Positions 1-64,000 are shown, counted from the first letter of the stretch. The stretch: DNA of 64,000 nucleotides from an uncultured cyanobacterium (GCA_963710605.1 CAVQBA010000005.1:268075-332074), one strand, 5' to 3'. Made by a program: numbers and translations. Notes: a model not told the origin generated them from the sequence alone.

Positions 1-2213
1 TTGCAATACTTGTTGTAATCAAACTTACCAACAGTACGGTATTGATTTGTGTCAATGAAGGATTTGATGCCATGTCTATAAGTCCTCTACTTCTAGCTAA
101 AGGATTAAGAGAAGTATAGTTACTTGAAATAAGAAGAGGTCTTACTCTTTCTCGTAAATTTTCTGGGCGAATTACTCCTAGTAAAAGTATTTTATCTTTG
201 TTATCCAATTGATTGGTATAAAAAATAATTCCACCAACATTAAAAATGATAACTTTTCTAGGGACTTCACCAGGTGCGCCTCTTGTTATGGTTGCTTCTA
301 TTATATTTGGTGGTGTTTTCCATACGTTATCAGGAAGATAATTGCGATATGTTAAAGCATATTCTCCTAATGCAAAAGTTGCTTCTATTATTCCGTTTGG
401 GCTGAGAGGTTTAATGTCATTAAAAGTCTTCTGTGTTTTGTTCAAAATATCTGGTTTTTTACCTAATACTAGTCTGCCAAAACTTAGGTCATCTGTTGGA
501 TGATTCTGCCCTGTATAAAGGTTGAACAACATCTTCTACTCCATATCCAAATTCTTGAGAATATAATCCACTAGGATCAATGTAAACAACTGGGTTTGCA
601 TTACCATATAAATACTTATGTAAAGAAAAAGGACTATTAATATCACCCTCATAAGTATCCCGACGAGTAAACCTTCCTACCGATTGATTATAATAACGCT
701 GTCTGAGGTAATACTCATCCAAATTGTTATCAAATTGCTCACCAGCAAATAAATACTGATTCTCTGCATTTCCAGTCGAATCAATTAAACTACCGAAAGC
801 ATCATAATCATAACTAGCAACAATATACCGATTCTCATCAGTTAAAATTCTCGTACTACCTAAACCGTCAACCTGATAAAAAGTAGTTTCATCATTACGA
901 GACTGAGAAATTAAATCCCAACCATAGACATAACTTACCCCTAACTCACCATCAACATACTCCTCTAACACCTGAGCATAAGAACGATTTTTATCCAATA
1001 GATAATTAGTCGTAACCCCATTAACCGTTTGGGATGTGCGGATATTATCCATGTCATAGGTATAATCAATCACATCTCCATCGGCAGTTTGTACCTGTAT
1101 AAGTCGATCGTCTAAATCCCAAACATAGATAGTCTCCTGACCATTTTGCGTAACCTTAACAGTATTTCCATTCTCATCATACTGATAAACCTTAGTAATA
1201 TCATCACCCGTTTCTGTCAACAACCAATCATTCTGATTGTAAGTATAGATAGTTGTACCTTCAACAGAATCAGCTTTAGTTAAACGATTACCTACAGCAT
1301 CATAAGTATAATCAATAATCTGACTATTATTAATCTTCTCTTGAGTTAGGCGATATAAATTGTCATAATCATACTCCACAACTCGTCCATCATTTTCCTC
1401 AACTAAAATACGATTACCAATCTTATCCAGAGTATATGTATAACTAGAAACAATGACATTATCAACAACATTCTCCAGATAAGTGAGACGATTGAGTAAA
1501 TCATAATCCCTGTTTTCTGTCACACCATTAGCAAACTCAGTTGTGACTAACTTACCAATACCGTTGTAAAAATAAGTTGTGGTATTGCTATCAATATCTG
1601 TAACAGTATCGATACGATTCAAATTATCATAACTATATTGAGTATCACCATCAGGCGTTAAAACTCGAATACGATTACCAGCACTGTCATATTGATATTC
1701 GATCGTCTTACCACTAGGTAAGTAAACACCGTTTGCATCAGTACGAGAAATTAATCTGTTACGCTCGTCATAACTATAAGCGGTTACACCAACGTTATCG
1801 GTAACTGTAGCAATTTGTCCTATATTGGTATAAGTGTAAGTAACTTGACTATTATCAATATAATATTCACCGATAAGACGATTGACCGACTCATAAATAT
1901 ATTCAGTACGATTACCTCTTTCATCAATAGTAGCCTTAGTCTGCCCATCTTGATAATATTCAGTTAGAGTACGAGGATTATCAGCAAGATAAGAAGGATT
2001 ACCATCAGGATAAACTACTTGTGTCCAATCAATTGTAACTTCTGTTTTCGTTTCATCAACAAAAGAAATAAAATCAGCAAGGGTGTCTATTTCATCAGGA
2101 TAAATAGTCTCAACTAATTGCCCTTTCTCATCATAACGATATTCTGTACGTCTATTTAAAGCATCAATTACCGCAATTTGTTGATTGAAATCATTGTACT
2201 TATAACGAGTGAT
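1..2213 (-). pseudogene. Orphan RHS/YD-repeat core (no start codon) with C-terminal PD-(D/E)XK nuclease-like toxin tip; frameshift at ~510; runs off the window
   Basis: The frame of ORF 489-1622 stays open upstream to ~2213 (ITRYKYNDFNQQ..., YD repeats) but has no start codon. RHS core signature YYLRQRYYNQSVGRFTRRD...YLYGNANPVVYIDPSG is present. Removing one base in the CCC at 509-511 continues the frame as QNHPTDDLSFGRLVLGKKPDILNKTQKTFNDIKP... to base 1. Confidence 0.85.
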
Positions 2214-2287
2214 TAGAGATCGTATTAAGTATCATTTTAGTCAAGTTTTTCTTGTTAGCATAAACAAGATTATCCTCACCAAGAATA

Positions 2288-3067
2288 TTAATTACATTTT
2301 TGTCTTCGTAAATATTTTTCTTGTCCATATTTATTAAAATTATCCAATTTATATTTAAGACTATTTATTTTATCTAGATCGGATAAATAAAATATAAGAA
2401 CAATATCTTTAAATTCGCTATTAATACAAGGTAAAAAATCTTGAATACTCTCTTCAACGTCATAACCAAATGCACCTAAGGAATTTTCAGTCATCCATCT
2501 ACGAGAAGGCAAAAACCCTGGTTTTGTTTGTGGTTCTATATTTTTAAAATTATTAGGGTTTTGTAAAAAATATTTTCCTTTCCAACCAAATATCTGATTT
2601 AAGTTATAATCTTCCCATGATATTCTTCTAACTAATTCATAGTAAGGTATTTGTTCTATTTTTTCTTCTGGAAAAAGAAGAATTTGTCCTCTGGGTAAAG
2701 CTATTTTAACTTGAGTGGAAAAACCAAAATATCCATCGCTATATTTAGACCATAATCGATTTATTTTTTTTAGATAATAACAGCAGATACCCTCTTTTTG
2801 CATATATCCTGAATACAGAACCCCATTAACGAACCAATTTAATCTAGATAGACCAAAAAAAACTTCTTCCTCTACTTGTTTTCTCACAATAGTAGATATT
2901 ATATTACTAGTTTCTCGATCGGCTTGAAACCAATCATGAGAGATAAGTGATTTTTCTAAACGAGAATAATCAATTATTTTTGATTGCCAATGATATAAAC
3001 CTAAAGCAAAAAAACATAGGCTAAATATTAGAAAATAAATTAAAAATTTACGAAAATATCTACTCAT
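2288..3067 (-). CDS. GUN4-like domain protein with N-terminal TM helix; candidate immunity protein
   Basis: IDYSRLEKSL...WFQADRET...INRLWSKYSDGYFGFSTQVKI...PGFLPS follows the GUN4 domain pattern. Starts 9 bp downstream of a toxin-like tip. Confidence 0.7.
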   Translation of the reverse strand: MSRYFRKFLIYFLIFSLCFFALGLYHWQSKIIDYSRLEKSLISHDWFQADRETSNIISTIVRKQVEEEVFFGLSRLNWFVNGVLYSGYMQKEGICCYYLKKINRLWSKYSDGYFGFSTQVKIALPRGQILLFPEEKIEQIPYYELVRRISWEDYNLNQIFGWKGKYFLQNPNNFKNIEPQTKPGFLPSRRWMTENSLGAFGYDVEESIQDFLPCINSEFKDIVLIFYLSDLDKINSLKYKLDNFNKYGQEKYLRRQKCN

Positions 3068-3076
3068 ATTACTTTT

Positions 3077-3585
3077 TTAAATATCATTAAGTCTTTCTAC
3101 TGACTTTCCACGAGAGAAAACATCTATAATATCTAAGCCTACGCCTAATCCAGAAGGATAAAATGCTGACTTTACAGTAATATCAAATAAAGCTCCAAAA
3201 CTAGGGAGTGCATCAGCAATAAAAGTCGTACAATTATGAGCTTTTTCTCTCGTCAAAAACAAATTTTCATATTTTATCCCAAAAAGATAAAGTAATGTAT
3301 ATGGAGTTGTTGAATAATAATGTGTTAGATTCGTTAGGTTGTTTTTTAACTGTGTTTTTTGTGCTTCATTATATTTTATGGCGTACTTATAATAGAAATA
3401 ATTATTATTAACAATTTCACTCAGCACATAATCATTTTCATTTTTTATTTCTGGAGTTACTCCTGAAAACGTATATGCTTGCCCATCAACAGCGATAAAT
3501 GAATGACCTAGAAGATATTTCGGACTAAATCCAACATAAACAAATACATCATCAGTAGAAGAAGTATTTGGAGCATTTATTGCTA
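3077..3585 (-). pseudogene. Orphan toxin tip, permuted papain-like (His...Asn-Cys) fold
   Basis: GHSFIAVDG...Y...HNCTTFIADAL. There is no convincing start; the 5' end is joined out of frame to an Ig-domain fragment. Confidence 0.6.
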
Positions 3586-4218
3586 TTACCACGGAATATT
3601 TCCACAAACTCGTCACTATCGGCGGTGGCAATTTCTAGGCTATAGTAATTCAAATTGTCATCGTCAATCGTACCAATAATGTCGGTGGGAGCGGTAATTG
3701 TGTTGTTTTCTATACCTGTCAAATCGAGGGAGACAACAGGGGCAGTAACATCACTACCATCAAAAACTTCAACAGTAATTATATATTCACCGACGTTTCC
3801 TGCCTCATCATAACCGTATGCTGTGAGTTGATATGTACCTAACTCATCAAAGGTAATATTACCGATTCCATAACGATCGAGTTGTATAGCTTGATTATTA
3901 ACTATTTCAATCTGATTACCTGTGGTGATATCATCTTCTAGGTTATTAGCAAATAGTTGTAAACCTGTTACACCAACGTTATCAGTGGCTGTTACTTGGA
4001 AGGGTATTGTTGAGTTCAGTTCAGCTTGATATTCTCCATTGACCACAAAAATACTACCAGGTAATAAGTTGACAACAGGAGCGATGTTGTCGGCGGTAAC
4101 ATCAAGAGAAAAGGTTTGTTCGACTTCTGCTCCTACTTCATCGCTAACTGTAATGGTGATGGTATGATTACCAATATTATCGATCGTCGGTGTCCAACGT
4201 AAACGTCCGAAATTGTCA
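3580..4218 (-). pseudogene. Fragment of a giant RHS protein N-terminal region (putative Ig/PKD-like domains)
   Basis: Frame open from ~4218: DNFGRLRWTPTIDNIGNHTITITVSDEVGAEVEQTFSLDV...ATDNVGV...DEAGNVG...APVVSL. Both ends are truncated. Confidence 0.7.
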
Positions 4219-4285
4219 GAATATATTTAGCTGTATTTTGCTATAATTACTAAGATCAAAAATCAGAAAAAGAGTTTTATTTTCA

Positions 4286-5182
4286 ATGAGTCAATTTCCT
4301 CATGATGACTTTGTTAAAGAATATTTACCCGAATTAATATCTAATTATGGGCTCGTAAATTCGGGAAAGAAAATAGCTTCTCAGACGAAAGAAATAGATG
4401 TCTTTTTTCAACCTGATAACAAAGTAAATAATAATTCAAATCAATTAGGTTTACTGGCAAGGTTATTGAGAACAACTTGTTTATTTGAGGTGTATCGAAA
4501 TTCAGTTACAGTTAATCAAATTAACGAGTGTATCGGGAAGTTAGTTGACTTGACGACATTATTAGGTAGAGAAAGTAAAAAGAGCAAAAATCAGATTGAA
4601 GCAGTAAATTTATGGATTTTAACACCAACTTTATCACAAAAAATATTAAACTCTTTTGAAGCAAGAACACAAGAGGATTGGGAAGAGGGAATTTATTTTT
4701 TACCTTCAGCTTTATCAACGGGAATAATAGTTGTACATCAACTGCCAGTAAATAAAGATACTCTGTGGCTAAGAATGTTAGGAAAGGGTAAAGTACAAGA
4801 GTTAGCCATCGAAGAATTAAATGCACTTCCAAAGGATAATCAATACAGAGACAGTGTTTTAGAGTTGGTCAGTAATTTATTTACAATGCTACAATTAAAC
4901 CAACAAAAAAAGCAAGAGTTAACCTCAGAAGATAGACAATTAGTTATGAAATTATCACCTATTTATACTGCTCGATTAAATGAAGTCAGACAACAAGAAG
5001 CAACTTTACTAATTGTTCGTCAATTGAAAAGAAAGATAGGTGAGTTATCTCCTAATTTAGAAGCAAGAGTAATAAGTTTACAAATCGACATTTTAGAAAA
5101 TTTAGGAGAAGCCTTATTAGATTTTAACTCGATCGATCACCTGATTAATTGGTTAAATGAAAACGACAAAGGATTAAAATAA
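4286..5182 (+). CDS. Rpn-like/PD-(D/E)XK family protein with C-terminal DUF4351
   Basis: HDDFVKEYL, EIDVFF, LFEVYRN; C-terminal LIVRQLKRKIGEL...LENLGEALLDF. Confidence 0.75.
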   Translation: MSQFPHDDFVKEYLPELISNYGLVNSGKKIASQTKEIDVFFQPDNKVNNNSNQLGLLARLLRTTCLFEVYRNSVTVNQINECIGKLVDLTTLLGRESKKSKNQIEAVNLWILTPTLSQKILNSFEARTQEDWEEGIYFLPSALSTGIIVVHQLPVNKDTLWLRMLGKGKVQELAIEELNALPKDNQYRDSVLELVSNLFTMLQLNQQKKQELTSEDRQLVMKLSPIYTARLNEVRQQEATLLIVRQLKRKIGELSPNLEARVISLQIDILENLGEALLDFNSIDHLINWLNENDKGLK

Positions 5183-5218
5183 AAAAGATCTGCTGAACAA
5201 CGATTTAAAAGGCATAAA

Positions 5219-6094
5219 ATGACAAAAGTAGCAGTTTTCGGGATGGGACTTATGGGGCATCCAATGGTGATTAATTTAGCTAATAACGGTATTTCTGTGA
5301 TAGCTTATAATCGATCGTCATCTAAGTTAGAATCTTTACAATCGCAAGACAATATTGCAGTCACCACAAACCCGATTGAAGCGATCGAATTTGCTGATTG
5401 TCTAATTTTGATGCTTAGTGATTATCAGGCGATTAAACAAGTTATTTTCGCTGATACGGCTGATTTAACCGCCAAAACAGTGATCCAAATGGGTACAATC
5501 GCCCCCGATGAAAGTAAAGCATTATTAGAGCAAATCCAAGCTAAAGACGGAGAATATTTAGAAGCACCCGTTTTAGGAAGCATTCCTCAAGTCAAAAGCG
5601 GTGAATTACTAATCATGGTGGGGGCAACAGAAAATCAATTTCAGCAATGGCAAAAATTACTAACTCACTTTAGCCCTAAACCTCTGCTTGTTGGTGAAGT
5701 AGGTAAAGCCTCAGCTTTAAAACTTGCTCTCAATCAAATGATTGCTGGTTTGACAAGTACTTTTGCCTTAAGTTTGAGTTTTGTGCAACAACAAGGAGTA
5801 GAAGTCGATACCTTTATGGAAATTCTGCGTGATAGTGCTTTATATGCTCCGACATTTGACAAAAAATTATCCCGAATGTGCGATCGTAATTTTAGTAATC
5901 CTAATTTTCCTAGCAAGCATTTATTAAAAGATATTAATTTATTCTTGACATCTGCTCAAACTAAAGGTTTAAATACAAAAGGTTTAGAAGGAATAGAAAC
6001 GATCGTTGCTCAAACTACAAAAAACGATCTAGCTGATAGTGATTACTCTGCTTTAATTGAAATGATTAGAAGTCAAACAATTGACAACGTCTAA
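5219..6094 (+). CDS. NAD(P)-dependent oxidoreductase, 3-hydroxyisobutyrate dehydrogenase family
   Basis: GMGLMG Rossmann motif, YLEAPVLGS, KLALN, LLKD. Confidence 0.9.
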   Translation: MTKVAVFGMGLMGHPMVINLANNGISVIAYNRSSSKLESLQSQDNIAVTTNPIEAIEFADCLILMLSDYQAIKQVIFADTADLTAKTVIQMGTIAPDESKALLEQIQAKDGEYLEAPVLGSIPQVKSGELLIMVGATENQFQQWQKLLTHFSPKPLLVGEVGKASALKLALNQMIAGLTSTFALSLSFVQQQGVEVDTFMEILRDSALYAPTFDKKLSRMCDRNFSNPNFPSKHLLKDINLFLTSAQTKGLNTKGLEGIETIVAQTTKNDLADSDYSALIEMIRSQTIDNV

Positions 6095-6191
6095 AATTAG
6101 CAAAATAGAAAATAGATTTATAATTAAGTAGAAAGTAGTGATTACAAATTAATTCTCCTCTGTTCATTGTTCACTGTTCACTTTTTACTGT

Positions 6192-6276
6192 TATAGCAGA
6201 GAACGAGTTGATTAGGACATGGTATAAGAACGAAAGCTATACCATATGAGCATTTTACCTTTGCACGAGTGCTATA
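6192..6276. mobile_element. MITE-like element with TATAGC...GCTATA ends
   Basis: Inverted termini TATAGCA/TGCTATA shared with four other intergenic elements in the window. Confidence 0.5.
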
Positions 6277-6346
6277 TTTGTTCTTGTCATTAAAGTTTCA
6301 TCTCTAGTTCACAAGAAAGTCACATCAGTTGTTTATAGTTATAAAT

Positions 6347-6410
6347 GTCAGCTTAAAACATAAGTTTTCCTCTTTTAGCTCCTTCGCACTTTAGGCTGAC
6401 TTTTTTTTTT
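6347..6410 (+). ncRNA. Candidate ~65 nt sRNA or leader/attenuator upstream of the Deg protease gene
   Basis: -10-like TATAGT at 6334-6339; GTCAGCTTAAA pairs with TTTAGGCTGAC; followed by T10. Confidence 0.4.
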
Positions 6411-6589
6411 AATTGTCTATACTGATAGTTAAGACCAAAAACAACTAGGAGCAAAATATATAATTATCTAATTAAAATCGATCGTCTTTGTCAAACCAGC
6501 AATAATTTTTATCTCTCAATCATAACTTAAAGATTTTCTCAATATATATTAATTCATTTATTCGTTAACTAATTACACTCATTTTGACT

Positions 6590-7813
6590 ATGAAAAACGG
6601 ACTTCGTCACTTAATCAAGAAAACAACTACAGGTGCATCTTTACTCTTGTTAGGTACAGGTATTGGTGTTAGTGTGAATTATCTAGTAAATACACCACAA
6701 ATATTTGCTCGTGGAGATAATCAAGAAACATTACTCACTCAACGATCTGAGCGATCGTCTTCCTCTCAATTTGTTGAAGGTGGTGATATCAACTTTGTTT
6801 CACAAGTCGTACAAGATGTTGGTCCTGCGGTAGTGAGAATTAACGCATCTCGTAAAGTTTCTAGTCGTCGAAATGTTCCCCCTATTTTTAACGATCCTTT
6901 TTTCCGTGAATTTTTTGGTGATCAAATTCCGCAACAACCTAACGAACAAATACAACAAGGTACAGGTTCAGGTTTTATTATTAGTGAAGATGGTAAAATT
7001 CTTACTAATGCCCACGTAGTTGAAGGGGCAAGTGAGGTAACAGTCAACCTCAAAGATGGACGAGTATTAGAAGGTAAAGTTTTAGGTAGCGATTCCTTAA
7101 CCGATTTAGCCGTAATCAAAATTGAAGCTGACGAAGAATTGCCTGTTGTGCAAATTGGTAACTCTGATGAGTTGATTATTGGTGAATGGGCGATCGCCAT
7201 CGGTAATCCTTTAGGCTTAGATAATACAGTTACTACAGGAATTATCAGTGCTACGGGCAGATCAAGTTCTCAAATTGGTGTCGGTGATAAAAGATTAGAC
7301 TTTATCCAAACCGATGCCGCTATCAACCCCGGTAACTCAGGTGGACCACTTTTAAACGCTAGAGGTGAAGTGATTGGTATCAATACCGCCATTATTAAAA
7401 ATGCTCAAGGGTTAGGTTTCGCCATTCCGATTAATCGTGCCGCTGAAATTGGACAAGCTTTAATCGCTGATGGCAAAGTAGAGCATCCTTATATCGGTAT
7501 CAGCATGGTTTCATTAAACGAGCAAACCAAAACACTAATTAACCAAAATCAACAACTTAATCTCACTGATGAAGAAGGTGTTTTTATCGCTAAAGTTATG
7601 CCTAATTCTCCCGCCGCTAAAGCAGGTTTACAATCAGGAGACATTATTTGGGGTATAGAAGGCATTGAAGTTAATGAGTCTTCTCAAGTACAACGTCAAG
7701 TCGCTTCTAGAAAAGTTGGTAGTGATATTACTTTGAATTTACTTCGTAACAATCGAGATCTTGATTTACCTGTCACCTTAGGTATTTTACCTAGTATGAA
7801 TTCTCGCCAATAG
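6590..7813 (+). CDS. HtrA/HhoA/HhoB family Deg serine protease with PDZ domain
   Basis: TNAHVV, DLAVIKI, IQTDAAINPGNSGGPL; C-terminal PDZ; N-terminal hydrophobic segment. Confidence 0.95.
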   Translation: MKNGLRHLIKKTTTGASLLLLGTGIGVSVNYLVNTPQIFARGDNQETLLTQRSERSSSSQFVEGGDINFVSQVVQDVGPAVVRINASRKVSSRRNVPPIFNDPFFREFFGDQIPQQPNEQIQQGTGSGFIISEDGKILTNAHVVEGASEVTVNLKDGRVLEGKVLGSDSLTDLAVIKIEADEELPVVQIGNSDELIIGEWAIAIGNPLGLDNTVTTGIISATGRSSSQIGVGDKRLDFIQTDAAINPGNSGGPLLNARGEVIGINTAIIKNAQGLGFAIPINRAAEIGQALIADGKVEHPYIGISMVSLNEQTKTLINQNQQLNLTDEEGVFIAKVMPNSPAAKAGLQSGDIIWGIEGIEVNESSQVQRQVASRKVGSDITLNLLRNNRDLDLPVTLGILPSMNSRQ

Positions 7814-7876
7814 GATTATTAACCAGATTTTCTGTTTTCAAAAAAAAAATAGCATATTTTTTGTTTTATTTAAACA

Positions 7877-7908
7877 AGCTTCCTTAAAATCTAAGGGAGT
7901 TTTTTTTT
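7877..7908 (+). terminator. Intrinsic terminator
   Basis: CTTCCTTA-aaatc-TAAGGGAG hairpin followed by a T-run. Confidence 0.7.
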
Positions 7909-8000
7909 GTTATTTAACTCATATTAGATTAAATAAATTTTCCGAGAAACAAAGCAAAAAACCTCTATGATAGTATTGTTTTGAGATTTAATCTTTACTA

Positions 8001-8762
8001 ATGAATCAGTATCTACTAATCATTTTATTATTATTTGTCAGTGGCTGTCAGAGTTTGCTCACGGGTAATATTCATCTTAAATATGGAAATCCTAGTCAGG
8101 CAAGTATTAATAATATCAACAATTACTTGCTAGAAAAACCACAATATGCAGTATCTTATAATTGTCAGAATGGTACAGCTAATTGGGTTAGTTGGAAACT
8201 CGATCGTACTTGGTTAGGTAATACCGAGCGTAGTGATGATTTTAGACCAGATCCAGATTTACCGATCGATTGTTATGCTGTTAGTCCGAATGATTATCGT
8301 GGTAGCGGATACGATCGAGGACATCTTACACCATCAGGCGATCGTACGTCAACTGCTTTAGATAATAGTGCTACTTTTTTAATGAGTAATATGATTCCTC
8401 AAGCACCTTCAAATAATCGAGAAGTCTGGCGAGAATTAGAAGAATACAGTCGAGATTTAGTTAATGAAGGCAAAGATTTATATCTTGTTGCCGGTGGTAA
8501 TGGTAAACTAAAAACGATCGCAAAAGGAAAAGTAGTTGTACCTAGATATACTTGGAAAGTAATCCTCGTTTCCAATCAAGGTAACTACGAACAAACGATC
8601 GCTATTTTAATGCCGAATAATAACACTGTCGCTCGTACAGATTGGGAAGATTATATTGTTTCTGTCGATGAAATAGAAGCACTGACAGGATATAATTTTT
8701 TCTCCAAACTACCCAATGATACTCAAAAACAACTTGAAAGCAAAATCTATCAATTCAATTAA
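8001..8762 (+). CDS. nucA: Sugar-non-specific DNA/RNA endonuclease NucA
   Basis: YDRGH active-site motif, TFLMSNMIPQ, WRELEEY; lipobox-like VSGC. Confidence 0.9.
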   Translation: MNQYLLIILLLFVSGCQSLLTGNIHLKYGNPSQASINNINNYLLEKPQYAVSYNCQNGTANWVSWKLDRTWLGNTERSDDFRPDPDLPIDCYAVSPNDYRGSGYDRGHLTPSGDRTSTALDNSATFLMSNMIPQAPSNNREVWRELEEYSRDLVNEGKDLYLVAGGNGKLKTIAKGKVVVPRYTWKVILVSNQGNYEQTIAILMPNNNTVARTDWEDYIVSVDEIEALTGYNFFSKLPNDTQKQLESKIYQFN

Positions 8763-9106
8763 GTTTCTACCGCTACGGTATGTAAAACAATCCATTCATT
8801 ATTAGATGATTTACCTACTACATAGATATCAATATTAACTTCACCAATCCGATAAATTTTTAACTCAGTTAAGTTAGTTTTCAGCCATTCTATTAATGCT
8901 TGGTATTGCTTTACTTCTCTATTCTCCTCTTTTCCATACCAAGATTTAGATTGAATTGCTTTACTAAAAAATCGATCGATATCAACAGTTTCAGCATCTT
9001 CTAAATTGAGCTTATCTAAAGTATCCCATCTTTCTAACTCCCAAAGTTGATCACTTTCACTACACCACCATAAATCTTCGATTAATTCTGATAATTGTTT
9101 AAGCAT
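8759..9106 (-). CDS. nuiA: Nuclease A inhibitor NuiA
   Basis: SESD motif, YRIGEVNIDIYVVG, C-terminal VET; convergent with nucA, stop codons overlap. Confidence 0.85.
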   Translation of the reverse strand: MLKQLSELIEDLWWCSESDQLWELERWDTLDKLNLEDAETVDIDRFFSKAIQSKSWYGKEENREVKQYQALIEWLKTNLTELKIYRIGEVNIDIYVVGKSSNNEWIVLHTVAVET

Positions 9107-9340
9107 TATTACCATATTGGTTATCTACACTAATAATTATCACCTTAAAACAAAATTTGTCATCTGGATTAGAAAGAAATTATTCAAAAAGACAAACATT
9201 TTTTATCTGAGAAACCATTTAAGATAAATTTTAAATAGGTAATCATCTAGTAATACCATAGTATTTGAGATTGATACCTCAAAATTTTAGCTCAAATCTT
9301 ACCATCGCCCCCGAAAACAATCCTGTTAATCCTTCTATCT

Positions 9341-9447
9341 TATAGCGTTTCCCATAATTATGAGGTACATTTATTATTTACAAGTCCCCCAAGATTGGGG
9401 GATTTAGGGGGCTTTCTTTGTACTTTATAATAGTGATAATTGCTATA
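9341..9447. mobile_element. MITE-like element (TATAGC ends, GAGGTACA subterminal motif, CCCCC/GGGGG hairpin)
   Basis: Homologous to 10090-10232 (inverted) and 50020-50177. Confidence 0.75.
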
Positions 9448-9559
9448 TTTAATCGGTGATATAGACAATGAGAGTATAATTATCGTAATAGTTAATTTTG
9501 AGCAACAAGATTCATTCAAAATTAATTATCAATTATTAATTATCAATTATCAATTAACG

Positions 9560-10078
9560 ATGCTTTCTTTACTGACTATTTTTAGTTCGATTATCATTTC
9601 GGTTTCTGGATTACTATCCTTTTGCACCATCCACGTAACTCCATCAACTCCATTGTTAGCTTCTATTCTTCATTTTTCAGGTAATCCTCCAGCAAATTTA
9701 GGCGTAAATGAAGGTAATTTGAGCAAATGCCCAGATTCTCCTAATTGTGTCGTTAGTCAAGCTAGTGATGATGAAGAGCATTTTATCGAGCCTTTAGATT
9801 ATGGTAAACTCGATCGAGAAGAAGCTTACCAAGCGTTTGTCAAAATTTTATCTGTCGTACCCGATACCGAAATAGTCGAGCAAACAGATAACTATATTCA
9901 TACTGAATCTAGTAGTAAACTAATGGGTTTTGTTGATGATGCTGAATTTTACTTTCCTGAAGATTCAAGTGTAGTACAATGGCGATCGTCTGCACGGATG
10001 GGAGAGTCTGATTTAGGAGTTAATCGTCGTCGTTTAGAGCAAATTCGTTTAGCTTTTGAAGATTACGTAAACAATTAA
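9560..10078 (+). CDS. DUF1499 domain protein
   Basis: CPDSPNCVVSQ, GFVDDAEF, SARMGESDLGVNRRR. Start placed at ATG 9560 because the upstream extension is heptamer repeat. Confidence 0.9.
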   Translation: MLSLLTIFSSIIISVSGLLSFCTIHVTPSTPLLASILHFSGNPPANLGVNEGNLSKCPDSPNCVVSQASDDEEHFIEPLDYGKLDREEAYQAFVKILSVVPDTEIVEQTDNYIHTESSSKLMGFVDDAEFYFPEDSSVVQWRSSARMGESDLGVNRRRLEQIRLAFEDYVNN

Positions 10079-10089
10079 CAGTTGACAAT

Positions 10090-10232
10090 TATAGCAATTA
10101 TCACCATTACGAGGTACATATAAATCCCCATCCCCCTTGCCCCTTCGTAAGGGGAAATTTAAGGATGCGCGCTTTTATTTATGGGGACTTGTCGATCGCT
10201 AACTGTACTTCACAAGTATGGGAAACGCTATA
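10090..10232. mobile_element. MITE-like element, same family, carrying an extra internal hairpin insert
   Basis: TATAGCAATTATCA...ATGGGAAACGCTATA. Confidence 0.75.
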
Positions 10233-10258
10233 TTGTTTATTTGATTAATTTTTTTTAA

Positions 10259-11722
10259 TTAGTTATCAATAATTAATAATGTTTGTAAAGTATCGTCACT
10301 TGCACCAGTGATGATACCGCCTAAGCTAACTATTTGTTGGAGATAATTAATTGCTTCGATCGTAATCAATTCTCCCGCCATAATAATAGGAATACCAGGT
10401 GGATAAGGGCAAATAGTTTCCCCACTAATTTGATTGATAGCGTTAAGTTGGCTAACCATTTTTTTCGCTGCCCCAAATGCTTGACGAGGTGTTAACCTTA
10501 ATTGAGTGGAATTAGCTTTAAACGGTATTTTGGGAGAAATAAATGGTAATTTAGATTCAGTAGCAAAACTCTCTAGTTTGTCAAAAGCATTAACTAACAT
10601 AGTTATATCTTGCTCAGTATTACCAAGAGAAATAATAAAAGTAAGATTTTGTAATGAAGGTAACTCACAAGTGACGTTTAATTTTTCATTGAAAATTTCA
10701 TCCGCTTCGTAACCACTAATACCCAAACTACTAACATTAACAGTTAATCTAGTTAAATCAAAATCAGCAAAACTAGGTGAAGAGTTAGAAAAATTCAATA
10801 CTTTTAAATAATCCCAAGCTGATAATTCTTTTCTGGCAATAGAAGCCAAATTTAAAGTTCTTTCTAATAAAACTTTACCCTCAATCGCCATTTGTTGTCT
10901 AGCACCATCTAATGAAGCTAAAAGTAGATAGTTAGGACTAGAAGATTGTACCATAGCCAAAGCCAAACTAATCCGATTAGACTCAACCAAATTACCTTGT
11001 AAATGAAGCATCGAAGCTTGAGTCATCGCCCCTAAAACTTTGTGAGTAGATTGTATCACTACATCTGCACCATTTTCTAAACCACATACAGGTAACTGAG
11101 GATGAAATTTTAAATGAGCGCCGTGGGCTTCATCAACTATCACAGGAAGATGATACTCATGAACAACTTTAACAATTTCTTTTAAATTAGCACAGATGCC
11201 GTGATAGGTAGGAGAAACGAGTAAAACAGCCTTAACATCACTGTGAGTTTTTAAAGCATGACTAATTTGCTGGGCGGATATAGTTTCACAGATATCAAAC
11301 TCATGGTTATATTTTGGCTCAATAAAAATTGGTATTGCACCTGATAAAACTAAGCCAAAAATTGCTGATTGATGTATATTACGAGGCAAAATTATTTTGT
11401 CACCTTCCCCACAAGTAGCCAAAATAGAGCTTATGACTCCACTAGTGCTACCATTAGCTAAAAACCACGTTTTTTCTGCTCCAAAAGCTTCTGAGGCTAA
11501 CTCTTGGGCTTCTTTGATAACTCCTTCAGGTGCAAAGAGGTTGTCTAATTCGGGTAATTCAGGTAAATCAGCCCGAAAAACTTTCTCACCCATCAATTGT
11601 ATCAGTGCTTGATTTATACCTTTACCTTTTTTATGTCCTGGTACGTAAAAAGGTGCTTCTTGTCGTTTGGCTAGTTGTTCTAATTTACTAATTAAAGGGG
11701 TTTTTTTCTGTCTATTATTCAT
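10259..11722 (-). CDS. PLP-dependent Orn/Lys/Arg decarboxylase
   Basis: VPGHKKG, NGST, DEAHGAH, QSTHK (PLP lysine), CPYPPGIP. Confidence 0.92.
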   Translation of the reverse strand: MNNRQKKTPLISKLEQLAKRQEAPFYVPGHKKGKGINQALIQLMGEKVFRADLPELPELDNLFAPEGVIKEAQELASEAFGAEKTWFLANGSTSGVISSILATCGEGDKIILPRNIHQSAIFGLVLSGAIPIFIEPKYNHEFDICETISAQQISHALKTHSDVKAVLLVSPTYHGICANLKEIVKVVHEYHLPVIVDEAHGAHLKFHPQLPVCGLENGADVVIQSTHKVLGAMTQASMLHLQGNLVESNRISLALAMVQSSSPNYLLLASLDGARQQMAIEGKVLLERTLNLASIARKELSAWDYLKVLNFSNSSPSFADFDLTRLTVNVSSLGISGYEADEIFNEKLNVTCELPSLQNLTFIISLGNTEQDITMLVNAFDKLESFATESKLPFISPKIPFKANSTQLRLTPRQAFGAAKKMVSQLNAINQISGETICPYPPGIPIIMAGELITIEAINYLQQIVSLGGIITGASDDTLQTLLIIDN

Positions 11723-11836
11723 GTAAGAATAGTGGATAGTTAACAATTACTATTAGGCTCGTAAATTAATTTAGCCCCGAAATAGATTCGGGGTAGTTTA
11801 TCTATTTACCGATAAGTATTGTCAATGCTTTTTTTA

Positions 11837-12079
11837 TTAGCATCTATGCTTATTCAAATCAATACCAGCTTCTTTTGCCATTACATTTAAACTTTTTTTG
11901 TCTAAAGTTTTAATCGCTTTGGTAGAAAGACGTAGTTTGACAAAACAATTGTTTTCAGCCCACCAGATTTTTTTGTCTTGTAAATTAGCGTGTTGTAACC
12001 TTTTTGTCCGTCTATGAGAGTGAGAAACTGCATAAGCATTATTCGCTCTTTTTCCTGTTAATTCGCAAACACGAGCCAT
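11837..12079 (-). CDS. rpmB: 50S ribosomal protein L28
   Basis: [34 protein letters not shown]. Confidence 0.98.
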
Positions 12080-12333
12080 AATAATAATCTCCTAAATATA
12101 TTAATTCGTCTAGATAATTTAATTAGTAATCTTTTATTCTACTAAAATATTGTCTTTATCTGCAAGTAAAAGAGTTTATCGCTTTTAGTATCCGTATCTA
12201 AAATTAGTTATTACTGATTATTCAATAAACATTGTCATAAAATTCCTTAGTCTATTTTAATAGTTGAGATAACAACAAGGATTAAGAATCAAAAAAGGTT
12301 TAGGGCAGTTTGATAATAAAAGTTTTAGACATT

Positions 12334-12357
12334 AAAAAAGCCCCGATGAAGGGGCTT
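12334..12357 (-). terminator. Intrinsic terminator of psbD
   Basis: AAGCCCC-ttcatc-GGGGCTT followed by a T-run on the minus strand. Confidence 0.8.
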
Positions 12358-12382
12358 AAACTTAATTCAGATTCACACTGTT

Positions 12383-13441
12383 TTACAGAGCGTTACCACG
12401 TGGTAATACTTCTTCAGGGAATTCAAATTTTTGGTGGGGTTGATCTTGTGGTGCCATCCATGCACGTAAACCTTCGTTTAAAAGAATGTTTTTGGTGTAG
12501 AATGTTTCAAATTCTGGATCTTCTGCCGCTCTTAACTCTTGAGATACGAAGTCATATGCTCTTAGGTTAAATGCTAAACCGACGATACCGATCGCACTCA
12601 TCCATAAACCTGTTACAGGTACAAATAACATGAAGAAGTGTAACCAACGTTTGTTTGAGAAAGCAATACCGAAAATCTGTGACCAAAAACGGTTAGCAGT
12701 TACCATTGAATAGGTTTCTTCTGCTTGTGTTGGTTCAAACGCACGGAATGTATTCGCTTGCTCACCATCTTGGAATAAGGTGTTTTCTACGGTTGCACCG
12801 TGAATTGCACATAATAATGCACCACCTAATACTCCTGCTACTCCCATCATGTGGAAAGGATTTAGTGTCCAGTTATGGAAACCTTGTAAGAAAAGGATGA
12901 AACGGAAGATTCCTGCTACTCCAAATGAAGGAGCGAAAAACCAACTTGATTGTCCTAAAGGATACATCAAGAAAACACTGACAAATACAGCGATAGGAGC
13001 TGAGAAAGCGATCGCATTATAAGGACGAATCCCTACTAAACGAGAAATCTCAAATTGACGCAACATGAAGCCGATTAAGGCAAAAGCACCATGTAGTGCG
13101 ACAAATGTCCATAAACCACCGATTTGAAACCAGCGAGTTAAATCGCCTTGTGCTTCTGGTCCCCATAGAAATAATAAGGAGTGACCGAATACGTTAGCAG
13201 GGCTTGATACTGCTACGGTTAAAAAGTTAGCACCTTCTAGGTAAGAACTAGCTAAACCGTGAGTGTACCATGAGGTTACAAAGGTAGTACCTGTTAACCA
13301 ACCACCTAATGCTAAATAAGCACAAGGGAATAATAAAATACCAGACCAACCAACAAAGACAAACCTGTCTCTTTTTAGCCAATCGTCAAGAGCATCAAAC
13401 AAGCCTCTTTCCGACGGCGCGCGTCCGACTGCAATAGTCAT
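12383..13441 (-). CDS. psbD: Photosystem II D2 protein (stand-alone copy)
   Basis: MTIAVGR...[16 protein letters not shown]...[10 protein letters not shown], 352 aa. Confidence 0.99.
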
Positions 13442-13673
13442 AAAACAAACTCCGATATAATTTCTATTGTTTTAACGTTATGTTTTTTTCTCTAATTATA
13501 AAATTGCTTAACAGCTCTTTCTGAGAAAAATTTACTTTTCTTAACGTTGGGTATAATCTTATTCTACGAGAAAATGTGCTTTTTTGCAAAGGGAATTGTT
13601 AAAAAAACCTTAAAAATACTAAAATTAGAACAGTACAGACTTAATGTAAACCAAATAAGCATTTATAACTATC

Positions 13674-13952
13674 ATGTTCACAATTAATCTTTTAGTCAAA
13701 TATATTCCTTTACCTATTTCGGTAGAAAAAAAAGAAGAGGCTGATGCACAAGCTTTGTACAACAGTATTTTAGATGCAATCAAAAGCTCAGAGATACAAA
13801 TTTTAGAATTAACTTGTGATAAGCAAACTGAGAAAAAAATTGCGATCGCTAGTGATCAAGTAACTGGAGTTATTATGTCTCAAAAAGATGGTGCAAATAT
13901 TGGTGGTAAAGTACCCGGATTTTTTGCCGCTCTCAGTAGCGAAAACAGTTAA
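13674..13952 (+). CDS. Conserved cyanobacterial hypothetical protein
   Basis: PLPISVEKK...LELTCDK...PGF; clean ORF upstream of an ABC ATPase. Confidence 0.75.
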   Translation: MFTINLLVKYIPLPISVEKKEEADAQALYNSILDAIKSSEIQILELTCDKQTEKKIAIASDQVTGVIMSQKDGANIGGKVPGFFAALSSENS

Positions 13953-14069
13953 TCATTGTCGAAAATACTCTGACAATTAAAAGATAAGAGACAATAGTTA
14001 GTAATTAGTAGTTGATAGATGACGATCGTTTCAATTATTAATTATTAACTATAAATTTTTAATTGTGTA

Positions 14070-14726
14070 ATGACTAACTCCAAATTTGCTATTGATATCG
14101 ATCGATTAAACTTCAGTTGGAATCCTCATTCTTTAGTCTTAGATTCTTGTACCCTCAAAGTACCGAAAGGAGAATTCTGGATGTTATTAGGAAATAACGG
14201 TTGCGGAAAATCTACCTTATTAAGATTACTAGCAGGTTTATTAATTCCTAGTAGTGGTGAAGTCAAATCGCAAAATCCTCTCGGCTTTGTTTTTCAAAAC
14301 CCAGATCATCAATTAGTGATGCCTACTGTTGCCGCTGATGTCGCTTTTGGTTTAGTTAAAGATAATTTGACGATCGAGCAAGTAAAACATAGAGTAGAAT
14401 CTGCCTTAGATGCTGTGAATCTACTCGAATTTAAAAATCGTCCTATTTATGCTTTAAGTGGCGGACAAAAACAACGAGTTGCGATCGCAGGAGAAATAGC
14501 TCGTCGATGTCAGGTGTTGTTATTAGACGAACCCACCGCATTATTAGATCCAGATACGCAAACAGAACTAGTCGCATTGGTACAAAAACTAGTCAAAGAG
14601 ACTCAGATTACTGCTTTGTGGGTTACCCATCGTTTAGAAGAGTTACACTATGCTGATGGGTATTTTTTATTAGAAGAAGGTAAGGTTGTTCGTCAAGGTA
14701 AACCAGAAGAAATAATTAATAATTAA
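14070..14726 (+). CDS. ABC/ECF-type ATP-binding protein (CbiO-like)
   Basis: GNNGCGKST, FQNPDHQ, LSGGQKQR, LLLDEPT. Confidence 0.92.
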   Translation: MTNSKFAIDIDRLNFSWNPHSLVLDSCTLKVPKGEFWMLLGNNGCGKSTLLRLLAGLLIPSSGEVKSQNPLGFVFQNPDHQLVMPTVAADVAFGLVKDNLTIEQVKHRVESALDAVNLLEFKNRPIYALSGGQKQRVAIAGEIARRCQVLLLDEPTALLDPDTQTELVALVQKLVKETQITALWVTHRLEELHYADGYFLLEEGKVVRQGKPEEIINN

Positions 14727-14978
14727 TAGTTATTTTAGCTATTATTCTCACAAATTGAAGACAAGATTGTTAGAGAATTAATTATTTACTGTTATCTATT
14801 ATCTATCCATTGCTCATTCTTCACTATAGACATTATCAATTGTTATTGTTGCGGGAATTAAATCGCTGAAATTTGAACTAGATCAAAAATTATTAAATGA
14901 TTTAGTTAAATTTTTGTTAAGATTGACCATTATGACATCATATTTTCCGTAACTTTAATTAAATATATATGCAAAGCA

Positions 14979-15533
14979 ATGAACTCTACTACAACATATC
15001 AAGCCATTTTACTTGTGGATGGTTACAACATTCTAGGCACATCATCTTATTTCAAGAAAATAAAGAAGAAGAATGGTTTAGAGGCAGCTCGTGATTCTTT
15101 AATCGAGTGTATGATTAATTACGCTGGGTATAAAGCGATCGAAAGTAAAATTGTTTTTGACGCTCATTTCCAACGAACACCCAGCAAAGAAGAGAAATAC
15201 GGCGATCGTATATCGGTACATTACACAGCCTACGATCAAACCGCCGATACCTTTATCGAAAAATTTTGTGCCTGTTTTTATTACCAACGAGAAGATCGAA
15301 AAAAGAGATTGGTTGTCGCTACATCAGACCAAGCTCAACGACATACGGTAGTTGGTTATGGGGCAGAATGGATTTCCGCTCAAGGATTAGTGAGTGAAAT
15401 TGATACGACTAACTCTACACAAAGACGTAGATTAAACACTCGCACTAAATCTAGAGGACGTTTTTTAATGAACTCTTTAGATAGCAAAACGCAACAGGCT
15501 TTAGCCCAAATGAGGTTGGGAGGGAATTTATAG
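14979..15533 (+). CDS. NYN domain ribonuclease, YacP/Rae1 family
   Basis: LLVDGYN, VFDA, TADTFIE, VATSD. Confidence 0.9.
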   Translation: MNSTTTYQAILLVDGYNILGTSSYFKKIKKKNGLEAARDSLIECMINYAGYKAIESKIVFDAHFQRTPSKEEKYGDRISVHYTAYDQTADTFIEKFCACFYYQREDRKKRLVVATSDQAQRHTVVGYGAEWISAQGLVSEIDTTNSTQRRRLNTRTKSRGRFLMNSLDSKTQQALAQMRLGGNL

Positions 15534-15609
15534 CTTGTTATCTAAAAATTTGATAATTTTTGCCCTTGAATTATTACAAAATTATTGTTATAATTGGTAA
15601 CTGTTATCT

Positions 15610-15691
15610 GCGGACGTGGCGGAATTGGTAGACGCGCTAGATTTAGGTTCTAGTATCGTAAGATGTGAGAGTTCAAGTCTCTCCGTCCGTA
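15610..15691 (+). tRNA. trnL: tRNA-Leu(TAG)
   Basis: GCGGACG acceptor stem, GGAATTGGTAGAC D-arm, CTAGA-TTTAGGT-TCTAG anticodon arm, long variable arm, GTTCAAGT T-loop; CCA not encoded. Confidence 0.96.
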
Positions 15692-15701
15692 TTAATCGAA
15701 T

Positions 15702-15733
15702 AATTGACAATTGACAATTGACAGTTGACAATT
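15702..15733 (+). repeat. Heptamer tandem repeat (AATTGAC)n, STRR-like
   Basis: About 4 copies. Similar heptamer arrays occur near 6161, 9522, 45975, 47097 and 58122. Confidence 0.8.
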
Positions 15734-15834
15734 ACTTTTTTACTTAATCTACCATGAATTTAAATTGAGTAAAAGTTTTTGATGTTGATTTCTCTTGAAA
15801 AAATAGATTCTAAATCGAATTTATCTTTTAAAAT

Positions 15835-18252
15835 ATGGCACTGAAAAAATCTGAACTTTACACCTCCTTATGGTCTAGTTGCGATGAATTACGGGGAGGG
15901 ATGGATGCTAGTCAGTATAAGGATTATGTGCTAGTTTTGTTATTTATCAAGTATGTGAGCGATAAATATGCAGGACAACAGTTTCCTTCGGTGAGTGTGC
16001 CATCGGGCGCTTCTTTTCAGGATATGGTAGCACTTAAAGGTAAAAAAGATATAGGCGATCGTATTAACAAAGAAATTATCGCCCCTTTAGCCTCCGAGAA
16101 TGAGTTAGCAGATATGCCAGACTTTAACGATACAGCTAAGTTAGGTAGCGGAAAAGAAATGGTAGATAGACTTACTAATCTAATTGCTATCTTTGAAAAT
16201 CCTGCCCTTGACTTTTCTAAAAATCGAGCCGAAGGTGACGATATTTTAGGGGATGCCTATGAATACCTGATGCGTCATTTTGCGACAGAAAGCGGTAAGA
16301 GTAAAGGACAATTTTACACCCCCGCCGAAGTGAGTCGAGTTATTGCTCAGATATTAGGTATCAAACAAGCCCAGACTTCTGCTTCTACTACAGTATATGA
16401 TCCCACCTGTGGTTCTGGTTCGTTATTGTTAAAAGTAGCCGACGAAGCCACTACCAATGTTAGTTTGTACGGGCAAGAAAAAGATGCGACAACATCAGGG
16501 TTAGCCAAAATGAATATGATTTTGCATCAAAACCCTACCGCCGTTGTTAAGCAGGGTAATACTCTCGCTAATCCTTTATTTACTAACAATGAGGAATTGA
16601 AAGATTTTGATTATGTAGTAGCTAATCCACCTTTTAGTGATAAACGTTGGGCGACGGGATTTGAACCTGAGAAAGATAATTTTACTCGATTTGAGGGTTT
16701 TGGTATCCCACCAACTAAACAAGGAGATTACGCCTATTTACTGCATATTTTACGATCGTTGAAAAATACAGGTAAAGGGGCTTGTATTTTACCTCATGGG
16801 GTTTTGTTTCGGGGTAATGCTGAGGCAACAATTCGTTGTAATTTGATTAAACGAGGTTATATTGAAGGTATCATCGGTTTACCTGCTAACTTATTTTATG
16901 GTACTGGTATTCCTGCTTGTATCGTGATTTTGGACAAACAACAAGCCCATAACCGTCAGGGTATTTTTATCATTGATGCTAGTGGTGGCTTTATTAAAGA
17001 TGGTAATAAAAATCGTTTGCGGGAGCGAGATATTCATCGCATTGTTGATGTGTTTAAAAAAAGATTAGCAATGCCAAAATATGCTCGTTTTGTTAGTTAT
17101 GAGGAGATAGAAGCTAATGAGTTTAATTTGAATATTCCTCGTTATATTGATGGTCAACAAGAAGAAGATAAACAAGACATATGAGCTCATTTACAAGGCG
17201 GTATTCCAGACAGAGATTTACAATCTTTAGCTAAATATTGGGCTATTTGCCCTAATCTGAAATCTGCTCTTTTTCAACCAAAGCGTTTTTCTTATTCTCA
17301 GTTGTCGGTAGAAATTGCTCAGTTAAAAGATGTTATTTATTCTCATCCCGAATTTAGCGGTTTTATCGCTTCGATGGCGGAAGTATTCGAGCTATGGCAA
17401 GGGGAATGGTTAACTCGTTTGCAAGATTTGGAGATGGGTTTTTTACCGAAAAATTTAGTTGGGGAAATGGGCGAAAGTTTATTGATTCATTATCAGGATA
17501 AACCTTTATTGGATGCTTATAGTATTTATCAGCATTTACTCGATTATTGGCAAGAGGTGATGCAGGATGATTGTTATTTTATTACTCAAGAAGGTTGGAA
17601 AGCCGAAACAAGAAGAGTTTTAGAGACCAACAAAAAAGGGAAAGCAATCGATAAAGGTTGGGTTTGTGATTTAATTCCTAAACAGTTGTTAGTGGCTAAA
17701 TATTTTGTCGCTAAACAAGAGGAAATTAATCAGTCAGAAGCAGACTTAGAAAATATCGTCAGTCAACGCACGGAGTTAGAGGAAGAAAATTCGGGAGATG
17801 AAGGAGTTTTGGCGGAGTTGGATAAAATTAATAAGGCTAATGTTACTAATGCGATTAAAGAATTGAAAGCTGATAAACTCGAATTTGACATTAATCATCA
17901 AGAAAATGAAGAGTTGAAAGTATTAAGCGGTTGGCTGGAGTTATACCAAGAAGAAGCTAAACTCAAAAAAGATATTAAGGCTAAAGTTGAGGTTTTGGAT
18001 AAATTGGTTTATGAATATTATCCTCTGTTATCCGAAACTGAGATTAAGACTTTGGTGATAGAAGATAAATGGATGAATAAGTTAAAAGAAGCGATGAGGG
18101 GGGAAATGGATTTGATTTCTCAATCTTTAACTCAACGGGTTAAGGTTTTAGCTCAAAGATATACTCTTCCTTTACCTCAGCTAACGCAAAAGGTTAATAT
18201 TTTGGAGTCTAGGGTAACGGCACATTTAGCCAAAATGGGTTTTTCTTTGTAA
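15835..18252 (+). pseudogene. hsdM: Type I R-M methyltransferase subunit, in-frame TGA at 17182-17184
   Basis: GQFYTP, DPTCGSG, NPPF. The frame continues QDI*AHLQGGIP into ORF 17302-18252 (806 codons in total). Confidence 0.9.
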
Positions 18253-18362
18253 AGTGAGTAATTCAATGTCCCTCAATTTTCCTTTATGATCAAGGGTGCA
18301 AACCTTGCACCCCTACAAAGAAATATACTAATTTAAATTAAACTTGCTACAATGACTTTCGA

Positions 18363-18397
18363 CAAGTCCCCCTTGAGAAGGGGGATTTAGGGGGATC
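18363..18397. repeat. Dispersed palindromic repeat GTCCCCCTT-n-AAGGGGGATTTAGGGGGAT
   Basis: Further copies near 22802-22833 (inverted), near 43292-43324, and inside the MITE-like elements. Confidence 0.8.
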
Positions 18398-18427
18398 GTC
18401 TTATTTTATTTAGTGGAGAGGGAAAGA

Positions 18428-19606
18428 ATGGAAAACGAGCAAATTAAGGAAGGTTATAAGTTGACGGAAGTTGGGGTTATTCCTGATGATTGGGAAGTAA
18501 AAAAAATAGGTGATGTTTGCGGTTTTATTGTACCGGGAAGAAATAAACCCAAAATTTTTAATGGTAATATTCCTTGGATTACAACTCCTGATATAAAAGA
18601 TGGAAAAATTGTTAACTCTTCAAAATCTTTACTCCAAATATCTTTAGATGAAGCTTATTCAATTGGCTCTAAAATTATTCCAAAAGGTTCTGTACTTATG
18701 TCATGTGCTGGAGAACTAGGAATAACAGCGATTACAGGTTGTGAAATTGTTATTAATCAACAACTTCATGCTTTTATACCTTCAAAGTTAATCAATAAAT
18801 TTTTTTTAGCATATATGATTAAAAATCAGCAAAAATATATTGACACTGTTGCCACCAAAACAGCAGTACCTTATTTGAATAAAGATAGTTGAAATTCTAT
18901 TCCAATACCATTACCCCCAATCGATGAACAAGAGAAAATAGCAGAAGTATTGACAGATATAGACGAATTAATTGAAGGGTTAGAAAAACTTATTAATAAA
19001 AAACGCCTCATCAAACAGGGTGCAATGCAAGAACTTTTTGGACAATGGAGAAGAGAGAATACTTCGGCATCGCTCAGTATAAATGGAGAATGGAGAATTG
19101 AAAGATTAGGAGATATTCTAAAAATCGGACATGGAAAAAGTCAGCACGATGTTGTTGATAATTTTGGAAAATATCCAATTCTTGGTTCGGGTGGTCAAAT
19201 TGGTAAATCTAATAGTTTTCTCTATGACAAACCATCTGTATTGATTGGTAGAAAAGGAACTATTGATAAACCCCAATATATTGATAAACCTTTTTGGACA
19301 ATTGATACGCTTTTTTATTCAAAAATAAATGAAAATTATGAACCAAAGTATATCTTTTATCGATTTTGTTTAATTGATTGGAAACAATATAATGAAGCAT
19401 CAGGAGTGCCTAGTTTGAGTGCTAGAACAATTGAAAATATTGAAATACCATTACCACCAACAAAAGAAGAACAAAAAGCGATCGCATCTATCTTAACCGA
19501 TATGGACAACGAGATAGAGATGTTAGAGAAAAAATTAGAGAAAACCAAACAGATAAAACAGGGGATGATGGCAGAATTACTAACAGGAAAGATTAGATTA
19601 ATTTAG
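18428..19606 (+). pseudogene. hsdS: Type I R-M specificity subunit, in-frame TGA at 18890-18892
   Basis: Two TRDs and two conserved helices (PLPPIDEQEKIAEVL, PLPPTKEEQKAIASIL); frame reads YLNKDS*NSIPIPLPP. Confidence 0.9.
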
Positions 19607-19649
19607 AATTGGGGCAACCTAATAAAAATCGATCTTTTTCATTGACTTT

Positions 19650-22600
19650 ATGAATACTGTTAAACCAGAGCGAAATACCCAAAACCGAGTTATCAAGTTA
19701 TTTACCGAAGAATTAGGTTATCAATATTTGGGTAACTGGCAATATCGAGCTAATAACAGTAACATCGAAGTTGAATATCTAACTAAATATCTGAGAAATG
19801 CTAATTATAGCCACGATCAAATTAGCCGAAGTATTGATATTTTAACTAAGACAGCTAATAAAATCGATCGAACTCTCTACCAAAACAACAAAGCTATCTA
19901 TCAACTTTTGCGTTATGGTATTCAAATCAAAACCGAGATTGCTAAAAATACCGAAACCATTCACCTAATTAACTGGGAAACACCAGCCAAAAATCATTGG
20001 GGTATTGCCGAAGAAGTTACTTTAAAAGGAAAAAAACAAAGAAGACCAGATTTAGTATTATATTTAAACGGTATCGCCATCGGTGTTATCGAACTCAAAA
20101 AAAGTACTGTCAGCATCTCTGAAGGTATTCGTCAAAATATCTCTAACCAGAAAAAAGAATACAATCAATGGTTTTTTAGTACTGTCCAAATTTTAATAGC
20201 TGGTAATACCTCAGTCGGTTTAAAATATGGTACTATCTCCTCTTCAGAAAAATATTACCTTTCATGGAAAGAAGACATCGAAGATAACAGTCGCAACAAA
20301 CTAGATAAATATCTACTCAAACTATGCAACAACGATCGTTTACTAGAACTAATTCATGACTTTGTTTTATATGACGGCGGCATTAAAAAATTACCCAGAT
20401 TCCATCAATATTTTGCAATTCAATCAGCCCAACAAAAAATAGAAGAAAAGCAAGGGGGCATAATTTGGCATACCCAAGGCAGTGGTAAAAGTATCGTCAT
20501 GGTGTTATTAGCTAAATGGATATTAGAAAACAAACACCAAGGTAGAATTGTCATCGTAACCGATCGAGATGAATTAGACAAACAAATAGAAAGTATATTC
20601 AAAGATACAGGTGAAGACATCCATCGCAGTGATAGCGGTAAAGACTTAATTAACCAACTATCCCAAGCTACACCCCGCTTATTATGTTCTTTGGTACACA
20701 AATTTGGCAAAAAAAATATTAATGATTTCGATCGATTTATTCAAGACTTAGAAGCACAACCTAGCCCCGCCGTCGGTGAGATTTATGTTTTTGTCGATGA
20801 ATGCCACCGTACCCAAAGCGGAAGATTACACCGCATGATGAAAGCGATTTTGCCAAATGCCATTTTCATCGGTTTTACTGGTACGCCGTTGTTAAAAAAA
20901 GATAAACAAACTAGTAAGGAAGTTTTTGGGGGCTATATCCATACTTATAAATTTAGTGAAGCAGTAGAAGACGAAATAGTACTTGATTTGGTTTATGAAG
21001 CTAGAGACATCGAACAAAATTTAAGCTCACCTGAAAGGGTAGATAAATGGTTTGAGGCGAAAACAAAAGGATTGAATGACTGGCAAAAAGCCCAGTTAAA
21101 GAAAAAATGGGGTACGATGCAAAACGTACTCAGCTCGAAATCTCGGATGAATCAGGTTGTTAATGATATTGTCTTTGATTTTAATGTTAAACCTCGGCTT
21201 AATGATGGCAGAGGTACGGCTATTTTGGTTACTTCTAGTATTTACGAGGCTTGTAAATATTATCAGCTTTTTCAACAGACGGAGTTAAAAGATAAATATG
21301 CGGTGGTTACTTCTTATAATCCTCAAAGTACTAATCTTAGCAACGAAGACACTGGGGCAAATTCGGAAACTGATAAACAATTAATTTATCATACTTATCA
21401 ACAAATTCTCAAAAATATTACTTCTCACTCTGGTAAAACCAAAACAGAAACTTACGAAGATATAGTTAAAAAGAAGTTTCAAAACGAACCTGCAAATATG
21501 AAACTACTAATTGTAGTTGATAAATTACTAACAGGTTTTGATGCTCCTAGTTGTACTTATATCTATCTTGATAAGTCTATGCAAGATCATGGTTTATTTC
21601 AAGCTATTTGTCGTACTAATCGTCTTGATGGTGAAGATAAAATTTTTGGTTATATTATCGACTATAAAGATTTGTTTAAAAAGGTAGAAAAGGCAATTTC
21701 AGTTTATACTTCTGAGTTAGATGATGGAGATAATGATATTGATCCTCAAATTATACTTCACGATCGTTTTAGTAAAGGTAAAGAGTCTTTAGATAATGCT
21801 TTAGAGGCGATTTTTCTTCTTTGCGAAGCTGTCAAACCTCCTCAAAGTGAAGTTGAGTATATCCATTATTTTTGTGGCAATACAGAAATACCAGCGGATT
21901 TACAAGAGCGTGAATATCGTCGGCTTAATCTTTATAGTAAAATAGCTTCTTTGATTCGTGCTTATACTAATATTATTGATGGATTAGATCAAGCAGGTTA
22001 TAGTCAAGCAAAAATAACAGAGATTAAAGCCACTGTGAAAAACTATAGTGATATAAGGGATGTAATTCGTCATGCCAGTGGAGAAACTTTAGATTTAAAA
22101 GCTTACGAGGCGGATATGCGTCATTTAATCGATACTTATATTGAGGCTGAAACTCCTCGTAAAATATCGGCTTTTGATAATCTCTCTCTGGTTGATTTGA
22201 TTGTTAAATCGGGTTTGAATGAAGCGGTTAATCAACTTCCTGAAGGAATTAAAAAAAATAAAAAAAGCGTCGCCGAAACGATCGAGAATAATATCCGTCG
22301 TATTATTGTCCAACAACAACTTAACGATCCTGCTTATTACGATAAGATGTCTAATTTGCTTAATGAATTGATTGCAACCAGAACACAAAATGCGATCGAA
22401 TATGCAGACCTATTAAAACATTATGCACAACTAGCACAAAAAGTCAAGCAAGGGAAAGATGACAATACACCTTCAGAATTAGATACTCTGGCTAAATTAG
22501 CTATTTATAACAATCTACAACCATTACAAACTTCTAAGCCTTCCAAGGCAAAAAATAGAGTAAAAGAGCCTTCAGTAACCTATCAGGTAGGTAAGAAACA

Positions 22601-22780
22601 AGATTCACAAATAACCCTAGCCTTAAAAATCGATCGGGCAGTAAAACGGGTAAAACCAGCAGATTGGCGTGGAGAAAAATGAAGGAAAATATTATTAAGG
22701 GAGAATTATTTAAAATATTAGGGGATATAAACGAGGTAGAAAAAATATTTTTGATTATTAAACAGCAAGAGGAGTATTAG
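19650..22780 (+). CDS. hsdR: Type I R-M restriction subunit; frameshift at ~22676 detaches the last ~33 residues
   Basis: RPDLVLYLNGIAIGVIELK nuclease motif, HTQGSGKS, DECHR. One extra A in GAAAAATG would continue MKENIIKGELFKILGDINEVEKIFLIIKQQEEY* to 22780. Confidence 0.9.
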
Positions 22781-23033
22781 TTTAAAACTTTAAAAAAGAT
22801 TGATCCCCCTAAATCCCCCTTAATAAGGTGGACTTCCAAGCTTCTTCTTATTGATGATGATTTTAGTTCAATTTATTGAACGAATAACTGTTAGCCTTGA
22901 ATGATCGAATTCAAGGTGAGTTAAATACTCAAATTTTTACGATGATAACCCTTCCCCTTCGATCGCTCTAAATCCGCCTTAGTAAGTGGGGCAGGGAATT
23001 TGTGAATTAATATAGTTTAAAACGTAGATAAAA

Positions 23034-23738
23034 ATGGAAACATTGACAATCTCTAATATAGTCATAAATATTGAGAGAAAAAAAATAAAGAATATGTATC
23101 TCAAAGTACGCCCACCTCAGGGAAAAGTTTTAATTTCTGCTCCGAAAAAGACTAAGATTGAAACTATCAGGATGTTTGCGATCGATAAATTAACTTGGAT
23201 TAAAAAGCAACAAAAAAAATTCGATTCCCAAGTAAGAGAAACTCCTCGTGAATATATAGAAAGAGAAAGTCATTATCTTTGGGGAGAGCGTTATTTACTA
23301 AAAATTGTGGAATCAAATCAACACCCTCAAATCACCCTCAACCATAAAAATATATTATTACAAATACCTCCTCAATACGATCGTCTTCAAAAACAAAAAA
23401 TGATGAATCGATGGTATAGAGAGCAACTCAAACAAGCTATTCCTTCTTTAATCGAAAAATGGCAACCAATGATGAAGGTAAAAGTCAACAAGTTTTTTGT
23501 CCAACAAATGAAAACTAAATGGGGTAGTTGTAATGTAACCCAAGGTAATATACGCCTCAATACCGAATTAGCTAAAAAACCAAGAGTGTGTTTAGAATAT
23601 ATAGTAGTTCACGAAATGAATCATTTACTAGTACCCAATCACGGTCAAAAATTTATTGATTTGATGGATTACTTTCTGCCTCAATGGCGGGAATATCAAC
23701 AAATTCTCAATAGTTTACCGATTAGCGATTTTAACTGA
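23034..23738 (+). CDS. YgjP/DUF45 (M48-like) metal-dependent hydrolase associated with type I R-M
   Basis: MKTKWGSC, YIVVHEMNHL, NHG. Confidence 0.9.
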   Translation: METLTISNIVINIERKKIKNMYLKVRPPQGKVLISAPKKTKIETIRMFAIDKLTWIKKQQKKFDSQVRETPREYIERESHYLWGERYLLKIVESNQHPQITLNHKNILLQIPPQYDRLQKQKMMNRWYREQLKQAIPSLIEKWQPMMKVKVNKFFVQQMKTKWGSCNVTQGNIRLNTELAKKPRVCLEYIVVHEMNHLLVPNHGQKFIDLMDYFLPQWREYQQILNSLPISDFN

Positions 23739-23917
23739 ATAACAGATACTCGGTTAGGTTATTAATAATTTACTAGCAAAATCAACTTCTAAATGAGGAT
23801 AACAGTTTATATTTTATTAATAATTACCCGATTGATTTCTAAACAGATATGTTTTTCAATTACAATGTGACAAAGAAAATAATCAATCAATATTAACTAA
23901 ATAATTTTTCAATTATT

Positions 23918-25354
23918 ATGGTTTCAATCCAGAAAAATAGTCGTCAAGAGTTAGATATTAGTTTTGTTCCCGCTATCATAACAGCAATCATTTTAACAGC
24001 GATCGTTTATTTAGCGGCTTTACCTTTTCGAGATTCATACATCGGCAACTTACTCTTCAATCGAGGTCTGATTCAATACTTTACTATCTTTACTTCTTGT
24101 TTGGTTGCGGCTATTACAATTAGTAAATACATTAGAATTAATCAAGAAAAAAAGGTTTTAGATAAACTAGGTACACCAGAAAATATCGATTTTGAAAACC
24201 ATAAATCAATTCAATTAGCCAATTTGCGAGAAGATTTCGCTCGTAACTCAACAATGGTTACAAATAGATTAGCCAGAGTCTTTACTGCTTATATAGAGTC
24301 AGGTAGTCGTAAGTCTGTAACTGAATTCGCATTAGATGATTCTTCTTTTTATCTCAGCTCATCCGAATCCTCTTATGCTTTGCCTCGTATCTTAGTTTGG
24401 GCAATTCCTTTGTTAGGGTTTATTGGTACTGTAATCGGTATTAGTAGTGCGGTAAGTGGTTTTACTAGTTTTTTAGAAAATACTGCCGAAATTGATCAAA
24501 TCAAAGAGGGAATTGGTACTGTTACTGGTGGATTGGCTGTTGCTTTTGATACCACTTTGTTGGCATTGTTATTAAGTGTAGTAGTGATGATTCCTTTGGT
24601 TTTAGTCGAGAAAATGGAATCACGAGTATTATTAGCAACTGATATTTATATCAACGATAATATCTTACCTCGATTAGCAGACAATTCAACCGATTCCAAA
24701 CCTGTTTTAAATTCTCAAGAAATAATTAGTACGATTACGCAAACGATCGCTCAAAGCCTACCACAAAAAGAAGAATTAATTCAACCGATAAGAGATGCTT
24801 TACCGACACCTGAGCAATTAATCGCCCCAGCGGAGGTTTATGCTAAAGAAGCGGCTAAAAATTTGGTGGCTGAATTTATTAGTGAGTTTAGTAAAATTCA
24901 TCAGCAAGAGGAAGAGTTAATTAATAATATGAAAGAGATTAACCAAGTCATTTTAAAAGATAGAGATAGTTTTGTCGCTACTTTTGGGCAACAACACGAT
25001 TTCAATCAGTCAATCATCCTCAATGTTAAAGAATTAGTTGATTTGGTTAAAGATAATAATCAAGAAAATCAAGAAAATTTTACTCAAGCAAGTACAGCAA
25101 TAACTACTCAATTGGCTAAAGCGGCTAGTAGTTTGGAAGAAAAAGTAATTTCGTTAGAAAAATCTAGTAGTCAAATTGCTCAACTAAATCAACTCACTTC
25201 TCATTTAGAAAAGATAGTAACGGTGTTAAATTCTGTTGATAAAATGCAGGATAATTTATCTGGGATAAAAGAAAAGATAGCTTTATTAGAACCAACTTTG
25301 AAAGATTTAAGCAAACCTAGAGTTGTTCGTTTAGTAGAGCAAATTGAACCCTAA
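23918..25354 (+). CDS. MotA/TolQ/ExbB family proton-channel protein with ~245 aa C-terminal, largely coiled-coil tail
   Basis: AIPLLGFIGTVIGI...GLAVAFDTTLLAL; two further N-terminal TM segments. Confidence 0.88.
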   Translation: MVSIQKNSRQELDISFVPAIITAIILTAIVYLAALPFRDSYIGNLLFNRGLIQYFTIFTSCLVAAITISKYIRINQEKKVLDKLGTPENIDFENHKSIQLANLREDFARNSTMVTNRLARVFTAYIESGSRKSVTEFALDDSSFYLSSSESSYALPRILVWAIPLLGFIGTVIGISSAVSGFTSFLENTAEIDQIKEGIGTVTGGLAVAFDTTLLALLLSVVVMIPLVLVEKMESRVLLATDIYINDNILPRLADNSTDSKPVLNSQEIISTITQTIAQSLPQKEELIQPIRDALPTPEQLIAPAEVYAKEAAKNLVAEFISEFSKIHQQEEELINNMKEINQVILKDRDSFVATFGQQHDFNQSIILNVKELVDLVKDNNQENQENFTQASTAITTQLAKAASSLEEKVISLEKSSSQIAQLNQLTSHLEKIVTVLNSVDKMQDNLSGIKEKIALLEPTLKDLSKPRVVRLVEQIEP

Positions 25355-25416
25355 TTGTCAAATCAACGTGATATCACAAAAAACTTACTTATTTATCAAT
25401 TATCAATTAAAACCTT

Positions 25417-25872
25417 ATGCGTAGGCAAATACGATCGTCAAATAAAGTAGAATTAGAATTGTTTCCTTTTCTGTCAGTATTAGCTTGTACGATCGGTAGT
25501 CTGATTTTACTGATTATTGTGGTTAGTACTCAGACTTTAGATAGTAACCCAGAAGTAACGATCGTCGCTAAAACTGAAAATGGTATTAATCAAGGTAAAC
25601 AACCTCGTTATATTGAATGTAAAGCTGATGGTGTGGTTATTTATCCAAGTCAAGAATTTATCCCCGCTGATCAATTAGAAGGAAGAAATTCTCCTTTAGC
25701 CACATTCATTAATGAGGTCAAAGCTAATCGTGATCAAGAATATGTTATCGTAGCACTTAGACCAGACGGGATTGAAGTATTTCAAAAAGTAAGAGATTTG
25801 ATTGAACAAGAAAAAATTGATATTGGTTATGAACCGATCGAGGAAGGTTGGACATTAAAAATAATTGAGTAA
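25417..25872 (+). CDS. ExbD/TolR-like single-pass membrane protein (Ser at the usual Asp position)
   Basis: Basic N-terminus, ELFPFLSVLACTIGSLILLII TM helix, C-terminal VALRPDGIEVF...IGYEP. Confidence 0.6.
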   Translation: MRRQIRSSNKVELELFPFLSVLACTIGSLILLIIVVSTQTLDSNPEVTIVAKTENGINQGKQPRYIECKADGVVIYPSQEFIPADQLEGRNSPLATFINEVKANRDQEYVIVALRPDGIEVFQKVRDLIEQEKIDIGYEPIEEGWTLKIIE

Positions 25873-26031
25873 GCAATTTTAATTAGCCTGAAAGTTTGTA
25901 GTTATATTAAAGTATTAATTAGCTATAAAAACAAATTCAGTATCAACTTTATTTAGTCTTAATTTTGCGATACATAATAATTAAAATCTAACTAAAAAAA
26001 TTTAGTATTTATAATATTTAATTTAAAAAAT

Positions 26032-26736
26032 ATGAGAAGTAGAAGACAAAGAAAGAACAATAATCCTCGTCCAAATTTGGATTCTTTTTTAGATATTCTC
26101 ACCAATACAGTCGGCGTATTAATGTTTATCGGGCTATTTGTAAGTCTGTTAGCAGTAGAGGCTGGTACAATTATTCGGACTCCATTAGTTTCAGGTACAA
26201 GAAAATCACCTAAATTTTTTGAAGTGAGAGACAATGCTATTTTTTATTTAAGTGATCCTCAATTAGAAAGTAGAATAGAAGAGACTATCGTTACTCTACC
26301 TAATTGTAATCCGCCTAATCTTCCTGCTGATAATATTCCCAGTAACTTATACAATTTCTATCGTCAAGAGCAATTACAATACGAACGATGTGTTAATAAT
26401 CGTAATCTTCGCTTACAAAACTTTTATTACGATAATGGCGATTATATAGTTACTTTTACCGATCGAGGTTCTTTGAAGTATGAACCTAATGTATCAGCTC
26501 AAGGAGAAACAGTTCAAGATTTGCGTGATAACAATTCTCAATTTAATCAAATTCTGGAACAATCTGATCCTAGTCTAAATTATGTTGCATTTATTGTCAG
26601 ACCAGATAGTTTTGCAACTTTTAGAGCGGCTCGACAAAAAGCTTGGAATTCTGGTTATGAGATAGGTTGGGAGCCTTTTGCAGACGATCGTGTTTTGGTT
26701 TTTGGTTCTGGTGGTAGAGCTGTCGGCGTACAATAA
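26032..26736 (+). CDS. Second ExbD/TolR-like single-pass membrane protein
   Basis: MRSRRQRK, NLDSFLDILTNTVGVLMFI TM helix, C-terminal FIVRPDSFATF...IGWEP paralogous to the previous gene. Confidence 0.6.
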   Translation: MRSRRQRKNNNPRPNLDSFLDILTNTVGVLMFIGLFVSLLAVEAGTIIRTPLVSGTRKSPKFFEVRDNAIFYLSDPQLESRIEETIVTLPNCNPPNLPADNIPSNLYNFYRQEQLQYERCVNNRNLRLQNFYYDNGDYIVTFTDRGSLKYEPNVSAQGETVQDLRDNNSQFNQILEQSDPSLNYVAFIVRPDSFATFRAARQKAWNSGYEIGWEPFADDRVLVFGSGGRAVGVQ

Positions 26737-27012
26737 TAATTAATCCTTATTTAGGGTTGATTGTAGAATTACCACCTATATAACTATCATTTAAATGAAA
26801 AAAATAGATAAGCAGGAGTAGAGACAACACTAGTAAATAAAGATTTAAAGCTAACAAAAAATAATTGTTGAAAAAATTTTTTAAATCGAAGAAAAGCGAC
26901 TATAAACTCAAGTACGATCGCTTTGGATAAATCAATGAGCAAGTTCTCAATTCTTCACTTTATAAACAAAAAAAATTAAGTTTTAAAATCGCATTATAGT
27001 AAAATCAAGTTG

Positions 27013-27867
27013 TTATGCACTCATTCTTTCCACGATAAAAGGCATCGCTAAACGATAAATTATCCAAGCCACAAATAAACCCAATATTGCCAACACACTA
27101 GCAATCCAAAAACCGATCGGATTAGATACAATACCCGTTGTTGCTAATTCTCGTGTCGTTACTAATAGTGGTGTAACGGGGTTTAATTGGACAATTATGC
27201 TAAATATACCTTCTTTCGGTATAGGGTAAATTACAGGAGTTAAAAATAACCAGATACTGACAATTAAAGTCATTCCCTTTGTGATATCTTGATATAATGC
27301 GCCTAATGGAGATAAAAGTAAACCCAAGCAAGTACCCAAAGCCACTAAATGAAGTAAAGCCACGGGTGCAATAATAATCGTCCAGGGTATCGGAATTTGA
27401 AACCAGATAAATAAGCAGACAATCAAAATTAGTTTGATGGCAAAATTAAATCCAACTTGTCCTAACTGTGCTAATATCAAAGCCTCTCGAGGAAAGTCTA
27501 TTTTCGCTAACATAGATTTAGCCCTTGTAACGGCTTGAATCGGTCCATTGAGGGCTTCTACAAAAGTTTGCCAAAGAGTCATACTAAACATAACATAGGC
27601 AGGATATGGTAAGTCAGTAGCTTCAATATTAAACACCTTAGCATTATTGGCTAAAGTCAAGCCTACTGCGGTAACAATAGGTGGAACGAATGCCCAGAAT
27701 AGTCCCAAAAAAGATTGACGATATTGAGCTTTAATATCTCTGAGTAATAATTGCCATGCTAATCCTCGAGCGGCAAGTAAATCGTACCACATCTGTTTGA
27801 CTAACTTAACTGGTTCTTTAATACGACTTTCAGATGTATAGCGAGTTATTTTGTTCGATTTTGACAT
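27013..27867 (-). CDS. wzm: Polysaccharide ABC exporter permease
   Basis: RDIKAQYRQSFLGLFW, LTPVIYP, LNPVTPL; multiple TM segments. Confidence 0.92.
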   Translation of the reverse strand: MSKSNKITRYTSESRIKEPVKLVKQMWYDLLAARGLAWQLLLRDIKAQYRQSFLGLFWAFVPPIVTAVGLTLANNAKVFNIEATDLPYPAYVMFSMTLWQTFVEALNGPIQAVTRAKSMLAKIDFPREALILAQLGQVGFNFAIKLILIVCLFIWFQIPIPWTIIIAPVALLHLVALGTCLGLLLSPLGALYQDITKGMTLIVSIWLFLTPVIYPIPKEGIFSIIVQLNPVTPLLVTTRELATTGIVSNPIGFWIASVLAILGLFVAWIIYRLAMPFIVERMSA

Positions 27868-27980
27868 TCATTATCTCTCAACGAGCTTTTTTCAATTGAT
27901 TAAAATTAACTAGAATGGACGATTCGAAAATCAAATTTTAGATCTAATTAAAACATGGTATCGCATAATTGAAATTAAAT

Positions 27981-29021
27981 TTACATTTGTGAGGATCGAC
28001 TATCCCACCAATCCAAGGCTTTAGCAAAACGTATTCCAAAAGAGGTAGGGGAGTAATTTTGTTCGTACCATTGACGACGATCGAGTTGTGAAGTCTCATC
28101 TTCAGGTGTTTGTAAATGTTTTAGAATAGCTTTAGTAAATGCAGAAATATCGCCTAGGGCAAATGTTTTCCCGTATTCTCCTAGAAGTTCGGGTACGCCA
28201 CAAATCCCAAAAGCAAGACAGGGTTTTCCTAATGCTAGAGCTTCCATCAGAACTTTTGGCATTGGATCGTCTCTACTGGTTAAAATAAATAAATCAGCTT
28301 TCGCCATGATCGAGGCTGGATTTTCTAATGCTCCTGTGAAGGTAACGTAATTTTCAAGTCCGTGCTTTTGAAGTTGCTCGGCGATCGCACCTTCACAATA
28401 TTCTTCTTCTCCAAACTTACCAATCCAGACAAATTTTACTTGAGGATTTTGCCTAATTACCTTTTCGGCAATTTGTAAAAAGTAATCTGTTCCTTTTTTC
28501 TTACTTACTAAACCACAAGCTACTACTAAATTTTCTTCTTTATCTAAGGGTAAGCTATATTTAAGCAATGGAGAAGAATTAGAAATATTATTTAAAACAT
28601 AAATATTTTGAGCATTGATGTGATAAGTATCTTGTAACATTTTTGCTCCGTATTTACATACGTGAAAATGGATTATGTTGGGGTTACTTAATAATCGATC
28701 GACTACAGGATAAATCGCTGGTTGTCGTTCGATCGCTTTTTGTATTCCCCATTCGGTTTCGTGCCAATATATTGCTGTTTGTTTTTTAAGTAATTGTGAC
28801 AAAAGATAAAATCTGTAGCCACGATAATTAACTAAACAAGGGATACCATCAAAAATAATCCTTTTTGCTTTAATAATTTGTAAAATTTTCGTTTTTTCTT
28901 GAGTCCAAAAGATTTTTAAATCAATGGCTCGATTCCGACACTCTTGTTGAGAAAACCAAAAAGAGTCTAAAGGTTTTCCGCCTCCTTGTTGATGATGAGA
29001 AAAAATAGTTACGGATTTCAT
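27981..29021 (-). CDS. Glycosyltransferase family 4
   Basis: KKGTDYF, SRDDPMPKVLMEALALGKP. Confidence 0.9.
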   Translation of the reverse strand: MKSVTIFSHHQQGGGKPLDSFWFSQQECRNRAIDLKIFWTQEKTKILQIIKAKRIIFDGIPCLVNYRGYRFYLLSQLLKKQTAIYWHETEWGIQKAIERQPAIYPVVDRLLSNPNIIHFHVCKYGAKMLQDTYHINAQNIYVLNNISNSSPLLKYSLPLDKEENLVVACGLVSKKKGTDYFLQIAEKVIRQNPQVKFVWIGKFGEEEYCEGAIAEQLQKHGLENYVTFTGALENPASIMAKADLFILTSRDDPMPKVLMEALALGKPCLAFGICGVPELLGEYGKTFALGDISAFTKAILKHLQTPEDETSQLDRRQWYEQNYSPTSFGIRFAKALDWWDSRSSQM

Positions 29022-29039
29022 CAGAAGTTTTTATTTTAT

Positions 29040-29247
29040 TTACGATCTATAAATTTGTTTGAAACCTTTAAGCGAATTTTTACTATTATGATTACGATTG
29101 CCCATTTTTTCAAGTTTGGTTTCGGCAAATTCTAAAATAGCTTTAGCTCGACTATCCCAAGTATATTTATCCACTTCTGTATTAGCGAGACTTAGACAAA
29201 AATTATGCGGCAAAACCGACTTGGTTTTTATAATCGTAATTTTTCAT
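29040..29247 (-). pseudogene. Internally deleted glycosyltransferase remnant
   Basis: GT4-type C-terminus EVDKYTWDSRAKAILEF preceded by only ~20 codons. Confidence 0.5.
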
Positions 29248-29356
29248 AGCTTCTGTTTCTTCCTATTTAATAAATACCTTAATCAAGTTGGCTTCTCTAG
29301 ATTGATAATAGAATAACAAAAGTGACTCTAGACTGAGACACTGTAGCCATCGATAT

Positions 29357-30031
29357 TTAATCTTTAACTAACTCTATTCCCGTTTCTTTGGCTAGATTTG
29401 GTTCGCAGGTTTTAACGGGCAATCCTTGTTGTTTGAGATAAGATATTGCGTGGTCGATCGCTTTTGTAATATTCATAGCCACCACTATTTAAAGAAATAC
29501 CCGCTATGATTACTTCTGACGCACCACGATAAAATGCCAAACAAACAGCAAATAAACCTGTAGATATTTTTTTGTCACCACCTCTTTGTCCTAAGTTTTC
29601 TCCTGTAACAGCATGAATAATTTTAGCTCTTTGTTGATGTTCGTTTTTACTTTTTCTTATCGGTAATTTAGTTGTGCCAATCTTTCTTTAGCCGAGACAA
29701 AATTTACACCACGCTCGATTCAAACTAATTCAGTTGTCTTAAGATTTCTAATACTTTCTCTAGTCGTAATTTTAACTGGGTCGGTTGTTTCTTGTGCCAT
29801 ATAACCGCTCATAATTGTGATTTTGGGAGTCTGTTGTAATTTTAACTTTGAGGCACAATATCCTGAAGCATTTACGCACACTAAATCTGCATTCTTTAAT
29901 TTATCTTCTGCTATGGTGGGATTAGAAGCAGAACCAAGAACAAGAAAAGTTTTTTTTGATTTGTTAGGTAAAATATTTAATTTTTTATTTGTTTTTGTAA
30001 AAATGTATTTAAGTTGCTCGACAGTGTACAT
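29357..30031 (-). pseudogene. Sialyltransferase-like (GT29/DUF115-like) pseudogene
   Basis: FLVLGSA...VCVNAS, then TGA, TAA and frameshifts; downstream remnant ISTGLFAVCLAFYRGASEVIIAGISL. Confidence 0.65.
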
Positions 30032-30052
30032 ATTTAGTTAAAGTATCAGAGT

Positions 30053-31021
30053 TTATAATTTAGTCTTTAACGGCGATTGCGATTCGGAAACTAATGCTAA
30101 AATTTCGTCAACAGATAATTTACTTGATGCAATCGAATCCATTATATCTGGTCTCACATGACCTAACTTAACCTTAGATTCAATTAGTTCTGTCGCGACC
30201 AACCCTTTTTCGACACATTCTTTGAGTAAAGAGAAAAATAAACGTTCTTGTTGAATATCAGGATGTTGTTGATAAGTTGGACGTTTTTGACCGAGTAAAC
30301 TGTATTGTAAAAAATTAGTTACCGAATCTCGCCATGTTTTTTTGTAGTTACCTAAATTTTCTCGCTGATAAGCTAATCCCGTTTTCCAAGGTTGGGTTAG
30401 TTGTTTGGTGTTGTGTAATAGCTTTGTTTCGCTGTTGAGTTTATCTCTGTGATTCCACTCGTTTTCCAAAGTTCCAATTATCTCTCTTGATTCTGTTTGT
30501 AATGAAATCCAGTGTTGTAAATCGATTTCACGAGCAAACAATCGATTGATCGTTTCTTCCCATTTCCAGTGACCTAGTTCACTGCAATCAAGAAGCATTA
30601 CGCTAGTATCAAATCCTCTTTTGCTGGGTTTAACTGGTTTTGAAGTTGGACGAGAGATTTTGGGACAAGAAAAGATAGCTTTGCCTTCCATATCTCGTGA
30701 CAGCAACTCGTAAATATCGGAAACAGCGAAAATATCGGGATCGATCAAAATAGCTCTACCTTGATAGCCCATAAGTTGAGGTACGAGAAAACGTAAAGGA
30801 AAAAAAGACTGAGGCACATCTTTGTACCATGCTGATTCTATCTGATTTCTAAGACAAGATTGACCATCATAATTCATCAAATAGGGATAGTCTTCTAAGT
30901 TAATTAACTTAACGTTAAATTTATCGGCATTTTGAGACATTCTCTTCAGAGAATACATTGCCACTGTAGCAGGAATTATTTCACGATCGTTACTATGAAC
31001 AAATACAGTTGGTTTAATCAT
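30053..31021 (-). CDS. Putative GT-A fold (GT8-like) glycosyltransferase
   Basis: RFLVPQLMGYQGRAILIDPD, SVMLLDC, EWNH, LLHNT...QPW. Confidence 0.7.
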   Translation of the reverse strand: MIKPTVFVHSNDREIIPATVAMYSLKRMSQNADKFNVKLINLEDYPYLMNYDGQSCLRNQIESAWYKDVPQSFFPLRFLVPQLMGYQGRAILIDPDIFAVSDIYELLSRDMEGKAIFSCPKISRPTSKPVKPSKRGFDTSVMLLDCSELGHWKWEETINRLFAREIDLQHWISLQTESREIIGTLENEWNHRDKLNSETKLLHNTKQLTQPWKTGLAYQRENLGNYKKTWRDSVTNFLQYSLLGQKRPTYQQHPDIQQERLFFSLLKECVEKGLVATELIESKVKLGHVRPDIMDSIASSKLSVDEILALVSESQSPLKTKL

Positions 31022-31070
31022 TAGCTTTAATTTTTTTAATAACTAAAAATAGGTTTATTTTGCCAGAAAC

Positions 31071-32351
31071 TTAATTAGACTGTTGGCTATGAACTAAACT
31101 CCACAATCGTGGTTGATAAAACAAAGAGCGATTCATAGCTATTCCTTCTTCGACTATAAAAAAGAAGTTTTCGACAATATCAAGGTGTAAAATTAAATTT
31201 TGCTTAACAATAATCTTCATATAATACAAACCAGGTTTTAAACAAAGATAAGGAAATTCTAACTTAATTGTATTTTCACCTGGCATAACTTTCATCATTT
31301 TTTGGTCTAAAATACTATCTAAACTTAAGATGATATCGTTTTCTCCGCTTCTTTCTTTGATTAATACATAAACAGTCACTTGCTCTAATAAGTGGTGAGC
31401 GTAACAGCCTATTGATAGAAAAATTTGTTTGCCTGATGTTAGTTTTGTCAGTATATTATTTTCTAAGTCACAAAAGTTTAAAGAAACAATATCTAAACCT
31501 AAACTTTCATCTTTATTTTTTTTCGTAGTTTTCCAAACAGTGTTTTTTATCTGAGCGTCTCCAATCAGCATATCTTTTTCGTATTGGCTGATAACTGTTT
31601 CTACATTGCCACTAGAAATAACCTTACCTTTGGATAAATACACGGCTGATAAACAAACGGTAAATAAAGCTTGGGAATTATGAGAGACGAGAACAAAAGA
31701 AGTTCCTCTTTCTCGCAAATCACTTAGTTTTTTGTAGCATTTTTTCCTAAATTTAAAGTCTCCCACCGCTAAAACTTCATCAATCAAGAGTATTTCTGGT
31801 TCGGTATGAATTGCACAAGCAAATCCCAACCGTGCTTGCATTCCCGAACTATAAGTCTGTACGGGAGCGTCAATAGCTTCATCTATCTCAGCAAATTCAA
31901 CAACTTCATCAAAACGATCGTTTATTTCTACTTTTGATAAACCCAAAATCGACATATTAGCATAAAGATTTTCTCTTCCCGTAAGAATCGGGTTAAAACC
32001 TGCACTTAAAGCAATCAATGGTGCAATTCGCCCACGAACATTGACAACTCCCGTATCGGGTTTAATCAAACCACTAATAATTCTGAGTAAAGTAGTTTTT
32101 CCTGCACCATTTGCTCCAACTAAACCTAAAGCTTCACCTTTTTTCAACTCGAAATCAATGTCTTGTAATGCCCAAAATTCTTGAGGGCGTAAGATATTAT
32201 TTTTTGAACGTACCCCTGTTAACTCTTTAGCAATATCTTGAACTCCGTAATAAAGAGATTTTTTTAAATCACGGCAGAATTTTTTGGAGACACCTTTTAC
32301 CGATAGGACAATATTTTCGTTTTTGGTTGAATTTACCACAACTGATTCCAT
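31071..32351 (-). CDS. wzt: Polysaccharide ABC exporter ATPase with C-terminal carbohydrate-binding domain
   Basis: GANGAGKTT, YSSGMQARLGF, LIDEVLAVGD. Confidence 0.93.
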   Translation of the reverse strand: MESVVVNSTKNENIVLSVKGVSKKFCRDLKKSLYYGVQDIAKELTGVRSKNNILRPQEFWALQDIDFELKKGEALGLVGANGAGKTTLLRIISGLIKPDTGVVNVRGRIAPLIALSAGFNPILTGRENLYANMSILGLSKVEINDRFDEVVEFAEIDEAIDAPVQTYSSGMQARLGFACAIHTEPEILLIDEVLAVGDFKFRKKCYKKLSDLRERGTSFVLVSHNSQALFTVCLSAVYLSKGKVISSGNVETVISQYEKDMLIGDAQIKNTVWKTTKKNKDESLGLDIVSLNFCDLENNILTKLTSGKQIFLSIGCYAHHLLEQVTVYVLIKERSGENDIILSLDSILDQKMMKVMPGENTIKLEFPYLCLKPGLYYMKIIVKQNLILHLDIVENFFFIVEEGIAMNRSLFYQPRLWSLVHSQQSN

Positions 32352-32494
32352 TAAAATCTTAATCTACATTATATTAACTTTCTTTTTTTTGTTTAACTGT
32401 AATTATGATTCCGTTACCGAAAATAAGTCTTTTAGTTGTCTGGAGGCTTAAAATGCGATTCGATTCGATTACTTTTATCGTTTTTTTATTAATT

Positions 32495-32687
32495 AGGGTC
32501 TGCTGAATTAATCCAAACTATATATTTGTCAAAGATTTACACTGCCTTTACTTCCAGGTAAGTGAGGTTCCAATAATGTCCATAATCTATCTGAAATATC
32601 ATGTCGTCGATGCGCTGTTATTGCTACTCCTTAAACTCAATATAAGTTAAATATAGCAAAATAATTATAGTTTGACGACACTATCTA
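32495..32687 (-). mobile_element. IS5-family 5' remnant abutting another IS-like end
   Basis: Minus strand encodes TAHRRHDISDRLWTLLEPHLPGSKGS after the terminus TAGATAGTGTCGTCA; AGGGTCTGCTGAA at ~32495 resembles a cyanobacterial IS end. Confidence 0.65.
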
Positions 32688-32867
32688 ATAAAAAACTAAA
32701 AGCGAAAATTAATGATTAATTGAATTGATTGAGTCTTTTTCCTCTTTTTCTGGTTTTGGCAATTGACAGTATCCATAAATAGTAGTAAGATGTGTTAGTA
32801 TCGTAACCAGTAGTGTAGGCAATATAAAACAAAAAGTAAGTACCTTAAAAACTTTAATAGTGAAAGT

Positions 32868-33126
32868 ATAGGGTTGTTGGCTCGAAAAACCTAGTCAACG
32901 TAAAACTTTTAAGGAAATATAGTAACTAATATACTAGCCGTCACCGCAGACGGTAGCACAGATAAGGGACTGTGTTTAAACTGCTTGTGGACTCGTTAGA
33001 TACGGGGGCATTCATTATTAGCAATAACGATGTCTAGTTAAGAGGGGAACTTGAAAGAAGCAAGAATCGCCCATTACAATCTTTGCCGAGGATGCGACAG
33101 CAGACTCATTAATGGGTGAGTGTCAA
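32868..33126 (+). mobile_element. Non-coding IS200/IS605 derivative (right end/omegaRNA-like region, no tnpB)
   Basis: GCTTGTGGA...GAAGCAAGAATC, then hairpin GCCCATTA/TAATGGGT, then GAGTGTCAA terminus. Left boundary approximate. Confidence 0.65.
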
Positions 33127-33249
33127 TTTTTTTACATAATAATTCTAAAGTCCGTCCTACTGTTAACCAAGCAAACAAGAATGTAAGTTACAAATCAATA
33201 AGATTTACCTTTAACATGTTGTCAGAAAGCCAAAAACATAGTTGATTTT

Positions 33250-34162
33250 ATGAAAATAACAACAAAAAAAGTCGAGATACTTTTAGAGAAAAATGCTTTT
33301 GCATTTTTTTTCCTGTTAAGACTATTATCCGAATTTCCAAAGTATTTTCAGTGGTATAATCTAACAGAATCTAACAGAATTAAACGATTAAAAAGTTTAG
33401 ATATCAAAAAATATAAAACAAGCGATACACTTTTTATCTTAGGAAGTGGTTCGTCAATAAATGAATTGGGTAAAGATGAATGGAAAATTATAAAAAATCA
33501 CGATTCTTTTGGAATAAATTTTTGGCTAATTCATGAACATATACCCACTTACTATATGTTCGAAGCGGGAAAATATTCAGATAGATTTAACACCTTCACT
33601 GAGCTATTAAAAATTAAAGCGGACAAGTATGAAAACGTTCCCTTTATACTCAAACATATTCACATCGATAATGATAATTTAGATTTATCCAAATTACCGA
33701 AAAAACTTAGAAAAAATCTTTTTACAGGATACGAATTTAAATTTCCTGGTAGTCTTGAATCGCGATTGAATGAATCCATAAAGCTCACTAACTATTTTAA
33801 TTTACATTTGATTAATAATATTCTTTTCTTTAAAAGAGCTTCTATTAGTCAAGCTCTATCTTTTGCTTTTAAAATGAAATATAAAAACATAGTACTTTGT
33901 GGTGTCGATCTCCAACAATACTAAATACTTTTATGAGGATGACTTTTATTATAGTTTAGGCATCCCGATTCCCGAGAATATTCAATCAGAATCTGTACAT
34001 AAAACTTTATCCTCTAATTATGGCGAAATAACCATTGATAAAGTTGTTTTAAGTATGAGTCAATATCTTCTTAAGCCTCATAACCTTAGTTTATATATAG
34101 GTTCAAAAAGCTCTTTTTTATATCCATTGTTACCTTATTACTTTGAGCAAGTAGCTTTGTGA
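33250..34162 (+). CDS. Sialyltransferase-like/DUF115-like protein, frameshift at ~33912
   Basis: LFILGSGSSIN...SISQALSFA...IVLCGVDL continues NNTKYFY after removing one C; lies on the opposite strand to the rest of the locus. Confidence 0.7.
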
Positions 34163-34206
34163 TTTAACAATTTCTGTCAACTTTTTTATTCTTCTTTTTA
34201 GGAAAT

Positions 34207-34980
34207 AGACCTCTTGCAAAACTAGAGAAATTATATGCTTCATAGATAGATAGATCGTGAAAGAATATTAAAAGTAATACTCAATTGTTTTTCTGTTTCT
34301 TCCATGAGCATCACAAAAAAGCCAAAAACTTCTAAGTCTAAATTTTTCGCATTTCAATTTTCAATTTTTGATTTTGTTGTGCCGATGAACTTGATAAGCT
34401 ATCTATTACAGAAATTTATTTGAGAGTTTGATGAGAACTTTAACTCATAATTGTATATTGCAGCGATTAAATTGCATCTTCTCTCAAATCCTTTGGTTCT
34501 ATTTCTGTATTTCCCTCTTATGATTGCAAATATCCTTAAGCTTCTGTTGATGTGTTCAATCTTGATTCTTTCTGTGCTTAATGCTTGATTGTATTCTTTT
34601 TCTAGTTTTGTTAATTGTTTATTTTTGCTTTTTTTGTATGGAACAAAACTATTTTGATGGTATTTTTGTATTCCCTGATAGCCGCTATCTTGAAAACTTT
34701 GTGTTTGAGGGTGAAGTTTTATTTTTGATGTTTTAAATAACTCAAAGTCATGATTTCTTCCTTTGCCACAAAACAAACAGATAATTTCTCCACTATCTTT
34801 ATTCGCTAATACTTGGCATTTGAGTGTGTGTTGTTTTTTTTTCCCGAATAGTATTGCCGTTGATTTTTAATAGGTCGTTGAATAGGAGTTTCGGTAACAT
34901 CAATTAAAATTGAATCAGGTACACAAGCTGATTGTAGTAAACTCTTTTTACCTTATAAACTAAATCGACCTGAGTTTAAA
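34207..34980 (-). mobile_element. IS5-family transposase 3' half (internal stop) plus IS ends
   Basis: LIDVTETPIQRP...YYSGKKKQHTLK...DSGYQG...RIKIEHINRSL; AGACCTCTTGCAAAA end at 34207. Confidence 0.85.
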
Positions 34981-35256
34981 AGTCGTTTTTCCCGCACCAT
35001 TTGCTCCAACTAAACCTAAAGCTTCACCTTTTTTTAACTCGAAATCAATGTCTTGCAATGCCCAAAACTCTTGAGGACGCAGGATATTATTTTTTGAACG
35101 TACCCCTGTTAACTCTTTAGCAATATCTTGAACTCCGTAATAAAGAGATTTTTTCAAATCACGGCAGAATTTTTTTGAGACACCTTCTACCGATAGGACA
35201 ATATTTTCGTCTTCAAAGAATTTTTTAGTTTTAGATTTGAGTATATTCTCAGTCAT
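34981..35256 (-). pseudogene. wzt: Truncated wzt 5' end, fused to the IS5 remnant
   Basis: 34981-35210 is near-identical to 32091-32320 and stops right after Walker A. Confidence 0.9.
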
Positions 35257-35304
35257 AAATATAAAGAAGCTATTGGTTATCTTTTAGGTTAATTACAAGT
35301 ATAG

Positions 35305-36285
35305 TTATTGTTTTTTTGAGTTAAGCAATGTCTTTACCGAACTTCGCCAACCAATGATTATTTGTGAGGTAAAAAAACTAGCGGGAAGTATTAAACCGAG
35401 TGTTAATTTGATACTACTTATCACAACGGTTATCGGATTGGTTAAGAATAAAGATGGATTTAACTTTAATGCTCGCCAATAATATTGTCCAGAGAGATAG
35501 CTGTTTGTCTTAGTAAAATTACTTTCAACTGCTTTTAAGCTCAAATATTGATAAAGATTAGCTAAATTTTGCTTTTTTAGATGTTGTAAATCTTCGGGTG
35601 CTTGAGAGAAAAAATATTCTAATGCTGTTTTACATTTTTGTTCGTGTTCGAGAAGGGCTTGACTAGTAGTTGAGCCTGAATAAATTCTATACCAGACATG
35701 AGGTTTTTTGACAACGGCAAAAGGATAAATTTTTGCCAAACGAAGAAAACAATCATAATCTTCACTATGAGACATCGATTCGTTAAAACCGCCTACGCGA
35801 ACAAAAGCATCTCGACGAATTAGGACATTAGAACCAGAATGTAAAAAATTTTCTTGTAGAAGTTGCGAATAGACTCGACCGCTATAATTGGGTTGCATTG
35901 TATCGATCGTATTTCCTGAAATATCAATCAATTTAGTCCAACTATAAGCTACGGCGGCTTCTGGATTTTCTTCTAATGCCTCTACTTGCTCTTTGAGTTT
36001 ATCGGGCATCCAGATATCGTCGGCATCGAGAAATGATAAGTATTCGCCATTAGCACAACTTACCCCTCGGTTTCGTGCGGCAGATACCCCAGTATTTTCC
36101 TGAGAAATTAGTTTAATACGAGAGTCGCAAAAGTTAGTAACAATTTCCACCGTATTATCAGTCGAACCGTCATTGACTATTATTACTTCAAAATCTTCAT
36201 AAGTTTGTGCTAAAAGAGAATTCAAAGTTTCCGCAATTGTTTTACTTACGTTATAAGCAGGAATTACGACAGAGATTGAGTTCAT
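35305..36285 (-). CDS. Glycosyltransferase family 2
   Basis: SVVIPAYN, DGSTD, FLDADD, EDYD. Confidence 0.93.
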   Translation of the reverse strand: MNSISVVIPAYNVSKTIAETLNSLLAQTYEDFEVIIVNDGSTDNTVEIVTNFCDSRIKLISQENTGVSAARNRGVSCANGEYLSFLDADDIWMPDKLKEQVEALEENPEAAVAYSWTKLIDISGNTIDTMQPNYSGRVYSQLLQENFLHSGSNVLIRRDAFVRVGGFNESMSHSEDYDCFLRLAKIYPFAVVKKPHVWYRIYSGSTTSQALLEHEQKCKTALEYFFSQAPEDLQHLKKQNLANLYQYLSLKAVESNFTKTNSYLSGQYYWRALKLNPSLFLTNPITVVISSIKLTLGLILPASFFTSQIIIGWRSSVKTLLNSKKQ

Positions 36286-36355
36286 ATTAAGTAGTTTAGG
36301 TAAGATTGTGGGAAAACACGGCTAATATCCAGAAAGAAGTTTTAACTTGATTGGG

Positions 36356-37336
36356 TTAAGCAATGTCTTTTTTACCCAACGCACGCCAACCAACGATTAT
36401 TCGTTTGAGAAAATTAGCAGGAAGTATCAAACCTAGTATTAATTTAATATAAGTCATCAAAACACCGATCGGATTACTCAAGACTAAAGACGGATTTAAT
36501 TTTAATGCTTGCCAATAATACTGTGCTGACAAATAGCTTTTTTCTCGATCGAAACTTCCTTCAATTGCTTTTAGACTCAAATACTGATAAAGATTGGCTA
36601 AGTTCTGCTTTTTTAAATATTGTAAATTTTGAGGTGCTTGAGAGAAAAAATATTCTGTTGCTTCTCTAAATTTTTGCTCATGTTCAAGCAGAGATTGACT
36701 AGTAGTCGAACCAGAATAAATTCTATACCAGACATGAGGTTTTTTGACCACAGCAAAAGGATAAATTTTTGCTAAACGAAGAAAACAATCATAGTCTTCA
36801 CCAAGAGACATCGCTCTGTGAGACATTGATTCGTTAAAACCTCCTATTTGCATAAAAACATCTCGATCGACTAGTATGTTAGAACCAGAATGTAAAAAGT
36901 TTCCTGTCAATAATTGTGCATAAACCTGACCGCTATAACTAGGTTTCATAGTAACGATCGGTTTTCCTGAAGCATCAATAAATTTAGTCCAACTATAAGC
37001 TACTACTGCTTCTTTGTTTGCTTGTAAAGCCTCTATTTGCTCTTTTAGTTTATCGGACATCCAGATATCATCAGCATCGAGGAATGATAAATATTTACCC
37101 TTAGCGCAACTTGCACCTCGGTTGCGGGCGGTAGATGCCCCACCATTATCTTGAGAAATTAGTTGAAGACGCTCCTCGCAAAAGCCAGAAACAATTTCTA
37201 CAGTATCATCAGTCGAACCATCATTTACCACTATTATTTCAATATTTTGATAAGTTTGTGCTAAAACACTATTTAAGGTTTCTACTATTGTTTTACTCGC
37301 ATTATAGGCAGGAATGACGACAGAGATTAAGTCCAT
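36356..37336 (-). CDS. Glycosyltransferase family 2
   Basis: Same motifs; close paralog of 35305-36285. Confidence 0.93.
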   Translation of the reverse strand: MDLISVVIPAYNASKTIVETLNSVLAQTYQNIEIIVVNDGSTDDTVEIVSGFCEERLQLISQDNGGASTARNRGASCAKGKYLSFLDADDIWMSDKLKEQIEALQANKEAVVAYSWTKFIDASGKPIVTMKPSYSGQVYAQLLTGNFLHSGSNILVDRDVFMQIGGFNESMSHRAMSLGEDYDCFLRLAKIYPFAVVKKPHVWYRIYSGSTTSQSLLEHEQKFREATEYFFSQAPQNLQYLKKQNLANLYQYLSLKAIEGSFDREKSYLSAQYYWQALKLNPSLVLSNPIGVLMTYIKLILGLILPANFLKRIIVGWRALGKKDIA

Positions 37337-37395
37337 ATTAGTTAATTAGATTGGTTAGTCAACAAAGGGCACTCGTGCAAAGGTAATTTTACATT

Positions 37396-38373
37396 TTAAG
37401 TTTTTAGTTCTACATTCTTTTGACGTAAACTCATAACAATCTTTTGAGTTACCGAAGTCGGTAGAATTAGAGCCATAATAATTTTCAGATAAATTTTAAT
37501 TGTTATATTTGGTTTAGATGTAAAAACAGTATATTTGGTTTTAAATGCCCGCCAATGATATTTTAATGCTAATACAGATTGCTTCTTTGTAAATTCACTT
37601 TCGATCGCTTTACAACCTAAATAGTAATAAAGATTAGCCAAACTTTTATTCTTCAAAAACTGTAATTCGGCAGGTGCTTGGGTAAAAGAATTATTAATAA
37701 CCCCAACAGAATCTTGCTCCATTTTCGATAATTTACTAGACATCGAATTTTGCTGACCAATTCGATACAAAATACCGACATGGGATACTGCTACAAATTG
37801 ATATTGTGCCGCCAAACGAATGAAAAGATCCCAATCGGCAGGGCCACTTAAAGACTCGTTAAAACCTTCTACTGTAGTCAATGCGTCTTTGTAAATTAGT
37901 GCGTTAGAACCACTTTGCAGAAAATCGGCAATCAAAATTTGTGGATATACGTCACCGCCATAAGTCATCCGCTCGTCTCGATCGATCTTATTTCCTTCTT
38001 CATCAATAAAGTCTGTCCAACTGTACGCGACTTTCGCTGACGGCGTGTTTTGTAAGACTTCTATCTGTTTAATTAACTTTTCTCTTGTCCACAAATCATC
38101 AGCATCGATAAAAGAGATATACTGCCCTTGAGCTAATGTAATCCCACGATTGCGACTTTTAGAAACACCGCTATTAGGATAAGAAAATACTTGAATTCTC
38201 GAATCATCATACTGACTTATAATATTGAGGCTATCATCAGTCGAGCCATCATCAATGATGATAATTTCTAAGTTACGGTAAGTTTGGTTTAAAACTGACT
38301 CTAAAGTTTCGGCAATAGTTCGTTCGCCGTTGTAAACAGGAATAACTACTGAAATTAAAGCGTATTGATTCAT
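37396..38373 (-). CDS. Glycosyltransferase family 2
   Basis: SVVIPVYN, DDGSTD, FIDADD. Confidence 0.93.
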   Translation of the reverse strand: MNQYALISVVIPVYNGERTIAETLESVLNQTYRNLEIIIIDDGSTDDSLNIISQYDDSRIQVFSYPNSGVSKSRNRGITLAQGQYISFIDADDLWTREKLIKQIEVLQNTPSAKVAYSWTDFIDEEGNKIDRDERMTYGGDVYPQILIADFLQSGSNALIYKDALTTVEGFNESLSGPADWDLFIRLAAQYQFVAVSHVGILYRIGQQNSMSSKLSKMEQDSVGVINNSFTQAPAELQFLKNKSLANLYYYLGCKAIESEFTKKQSVLALKYHWRAFKTKYTVFTSKPNITIKIYLKIIMALILPTSVTQKIVMSLRQKNVELKT

Positions 38374-38458
38374 AATTTGATTATAAAGTTAACCGAAAAA
38401 TAATATTCGCACTTTGACAAGTCCCGAACGTACGCAAAATACAATAAATACACAACCT

Positions 38459-38486
38459 GTAGAGGTAGAATATATTCTACCCCTAC
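38459..38486. repeat. GTAG-type REP-like palindrome
   Basis: GTAGAGGTAGAATATATTCTACCCCTAC; related copies near 18292-18316 and 48294-48320. Confidence 0.6.
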
Positions 38487-38695
38487 CATATATAATGTTT
38501 TCGCTTAAGTTCTAAAGTCTTTAAAATATTTAACATCGCAGATAGTATTAGTTGGTAGTAAGCCTTTTAAGGCTTATTGAGGTAATAGCTAAAGCTATCA
38601 CTACAAACTTTATTTGTTGTTTGGGTACGTAAACTCGATCTTATACCAAATTTAAAAAATAAAAAGACAGTTCGATCGGGCTTATCGTGAAGGTT

Positions 38696-40171
38696 TTAAC
38701 CCTCAACATCCAAAATTTCAGCTATTATTTTCTCAACTGCTTTTTGAGAGCCATTAATACTAAAATATTTCTTGATAAATGCTTCCATACTTGGTTGGTA
38801 TTTTGCGGTATAATCGGCTTCTGTGACAATTTTTCTAATCGTTTCTTGAGCCTCTGCCAAACTTTTTACTTCAATTCCTGCCCCTGCTCGACAGACATCG
38901 GGAAAATAAGCAGGTAGAGAAGTAACATTAAAAATAAGTGGTAAAACTCCAAGGGCGATCGCTTCTAAAATAGTTGTCGAATAGATTGCTACCATCAAAC
39001 AACTCATTTCTAACACTTGGGCTAGAGGGTATTGAGATGAAGGAACTAATTTAAGGTTAGAAAATTGGCTCAACTTGGTTTTATCTTCTAAAGGTAAAGG
39101 AAACTGAGGATGCTCTCTAACTAGTACAGAAATTTCGGAAAACTCTTTTGCTGTAAGAATTGCTAAGTCTAACATTTGATTCCAGCTTTTTTTGCTTCCT
39201 AACTCTCCTGGAGACTGGAGAAAAAAAGAAATCGCCTCTTTTTGTTGAGGCTGACGGGATAGAGACTCAGCAGACTTGAGAATATGGCTACCAGTAACAA
39301 CGAAGTTTTGCTGAGGATTGTATGGTTGTAAAATTTCCGCAAATCCTTCTCCCCAAACTAACATCTTACTGTAAGACATATTACGAAAACCATTATGAAC
39401 GATCGGCGACCAACCTTGTTGAAAACAAATTACGGGAATATTACATTGCTTACCTACTTGATTGATAACTTCATCTTGAATATGATTACCTTCTAAAACT
39501 ATTAAGCACTTTGGTTGCACTTGTTTGACGATCGTATAAAAATAATTATAAAGATAAATTATCCCGAAGTTAATACGAAAGTACTTACTAGGTTGTTCTC
39601 TAAAAGCGAAAAATAGAGATGTATCGATCTCTATAGATGGTAACTGATTTTTTTCAAAAAACTGATTTACATGAATATGGGGGGTAACATAAGTAAATGA
39701 AAGTCGATCGTCTTTAGTAATAGGTTCTAGAAATCTGACAAATTTTTCATGTTCGATATAAACCAAAACTGTATCGGGTTTTGGTTTTGGTTTTGGTTTT
39801 GGTTTTAAGTTTAATGCTAGATGATAGAGTTTATCTTTTACGGTTTGCAAAAGCGATCGTATTCGATCTTCTCTAACAACAAGTCGCTTTAATTCAATTT
39901 GTCGCTCGAAAAGATAAAAAATAAAATCCCGTTCTGAAATAGTGTCAAACTCGATCGATTCTGGTAATTCGTCTTGTCGCCATTGTTCAAACAGATGATA
40001 ACCTCGTTCATTCTTAAACCAAGAAAAATATAAACTACGCTCCACTGCATATTTTAAATTAGCACCGTCATAAAAAAAGGCTTTACGATCTTCTTTTTCC
40101 TGAGCGTTGGTATAAGACTCGATCGCACGACAGAGTTGTTGAATATATTCATATCTTAAATCCTCTTGCAT
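38696..40171 (-). CDS. Putative GT-B nonulosonic-acid transferase / capsule biosynthesis protein
   Basis: LVWGEG, VVTGS, VREHP, STTILEA; directly downstream of neuB. Confidence 0.6.
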   Translation of the reverse strand: MQEDLRYEYIQQLCRAIESYTNAQEKEDRKAFFYDGANLKYAVERSLYFSWFKNERGYHLFEQWRQDELPESIEFDTISERDFIFYLFERQIELKRLVVREDRIRSLLQTVKDKLYHLALNLKPKPKPKPKPDTVLVYIEHEKFVRFLEPITKDDRLSFTYVTPHIHVNQFFEKNQLPSIEIDTSLFFAFREQPSKYFRINFGIIYLYNYFYTIVKQVQPKCLIVLEGNHIQDEVINQVGKQCNIPVICFQQGWSPIVHNGFRNMSYSKMLVWGEGFAEILQPYNPQQNFVVTGSHILKSAESLSRQPQQKEAISFFLQSPGELGSKKSWNQMLDLAILTAKEFSEISVLVREHPQFPLPLEDKTKLSQFSNLKLVPSSQYPLAQVLEMSCLMVAIYSTTILEAIALGVLPLIFNVTSLPAYFPDVCRAGAGIEVKSLAEAQETIRKIVTEADYTAKYQPSMEAFIKKYFSINGSQKAVEKIIAEILDVEG

Positions 40172-40174
40172 AGC

Positions 40175-42421
40175 TTAAAACCACTTTTCTAAACGATCTA
40201 AAGCGTACCAAAATCCTTCTCCATCATTATTATGCCCTTGCCAAATTTCGGGGATAAATGAGGCTTGAGGAGCGATATTATCTAATCTTTGAGCCAAAGC
40301 CAGAAAATCAATTTCGCCCGAATCAATTTGTAAACCTTCTCCATCTACTTTAGTTGCATCTGCAATATGAAGATGAGCCGTGTAAACGCCTACTTGTTCG
40401 ATAAATTCTTGAAAAGAAGTTTGAGTATGATTACAAGCAAGTTTGGAGTGAGAAACATCCAAACAAATTCGATAACCATGCTGACAAAAGTCGAGAATAT
40501 TTTGAGCATTAACAAATAAATTATGATAGCTTTGTCCGCCAAAGTGCCAAGGAAAAGGAGGCATTGTTTGGGGGATAATTTCGACTCCTTCTGTATCTAA
40601 AGCTGATAAGCTCGATAGTAATAACTCAAAACGTTTTTTTTGTTCGTCTTGAGGTAAAGGAGCATTTCTGGTAAACCCGCCCACATTAGTCACGATTGGG
40701 GGTTGGGTAGCTTTAGAAAAATATTGTTTAAGGTTTCGGGTGACTTCAATGACTCTTTGTAACTCGTCGATCGATTTTTGACGGTAAGTTTCATCGGGAG
40801 AACAAAGATCGAGAATGAGATCGCCACGAAAAAGCTCAGGTGAATGAACGACTAAATCTAGATCGTAAACTCGATCGAAATAGGAAGCAAGATCAACTTC
40901 TAAATCTTTATAACTAAGATGAAACTCTAACAAATCGGGATTTGACTTCGATAAAATGTTTTTAAAGTCGTGATAGCGAACGGGAATTCCCCAAGGGCGT
41001 TTGAAAGTATAATTTCTTGGTTTTATTTGTGTCGACTCTAAATCGCTAGGAAAGAAAAAATCCCCTGCTTTGAGATTGCGTACCGCAGAGCGTCCGATTA
41101 ATTGAGCTTTGTAATTAGGTTGTAATCCCTTACCAGGGCTTTTAACCTCTAGCATCTTTTCTTCGATCGTTTGCCCTGCTTTTAAATCGCAATTAATAAC
41201 TAGACTTTTGGCTAATGTTTCTCGATTGATCAATTCTCCTTGAGATAAATTTCTGGGGGTAGAGGTGCCTAAAGCTAATTCTACCTGACGAATTCCTTTA
41301 ACCATCGTTTTTAATTCGTGGGGCAACAAACTAACTTTGTGATCGTTTCCTTCCATACTTCGATCGAGGGTTAGATGTTTTTCGATTACTTTTGCCCCTT
41401 TGCCCACTGAGGCGATGGCGACATAAATATCTCTTTCATGACCAGAATATCCCACCAAACAGTCTCCAATTTCCTTTAGTCTTTCTAAATAATTGAGATT
41501 GATGTCTTTAAAAGGAGCGGGATAGGTCGAATTACAATGTAAGAGGATATAAATTGCTCCTAATCGCTTTAAAAGGGCAACAGATTCTTTAATTTCTGCC
41601 TCTGTCGCCATTCCTGTGGAGCAGATTAAAGGTTTACCCGTTGCCACCAGAGCTTTTAACAGATCGTGATTGGTTAAGTCTGCTGAAGCTACTTTATAAG
41701 CCTTCATGCCATATTCTTCTAGCAAATTTAGACTTTCAAAATCCCAAGGCGTACAAAGGGGAATTATTCCTTTTTGCTGACAGTAATTAAAGGCTGACAA
41801 TAATTCTTCTGGTTTTAATTGAAAACGAGAAAGTAAATCTAATGTATATTGAGAACCTAAATCCTCGCTATCGTCGTTGGCATTTCCTGCATTTTTATAT
41901 AAGCCTGATAAATGACGCATTTGAAATTTGGCACAGTTTGCTCCTGCTTCAACCGCCGCATCAATTAATTCTTTAGCACGGTTTAGGCTTCCGTTATGAT
42001 TATTTCCAATCTCGGCAATAACGAAAGTAGATGATTCGGGATTAAGATTAAATTCACCGATCGAGATTCCTTCTGTCGGACGTGAATGGGCGATGGCGAC
42101 TAAACGATCGTATTCATCCAATAACGGTATAAACTCAATGTTATTAGAGAAAAGAGACTCGATTTCGTCACGATCGTCTTTGAATAAGGCAAACTTAAAA
42201 TTTTTGTTAGAAAGTTCGGCTACAGGTTGATTGAGATCGATCGTTTCTTGAGACACTAACCAGCGACGGAAATCTCCATCGGTAACAACCCCTTCTAACA
42301 CTCCAGACTCGGTGACAGAAAAAATAATTCTACTTTTGTTGTCGCTAATTTTTTTTAATGCTTCGACGATCGAATCTTCTGCAAAAACAACATACTTTCT
42401 GAGATTGGTTTCAATAATCAT
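40175..42421 (-). CDS. neuB: NeuB/SpsE-family nonulosonate synthase, CBS-NeuB-SAF-TIM barrel fusion
   Basis: IAEIGNNHNG, KFQ, STGMA, LHCNSTYP, GYSGHE, IEKH; N-terminal CBS pair (GVVTDGDFRR); C-terminal DVSH...HLHIAD...PEIW. Confidence 0.92.
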   Translation of the reverse strand: MIIETNLRKYVVFAEDSIVEALKKISDNKSRIIFSVTESGVLEGVVTDGDFRRWLVSQETIDLNQPVAELSNKNFKFALFKDDRDEIESLFSNNIEFIPLLDEYDRLVAIAHSRPTEGISIGEFNLNPESSTFVIAEIGNNHNGSLNRAKELIDAAVEAGANCAKFQMRHLSGLYKNAGNANDDSEDLGSQYTLDLLSRFQLKPEELLSAFNYCQQKGIIPLCTPWDFESLNLLEEYGMKAYKVASADLTNHDLLKALVATGKPLICSTGMATEAEIKESVALLKRLGAIYILLHCNSTYPAPFKDINLNYLERLKEIGDCLVGYSGHERDIYVAIASVGKGAKVIEKHLTLDRSMEGNDHKVSLLPHELKTMVKGIRQVELALGTSTPRNLSQGELINRETLAKSLVINCDLKAGQTIEEKMLEVKSPGKGLQPNYKAQLIGRSAVRNLKAGDFFFPSDLESTQIKPRNYTFKRPWGIPVRYHDFKNILSKSNPDLLEFHLSYKDLEVDLASYFDRVYDLDLVVHSPELFRGDLILDLCSPDETYRQKSIDELQRVIEVTRNLKQYFSKATQPPIVTNVGGFTRNAPLPQDEQKKRFELLLSSLSALDTEGVEIIPQTMPPFPWHFGGQSYHNLFVNAQNILDFCQHGYRICLDVSHSKLACNHTQTSFQEFIEQVGVYTAHLHIADATKVDGEGLQIDSGEIDFLALAQRLDNIAPQASFIPEIWQGHNNDGEGFWYALDRLEKWF

Positions 42422-42427
42422 TGGTTA

Positions 42428-43129
42428 CTAACTCCCTATGCGATTTTGATGTAACATAATTTGCTCGACAATTGTAAAATCAAGTAAAGAATCGATTTCT
42501 AGTGCTGCGTTGTCACTCATTTTAAATAGTGTAATTTTCCCACCTAAACGATTACCTAACTTTTTTAAAACCCAAGGTTTGAAAATATAAATAGAACCAT
42601 TTTCCATATATTGAGGTAACATTTCTTGACGACGCTGACGTTGTTGATAATTATAGTTAATCGACTCAGGATTGCCATTTTTTTCTTGCCATAAAAAGCG
42701 ATGGGATGGTGAAACCGACAGTAATGAATCGGCTTGCTCTTTTTGTAGTTGAACGATCGCTTCATCGATGTCTGTTTTCGCTCTTATGGGTGAAGTACAT
42801 TGAAGAAAAACTACTATCTTGGGTAATATTCCTTCTTGCTCTAAAGTTTCTAAAGTATGAAGTAAAGCTGATTCTGAAGAAGCTGTATCTGTTGCTAAAG
42901 TTGAAGGACGATCGATAACCTCCGCACCATATTCACTAGCAACGGTAGCTATTTCGTTATCATCCGTGGATACATATACTCGATCTACTAATTTAGATTC
43001 TTTAGCTACTGTAATTGAGTGAGTAATCAAAGGTTTATTTGCCAACAGACGTATATTTTTTCCTGGCACTCCTTTTGAGCCTCCACGAGCGGGAACGATC
43101 GCAATTACTTCTAGATTAGATTTATCCAC
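42428..43129 (-). CDS. neuA: Acylneuraminate cytidylyltransferase
   Basis: PARGGSKGVPGKNI, VSTDD, LQCTSP, ENGSIY, EIDS. Confidence 0.93.
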   Translation of the reverse strand: MDKSNLEVIAIVPARGGSKGVPGKNIRLLANKPLITHSITVAKESKLVDRVYVSTDDNEIATVASEYGAEVIDRPSTLATDTASSESALLHTLETLEQEGILPKIVVFLQCTSPIRAKTDIDEAIVQLQKEQADSLLSVSPSHRFLWQEKNGNPESINYNYQQRQRRQEMLPQYMENGSIYIFKPWVLKKLGNRLGGKITLFKMSDNAALEIDSLLDFTIVEQIMLHQNRIGS

Positions 43130-43358
43130 AATAAATATTTTTGTTAAAGTTGGTACAATTTTTTAATGAGATCCATGCTGATAGTCAGTTAAATAAATTT
43201 ATACATAGCGATCGCTGTTTAAGAATTAGTATTCGGAATTGTTGAAATTTTATTCCATTGCTATTTAATTTTATTATACTTTTTCGGCGAGAGTCCCCCT
43301 TCTGTAAGGGGGATTTAGGGGGATTGATCTTAATATTTTTTTAATTTAGTATTAACCA

Positions 43359-44135
43359 TTAACCAAGGATTATTTTTTTAGCATACTGATAAAATTCTAG
43401 ATCGGGCTGACATATTTGGGTTATCTTTTCCATTAAAGAGGAATCTATTTGAGGATTTGAGATAGGATTTTTATTCTCATGAGGAATTTTAAGATCTAGT
43501 GCTAATTTCTCCTTACATTCAACTTGAAATTGGGTAAGCTCTTCTAAAAATCCAACTACAGTAAATTTAGTTAAATTATCTTTAGCTATTACTATTTTTT
43601 CCTTAATATCGGTAGGATCGTTATTAGAAAAACCGCCAATAAAGTTTATATAAGAAACTCCTCGTGCTTTACTTCTTTTTGAATCTATAAAAGACTCAAT
43701 ATCTTCTGTTATTCTGGCATGATCGTCTTTTTTATAAGCATCAAAAAAAAAGTTAGAAATATATCTACTAATCGGCTCTCTTAAAACAGTGATATAAGCA
43801 TATTTTTGTCCAAAAGTGTTCCAGATTTCTTGATTGAAACGTGTATGTCCGCTAATGTATTTTGTATCTTTAATCATTTCATGAGCTACTATGTGATGAC
43901 TAAAGTAAGATGTACTGTGGTTTTTGTTTGGCGGATTTTCCAAATCATAAAGAGTTTGGGCTCCTTTTTGTATATAAGAAGGTTCGAGATGACATGATGA
44001 AAACGGATAAAACTTACTTATAGCACGATCGAGTGAAGTTCCGCCTGTCTTGGGAATATGAATAAAAAAAACGTTTTTTCTTTGATTACCTCCTGTTATC
44101 TTTTGCAGGTATTTTTTGGCAACTTGCTGATACAT
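43359..44135 (-). CDS. Sulfotransferase family 2 protein
   Basis: FIHIPKTGGTS (5'-PSB), LREPISRYIS (3'-PB). Confidence 0.9.
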   Translation of the reverse strand: MYQQVAKKYLQKITGGNQRKNVFFIHIPKTGGTSLDRAISKFYPFSSCHLEPSYIQKGAQTLYDLENPPNKNHSTSYFSHHIVAHEMIKDTKYISGHTRFNQEIWNTFGQKYAYITVLREPISRYISNFFFDAYKKDDHARITEDIESFIDSKRSKARGVSYINFIGGFSNNDPTDIKEKIVIAKDNLTKFTVVGFLEELTQFQVECKEKLALDLKIPHENKNPISNPQIDSSLMEKITQICQPDLEFYQYAKKIILG

Positions 44136-44226
44136 AAAACTTACTTTTTTGCTAGCTTAAATAATACTATTTTTAAATTTCAAATACTTAAATAATAATT
44201 ACATATTGTTGACGATCGCACTTTTA

Positions 44227-45048
44227 TCATACTTCCATCAACAAATTTTTTTGTACTAATTGTTCTTTAAGTTGAGAATCTAAAACTTGATAATCCAAAT
44301 CTTGACGAGTATTAGTATAGTAATTAAGATGATTCTTGGCGTGTTGATTATTAGCTCCATAAGACAAAAAGATAGCGTATTTTGGACCTTTTATGGGACT
44401 ACCTGAATGAATTAATCTGGTATTAAAAATAACACAATCCCCCGGTTCGGTTTTAAGATAAACAGGTTGAGTTGGAGGTTGCATAAAGTATTTAGGTTTA
44501 TCGGTACGGACAAAACTTTGAAGCCAAGGATGTGTCTTGCTAATTACTCTTTGAGGAAAATAGAGTCTATTCCATACTTTTTTTTCTAGAGGAGAAAGAG
44601 AATATTCTCGCTGATGACTGCCGGGGATAACGACTAAAGACGAATTACTTTCGGCGTAAGATTGAAGATAAATCGCTATTCTGGCTACCTGATACTTTTG
44701 ATTAGTTTCGTCCCAATCTTCTCCCACACCATAGGTACGATCTGCACTGTCGCGATGCCAACCAATCTCGCCACGATGTACGTGAAGATCGCTATGTTGA
44801 GTATAACGAATATCATCACCAAAAATTTCCCTAACACTACTTAACAAGTTTGGATGCCATATCAATGGCCAAAATTCACGGTTGGTAGATACACCATTAG
44901 GACATTGAAAATGAGGAGTCCGCTTTTTATCGTCTAAACCTGAAACCTTTTGTAACTTAGATTTATACTCTACTACCTCATCAGTATTAAGTAAATTTTT
45001 AATAACGACAAAACCTAATTCTTCAAATTGCCTTTTTAATTTGCTCAT
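44227..45048 (-). CDS. Phytanoyl-CoA dioxygenase (PhyH) family Fe/2OG enzyme
   Basis: GFVVIKNLL, WHRD, VIPGSH, PGDCVIFNTRLIH. Confidence 0.85.
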   Translation of the reverse strand: MSKLKRQFEELGFVVIKNLLNTDEVVEYKSKLQKVSGLDDKKRTPHFQCPNGVSTNREFWPLIWHPNLLSSVREIFGDDIRYTQHSDLHVHRGEIGWHRDSADRTYGVGEDWDETNQKYQVARIAIYLQSYAESNSSLVVIPGSHQREYSLSPLEKKVWNRLYFPQRVISKTHPWLQSFVRTDKPKYFMQPPTQPVYLKTEPGDCVIFNTRLIHSGSPIKGPKYAIFLSYGANNQHAKNHLNYYTNTRQDLDYQVLDSQLKEQLVQKNLLMEV

Positions 45049-45074
45049 GTTTTTATCTCATTAATATCTAAAAA

Positions 45075-45967
45075 TCAACTAACTTCTAATTCTAACCAAT
45101 GAGAAAGATCTCGATCAATCGTTTCTTGTAATTGTAAAATTTCCTCTCGATACTCTTGTATTAAGCCTTGACGAACTTCTGGTTTTAAAGGAACTTTTTT
45201 AGAAGAAGAATTAAATTGAATTAAACGCTCGACAAAATTTTTGCCTAGCGGTAGTTCTTTTTTTAAAGTTTTCAAATATCGATCGAGAGTCTTATTTTTA
45301 GGTTTTTTAGGGCTAACGTTTAATCTTAGATTCATTTCGGGAACAAAAGTATCGTCAACACCGATAAACCTAAATATGTCTTGAGTAAAACCAATCGAAT
45401 CTTTAAGATAATCTTCGTAGAGATAAACTTTGATTTGTTCCGGGTTGAAAAGCTCGTAATATCTTTTTAATTGAGTATAATAATATCCCCTAGAACGATA
45501 GTGCCAACGAAGATGCCAGTTATCGGCTATTCTGCTTTCTTCATCTTTTAATGCTAAAGCAAAATTTTCGTATGGTTCGTAACCATCTCGATAATTACCT
45601 TGAAATTGAGAATAAGCCCTTTGCACGGGATTGCGAAAAATGACAATTAATTTAGCCTCTGGAATATAGTCATGAATGCGTTTAGCCGCTAATGGATGAT
45701 AGATATAATCTGTGCAAACCTCACCAATAGCTATTTCGTCTTTTACTTCTTCAAAAAGATTGAGATAATCTTCGATATTATTAATTGGTAAACGACGTGT
45801 TAAATCTCCTGGCCCTTGAAATCTAGTGAATCTCCTTCAGATGCAAAAAAACCACTCTCTTTAATAGTAGAATTAAGATAAATTTGAGGATGTTGCCTTA
45901 GATAATAATAAAGAGATGTAGTTCCTGCTTTTGCCGCACCAATAACAAGAAAGTTAGGAAGAGTCAT
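45075..45967 (-). CDS. Sulfotransferase (Sulfotransfer_1 type), frameshift at ~45813
   Basis: PNFLVIGAAKAGTTSLY. One extra G gives FKGPGDLTRRLP...IFRNPVQRAYS, joining ORF 45075-45626. Confidence 0.85.
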
Positions 45968-46098
45968 ACAAATAATTAGTAATTGATAATTGATAATTGA
46001 GAACAACCTCCACAGACAAGTTGGAGAGTTGAAACCCTATTTTTTCGGTCAGTTACAAATGCTTAAAACTAAGTTAACATATTGGATGCAGTTAATAC

Positions 46099-47032
46099 TT
46101 ATCGCCGACGAGGTATTTCATAACTTAAAAAGTCATAAGCCAAACTCGTTTGCGGAAAAATAGATTGAGCTTCTTTGAGTAAATCTTTAAGATTAATACT
46201 ATTACCAAAATTGTAACGAGGGCTAAAATGAGTCATAATCAACTTTTTGACTTGAGCCGCTAAGGCAACCTGAGCCGCCATTGTGGTAGTTGAGTGTAAT
46301 TTTTCAAACGCCATTTGAGCATCTTGATGAGCAAAAGTAGCTTCATGAATTAAAACATCGGCATCAGTTGCTAAAGATATTGCATTTTCACAAAAAACTG
46401 TATCAGTACAATAAACAAATTTACGACCGATTTCAGTAGGACCACAAAAATCACGCCCGTGAAAAGTTCTACCATCTTCTAGAGTTACCGTTTCTCCCGC
46501 TTTGAGTTTACCGTAAACAGGACCAAAAGGAATACCTAATTTTTTGGCTTTTTGGACATCGAATGTACCTGCACGGTTTTTTTCTTCAACACGATAACCA
46601 AAAGCTGTTATACGATGTTTTAAGGGTTGTACACTAACGATAAATTCGTCATCTTCGTAGATAACACCTTCGGTTACAGTTTTAATTTTGACACCATAAG
46701 GAAAATAAGTATGAGAATATTTCATACAAGATTTTAGGTAAGGTTCAATTCCAGGACGAACCATAAACAGTGACGTTTTCAGCATCTGCACCTAAACCAC
46801 AACTTGCTAACAATCCCATTAAACCAAAAGTATGATCTCCGTGCATATGAGTGACGAAAATTTTTTTTAGTTGTGAGGCTTTAAGTTCGCTACGTAAGAT
46901 TTGATGTTGAGTACCTTCGCCACAGTCAAATAACCAAAGTTCTCCTCTTTGAATATGTCTTAACGCTATACTCGAGACGTTTCTGGATTTTGTTGGTACT
47001 CCTGAGCTAGTTCCTAAAAATGTTATTTCCAC
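46099..47032 (-). CDS. rnz: Ribonuclease Z, frameshift at ~46758
   Basis: [23 protein letters not shown]; second half HEATF, THFSPRY. Confidence 0.93.
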
Positions 47033-47209
47033 GATCGTCTATTTTACCTATCAGTAACCTCATTTTCCGTACCTAATTATTATATCCAACATCAATAGTT
47101 AATAGTTAAGAGTTAAGAGTTAAGAGTTAATTACTTTTGAATTGTCAATTGTCAATAGTTCACAGTATATTATCAACATAATCTCGATTGGTATCATCAA
47201 AAGTTAGTT

Positions 47210-48280
47210 ATGGAAACAAATGTTCGATCGTCTAATAGTTTAATCAATCCATCTGGTTGGTTGTTATTTGCATTTCTAGGTATCAGCTTAACCGTTATTA
47301 CTCTAGTTCATTTAGATTTAATTAGTACTCGTAACTTATTACTATCAGCAGTAATCAGCGGATTATCAGGTTATCTAATCGTGCCTATTTTACAAAAAAT
47401 GAAAGCATCTCAAGTCATTCAAGAAGATGGATTACAATCTCATTTAAAAAAAGTGGGTACACCGACGATGGGTGGTATTTTTTTTATCCCTGCATCGATA
47501 ATTGTTGGCGTAATTGCTGGCGGTTTTACTAGTAATGTAATCGCAGTGGCTTTAGTTACTTTTATTTATGCTTTTATCGGTTGGATAGATGATTGGCAAA
47601 TATTACGTAAAAAAACTAATTTAGGTTTAACTGCTAAGCAAAAATTTGGTTTACAAGTTATCTGTGCCGTTATTTTCTGTGTCTGGATGTATTTTACTCA
47701 ACCCACTTCTATTACTAATGTTAGTTTACCGTTTGGCTTAGTTTTACCGTTGAGTTTTTTCTTTTGGTTTTTAGCTATTTTTGTCATTGTCGCCGAAAGT
47801 AACGCTACTAATTTTACCGACGGTGTTGATGGATTAGCAGGTGGTACAAGTGCGATCGCATTTTTAGGATTAGGACTTTTAGTTGCTCCTAATCATCCTG
47901 ATTTACTCGGTTTTTGTTTGGCTATCAGTGGTGGTTGTTTGGGGTTTGTTTTGCACAATCGTAACAAAGCTTCTGTTTTTATGGGCGATACAGGCTCACT
48001 TGCTTTAGGTGCGGGTTTGGCGGCTGTGGGAATTTTGAGTCAAAATTTATGGGCTTTATTTATCCTCAGTCTGTTATTTTTTGTCGAGTCTTTATCAGTA
48101 ATCGCTCAAGTACTTTATTACAAAGCGACAAAAGATGAAAATGGTCAAGGAAAAAGACTATTAAAAATGGCACCAATCCACCATCATTTAGAATTAAGTG
48201 GTTGGACGGAAACTCAAATAGTAGGTATATTTTATTTAGTTAGTATTTTCTTAGTTTTCTTGACGATCGTGGGTAAATAA
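47210..48280 (+). CDS. mraY: Phospho-N-acetylmuramoyl-pentapeptide transferase
   Basis: GTPTMGG, IDD, NFTDGVDGL, FMGDTGS, MAPIHHHLE. Confidence 0.97.
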   Translation: METNVRSSNSLINPSGWLLFAFLGISLTVITLVHLDLISTRNLLLSAVISGLSGYLIVPILQKMKASQVIQEDGLQSHLKKVGTPTMGGIFFIPASIIVGVIAGGFTSNVIAVALVTFIYAFIGWIDDWQILRKKTNLGLTAKQKFGLQVICAVIFCVWMYFTQPTSITNVSLPFGLVLPLSFFFWFLAIFVIVAESNATNFTDGVDGLAGGTSAIAFLGLGLLVAPNHPDLLGFCLAISGGCLGFVLHNRNKASVFMGDTGSLALGAGLAAVGILSQNLWALFILSLLFFVESLSVIAQVLYYKATKDENGQGKRLLKMAPIHHHLELSGWTETQIVGIFYLVSIFLVFLTIVGK

Positions 48281-48552
48281 TCGATCGTAAACCGTAGGGG
48301 CAGAATGGTATTCTGCCCTCATTTTTTTATACCTGTACAACCCCTCGTGTTTCTCCCCGAAGACAAGAGGAGACTTTAATCGATAAATATAATATCCTAA
48401 GTAATTCCTTTACCGTTTCATAAATAAGTTCATTTAGCTGTAAATTACAAGCGAAAAGATTAAATTTCTCCACCTAAAGCATGATTTAAACATATAATTA
48501 TCTTCGATAAAATAAGAGATTGGAGAAAAAATAAAAATAAAATAAATATATC

Positions 48553-50001
48553 ATGTCTGTTAGAGTAAGAATTGCACCATCTCCTACAGGTAACTTACAT
48601 ATTGGTACTGCACGTACAGCAGTTTTCAATTGGTTGTTTGCCCGTAATCAAGAAGGCACGTTTATCTTGAGAGTAGAAGATACAGATTTAGAACGATCGA
48701 AATCAGAATATACTGAAAATATCAAATCAGGTTTAGAATGGCTGGGTTTAAATTGGGATGAGGGACCATTTTTTCAAACCGAAAGATTAGATTTATACAA
48801 AAATGCAATTCAAAAATTAATTGATGACGGTTTTGCTTATCCTTGTTATTGTACTCCCGAAGAGTTAGATGATATGCGGGAAAAACAAAAAGCGAATAAT
48901 CAAGCCCCTGGTTATGATAATCGTCACCGAGATTTGAGTGAAGAGCAAATTAAAGAGTTTGAAGCCGAAGGAAAAAAACCCGTTATCCGTTTTAAAATAG
49001 ATAACGATCGTGAAATTTCTTGGAATGATGCTATTAGAGATGAAGTTGTCTGGCAAGGTAGCGATTTAGGTGGTGATATGGTAATCGCCCGTGCACCAGA
49101 AACTGAAGACGAAAATTTTGGACAACCTCTTTATAATTTAGCGGTAGTGGTTGATGATATTGACATGAATATTTCTCATGTTATCCGTGGTGAAGATCAT
49201 ATTGCCAATACTGCCAAACAAATATTATTATATGAAGCCCTCGGTGCGGATATACCCGAATTTGTACATACACCTTTGATTTTGAATACCGAAGGTAAGA
49301 AGCTATCTAAAAGAGACGGCGTAACTTCGATCGATGATTTCCGCAAAATGGGTTTTGTACCCACTGCTTTAGTTAATTATATGACGTTGTTGGGTTGGAC
49401 TTCTCCTGATGGTGAAGAAATCTTTAGTCTTGAAGAAGCGGCGACTCAATTTGATTTGGATAGAGTTAACAATTCAGGTGCTAAATTTGATTGGGATAAA
49501 TTAGATTGGCTTAATAGTCAGTATCTTCACGAAATGCCATCAGAAGAATTATTACCTTTGTTAACACCTTATTGGCAAGAAGCTAACTATAAATTTGATA
49601 GTGAAAGTGATCAACAATGGTTATTAGATATTACCGCATTAATTGGTCCTAGTCTCACTCGTCTAACTGATGCAGTGGATGAAGGGGCGGTATTTTTTAT
49701 TGATGATATTACTATCACTGATGAAGCTCAAGATTTTGTAACTCAAGATGGGGCAAAAGAAGTCTTAGAATATGTGATTAATCAAGATACTGCTGATTTA
49801 ACTGTTGATTCAGCTAAAAGTATGATTAAAAACTTGACTAAAGAATTAGGCGTTAAAAAAGGCTTGGTAATGCGTACTCTCCGAGTTGGTTTGACAGGTG
49901 CATTAAATGGTCCAGATTTGATTCAAAGTTGGTTATTACTAAATCAAAAAGGAATTTCCCAAAAACGATTTACTAAAGTAGTTGAATCGATCGATAAATA
50001 A
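48553..50001 (+). CDS. gltX: Glutamate--tRNA ligase
   Basis: [23 protein letters not shown]. Confidence 0.98.
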
Positions 50002-50019
50002 TTGATTAATTATTAGAAT

Positions 50020-50177
50020 TATAGCAATTGTCATACTTATAAAGTACACCCACGATCCCCCTAAATCCCCATCCCCCTTGCCCCCTTCGTAAGGGGGAAA
50101 TTTAAAGATGCTTCGCTTTTATTGCGTGGGGGACTTGTAAATATAAACTGTACCTCATAAATGTGGGAACCGCTATA
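50020..50177. mobile_element. MITE-like element, same family as 10090-10232
   Basis: TATAGCAATT...GGGAACCGCTATA with the same internal insert. Confidence 0.75.
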
Positions 50178-50444
50178 TAAGATCTTTGGAAGGGGTTTTT
50201 CCCTTCTATTTTATTAATAGCGTGAAAATTGAGATGAAGGAGATATTGATACTTGTATTAGTAAATTGACAAAATTGAAGATTAAAAAATAATTGAGATT
50301 AATTACTATGGCTTAAATAAATGCTCAAGAGTAGATAACCTAAGTTGGATTGCTTCTGACTATCACGACATCAATAGTGACTGTTTTACCTGATTCGATC
50401 TAGAATTAACAATTTATCTAGACAAATAAAAAAATGACGAAAAA

Positions 50445-50996
50445 ATGATTCCGAAAACACTCTATCAAGCAATAGTTGAAAAGAATTACTCGGAGATAAA
50501 AAAGTTTGCCCAAGAATTGGATGACGTTATATTGGATCATTTTCCTGAAAATTGTTTCCAATTAATTCTAGATTTATTAGAGTTACCATCTTTCTTAGAT
50601 TTGGAAAATTCACATAATTTTCTTTTTGTGCTACTTGTTAACTGGGAATATTTATCTAATAACCAAAAAAATAAGCTGATTCCTTTATTAGAAAATAGTT
50701 ATGAATTATTTAAAGATTGGTACTCATGTTTTATCATCTCTGAAATTTTTGGAGACAAGTTACATAATAAAAAAGTATTCGAGATTCTTTGTCAGTTAAA
50801 AAATATTACATCTGAAATGCCTCGTTCTTTTATTCCTCATGCTTTTGAACATATTGTCATAAAAACATCTGAGCAAAATTTAAAACTAAGTGCTTTCAAT
50901 AAAATTAGGGAAATGAAAAAAGATCATTCACAAAAAGTTCGCAATGAAGTTGATTTATCTCTAAGGAAAATCAAAAATAAAGGTTTTAATTACTGA
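50445..50996 (+). CDS. Hypothetical alpha-helical (HEAT-like) protein
   Basis: 183 aa ORF, very AT-rich; KDHSQKVRNEV resembles a HEAT repeat end. Confidence 0.6.
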   Translation: MIPKTLYQAIVEKNYSEIKKFAQELDDVILDHFPENCFQLILDLLELPSFLDLENSHNFLFVLLVNWEYLSNNQKNKLIPLLENSYELFKDWYSCFIISEIFGDKLHNKKVFEILCQLKNITSEMPRSFIPHAFEHIVIKTSEQNLKLSAFNKIREMKKDHSQKVRNEVDLSLRKIKNKGFNY

Positions 50997-51268
50997 ACAC
51001 GATCGATTCCAATACTAGTATGATGCACTTGAGATAGATACGTATTGATACGTAATGTTATTAATGAAGATTATAATATTATTCATTTAACAAAGCCAAG
51101 ACACGATCGAAAATAGATGATCCACTTTGCATAGTTCAATTAACGACAAACTGAAGTATTTTAGGTAACTAACGAACTCTTTAATAGAAACATCTCCCCT
51201 TGGAGGGGAGACAAAAAAATTAATCTTAATTAATATAATCAATCAGTTAGATTCAGATTAGATATCGA

Positions 51269-52450
51269 TTAATACAAAGGCACAGAAGAATCGACTTCCT
51301 TACTCCAAGCGGTAATACCACCTGTTACATTAGTTCCCTCAATTCCTGCGTCTTTTAAGATTTGTAAAGCCTTAGCCGATCGTCCACCCATCTTACAATG
51401 AGCAATTAAACGGTTTTTACCATTAAGTAAATCTTTAACTTTACTTACCCCATCGCCATCTTCAATATCAGGTAAAGGTATTAAAGTTGCCCCATCAATT
51501 TGAGCAATTTGATATTCATTCGGATTACGTACATCAATTAAAACATAATCATCCGTATCGCTATCTAACAAAGATTTCAACTCGGTAACAGACATCTTAG
51601 CTAACTCTTCACTACTCTTACTCGCTTCGGCTTGAGCTTGAGGAATACCACAAAACTCTTGGTAATCAATTAGTTTTTCAATTACAGGGCGTACAGGATT
51701 AGGACGTAATTTTAATTCCCTGAACTTCATTTCCATCGCATTATAAAGCAATAATCTACCACTAAGAGTTTTAGCAGGATCGACCCCTAAAATAACCTTA
51801 ATCGCTTCTGTAGCTTGGATACTACCAATAATACCGCACAGAACACCTAATACCCCACCTTCAGCACATGAAGGTACCATTCCTGGTGGTGGTGGCTCAG
51901 GATATAAATCACGATAATTGGGTCCTTCTTGATAATTAAAGACTGTGGCTTGTCCTTCAAAACGGAAGATTGAACCGTAAATATTAGGTTTGTTTAACAA
52001 TACACAAGCATCATTAACTAGATAACGGGTAGGGAAATTATCAGTTCCGTCAATGATAACATCATAAGGCTCACAAATTTGTAAAGCATTTTCTGAAGTT
52101 AAACGTGTTTCGTATAAGTCAACCTGACAATCAGGATTGATTTCGAGAATACGATGTTTAGCTGATTCAATTTTAGGTTTATTTACCCAAGAAATACCGT
52201 GGATAATTTGTCTTTGTAGATTGGAAGCATCGACTATATCAAAATCGACTATACCGATTCTGCCAATACCTGAGGCGGCTAAATAGAGAATTAAAGGTGA
52301 GCCTAATCCTCCTGTGCCAACACAGAGTACACTCGCCGCTTTAAGACGTTTTTGTCCTTCTAAACCCACTTCGGGGAGGATAATATGTCTGGCGTAACGT
52401 TCATACTCATCTTTATTAAGTTCGATCGCATCTAAATTAGGATTGAGCAT
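51269..52450 (-). CDS. moeB: MoeB/MoeZ adenylyltransferase with rhodanese domain
   Basis: RYARH, GTGGLG, SNLQRQ, DGTDNF, CAEGGVLG; C-terminal DVR...HCKMGGRS. Confidence 0.95.
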   Translation of the reverse strand: MLNPNLDAIELNKDEYERYARHIILPEVGLEGQKRLKAASVLCVGTGGLGSPLILYLAASGIGRIGIVDFDIVDASNLQRQIIHGISWVNKPKIESAKHRILEINPDCQVDLYETRLTSENALQICEPYDVIIDGTDNFPTRYLVNDACVLLNKPNIYGSIFRFEGQATVFNYQEGPNYRDLYPEPPPPGMVPSCAEGGVLGVLCGIIGSIQATEAIKVILGVDPAKTLSGRLLLYNAMEMKFRELKLRPNPVRPVIEKLIDYQEFCGIPQAQAEASKSSEELAKMSVTELKSLLDSDTDDYVLIDVRNPNEYQIAQIDGATLIPLPDIEDGDGVSKVKDLLNGKNRLIAHCKMGGRSAKALQILKDAGIEGTNVTGGITAWSKEVDSSVPLY

Positions 52451-52605
52451 TATTTTCCTTATTCATTCTCGAAAAATTAATTTCTGTTATTTTTTGATGT
52501 AGTTGACCATTTTAACAAACAACCAGATTTATGTGTTTAATCGATCGTTAATCGTTAATACTTTGTGATAGTTGGTTAGATAGTGTAGTTATCTGCTGTA
52601 TCTAG

Positions 52606-53976
52606 TTAATATTTTAAATCAGTTACATAATAATGAAATCTAAATAAAAACAAGATTGCCGCTGTTGCTACTCCAATAGATTGTCCTAACCATAAACCTA
52701 AACCACCTAAACCAAGGTGAAAACAGAGAAAATAGCCAATACCTAAACCCACAATCCAAAACGCTGGTATATTCAAAAGTACAGGAATACTCGTATCCTG
52801 AAGCCCTTGTAATACACCGTAGGCAATTTTTTGTACCGCATCTAGTATCTGCGAAATAGTAGCTACAGTTAACATCGGTAAAGCTAGATTGACGATCGCA
52901 GTGTTAGTAGGATCATTAACATTAAGGTATAGCCCGATTATTGCTAGAGGAAATAAAAGCATCAACAGTGCTAAAAAGATCGAAAAAACTAACCCCATCC
53001 CAATACTAAGATATCCTGCTCTTTTAATTCCGTTACTGTTTTTTTGTCCTAACCATTGTCCAACTCTTACTGTCGCCGCATAAGACATTCCTAAAGGAAT
53101 CATAAACACTATTATCGTAGTTTGAAAAACAATTTGATGAGCGGCTAATACTTCTGTTCCTAACGTACCCATTAGATAAGTAACAACGGTAAATAATCCT
53201 AACTCTAAAGCGATAAAAACACCGATCGGTACACCTGTCTTAGCTAACTCCCATAAAATAATCGGTTTTATTTGATGTAGTCGATCGAAAATACGATAAA
53301 TTTTTAGTTGTTTATGTCTGAGAATATAAACGAGTAAAGCAACAAACATTCCCCAAAGTGCGATCGTGCTAGAAATAGCTAATCCGACTAATTCTAAACG
53401 AGGAAACCCAAACTTCCCAAAACCTAAAATGTAGTTACCAATAACATTAAAAATTGTCCCGATAATGACAATAAACATAATCGGACGAGCATTAGATAAT
53501 CCAGAAATTACACCTCTTAGCATGGCAAAACCTAATGCAGGAAGAAAACCCCACAGAATGATATTTAAATAAGAATCAGCTAAGATAACTGTGGTTTGGG
53601 ATTGTCCTAATTTGAGCATCATCGAATCTAGATGAGCAAGGATAATCATCATCGGTAACGATAGTAGTAATACCAGCCAAAAACCCTGACGGACTAATTT
53701 TTCGATTCTCGGTTTATTTTTCGCACCATAAGCCTCAGCAACTAAAGGGCTAATACCCATCACTACTCCTGCGGCAATATTGAGTATGGCAAAGAAAGTT
53801 AGAGAAGCCAAACCACCTGCGGCTAATGTTTCGACACCCAATCTTCCCATCATAATAGTATCAAAAAAACCTGTTAAAGATTGTGCTACTTGCGCACTAA
53901 CTAAAGGAATAGCTAATTTAAGAAATTGTTTACTCTCGTTATGGAGGGGGGTGTTTGCTGACATAATTGAAGTCAT
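52606..53976 (-). CDS. MATE family efflux transporter
   Basis: DTIMMGRLG, LAAHQI, ATVRVGQ; about 12 TM segments. Confidence 0.93.
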   Translation of the reverse strand: MTSIMSANTPLHNESKQFLKLAIPLVSAQVAQSLTGFFDTIMMGRLGVETLAAGGLASLTFFAILNIAAGVVMGISPLVAEAYGAKNKPRIEKLVRQGFWLVLLLSLPMMIILAHLDSMMLKLGQSQTTVILADSYLNIILWGFLPALGFAMLRGVISGLSNARPIMFIVIIGTIFNVIGNYILGFGKFGFPRLELVGLAISSTIALWGMFVALLVYILRHKQLKIYRIFDRLHQIKPIILWELAKTGVPIGVFIALELGLFTVVTYLMGTLGTEVLAAHQIVFQTTIIVFMIPLGMSYAATVRVGQWLGQKNSNGIKRAGYLSIGMGLVFSIFLALLMLLFPLAIIGLYLNVNDPTNTAIVNLALPMLTVATISQILDAVQKIAYGVLQGLQDTSIPVLLNIPAFWIVGLGIGYFLCFHLGLGGLGLWLGQSIGVATAAILFLFRFHYYVTDLKY

Positions 53977-54379
53977 GGTTAAAATTTTTTAGTTAATTGT
54001 TTAGTGGTTTCAAAAAAAGTTAAAGAGATATTGGTGCATAAATATGTTTATCAATAATTAACCATTGACCATTATTGTTTGTTTGATTAGGCATTTGTCT
54101 TAAATTCTGAGGATAAATTAAGGGATCGATTTTAGTTATGATTCGCTAAGACGATCGCATTTTTTATGTTCATCAAATAGTTTTTATTTCAAAGTTATTT
54201 TTTGCTTGATAATATTAGTAATTATTGACTGGTAGTTAATTCGCTAATTCTCTGTTTTTATTGGTTAGTCAGCTTTTAAATCGTTACAATTACATAGTAG
54301 GCAACCAAAAATTTTTGAGCTTTCAAAATATTGCTTTACTTACAAAATCTTGCTGTTAGTTTTTTCTTATGTAAAAACA

Positions 54380-55261
54380 ATGGTCAATTTATCACGAAAA
54401 ACAACTAACCAAATACCATTACCAATTATTACCAGCTCTGATTTTGGTTGGGAATCAATTACTGTTTCTGAGTTTAAACAACCTCCAGGAAAAACATCTC
54501 TTCCTCCAGAAACAGATCATACAATTGCATTATGTTTATCTACCAAACCCTATCGTATCTGGCAGACAGTAGGCGAACTCAACTATACAGGAATTTATTC
54601 TAAAGGTGATATTTCTTTATCACCCGCAAAATTACCTTGTTCGTATCAAGTTGATGGTGATGATCATTATTTAGAAATCAAAATACCGACTCTATTTCTT
54701 GAGCAAGTAGCTTTTGAAGTGATGAATATTGATTTAGAGCATCTCAAGTTACGTACCGAATTTCGTAATCGCCATCCTCAAATCGAACAGTTAGCCATGA
54801 TGTTACGCACTGAACTACATCGTGGTCAAAATGGAGGAGAACAATTATATATAGACTCATTAGCTAATGCTTTAACGGTTAATATTTTACGAGACTATAG
54901 CACAACGACTAAACCTCAACCTATTGCAATTTATGAAGGTGGATTAAATGATCGTGTTTTACTTAAAGCGATTGAATATATTAACGATCGTTTGAGTGAA
55001 TCGATTAAACTAGAAGAGTTAAGTAATCATGTCGGAATTAGTAAATTTCATTTTAGTCGGTTATTTAAAAAATCGATGGGTGTATCTCCTCATCAATATG
55101 TGATGCAACAAAGAATCGATCGAGCAAAACAACTTTTACTTAAAGCAGATGAATCTATTTCTGATATAGCCATCATGTGTGGTTTTAATACTCATGCCCA
55201 TATGAGTAAATATTTTCGTAACTATGTGGGTATGACTCCTAAAGCTTACCGTCAAGAATAG
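54380..55261 (+). CDS. AraC family transcriptional regulator, divergent from the MATE gene
   Basis: SKFHFSRLFKKSMGVSPHQY, IAIMCGF...MTPKAYR. Confidence 0.93.
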   Translation: MVNLSRKTTNQIPLPIITSSDFGWESITVSEFKQPPGKTSLPPETDHTIALCLSTKPYRIWQTVGELNYTGIYSKGDISLSPAKLPCSYQVDGDDHYLEIKIPTLFLEQVAFEVMNIDLEHLKLRTEFRNRHPQIEQLAMMLRTELHRGQNGGEQLYIDSLANALTVNILRDYSTTTKPQPIAIYEGGLNDRVLLKAIEYINDRLSESIKLEELSNHVGISKFHFSRLFKKSMGVSPHQYVMQQRIDRAKQLLLKADESISDIAIMCGFNTHAHMSKYFRNYVGMTPKAYRQE

Positions 55262-55746
55262 TCCATCACAATTGTGCAGTAAGAGAATGAAGGTTTTAGC
55301 TTATAGCTTTTAACTATTAACTCTTATAGTTGTTTAAATTAAGTTTGAGACAGTATCAAAATAGTAGGAAAAAGAGCATAAAACCTGCCTTGGGTATGAA
55401 TTGACAAGGCTAATAAATTAAACTCGAAGAAAATATTCTCAAATCGCCTCATTCTTATTTTAATTAACTATAACTGTTAAGCCTTTTGCCCTTTGTTGAC
55501 TCGTCACTAAAAATACTCCTTCACCTGTCCTCCTTAATTCTTACTTTTGATAGATGCGAAAATAAGTAAAGTAAAAGTAAAGAAATAAGTATATTTAATA
55601 ACCAATTGTTGCAGTCGATCGAAAAGTTATCTTAAAATAAAAACTAATAAGTAGTCAAATTAAAAATAATTGTCTAATTAGGAACTAATTGATCTAAGAA
55701 TCTGAGAGTCTAGAAATTAGTTACCGATTAATCAAAAATAAAATTT

Positions 55747-57609
55747 ATGGTAGTTTCTAATATTCCTCCGTTAAAGACATCTGTTGAGGTTACTCCTATC
55801 AAGGTAACAGGGGCATTTGCTCTGATGGATAGTCTTCGTCTTCATGGGGTTAAACATATTTTCGGTTATCCTGGTGGGGCAATTTTGCCTATCTATGATG
55901 AAGTGTATCGTGCTGAAGAAAGAGGTGATGTGAAACATTATCTTGTCCGTCACGAACAAGGTGCTTCTCATGCGGCTGATGGTTATGCTCGTGCGACTGG
56001 TAAGGTTGGTGTTTGTTTCGCTACATCGGGGCCGGGTGCGACTAATTTAGTGACAGGTATCGCCACCGCTCATATGGATTCGATTCCGATGTTGGTGATT
56101 ACAGGGCAAGTAGCTCGTGGTGCGATCGGTTCTGATGCGTTTCAAGAAACTGATATTTATGGTATCACTTTACCGATCGTTAAACATTCTTATGTCGCTC
56201 GTAACGCTGAAGATATTCCTCGCATTATCGCTGAAGCCTATCATTTAGCTAGTACAGGAAGACCAGGACCTGTTTTAGTTGATATTCCTAAAGATGTTGG
56301 TTTAGAAAATTTTTACTATACGCCCGTCAAACCCGGTGAAATCAAATTATCTGGTTATAATCCTACATTTAAAGGTCATTCTCGCCAAATTAATTCGGCT
56401 TTGGATTTGATCTCAACAGCTAGTCAACCTTTACTTTATGTTGGTGGTGGTGCAATTTTATCAGATGCTCACAAACAAATACATGAGTTAGCTGAATTAT
56501 TTCAGTTACCTGTTACTACCACATTGATGGGTTTAGGCTCTTTTGATGAGCATAATCCTCTGGCGTTAGGAATGCTAGGAATGCACGGTACGGCTTATGC
56601 GAATTTTGCTGTTAGTGAATGTGATCTTTTAATTGCTGTTGGTGCTAGATTTGACGATCGAGTTACTGGTAAATTAGACGAATTCGCCTCAGGTGCTAAG
56701 GTAATTCATATCGATATTGACCCTGCTGAAGTAGGTAAAAATCGTCGCCCTAATGTACCGATTGTGGGTGATGTGTCTCAAGTTTTAGACCAAATGCTCG
56801 ATCGAGCCAAAGAGTTAGGTATCACCTCTAAAACTGCAATTACCCAAGAATGGTTAGCACGTATCGATCGTTGGAAAGAAGATTATCCTTTAACTGTACC
56901 AACATTTGAAAATACGATCGCACCTCAAGCCGTTGTGGTGGAAGTAGCCCGTCAAGCACCTCATGCTTATTACACAACCGATGTTGGTCAACACCAAATG
57001 TGGTCAGCACAATTTCTGAAAACTGGTCCTCGTCGTTGGATTTCTAGTGCTGGTTTAGGTACGATGGGTTATGGTTTACCTGCGGCACTTGGTGCAAAAG
57101 TAGGTGTACCTGATGAGCAAGTTATTTGTATTAGTGGTGATGCTAGTTTCCAAATGAATTTACAAGAATTAGCCACTTTAGCTCAATACGATATTCAAGC
57201 CAAAACAATCATCATTAACAATGGTTGGCAAGGTATGGTGCGTCAATGGCAACAAGCATTTTTTGGTGAGCGTTATTCTTCTTCTAATATGCAAACAGGA
57301 ATGCCTAATTTTGAAAAACTGGCTGAGGCTTTCGGCGTTAAAGGTATTACTGTAACAGAAAAAAGCCAACTCCAAGATGCGATCGCTCAAATGTTAGCTC
57401 ATGATGGTCCTGTTTTATTAGATGTTCATGTTGAAAAAGACGTTAACTGTTATCCAATGATTGCCCCTGGTAAAAACAACTCGCAAATGATTGGTTTACC
57501 TGAATTAATCAAAAAAGAAATGCAACCAGAAAATATTGATTGTAGTAATTGTGGAACATCTAATCCAACAACGAATCAGTTTTGTCCTAACTGCGGTACA
57601 AAATTATAA
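55747..57609 (+). CDS. ilvB: Acetolactate synthase large subunit with C-terminal zinc ribbon
   Basis: [32 protein letters not shown]; ends CSNC...CPNCGTKL. Confidence 0.97.
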
Positions 57610-57706
57610 TTTTAATTATTTCAAATAAAATCAAAACAAATATTTTTTGTTTGTAGTAAGGACTTTAGTCCTCAAAATAATTACAGTTGTTATCAAATAG
57701 ATCATA

Positions 57707-57745
57707 AACCGTTCTTCAATTAACTGGAGAACGGCTTTATTTTTT
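57707..57745 (+). terminator. Probable intrinsic terminator after ilvB
   Basis: CCGTTCTTCA...TGGAGAACGG followed by a T-rich tail. Confidence 0.6.
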
Positions 57746-57773
57746 CGATCGACGATTGAGAAAGAAAATATTG

Positions 57774-57928
57774 TATAGCAAGTAACAAGTAGGGAGCGGA
57801 CATATCAACCACCCCTAACCCACGGGGCGTTGACATTCATAGTTACGTCAATTCAGATGACAGCCCCTCCTCCTTCAAAGGAAGGGGAAATCTATTTAAC
57901 TGTTCAAAACAAATAGTTTACTGCTATA
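57774..57928. mobile_element. MITE-like element with TATAGC...GCTATA ends
   Basis: TATAGCAAGTAA / TTACTGCTATA termini; internal hairpins. Confidence 0.55.
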
Positions 57929-57968
57929 TCTACTTACACGACATATACTCTAATCGCTCAACTATCAA

Positions 57969-58121
57969 CGTCTTGGTTAGCCTTCCCGTCTTGTTCAGCG
58001 TTCCCGTCTTGGCGAGCATTCCCTTGCGTCTTACGCCGACGCGGGATATCACCGCTTGCGACTTAACGTCGTCGCGGGGTCTGAACGCTTGCGTCTGTCG
58101 CATCTGAGCGGGTTCTGACCG
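57969..58121. repeat. GC-rich compound array: 3 x 18 bp plus 3 x 32-34 bp degenerate units
   Basis: CGTCTTGnnnAGCnTTCC x3, then CTTGCGwCT...GCGGG...CG x3, embedded in an (ACTATTA)n tract. Confidence 0.85.
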
Positions 58122-58158
58122 CTATTAACTATTAACTATTAACTATTAATTATCGATC

Positions 58159-58773
58159 GTGTCTTTAGAAACTATTATTATCAAACCCGAAAACAACCAA
58201 CCGCCTGAATTTATTTTAGTCTTGCTTCATGGTTGGGGAGCAAATAATCAAGATTTAACACCACTAATTCCCATGTTTGGATTAGATGGTGGTTATTATT
58301 TACTTCCTGATGCACCTTATATTCATCCTGAAGTCGCTGAGGGTAGAGCATGGTATGCTTTAGAAAATAATAATGAAGGGATTGAAAAAAGTTTAGATTC
58401 CTTATATCAATGGTTATTATCATTAGAAGATAAAACAGGTATTGGCTTAGATAAAACGATCGTTGGTGGCTTTTCTCAAGGTGGTGCAATGAGCCTTGAT
58501 GTGGGTTTACAACTACCTGTAGCTGGTGTCTTTAGTTTTAGTGGTTATCTACATTTTCAACCGACAAACGATCGTAATCCTTTCCCACCTACACTTATTT
58601 GTCACGGTACCAAAGATGCGATCGTGCCTATTTCTAGTGCTAGACAATGCAACAGCAAATTACAGTCAGTTGGGGTTGAAGTTGAATATCACGAATTTGA
58701 AATTGATCATACAATTATTCCTGCTGAAGCACACTTATTGAGAGATTTTATTATTAAGCAACTGAAAAAGTGA
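58159..58773 (+). CDS. Phospholipase/carboxylesterase (alpha/beta hydrolase)
   Basis: LHGWGA, GFSQGG, HGTKD, H. Confidence 0.92.
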   Translation: MSLETIIIKPENNQPPEFILVLLHGWGANNQDLTPLIPMFGLDGGYYLLPDAPYIHPEVAEGRAWYALENNNEGIEKSLDSLYQWLLSLEDKTGIGLDKTIVGGFSQGGAMSLDVGLQLPVAGVFSFSGYLHFQPTNDRNPFPPTLICHGTKDAIVPISSARQCNSKLQSVGVEVEYHEFEIDHTIIPAEAHLLRDFIIKQLKK

Positions 58774-58940
58774 TTAACTGAATTTAGTCTTTACAATAGT
58801 AAATAAAACCCCCTTATATTGTAAGAAATCTTAATGAAAAGTAGTCCTGATTTGGTTTATGTTAGAAAACTAGCAATAAAAATTTTTTTTGTAAATCTTT
58901 TATAACCAAAAATATTAATAAATTAGGATCTAACGCAATC

Positions 58941-59651
58941 ATGAGTGTAAATCTAGCCACAATGTTGAGAGAAGGTACGAAGAAATCCCATTCCATGGCA
59001 GAGAACATGGGTTTTATTAAGTGCTTTTTAAAAGGCGTAGTTGAGAAAAATTCCTATCGTAAATTAGCGGCTAACTTCTATTTCGTTTATAGTGCGATGG
59101 AAGAAGAAATGGAAAAATTAAAAAATCACCCAGTTGTTGGTCAAATTTATTTTCCTGAGTTAAATCGTGAAGAAAGTTTAGCTAAAGACTTACAATTCTA
59201 TTATGGTCCTAATTGGAAAAATGAAATCAAGTTAACTCCTGAAGGACAAGCTTACGTCGATCGTATTCATGAAATTGCTAAAAACAGTCCTGAATTATTC
59301 GCCGCTCACTCTTATACTCGTTACATGGGTGATCTTTCTGGTGGACAAATTCTCAAAAATATTGCTCAAAAAGCAATGAATTTAGATAAAGATGGCACTG
59401 CTTTTTATGAGTTTGAAACGATCGATGACGAAAAAGCATTTAAAACTATGTATCGTCAAGCCTTAAATGATGCACCAGTAGATCAAGAAACTGCTGATAG
59501 AATCGTTGAGGAAGCTAATGATGCTTTTGGGATGAATATGAAAATGTTTCAAGAGTTAGAAGGTAATTTAATTATGTCGATCGGTAAAATGCTATTTAAT
59601 AGCTTAACCTCTCGTCGCCGTCGTGGAAGCACCGAACTAGCAACTAACTAA
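58941..59651 (+). CDS. ho1: Heme oxygenase (biliverdin-producing)
   Basis: LREGTKKSHSMAEN, AHSYTRYMGDLSGGQ, EANDAFGMN. Confidence 0.96.
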   Translation: MSVNLATMLREGTKKSHSMAENMGFIKCFLKGVVEKNSYRKLAANFYFVYSAMEEEMEKLKNHPVVGQIYFPELNREESLAKDLQFYYGPNWKNEIKLTPEGQAYVDRIHEIAKNSPELFAAHSYTRYMGDLSGGQILKNIAQKAMNLDKDGTAFYEFETIDDEKAFKTMYRQALNDAPVDQETADRIVEEANDAFGMNMKMFQELEGNLIMSIGKMLFNSLTSRRRRGSTELATN

Positions 59652-59682
59652 TTAGTTTAGTACGCTATTCATTCCCTAGTTA

Positions 59683-60291
59683 ATGATCAACTTTAATTAC
59701 GAATATCGTATATATCCGAAGCCATCACAGGAAGAAACTCTCTTGCGATGGCTTTGTGTTTGTAAGCGAGTATATAATTATTGCTTGGCAGAGAGAAAAG
59801 ACTGGATAAAGTCTCGCAAGTCTCCAGTGAATCAATGTTCTTTGGTGAACGAGTATATTACCGCTGCGGATAAAAAGTATCCTGATTATTACTATCAAAA
59901 ACGACAATTAACTGAAGCTAAAAAAACTAATCCCGAACTCAAACAAGTACAATCTCAGGTACTCCAAGAAATTGTCGGGAAAGTGGACAAGGCTTTCAGA
60001 GTATTCCATAACAAGGGATACGGATTTCCTAGATTTCGGAAGAAAATTCGCTCAATGGTCTTTCCTCAATTCAAATCTTGTCCAATCGTTGGTAATATAA
60101 TTAAGTTACCCAAAATTGGACAAGTCGAAATAAGGTTACACAGACCAATTCCTGATGGATTTTTGGTGAAACAAGTCCAAATAGTCAAGAAGGCATCAGG
60201 TTGGTATGGAATTTGTACGATTCAATCACAAGGGAATATACCAAATCCAATTCCAGATTTATCTCATTCTAGCTTAGGAGTCGATTTGGGT
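59683..60291 (+). pseudogene. tnpB: IS200/IS605 RNA-guided nuclease TnpB, 5' half, interrupted at RuvC-I
   Basis: YEYRIYP, VYNYCL, GFPRFRK, LPKIG, LHRPIPDGF...SGWY, then LGVDLG followed by unrelated low-complexity sequence. Confidence 0.92.
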
Positions 60292-60383
60292 TATACAATA
60301 CAAATATTTAATAATAAACAACAACAACAAAGACCCCTTTTTTTTACCTAATAACATGTTAAGCTTATACATATATTTCTTCA

Positions 60384-61481
60384 TTGTGTAAAGTTTATGT
60401 TGTCTTTGCAAAGGGAATAGATCCCGTTACAAACGAACCAGTTTGGTTGATGTTTGATGAGGACTATCAAATTGTCGAACCAATACAACGTTTTTTGACG
60501 TTTATGACTACAACCAAATCACCTAATACCATCAAATCTTATGGACACGATTTAAGATACTGGTGGCTTTTTCTTCAACAACAATGTTTGGATTGGAGGG
60601 AAGTAAATGTCTCCGATTTAGAAAACTATGCTCACTGGCTCAGAGTTGGAGATAAAGCTGTCATCAATCTACAAGGAATAGAAGCCATTAGAAGTGAAAG
60701 TACCGTTAATCGTATGATTACGGGGGTAACACAGTTTTACGAATATCATATTGCCAACAAGACTGTGGACTTCAAACAGTTCGACAGATTTCATTTACCC
60801 TATGGCATCACAAACAGAAGTAGTAAAGGACTACTCACAGGTATTGCTAAAACTAAGCCCGTTCGTCAAAAATTAGTTAAGCTCAAAGGCAAGAAAAAGT
60901 TTGCAGGATGCTTAACAGATGAGCAGGTAGAAGTATTGGTCAATGCCTGTAATCGTTTAAGAGACAAGTTGATTATCCTTATGCTTAATGGTACGGGAAT
61001 GCGTAAAGGAGAAATACTAGGTCTAAAACATGAGGATGTGAGTGATTTTGGAGAAAACTACATTAAAGTAGTAAAAAGAAAAGATAACCCAAATGGTGCT
61101 TTGGCTAAAGGGCAAGAACGAACGATTCCTGTCATACCAGAGCTAATCCAAATGTACAACGATTATCTGCTTTATGAATATCCTGAAATAGAGTCAGAGT
61201 ACGTATTTATCAATATTTGGGAAGGAGAAATAGGTAAGCCCATCAGTCCTGATGTTTTGAGTGTCATGTTTACTCGATTATCCCAAAAAACGGGAATCAA
61301 GGTTTATGCCCATTTATTTCGTCATACTTATGCCACTCGTTTGCTCAAAGCAGGTTATTCTCCTGATAGAGTCAAATATTTATTAGGACACGCCAGTATT
61401 CAAACGACGTTAGATGTGTATTCTCATGTGATTGAAGAAGCAGACTTACGAAGAGTAATCGAACAGGAGGAAGAAGAATGA
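60384..61481 (+). CDS. Tyrosine recombinase 1 (Tn554 TnpA-like)
   Basis: SPNTIKSYGHDL, GMRKGE, HLFRHTYAT, LGHASIQTT...Y. The true start may be ATG 60397 (MLSLQ-KGIDP) with one A missing at ~60411. Confidence 0.93.
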   Translation: MCKVYVVFAKGIDPVTNEPVWLMFDEDYQIVEPIQRFLTFMTTTKSPNTIKSYGHDLRYWWLFLQQQCLDWREVNVSDLENYAHWLRVGDKAVINLQGIEAIRSESTVNRMITGVTQFYEYHIANKTVDFKQFDRFHLPYGITNRSSKGLLTGIAKTKPVRQKLVKLKGKKKFAGCLTDEQVEVLVNACNRLRDKLIILMLNGTGMRKGEILGLKHEDVSDFGENYIKVVKRKDNPNGALAKGQERTIPVIPELIQMYNDYLLYEYPEIESEYVFINIWEGEIGKPISPDVLSVMFTRLSQKTGIKVYAHLFRHTYATRLLKAGYSPDRVKYLLGHASIQTTLDVYSHVIEEADLRRVIEQEEEE

Positions 61482-62969
61482 ATGCAATACCAGATTGGAA
61501 TAGCCAACCTGAGTTATGGTTAGTAGAACAGAATGAGTCTGCTAGAGAGTTATTAAATAATCCTTTGCTACAAAAAGATGTTTGGCGAACCATTGAAGAT
61601 TTGGGGTTAAGTGTGAATCAACATCAAAAAGTTTTAACTATTAGATTTGATAAAATTCAACAAGATTGGTTGAAGCTGCTGACTAAGCTCTACATATTGA
61701 TTCGGGCTAAACGTAATTATTCGGCAATGTATCTAAAGAATGATGTTGCTTCTTTGAGGGAGTTCTCTATCTTTTTGAAAACTAAGTCTGTTTATAGTGT
61801 AGAAGATATCAATGAACAACTATTAGATGAATACGATTACTACTTACATTCAACGAAAAGCAAACAGACAAAAAAACCTTTATCCCAAAGAAGTATCTCT
61901 TTACGTTATATGACATTGATCAACTTCTTTAACCTTTGTCGGCAAGAAGGTTGGTTGGATGTCAATACTTATTGGTTTAAAGGTAAGTATCATGGTTCTC
62001 AAGCAAAGAATGACGAAGTAGAATACATCCCCGAAGAAGTATGGCAACAGCTAGATGAACACTTGCATTTGCTTCCCTCACCAAAGCAGAGAATGGTGTT
62101 AATCATTCGAGCAACAGGATTACGCATAGGAGAACTACTGAATTTACCTTTAGACTGTTTACGTAAGAGAGGGAGTGAATGGCGGTTGAGATTTCTGACA
62201 GAAAAGTATAAGACAGAGGATGAATTACCTATCTGTGAAGAACTTGTAGCCGTTATTAAAGAACAACAAGATTTTATTCGAGAACACTTTGGTGATACTT
62301 ATCATAATCTGTTCGGTAGCAACGATGGTATATTTGGAAAATATAACCCTGCTCCTAGAATAATGAAAGTAGATGGCTTTAGTCGTTGGCTTAATAAACT
62401 GGCAGAGGAACAAAATATCTGTACAAAAGAAGGAAATCTTTGGCATTTTCGTTCTCACCAATTCAGAAAGACTGTGGCAATCGGTAATGACTAATGCAGG
62501 AGTAAGAGACTTAATTATTCAAAAGTATCTACGTCACCGTTCTCCCGATATGCAGAACTACTACAAACATTTACTTAAGGAGGTAGTGGGCGAAGAGTAT
62601 CAGGAATTAATGCAGAGTACAAAGTACGTTGACAGTACAGGAAAGATAGTAAAAGAACATAAACCCAAAAATGTTATTACTGAGTTAATGCGAAGAAAAA
62701 TGTATCAGGTAACGACGAACTATGGGGAATGTCATCGCCCTGTTTTAAAATCACCCTGTCAAACTGTTAATGCTTGTTGGCAATGTGAACATTGGCTCAC
62801 TTCCACGGATGACCTAAACTACCTCAAACAAGACTTACAGAGAATAGATGAGGAATTGGAGATAGCTACTAATTTGGGTTTAGTTAGACAAAGTAAAGGA
62901 CTTACCGATGATAAAGAAAGATTAATTGTTCGTATTCAAGGGTTGGAGGGCAACAGTAATGGAAATTAA
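61478..62969 (+). CDS. Tyrosine recombinase 2 (Tn554 TnpB-like), frameshift at ~62480
   Basis: GLRIGEL, HQFRKT; removing one A gives VASVMTNAG...YLRH...NYY; C-terminal C-x7-C-x5-CxxC. ATGA overlap with recombinase 1. Confidence 0.88.
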
Positions 62970-64000
62970 TTGGAAACAAGACTATCAAGGAGAATTTATC
63001 TGCCCTAAATGCAATGAAATGCCTTTGAAATTAGGGGGGCTGAATAATGGTAAGGCAACAATTTCGATGCTCAAATTGCAGAGGTTCAGTCGTTTCTTCA
63101 ATTAATTTGAACAATCGTTCTCGTTATTTAACAGATAGATTGATTGATGAACAGGTTGATTGGGGACAAGACTATCACGGTGAGTTTATCTGCCCTGAAT
63201 GTAATCATTTAGGAATGGTAGTAGGAGGAATTAAGCAACCCAATAATAAAAGGCAATTTCGATGTCCTCACTGCCAAAAAATACAGCAGGATTCATGCAA
63301 TATCAAAGGTGGTTATGAAGCCATTGAAGACCCAACGAATAAAGGTGTGGTCTGGTATCGGAATCATAGGATAGAAGGCTTTGTTTGTCCTGAATGTAAT
63401 GCAATGGATATGTATATTGCAGGAATTAATAAGCAAAACAAAAAGACATTTAGTTGTCGAAGTTGTCGTAAAACTCAATACGATTATATTGAGTTAAATC
63501 AAGTAAATTTAAGTTATTTCACACAACAAGACAGACATATAAAACCATTTCAATGGCAAGATGAGCGATGGGATTGAGAAACCTTAATCTCAACTACAAC
63601 CCAAAAAATTTAACACATTCCATCGCTAACTTCAGTCAGATTAAGCAACAATGGTTGAAAGACAAAGCTAAGCAGTATGTCGAACATTTATGCAAAATAG
63701 AAAAGGCTTTTGGAACAATCAACCATGTTCTAGTCGCCTTCCGCTCATTATCTATTTACTTACAAACTACTGCTATTAGTGATTTTGAACAGATTAATCG
63801 TACAGTTTTTCTTGACTACCTATCAAAAGAGAAAAAGTTACTAAATCCAAGTTAACTCCATTAAGAGATTTTTTCTTTGTGGGTACAGTTAAGGGTTGGT
63901 TTGATATTGACCAAGATATTATTCGAGATGAAGACTATCCTAAACGTCGCCGAGGCAATCCAGATCCCCTATCACAAAAAGTTACAGAGCAAATAGAAGC
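62959..64000 (+). CDS. Probable recombinase 3 with three N-terminal zinc-ribbon repeats; three single-base frameshifts; incomplete at window end
   Basis: GGAGG RBS then ATG 62959; six CxxC motifs; then WDLR...NFSQIKQQWLKDKAKQY...EDYPK...PDPLSQKVTEQIE, paralleling the N-terminal half of recombinase 2. Indels at ~63052, ~63573 and ~63835. Confidence 0.72.

Follow-up and report, generated by a model that had tools for sequence, protein, structure and literature searches.

Why does a tnpB gene in an uncultured cyanobacterium stop within the codons of its RuvC-I motif, and did whatever interrupted it choose that gene or a DNA sequence that the gene happens to carry? The locus lies near the end of a 64,000-nucleotide stretch of one strand (GCA_963710605.1, CAVQBA010000005.1:268075-332074; hereafter the window). 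A sequence-only reading had described tnpB as running to GVDLG and switching at about position 60291 to an element with three translationally coupled tyrosine-recombinase genes, and had proposed that the element uses the RuvC-I codons of multicopy tnpB genes as its attachment site, so parasitising an RNA-guided nuclease that precise excision could restore. The break itself was confirmed. The 5′ part of tnpB, whose last codons GGA GTC GAT TTG GG encode the RuvC-I motif, matches positions 1-205 of 389 of the NCBIfam guided_TnpB profile (97.4 bits) and is 72% identical in nucleotides to an intact 412-aa paralogue (C6:788916-789545); at position 60291, the sequence changes to that of the element, with the first letters TTATACAATAC. 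A second copy of the element, on contig C1, is 99.8% identical to the window from position 60283 on, while the sequence upstream is unrelated, and the break in the window is therefore a repeat boundary. Coordinates of the features are collected in Table 1.

Table 1. Features of the interrupted tnpB and of the inserted element (window positions unless a contig is given).
Feature	Position	Strand	Evidence or remark
tnpB 5′ fragment (~203 codons), ends GVDLG	59683..60290	+	HTH_OrfB_IS605, E 4e-13 (Pfam)
6-bp left core TTTGGG	60285..60290	+	junction comparison, 8 elements with both ends
left terminus TTATACAATAC	60291..60301	+	8/11 bases match right-end reverse complement
conserved left-end motif AATAATAAACAACAACAACAA	60310..60331	+	5′ of first recombinase gene
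recombinase 1 (TnpA-like, ~361 aa)	60384-61481	+	Phage_integrase E 5e-30
recombinase 2 (short TnpB-like, 496 aa in C1)	61478..62969	+	Phage_integrase E 2e-18
recombinase 3, N-terminal part (large TnpB-like)	62959..64000	+	Phage_integrase E 4e-14, zinc-ribbon families
right end TTATCTGATAC	C2:3402-3412		
right-junction counterpart core CTTAGG	C2:3413-3418		

Contig C5 ends at window base 64000, with the left junction 3.7 kb inside it. From a 219/220-nt overlap, and from the split tnpB being continuous with its paralogue, we infer that C5 joins contig C2, which gives an element of ~6.9 kb (window 60291-64000 plus C2:221-3412). The 3′ half of tnpB, which the sequence-only reading had suggested looking for past base 64000, is indeed present on C2: From C2:3419, in frame after a 6-bp footprint, it reads YSSLIATSRNEIIDRPKF and shares 76% identity with the intact paralogue that the 5′ part matches (C6:788279-789545), at coordinates adjoining those of the 5′ match. 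The region C2:3369-3842 matches OrfB_IS605 (E 4.9e-14) and the start of TNB, and the rest of TNB is found at C2:9561-9875, the two TNB pieces scoring 20.5 and 22.0 bits, both below the cut-off of 26.3. Together, the three tnpB pieces cover the HTH, the RuvC-containing OrfB_IS605, and the zinc-ribbon TNB. Rejoined, GVDLG-YSSLIATSRNE equals in length the GLDLG-FTKILHTSKNE of the intact paralogue. Lying in the same orientation as tnpB, the element interrupts the final Gly codon of the RuvC-I motif GxDxG and breaks this gene for an RNA-guided nuclease. The same tnpB is broken again ~0.4 kb downstream, by a 5.8-kb nest of group II introns. The idea that excision restores tnpB holds only locally, where D-L-G would be regained in frame with each of the two 6-bp cores. 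For the gene as a whole, the intron nest downstream and the frameshifts in the window copy's own recombinase genes speak against it.

With both junctions in hand, attL reads GGAGTCGA[TTTGGG]TTATACAATAC and attR reads GTATCAGATAA[CTTAGG]CTACTCTAGT, where the left core is predicted to be the crossover region in the form native to the target. We compared the left and right 6-bp cores in eight elements for which both ends could be read (the window element with C2, L019, L020, L007, L034, L022, L045, and L026): three pairs were identical, one differed at a single position, three at two positions, and one, that of L026, at four of six, so that similarity of the cores is not required. The reading frame was restored across the joint in all five elements read in this respect (window, L019, L020, L007 with GGPGVG-KT, and L034). 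The terminal consensus TTATNNNATAC recurs in nearly all relatives, and the core AACAACAACAA of the left-end motif in 29/29 of the close-relative loci listed. A search for long terminal inverted repeats found none, with a best local score of 19 against a mean of 15.8 and a maximum of 23 in shuffles. The right end of the element is short and AT-rich; for the C1 copy, a right flank is missing, as the contig stops inside or at that end. The recurrence of TTATACA at position 60365, noted earlier, is real but without meaning, since the window holds 8 matches where shuffles lead one to expect 18.

The genes of the element run in the order TnpA-like, two TnpB(Tn554)-like, TnpC-like DUF6262, and DnaB-type helicase, followed by the right end. 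The start of gene 2 at 61478 overlaps the stop of gene 1 as ATGA, and the start of gene 3 at 62959 produces an 11-nt overlap with gene 2. The claim of three coupled genes is borne out by these overlaps and by the C1 copy, in which all three are open (361, 496, and 661 aa), but not by genes 2 and 3 of the window copy, which are split by frameshifts into two frames (near 62481) and four frames (three frameshifts), respectively. Relative to C1, the window carries single-base indels at about 60413, 62481, 63054, 63573, and 63832, as well as a single substitution (62591); the deletion of 1 nt near 60413 shifts the start region of recombinase 1, whose ATG in the C1 copy corresponds to window position 60398. 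Recombinase 3, which has N-terminal zinc ribbons, continues in the window copy to ~C2:1064. The fourth gene (ORF4, 284 aa) encodes a protein that matches Pfam DUF6262 over residues 13-120 (48.7 bits; cut-off, 29) and has a long C-terminal extension beyond it. The DnaB-type helicase lies 3′ of the module in 21 of the 40 scanned loci and in both copies in this genome. Frameshifts are also found in ORF4 and DnaB of the window copy and in DnaB of the C1 copy. They may mean that the copies have become inactive through decay, or they may stem from error-prone assembly; the assembly consists of 7 contigs at 84.9% completeness, with many indels among repeat copies.

What kind of element this is was addressed by comparison with a staphylococcal radC/JAB-TnpA-TnpB-DUF6262 module (NZ_CP096533.1), unnamed in its record, which we take to be of Tn554 type from its gene order, its gene sizes, and the adjoining JAB (RadC-like) gene. 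Recombinase 1 and the first recombinase of that module (361 aa) are 37% identical across 352 aa (E 1e-80), recombinases 2 and 3 are 27% and 25% identical to its 637-aa large recombinase (E 8e-39 and 1e-22), and ORF4 is 38% identical to its 121-aa DUF6262 protein (E 1e-16). The earlier analogy with Tn554 is, by these values, true homology. In recombinases 2 and 3, the catalytic Arg, xxR, His, and Tyr align with those of Tn554-type TnpB: Recombinase 2 has R (GLRIGE), HQFR, RH, and Y, while in recombinase 3, GAMRPSE aligns with CGMRISE, and the first His is a Lys, the sole catalytic residue changed in the alignment. Arguing to the best explanation of anatomy, homology, junctions, independent recurrences, and word counts, and treating the circle, the strand exchange, and the roles of the proteins as deductions, we regard the element with good confidence as a Tn554-family site-specific transposon of ~6.9 kb that would move via a circle and choose its targets by a DNA word.

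The likeness to the Tn554 family (Tn554, Tn558, and relatives in Staphylococcus and Enterococcus) extends to the order of a TnpA-like protein of 361 aa, a large TnpB-like protein, and TnpC/DUF6262, to orientation-specific insertion inside a conserved gene without target duplication, and to junction cores that may differ (here identical in 3/8 and different in 5/8). Unlike that family, the cyanobacterial element has two TnpB-like genes rather than one, the second with N-terminal zinc ribbons, a TnpC-like protein of 284 instead of 121 aa, a DnaB-type helicase, and cyanobacterial hosts. Terminal inverted repeats are absent from the Tn554 family; here there are no long ones, but the 11-nt termini match at 8/11 positions, as short imperfect repeats that follow the consensus given above. 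In place of the single radC site (att554), the targets are many genes, among them those for endonuclease V, RecD2, and photolyase besides tnpB. Elements of the RIT (recombinase in trio) type likewise have three adjacent, overlapping tyrosine-recombinase genes; they carry long terminal inverted repeats, in contrast to the present element, which has none, possesses a TnpC-like fourth gene, and encodes proteins resembling those of Tn554.

Insertion at RuvC-I codons was not a single event, and this part of the sequence-only reading stands. The C1 copy occupies the same codon position, GLDMG, of an unrelated tnpB, its flank being 99% identical to an intact gene (C6:583712-584435) that continues beyond the junction. 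Three further RuvC-I junctions were found: on a plasmid of Chondrocystis NIES-4102 (L020, AP018282.1), at GFDFG, the right end being followed immediately by the 3′ half; on a metagenome contig (L061), at GADVG; and in a right flank in genome G401 (L040), which reads [TCTAGG]G-LKEFLTTSEGE. The left flank of L040 lies in a group II intron reverse transcriptase, and we read its two flanks from different genes as a later rearrangement. The depositors of the Chondrocystis plasmid annotated both tnpB halves as transposase. Junctions in tnpB occur in at least four sub-lineages of the recombinase tree, with sisters in other genes, the targets of the closest relatives comprising endonuclease V, RecD2, photolyase, CoiA-like, GIY-YIG, and group II intron reverse transcriptase genes, among others; for L034, in endonuclease V, the profile of the target picks up again 11.7 kb downstream, at positions 32-198. 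The insertion is real, recurrent, and directed by sequence.

The recurrence appears to be explained by a target chosen for its DNA sequence and not for its gene, with this sub-lineage apparently preferring the 14-nt word GGN-NTN-GAY-NTN-GG, which is the DNA form of G-x-D-x-G. Seven of 32 distinct left flanks end in GGNNNNGAYNTNGG, a word that occurs 129 times in this genome (7.9 Mb of both strands), 22 of them tnpB RuvC-I sites. The tighter word GGNNTNGAYNTNGG occurs 67 times, again with 22 at tnpB RuvC-I sites, and is present in 19/19 uninterrupted tnpB genes with a placeable motif. Repeated landing in the catalytic codons of tnpB would follow from tnpB being the most frequent carrier of this word. 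Across the family, the left-flank consensus is weak (T at -4 in 24/32; purine at -1 in 27/32 and at -2 in 26/32), and several members sit at cores unlike NTNGG, such as AGCGCA, TCCCAC, and CTTAAA; the 14-nt word is hence one preference and not a family rule.

Could the element nonetheless recognize tnpB as such, for example through an extended att site, and be dedicated to silencing RNA-guided nucleases? Both copies in this genome sit at tnpB RuvC-I codons, as do the junctions of L020, L061, and the right flank of L040; L016 is apparently at a tnpB RuvC-III motif (by tblastn and junction reading), as apparently is L062 (by eye only), and the right footprint of the window element, CTTAGG, recurs as the RuvC-I core in a single other tnpB of this genome (C4:1256614). 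But the nearest relatives, at branch lengths of ~0.05, reside in unrelated genes (L019, L021, and L022 adjoin L020 in the tree; L007 and L037-39 adjoin L034), the word is also used in endonuclease V and in two genes with an LFxGxGGxDLG N-terminus, and the two target flanks in tnpB here are alike in nothing but the word. With tnpB accounting for 22/67 occurrences of the word, one would expect both copies to fall in tnpB about one time in nine; the 14-nt word suffices for the bias, and we consider a dedicated parasite unlikely, so that the earlier interpretation is supported only in part. Considerably less credible is a programmed interruption, which the host would retain in order to turn tnpB on when the element is excised. 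The element does lie within a coding sequence, as do the cyanobacterial interruption elements (nifD, fdxN, hupL, and others), excision would be in frame, and heterocyst formers are described as having single-recombinase elements in “transposase” genes (PMC4874684). Such elements, however, have a single recombinase, of the Xis type, and are linked with the development of heterocysts, whereas the present family has a Tn554-type transposition module, inhabits many unrelated genes, and moves between genomes, and its target here is also broken by the intron nest. Least probable of all is an artefact, either a chimeric contig end or a deletion abutting an unrelated island. It could draw on a window that stops at a contig end within a repeat and on the assembly described above, with its 7 contigs, limited completeness, and many indels, but the junction is well inside contig C5, its geometry is repeated on C1 as well as in public records of independent origin, one of them a finished plasmid, and the 3′ half of tnpB was found.

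The remaining question of identity is whether we see, instead of a Tn554 relative, a GInt or SE element, the three-integrase islands of Proteobacteria. [quoted passage not shown] There are also sub-threshold NCBIfam matches to GmtY (E 9e-10, 38 bits; cut-off, 340) and VPA1267 (E 9e-4), and SEs share with our element four core genes that include one ordinary and one large recombinase. However, GinC is described as lacking the first catalytic arginine (PMC5385486), and Tfp, the middle protein of SEs, as lacking RHRY (PMC10214605), while here recombinase 2 keeps RHRY and the third protein keeps its catalytic Arg. Insertion here falls inside catalytic motifs, in contrast to GInts, which according to PMC5385486 are known from Proteobacteria, Bacteroidetes, Firmicutes, and Verrucomicrobia and sit mostly at gene ends (ssb, ABC transporter); SEs, strand-biased circularizing integrative elements, are described from Gammaproteobacteria only (PMC10214605). 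The direct homology to Tn554-type proteins is strong, with the Gin, Tfp, and Srap proteins compared by description only, and membership in the GInt or SE group therefore seems improbable to us.

The Tn554-family transposon that we favor most likely moves as follows. The recombinases would make staggered cuts on either side of the 6-bp core, and the element would either leave as a circle or be copied into one, together with the 6 bp that flank it on the left at the donor site. Once the circle has integrated elsewhere, the 6 bp native to the new site would form the left junction, and those brought from the donor would remain as a footprint at the right junction. Genome G594 provides one such case, in which TGCCAA is both the right footprint of L045 and the left core of L029/L044. 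This transfer from donor left to new right agrees with what is described for SE elements, in which the donor's left-flank 6-bp footprint is copied to the new right flank (PMC10214605), and for Tn554, where the 6-bp cores can differ between left and right (PMC7843796). For GInts, a better core match is reported to raise integration tenfold (PMC5385486).

We tentatively offer a joint reading of these features, as a possibility that we would not bet on, which combines target memory, portable attachment sites, a safe harbor in tnpB, and a replicating circle. The cyanobacterial elements would form a branch of the Tn554 superfamily in which the 6 bp carried over from the donor might bias the next integration toward similar cores, such that an element once seated in a conserved catalytic motif would return again and again to that motif, both among paralogues and across genomes. 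Portable attachment sites would then be the codons of short Gly/Asp catalytic motifs, namely, GxDxG in TnpB and endonuclease V (both RNase H-fold nucleases), and further RuvC-III DxN, methyltransferase motif I, and Walker A. Multicopy tnpB would provide the largest reservoir of such sites, with the element both exploiting and eroding the pool of RNA-guided nucleases, and the conservation of a DnaB-type helicase would imply replication of the circle after excision.

We found no description of this cyanobacterial Tn554-like architecture in open-access papers or on bioRxiv. It extends the Tn554/GInt/SE group of multi-recombinase elements to cyanobacteria, in a form set apart by duplication of the large recombinase, a longer TnpC, and a DnaB-type helicase, and its dozens of junctions, several of them with both ends, form a natural data set on target choice that includes a record of 6-bp origin. 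For annotation, tnpB “fragments” on the two sides of integrase clusters are halves of one gene, and for censuses of TnpB, some copies are silenced, potentially reversibly. The word preference, finally, offers a simple account of the tnpB bias, in which one mobile element comes to lie repeatedly in the catalytic codons of another.

The tnpB gene of the window was found to run up to its RuvC-I motif, where it terminates as GGA GTC GAT TTG GG (GVDLG) and, from base 60291 on, gives way to TTATACAATAC..., with three tyrosine-recombinase genes, joined by overlapping stops and starts, beginning ~100 nt past that point. The 5' half matched HTH_OrfB_IS605 (E 4e-13) and positions 1-205 of the 389 in the NCBIfam guided_TnpB profile, and both the switch and the recombinase genes downstream, as proposed in an earlier sequence-only reading, were borne out by sequence reading and profiles. 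The window covers C5:268075-332074 of the host genome, and its base 64000 is the end of contig C5. The remainder of the element was located on contig C2, which begins within recombinase 3; the two contigs overlap by the window's final 219 nt, where they differ by one indel. C2 completes recombinase 3 and then carries, in order, ORF4 (a TnpC-like/DUF6262 gene), a DnaB-type helicase gene (DnaB N and C domains, E 2e-23 and 3e-72), and ~100 nt of AT-rich sequence closing with ...GTATCAGATAA, for an element size of ~6.9 kb. Beyond this right end come six bases, CTTAGG, and then CTAC TCT AGT CTG ATA GCA..., which reads (G)YSSLIATSRNEIIDRPKF and matches OrfB_IS605 (E 4.9e-14).

Both tnpB halves have the same paralogue on contig C6: the window 5' half matches one stretch of it at 72%, and the C2 part is 76% identical to the stretch that continues it. 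The gene joined across the element reads GVDLG-YSSLIATSRNE, the paralogue reads GLDLG-FTKILHTSKNE, and the spacing is equal, so that the 3' half anticipated at the far end of the element is present and in frame. We infer the join of C5 to C2, which no single sequence spans, from the overlap of their ends and from this shared paralogue. The tnpB 3' part breaks off again ~0.4 kb in: a nest of 5.8 kb with two group II intron reverse-transcriptase genes separates RuvC-II from the zinc finger, and the sequence for the zinc finger and the remaining C-terminus follows the nest. Apart from a group II intron domain and a tRNA, an Rfam search of C2:1-12000 returned nothing, and in particular no omega-RNA-like family. 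On the other side of the gene, a heme oxygenase gene stops 31 nt ahead of the tnpB start, and no Y1 tnpA adjoins tnpB there. The recurrence of TTATACA, noted earlier, was rejected as a meaningful repeat, as the window holds 8 matches against 18 expected from shuffles.

Coordinates of the features discussed
Feature	Sequence	Position	Remarks
Heme oxygenase gene	window	58941-59651	Pfam E 8e-88
tnpB 5' half	window	59683-60290	
50-nt repeat in recombinase 3	window numbering	63966-64015	84% identity
Element, second copy	C1	6913 down to 1	minus strand
Recombinase 3 of second copy	L046 (C1 locus)	2255-4237	zinc-ribbon units in residues 1-175
Host dnaB	C1	155971-159499	
Element right end	C2	3412	
tnpB 3' part, start	C2	3419	
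Nest within tnpB 3' part	C2 (locus L047)	3818-9650	tnpB interrupted at 3818
First reverse-transcriptase gene	C2	4470-5102, 6002-6955	split by IS630-like element
IS630-like element	C2	5105-6183	minus strand
Second reverse-transcriptase gene	C2	7776-9465	
Group II intron domain	C2	9522-9598	Rfam
tnpB, resumption	C2	9651	
Paralogue of window tnpB, 5' stretch	C6	788916-789545	
Paralogue of window tnpB, continuation	C6	788523-788894	
Intact relative of C1 tnpB	C6	583-584 kb	
tnpB with GAC TTA GG	C4	1256614	
'Transposase' gene pair	L066 (AP018282.1 locus)	5842-6859	opposite strand
L040	G401:C290, oriented	2397 and 10422	
L016	G134:C1, oriented	~2960 and 8630	

A second copy of the element, on C1, is 99.8% identical from window 60283 on; upstream of that position the two sequences are unrelated, which sets a sharp left repeat boundary. 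Upstream of the C1 copy lies a different tnpB 5' half, which ends GLDMG and matches guided_TnpB positions 2-205. Contig C6 carries an intact tnpB of 420 aa, with OrfB_IS605 and TNB domains, to which this half is 99% identical: the intact gene reads GAT ATG GGG ATA CGA... and the C1 junction GAT ATG GG/T TAT ACA. Since the window and C1 target genes have no detectable nucleotide similarity to each other, the two copies represent two insertions and not one duplicated region. No orphan 3' half of the C1-type tnpB was found at any contig end.

Across 3.7 kb, five single-base indels and one substitution separate the window copy from the C1 copy. The three overlapping recombinase genes of the sequence-only reading are all open in the C1 copy (361, 496, and 661 aa), whereas the window copy has one break in gene 2 and three in gene 3. 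The C2 part is 98.3% identical to the C1 copy over 3.4 kb (C1:1-3414 versus C2:1-3410), with 26 substitutions and 17 indel events, often in messy clusters, one of which is located in the DnaB-type gene, at its Walker A region; frame breaks lie at different places in the two copies. These differences reflect either decay or assembly error; the assembly is 84.9% complete, in 7 contigs. Among public reads, only a marine metagenome with 11% of sampled words was found, and three runs gave one 255-nt contig, inside recombinase 1, and none covering the junctions.

A tblastn search of plasmids with recombinase 3 returned 271 records, many from Bacillus, Enterococcus, and Staphylococcus. The matched S. 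aureus plasmid NZ_CP096533.1 carries a four-gene run that encodes, one after another, a JAB-domain protein, a recombinase of 361 aa, an integrase of 637 aa, and a DUF6262 protein of 121 aa; from its layout we take it to be a Tn554-type module. Recombinase 1 (37% identity, E 1e-80), recombinase 2 (27%, E 8e-39), recombinase 3 (25%, E 1e-22), and the ORF4 N-terminus (38%, E 1e-16) all matched this module, and ORF4 scored above the Pfam DUF6262 cut-off. Both TnpB-like proteins retain the Arg, xxArg, His, and Tyr residues in these alignments, with the first His replaced by Lys in recombinase 3. The suggested likeness to Tn554 hence holds as sequence homology, and the element is a variant of the Tn554 kind from cyanobacteria that has three recombinases and carries a DnaB, with mobility of these copies putative. 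Its DnaB is an extra copy, as the host's own dnaB lies elsewhere, on C1; that gene is part of an open frame of 1143 aa in which the DnaB_C profile matches as separate pieces, a layout that looks intein-bearing. At its N-terminus, recombinase 3 has zinc ribbons of the IS1/IS1595 transposase type, three units in tandem, between which an internal repeat is found; the large recombinase of relatives has one to three such units. Searches of open-access and bioRxiv literature turned up no paper on cyanobacterial elements that are Tn554-like or have three recombinases, nor on such elements in tnpB. An interruption-element survey lists single-recombinase elements in two 'transposase' genes (PMC4874684), and a paper on cyanobacterial Tn7-like elements mentions in passing a tyrosine-recombinase element in comM (PMC9881144).

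With recombinase 1 as query, matches were obtained in 12 of 401 genomes across the phylum (E 1e-40 or better) and 47 of 401 genomes of the same order (E 1e-60 or better), the host counted in both, and in 0 of 19 other genomes of the host's family. The loci comprise 13 and 27 from these genome samples, plus those from one-protein collection scans, which gave 10 loci in genome contigs (4 duplicates) and 6 in metagenome contigs, so few that the survey is a sample and not a census. Hosts in the wider collection include Chamaesiphon, Calothrix, Nostoc, Fischerella, Stigonema, and a Chroococcidiopsidaceae MAG, and one locus is borne by a finished plasmid, AP018282.1 of Chondrocystis sp. NIES-4102. 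Two architectures were observed, with three or two recombinases, each followed by an ORF4 homologue, and a DnaB-type gene is also present in 21 of the 40 genome-sample loci. On AP018282.1, a pair of 'transposase' genes between recombinases 2 and 3 is an insertion sequence within the element, and the interrupted tnpB has a tnpA of the IS200 family immediately upstream.

A motif upstream of recombinase 1, AACAACAACAA, is common to all close relatives and the left terminus TTATNNNATAC to nearly all. The eight elements with both ends close with a GTATNNNATAA-like right terminus, after which come six bases and then the remainder of the interrupted gene. A long inverted repeat between the element ends was sought and not found. 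Removal of the element together with the right-hand six bases regains the frame in the five elements read: the window element, L020 (tnpB, GFDFG-LKVFLSCSDNTEI), L019 (EPAVG-TGS), L007 (GGPGVG-KT), and L034 (AGVDVG-FKDNYT, where the endonuclease V profile resumes at positions 32-198).

Six-base cores at the junctions of elements with both ends
Element	Left core	Right core
Window and C2	TTTGGG	CTTAGG
L020	TTTCGG	TGTGGG
L034	TGTCGG	TTTTGG
L019	CGTAGG	CGTAGG
L007	TGTAGG	TGTAGG
L022	AGCGCA	AGCGCA
L045	TGCCAG	TGCCAA
L026	TACTGG	TTGAGA

In genome G594, the right core of L045 equals the left core of other copies (L029/L044), a pattern that matches the behavior described for SE and Tn554-type elements. 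In the SE group of multi-recombinase elements, the six bases left of the donor site end up right of the new site (PMC10214605), and Tn558 is described with typical cores GATGTA left and GATCCA right, without target duplication (PMC7843796). GInts, a further multi-recombinase group, likewise resemble this core pattern in their 6-nt staggered cuts and variable attI, and a better-matched core increases integration tenfold there (PMC5385486).

The targets of the relatives proved diverse. A left-end regular expression placed the end of L023/L024 wrongly and had no match for L036, L043, and L063; the distinct left flanks number 32, leaving out L025, L026, and L054 (<16 nt of flank). The sequence-only reading had called for a tabulation of homologues' flanks for enrichment at GxDxG codons: the tnpB RuvC-I motif forms the junction in 4 of the 32 (window, C1, L020, L061). 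The right flank of L040 falls at the same tnpB position ([TCTAGG]G-LKEFLTTSEGE; tblastn E 2e-35); on the left, L040 adjoins the C-terminal end of a group II intron reverse transcriptase, the two flanks do not belong together, and we suspect a rearrangement between two copies. L016, a distant three-recombinase relative (~40% identity in recombinase 1) in a genome of another order, splits the tnpB RuvC-III motif (IDRDLN/ATLNL) in the opposite orientation; that genome has a further copy, L017, located elsewhere. By eye, we take the L062 junction (GDADL/N) to be RuvC-III as well. Profiles support as targets endonuclease V (L034), RecD2 helicase (L030/L031), photolyase (L041), a CoiA_N protein (L006), a 23S-IVP protein (L032), the N-terminus of a Tn5-type transposase (L043), the group II intron reverse transcriptase (L040), and a Strawberry-notch-like helicase (L052). 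A Pfam match identifies a GIY-YIG protein at L064, to which the L035 target is assigned by flank similarity by eye; also by eye, methyltransferase motif I is presumably the target of L019, L037-39, L053, and L055, and RecQ (L013) and sigma-70 region 2 (L056) were named by eye only. The Walker A site of L007 has a sub-threshold Pfam AAA_19 match (22.2 bits versus a cut-off of 25.1). Profile searches of the short flanks gave no match for L019, L027, L034, L035, L037, L038, L053, L055, and L062.

Word counts were used to ask whether the target is tnpB as such or a DNA word. GGNNNNGAYNTNGG closes 7 of the 32 distinct left flanks, namely the four in tnpB and those of L034, L053, and L055. In the host genome it occurs 129 times on both strands, and the tighter word GGNNTNGAYNTNGG 67 times; 22 sites of each are tnpB RuvC-I sites, the two occupied ones included. 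The tighter word is carried by 19 of 19 uninterrupted tnpB genes with a placeable motif (22 examined, 3 unplaceable). With 22 of 67 sites in tnpB, word preference alone would place two of two insertions there about one time in nine. Across the family the flank consensus is loose: of the 32 flanks, 24 have T at -4, 27 have a purine at -1 and 26 at -2, and 17 have G at -8. The recombinase tree had 52 rows, with L041, L043, L044, and L045 dropped for a partial recombinase 1; in it, tnpB junctions are spread over at least four sub-lineages and their nearest sisters sit in other genes: target switching is frequent, and tnpB has been hit repeatedly.

The right footprints of the tnpB and endonuclease V copies (CTTAGG, TGTGGG, TCTAGG, TTTTGG) would read as (D)-hydrophobic-G codons, which fits earlier residence at similar sites. 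One tnpB of the host, an open 480-aa frame on C4, is the sole one there with the RuvC-I codons GAC TTA GG and therefore carries CTTAGG, the right footprint of the window element; it is possibly a former donor site of that element. Overall, insertion is sequence-directed and recurrent. The RuvC-I codons of tnpB do serve repeatedly as an attachment site, but as one among many, and the proposal of a parasite dedicated to tnpB was not supported by the word counts and the sister targets. The element is not built to attack tnpB; it disrupts this gene since no other offers the word it prefers so often.
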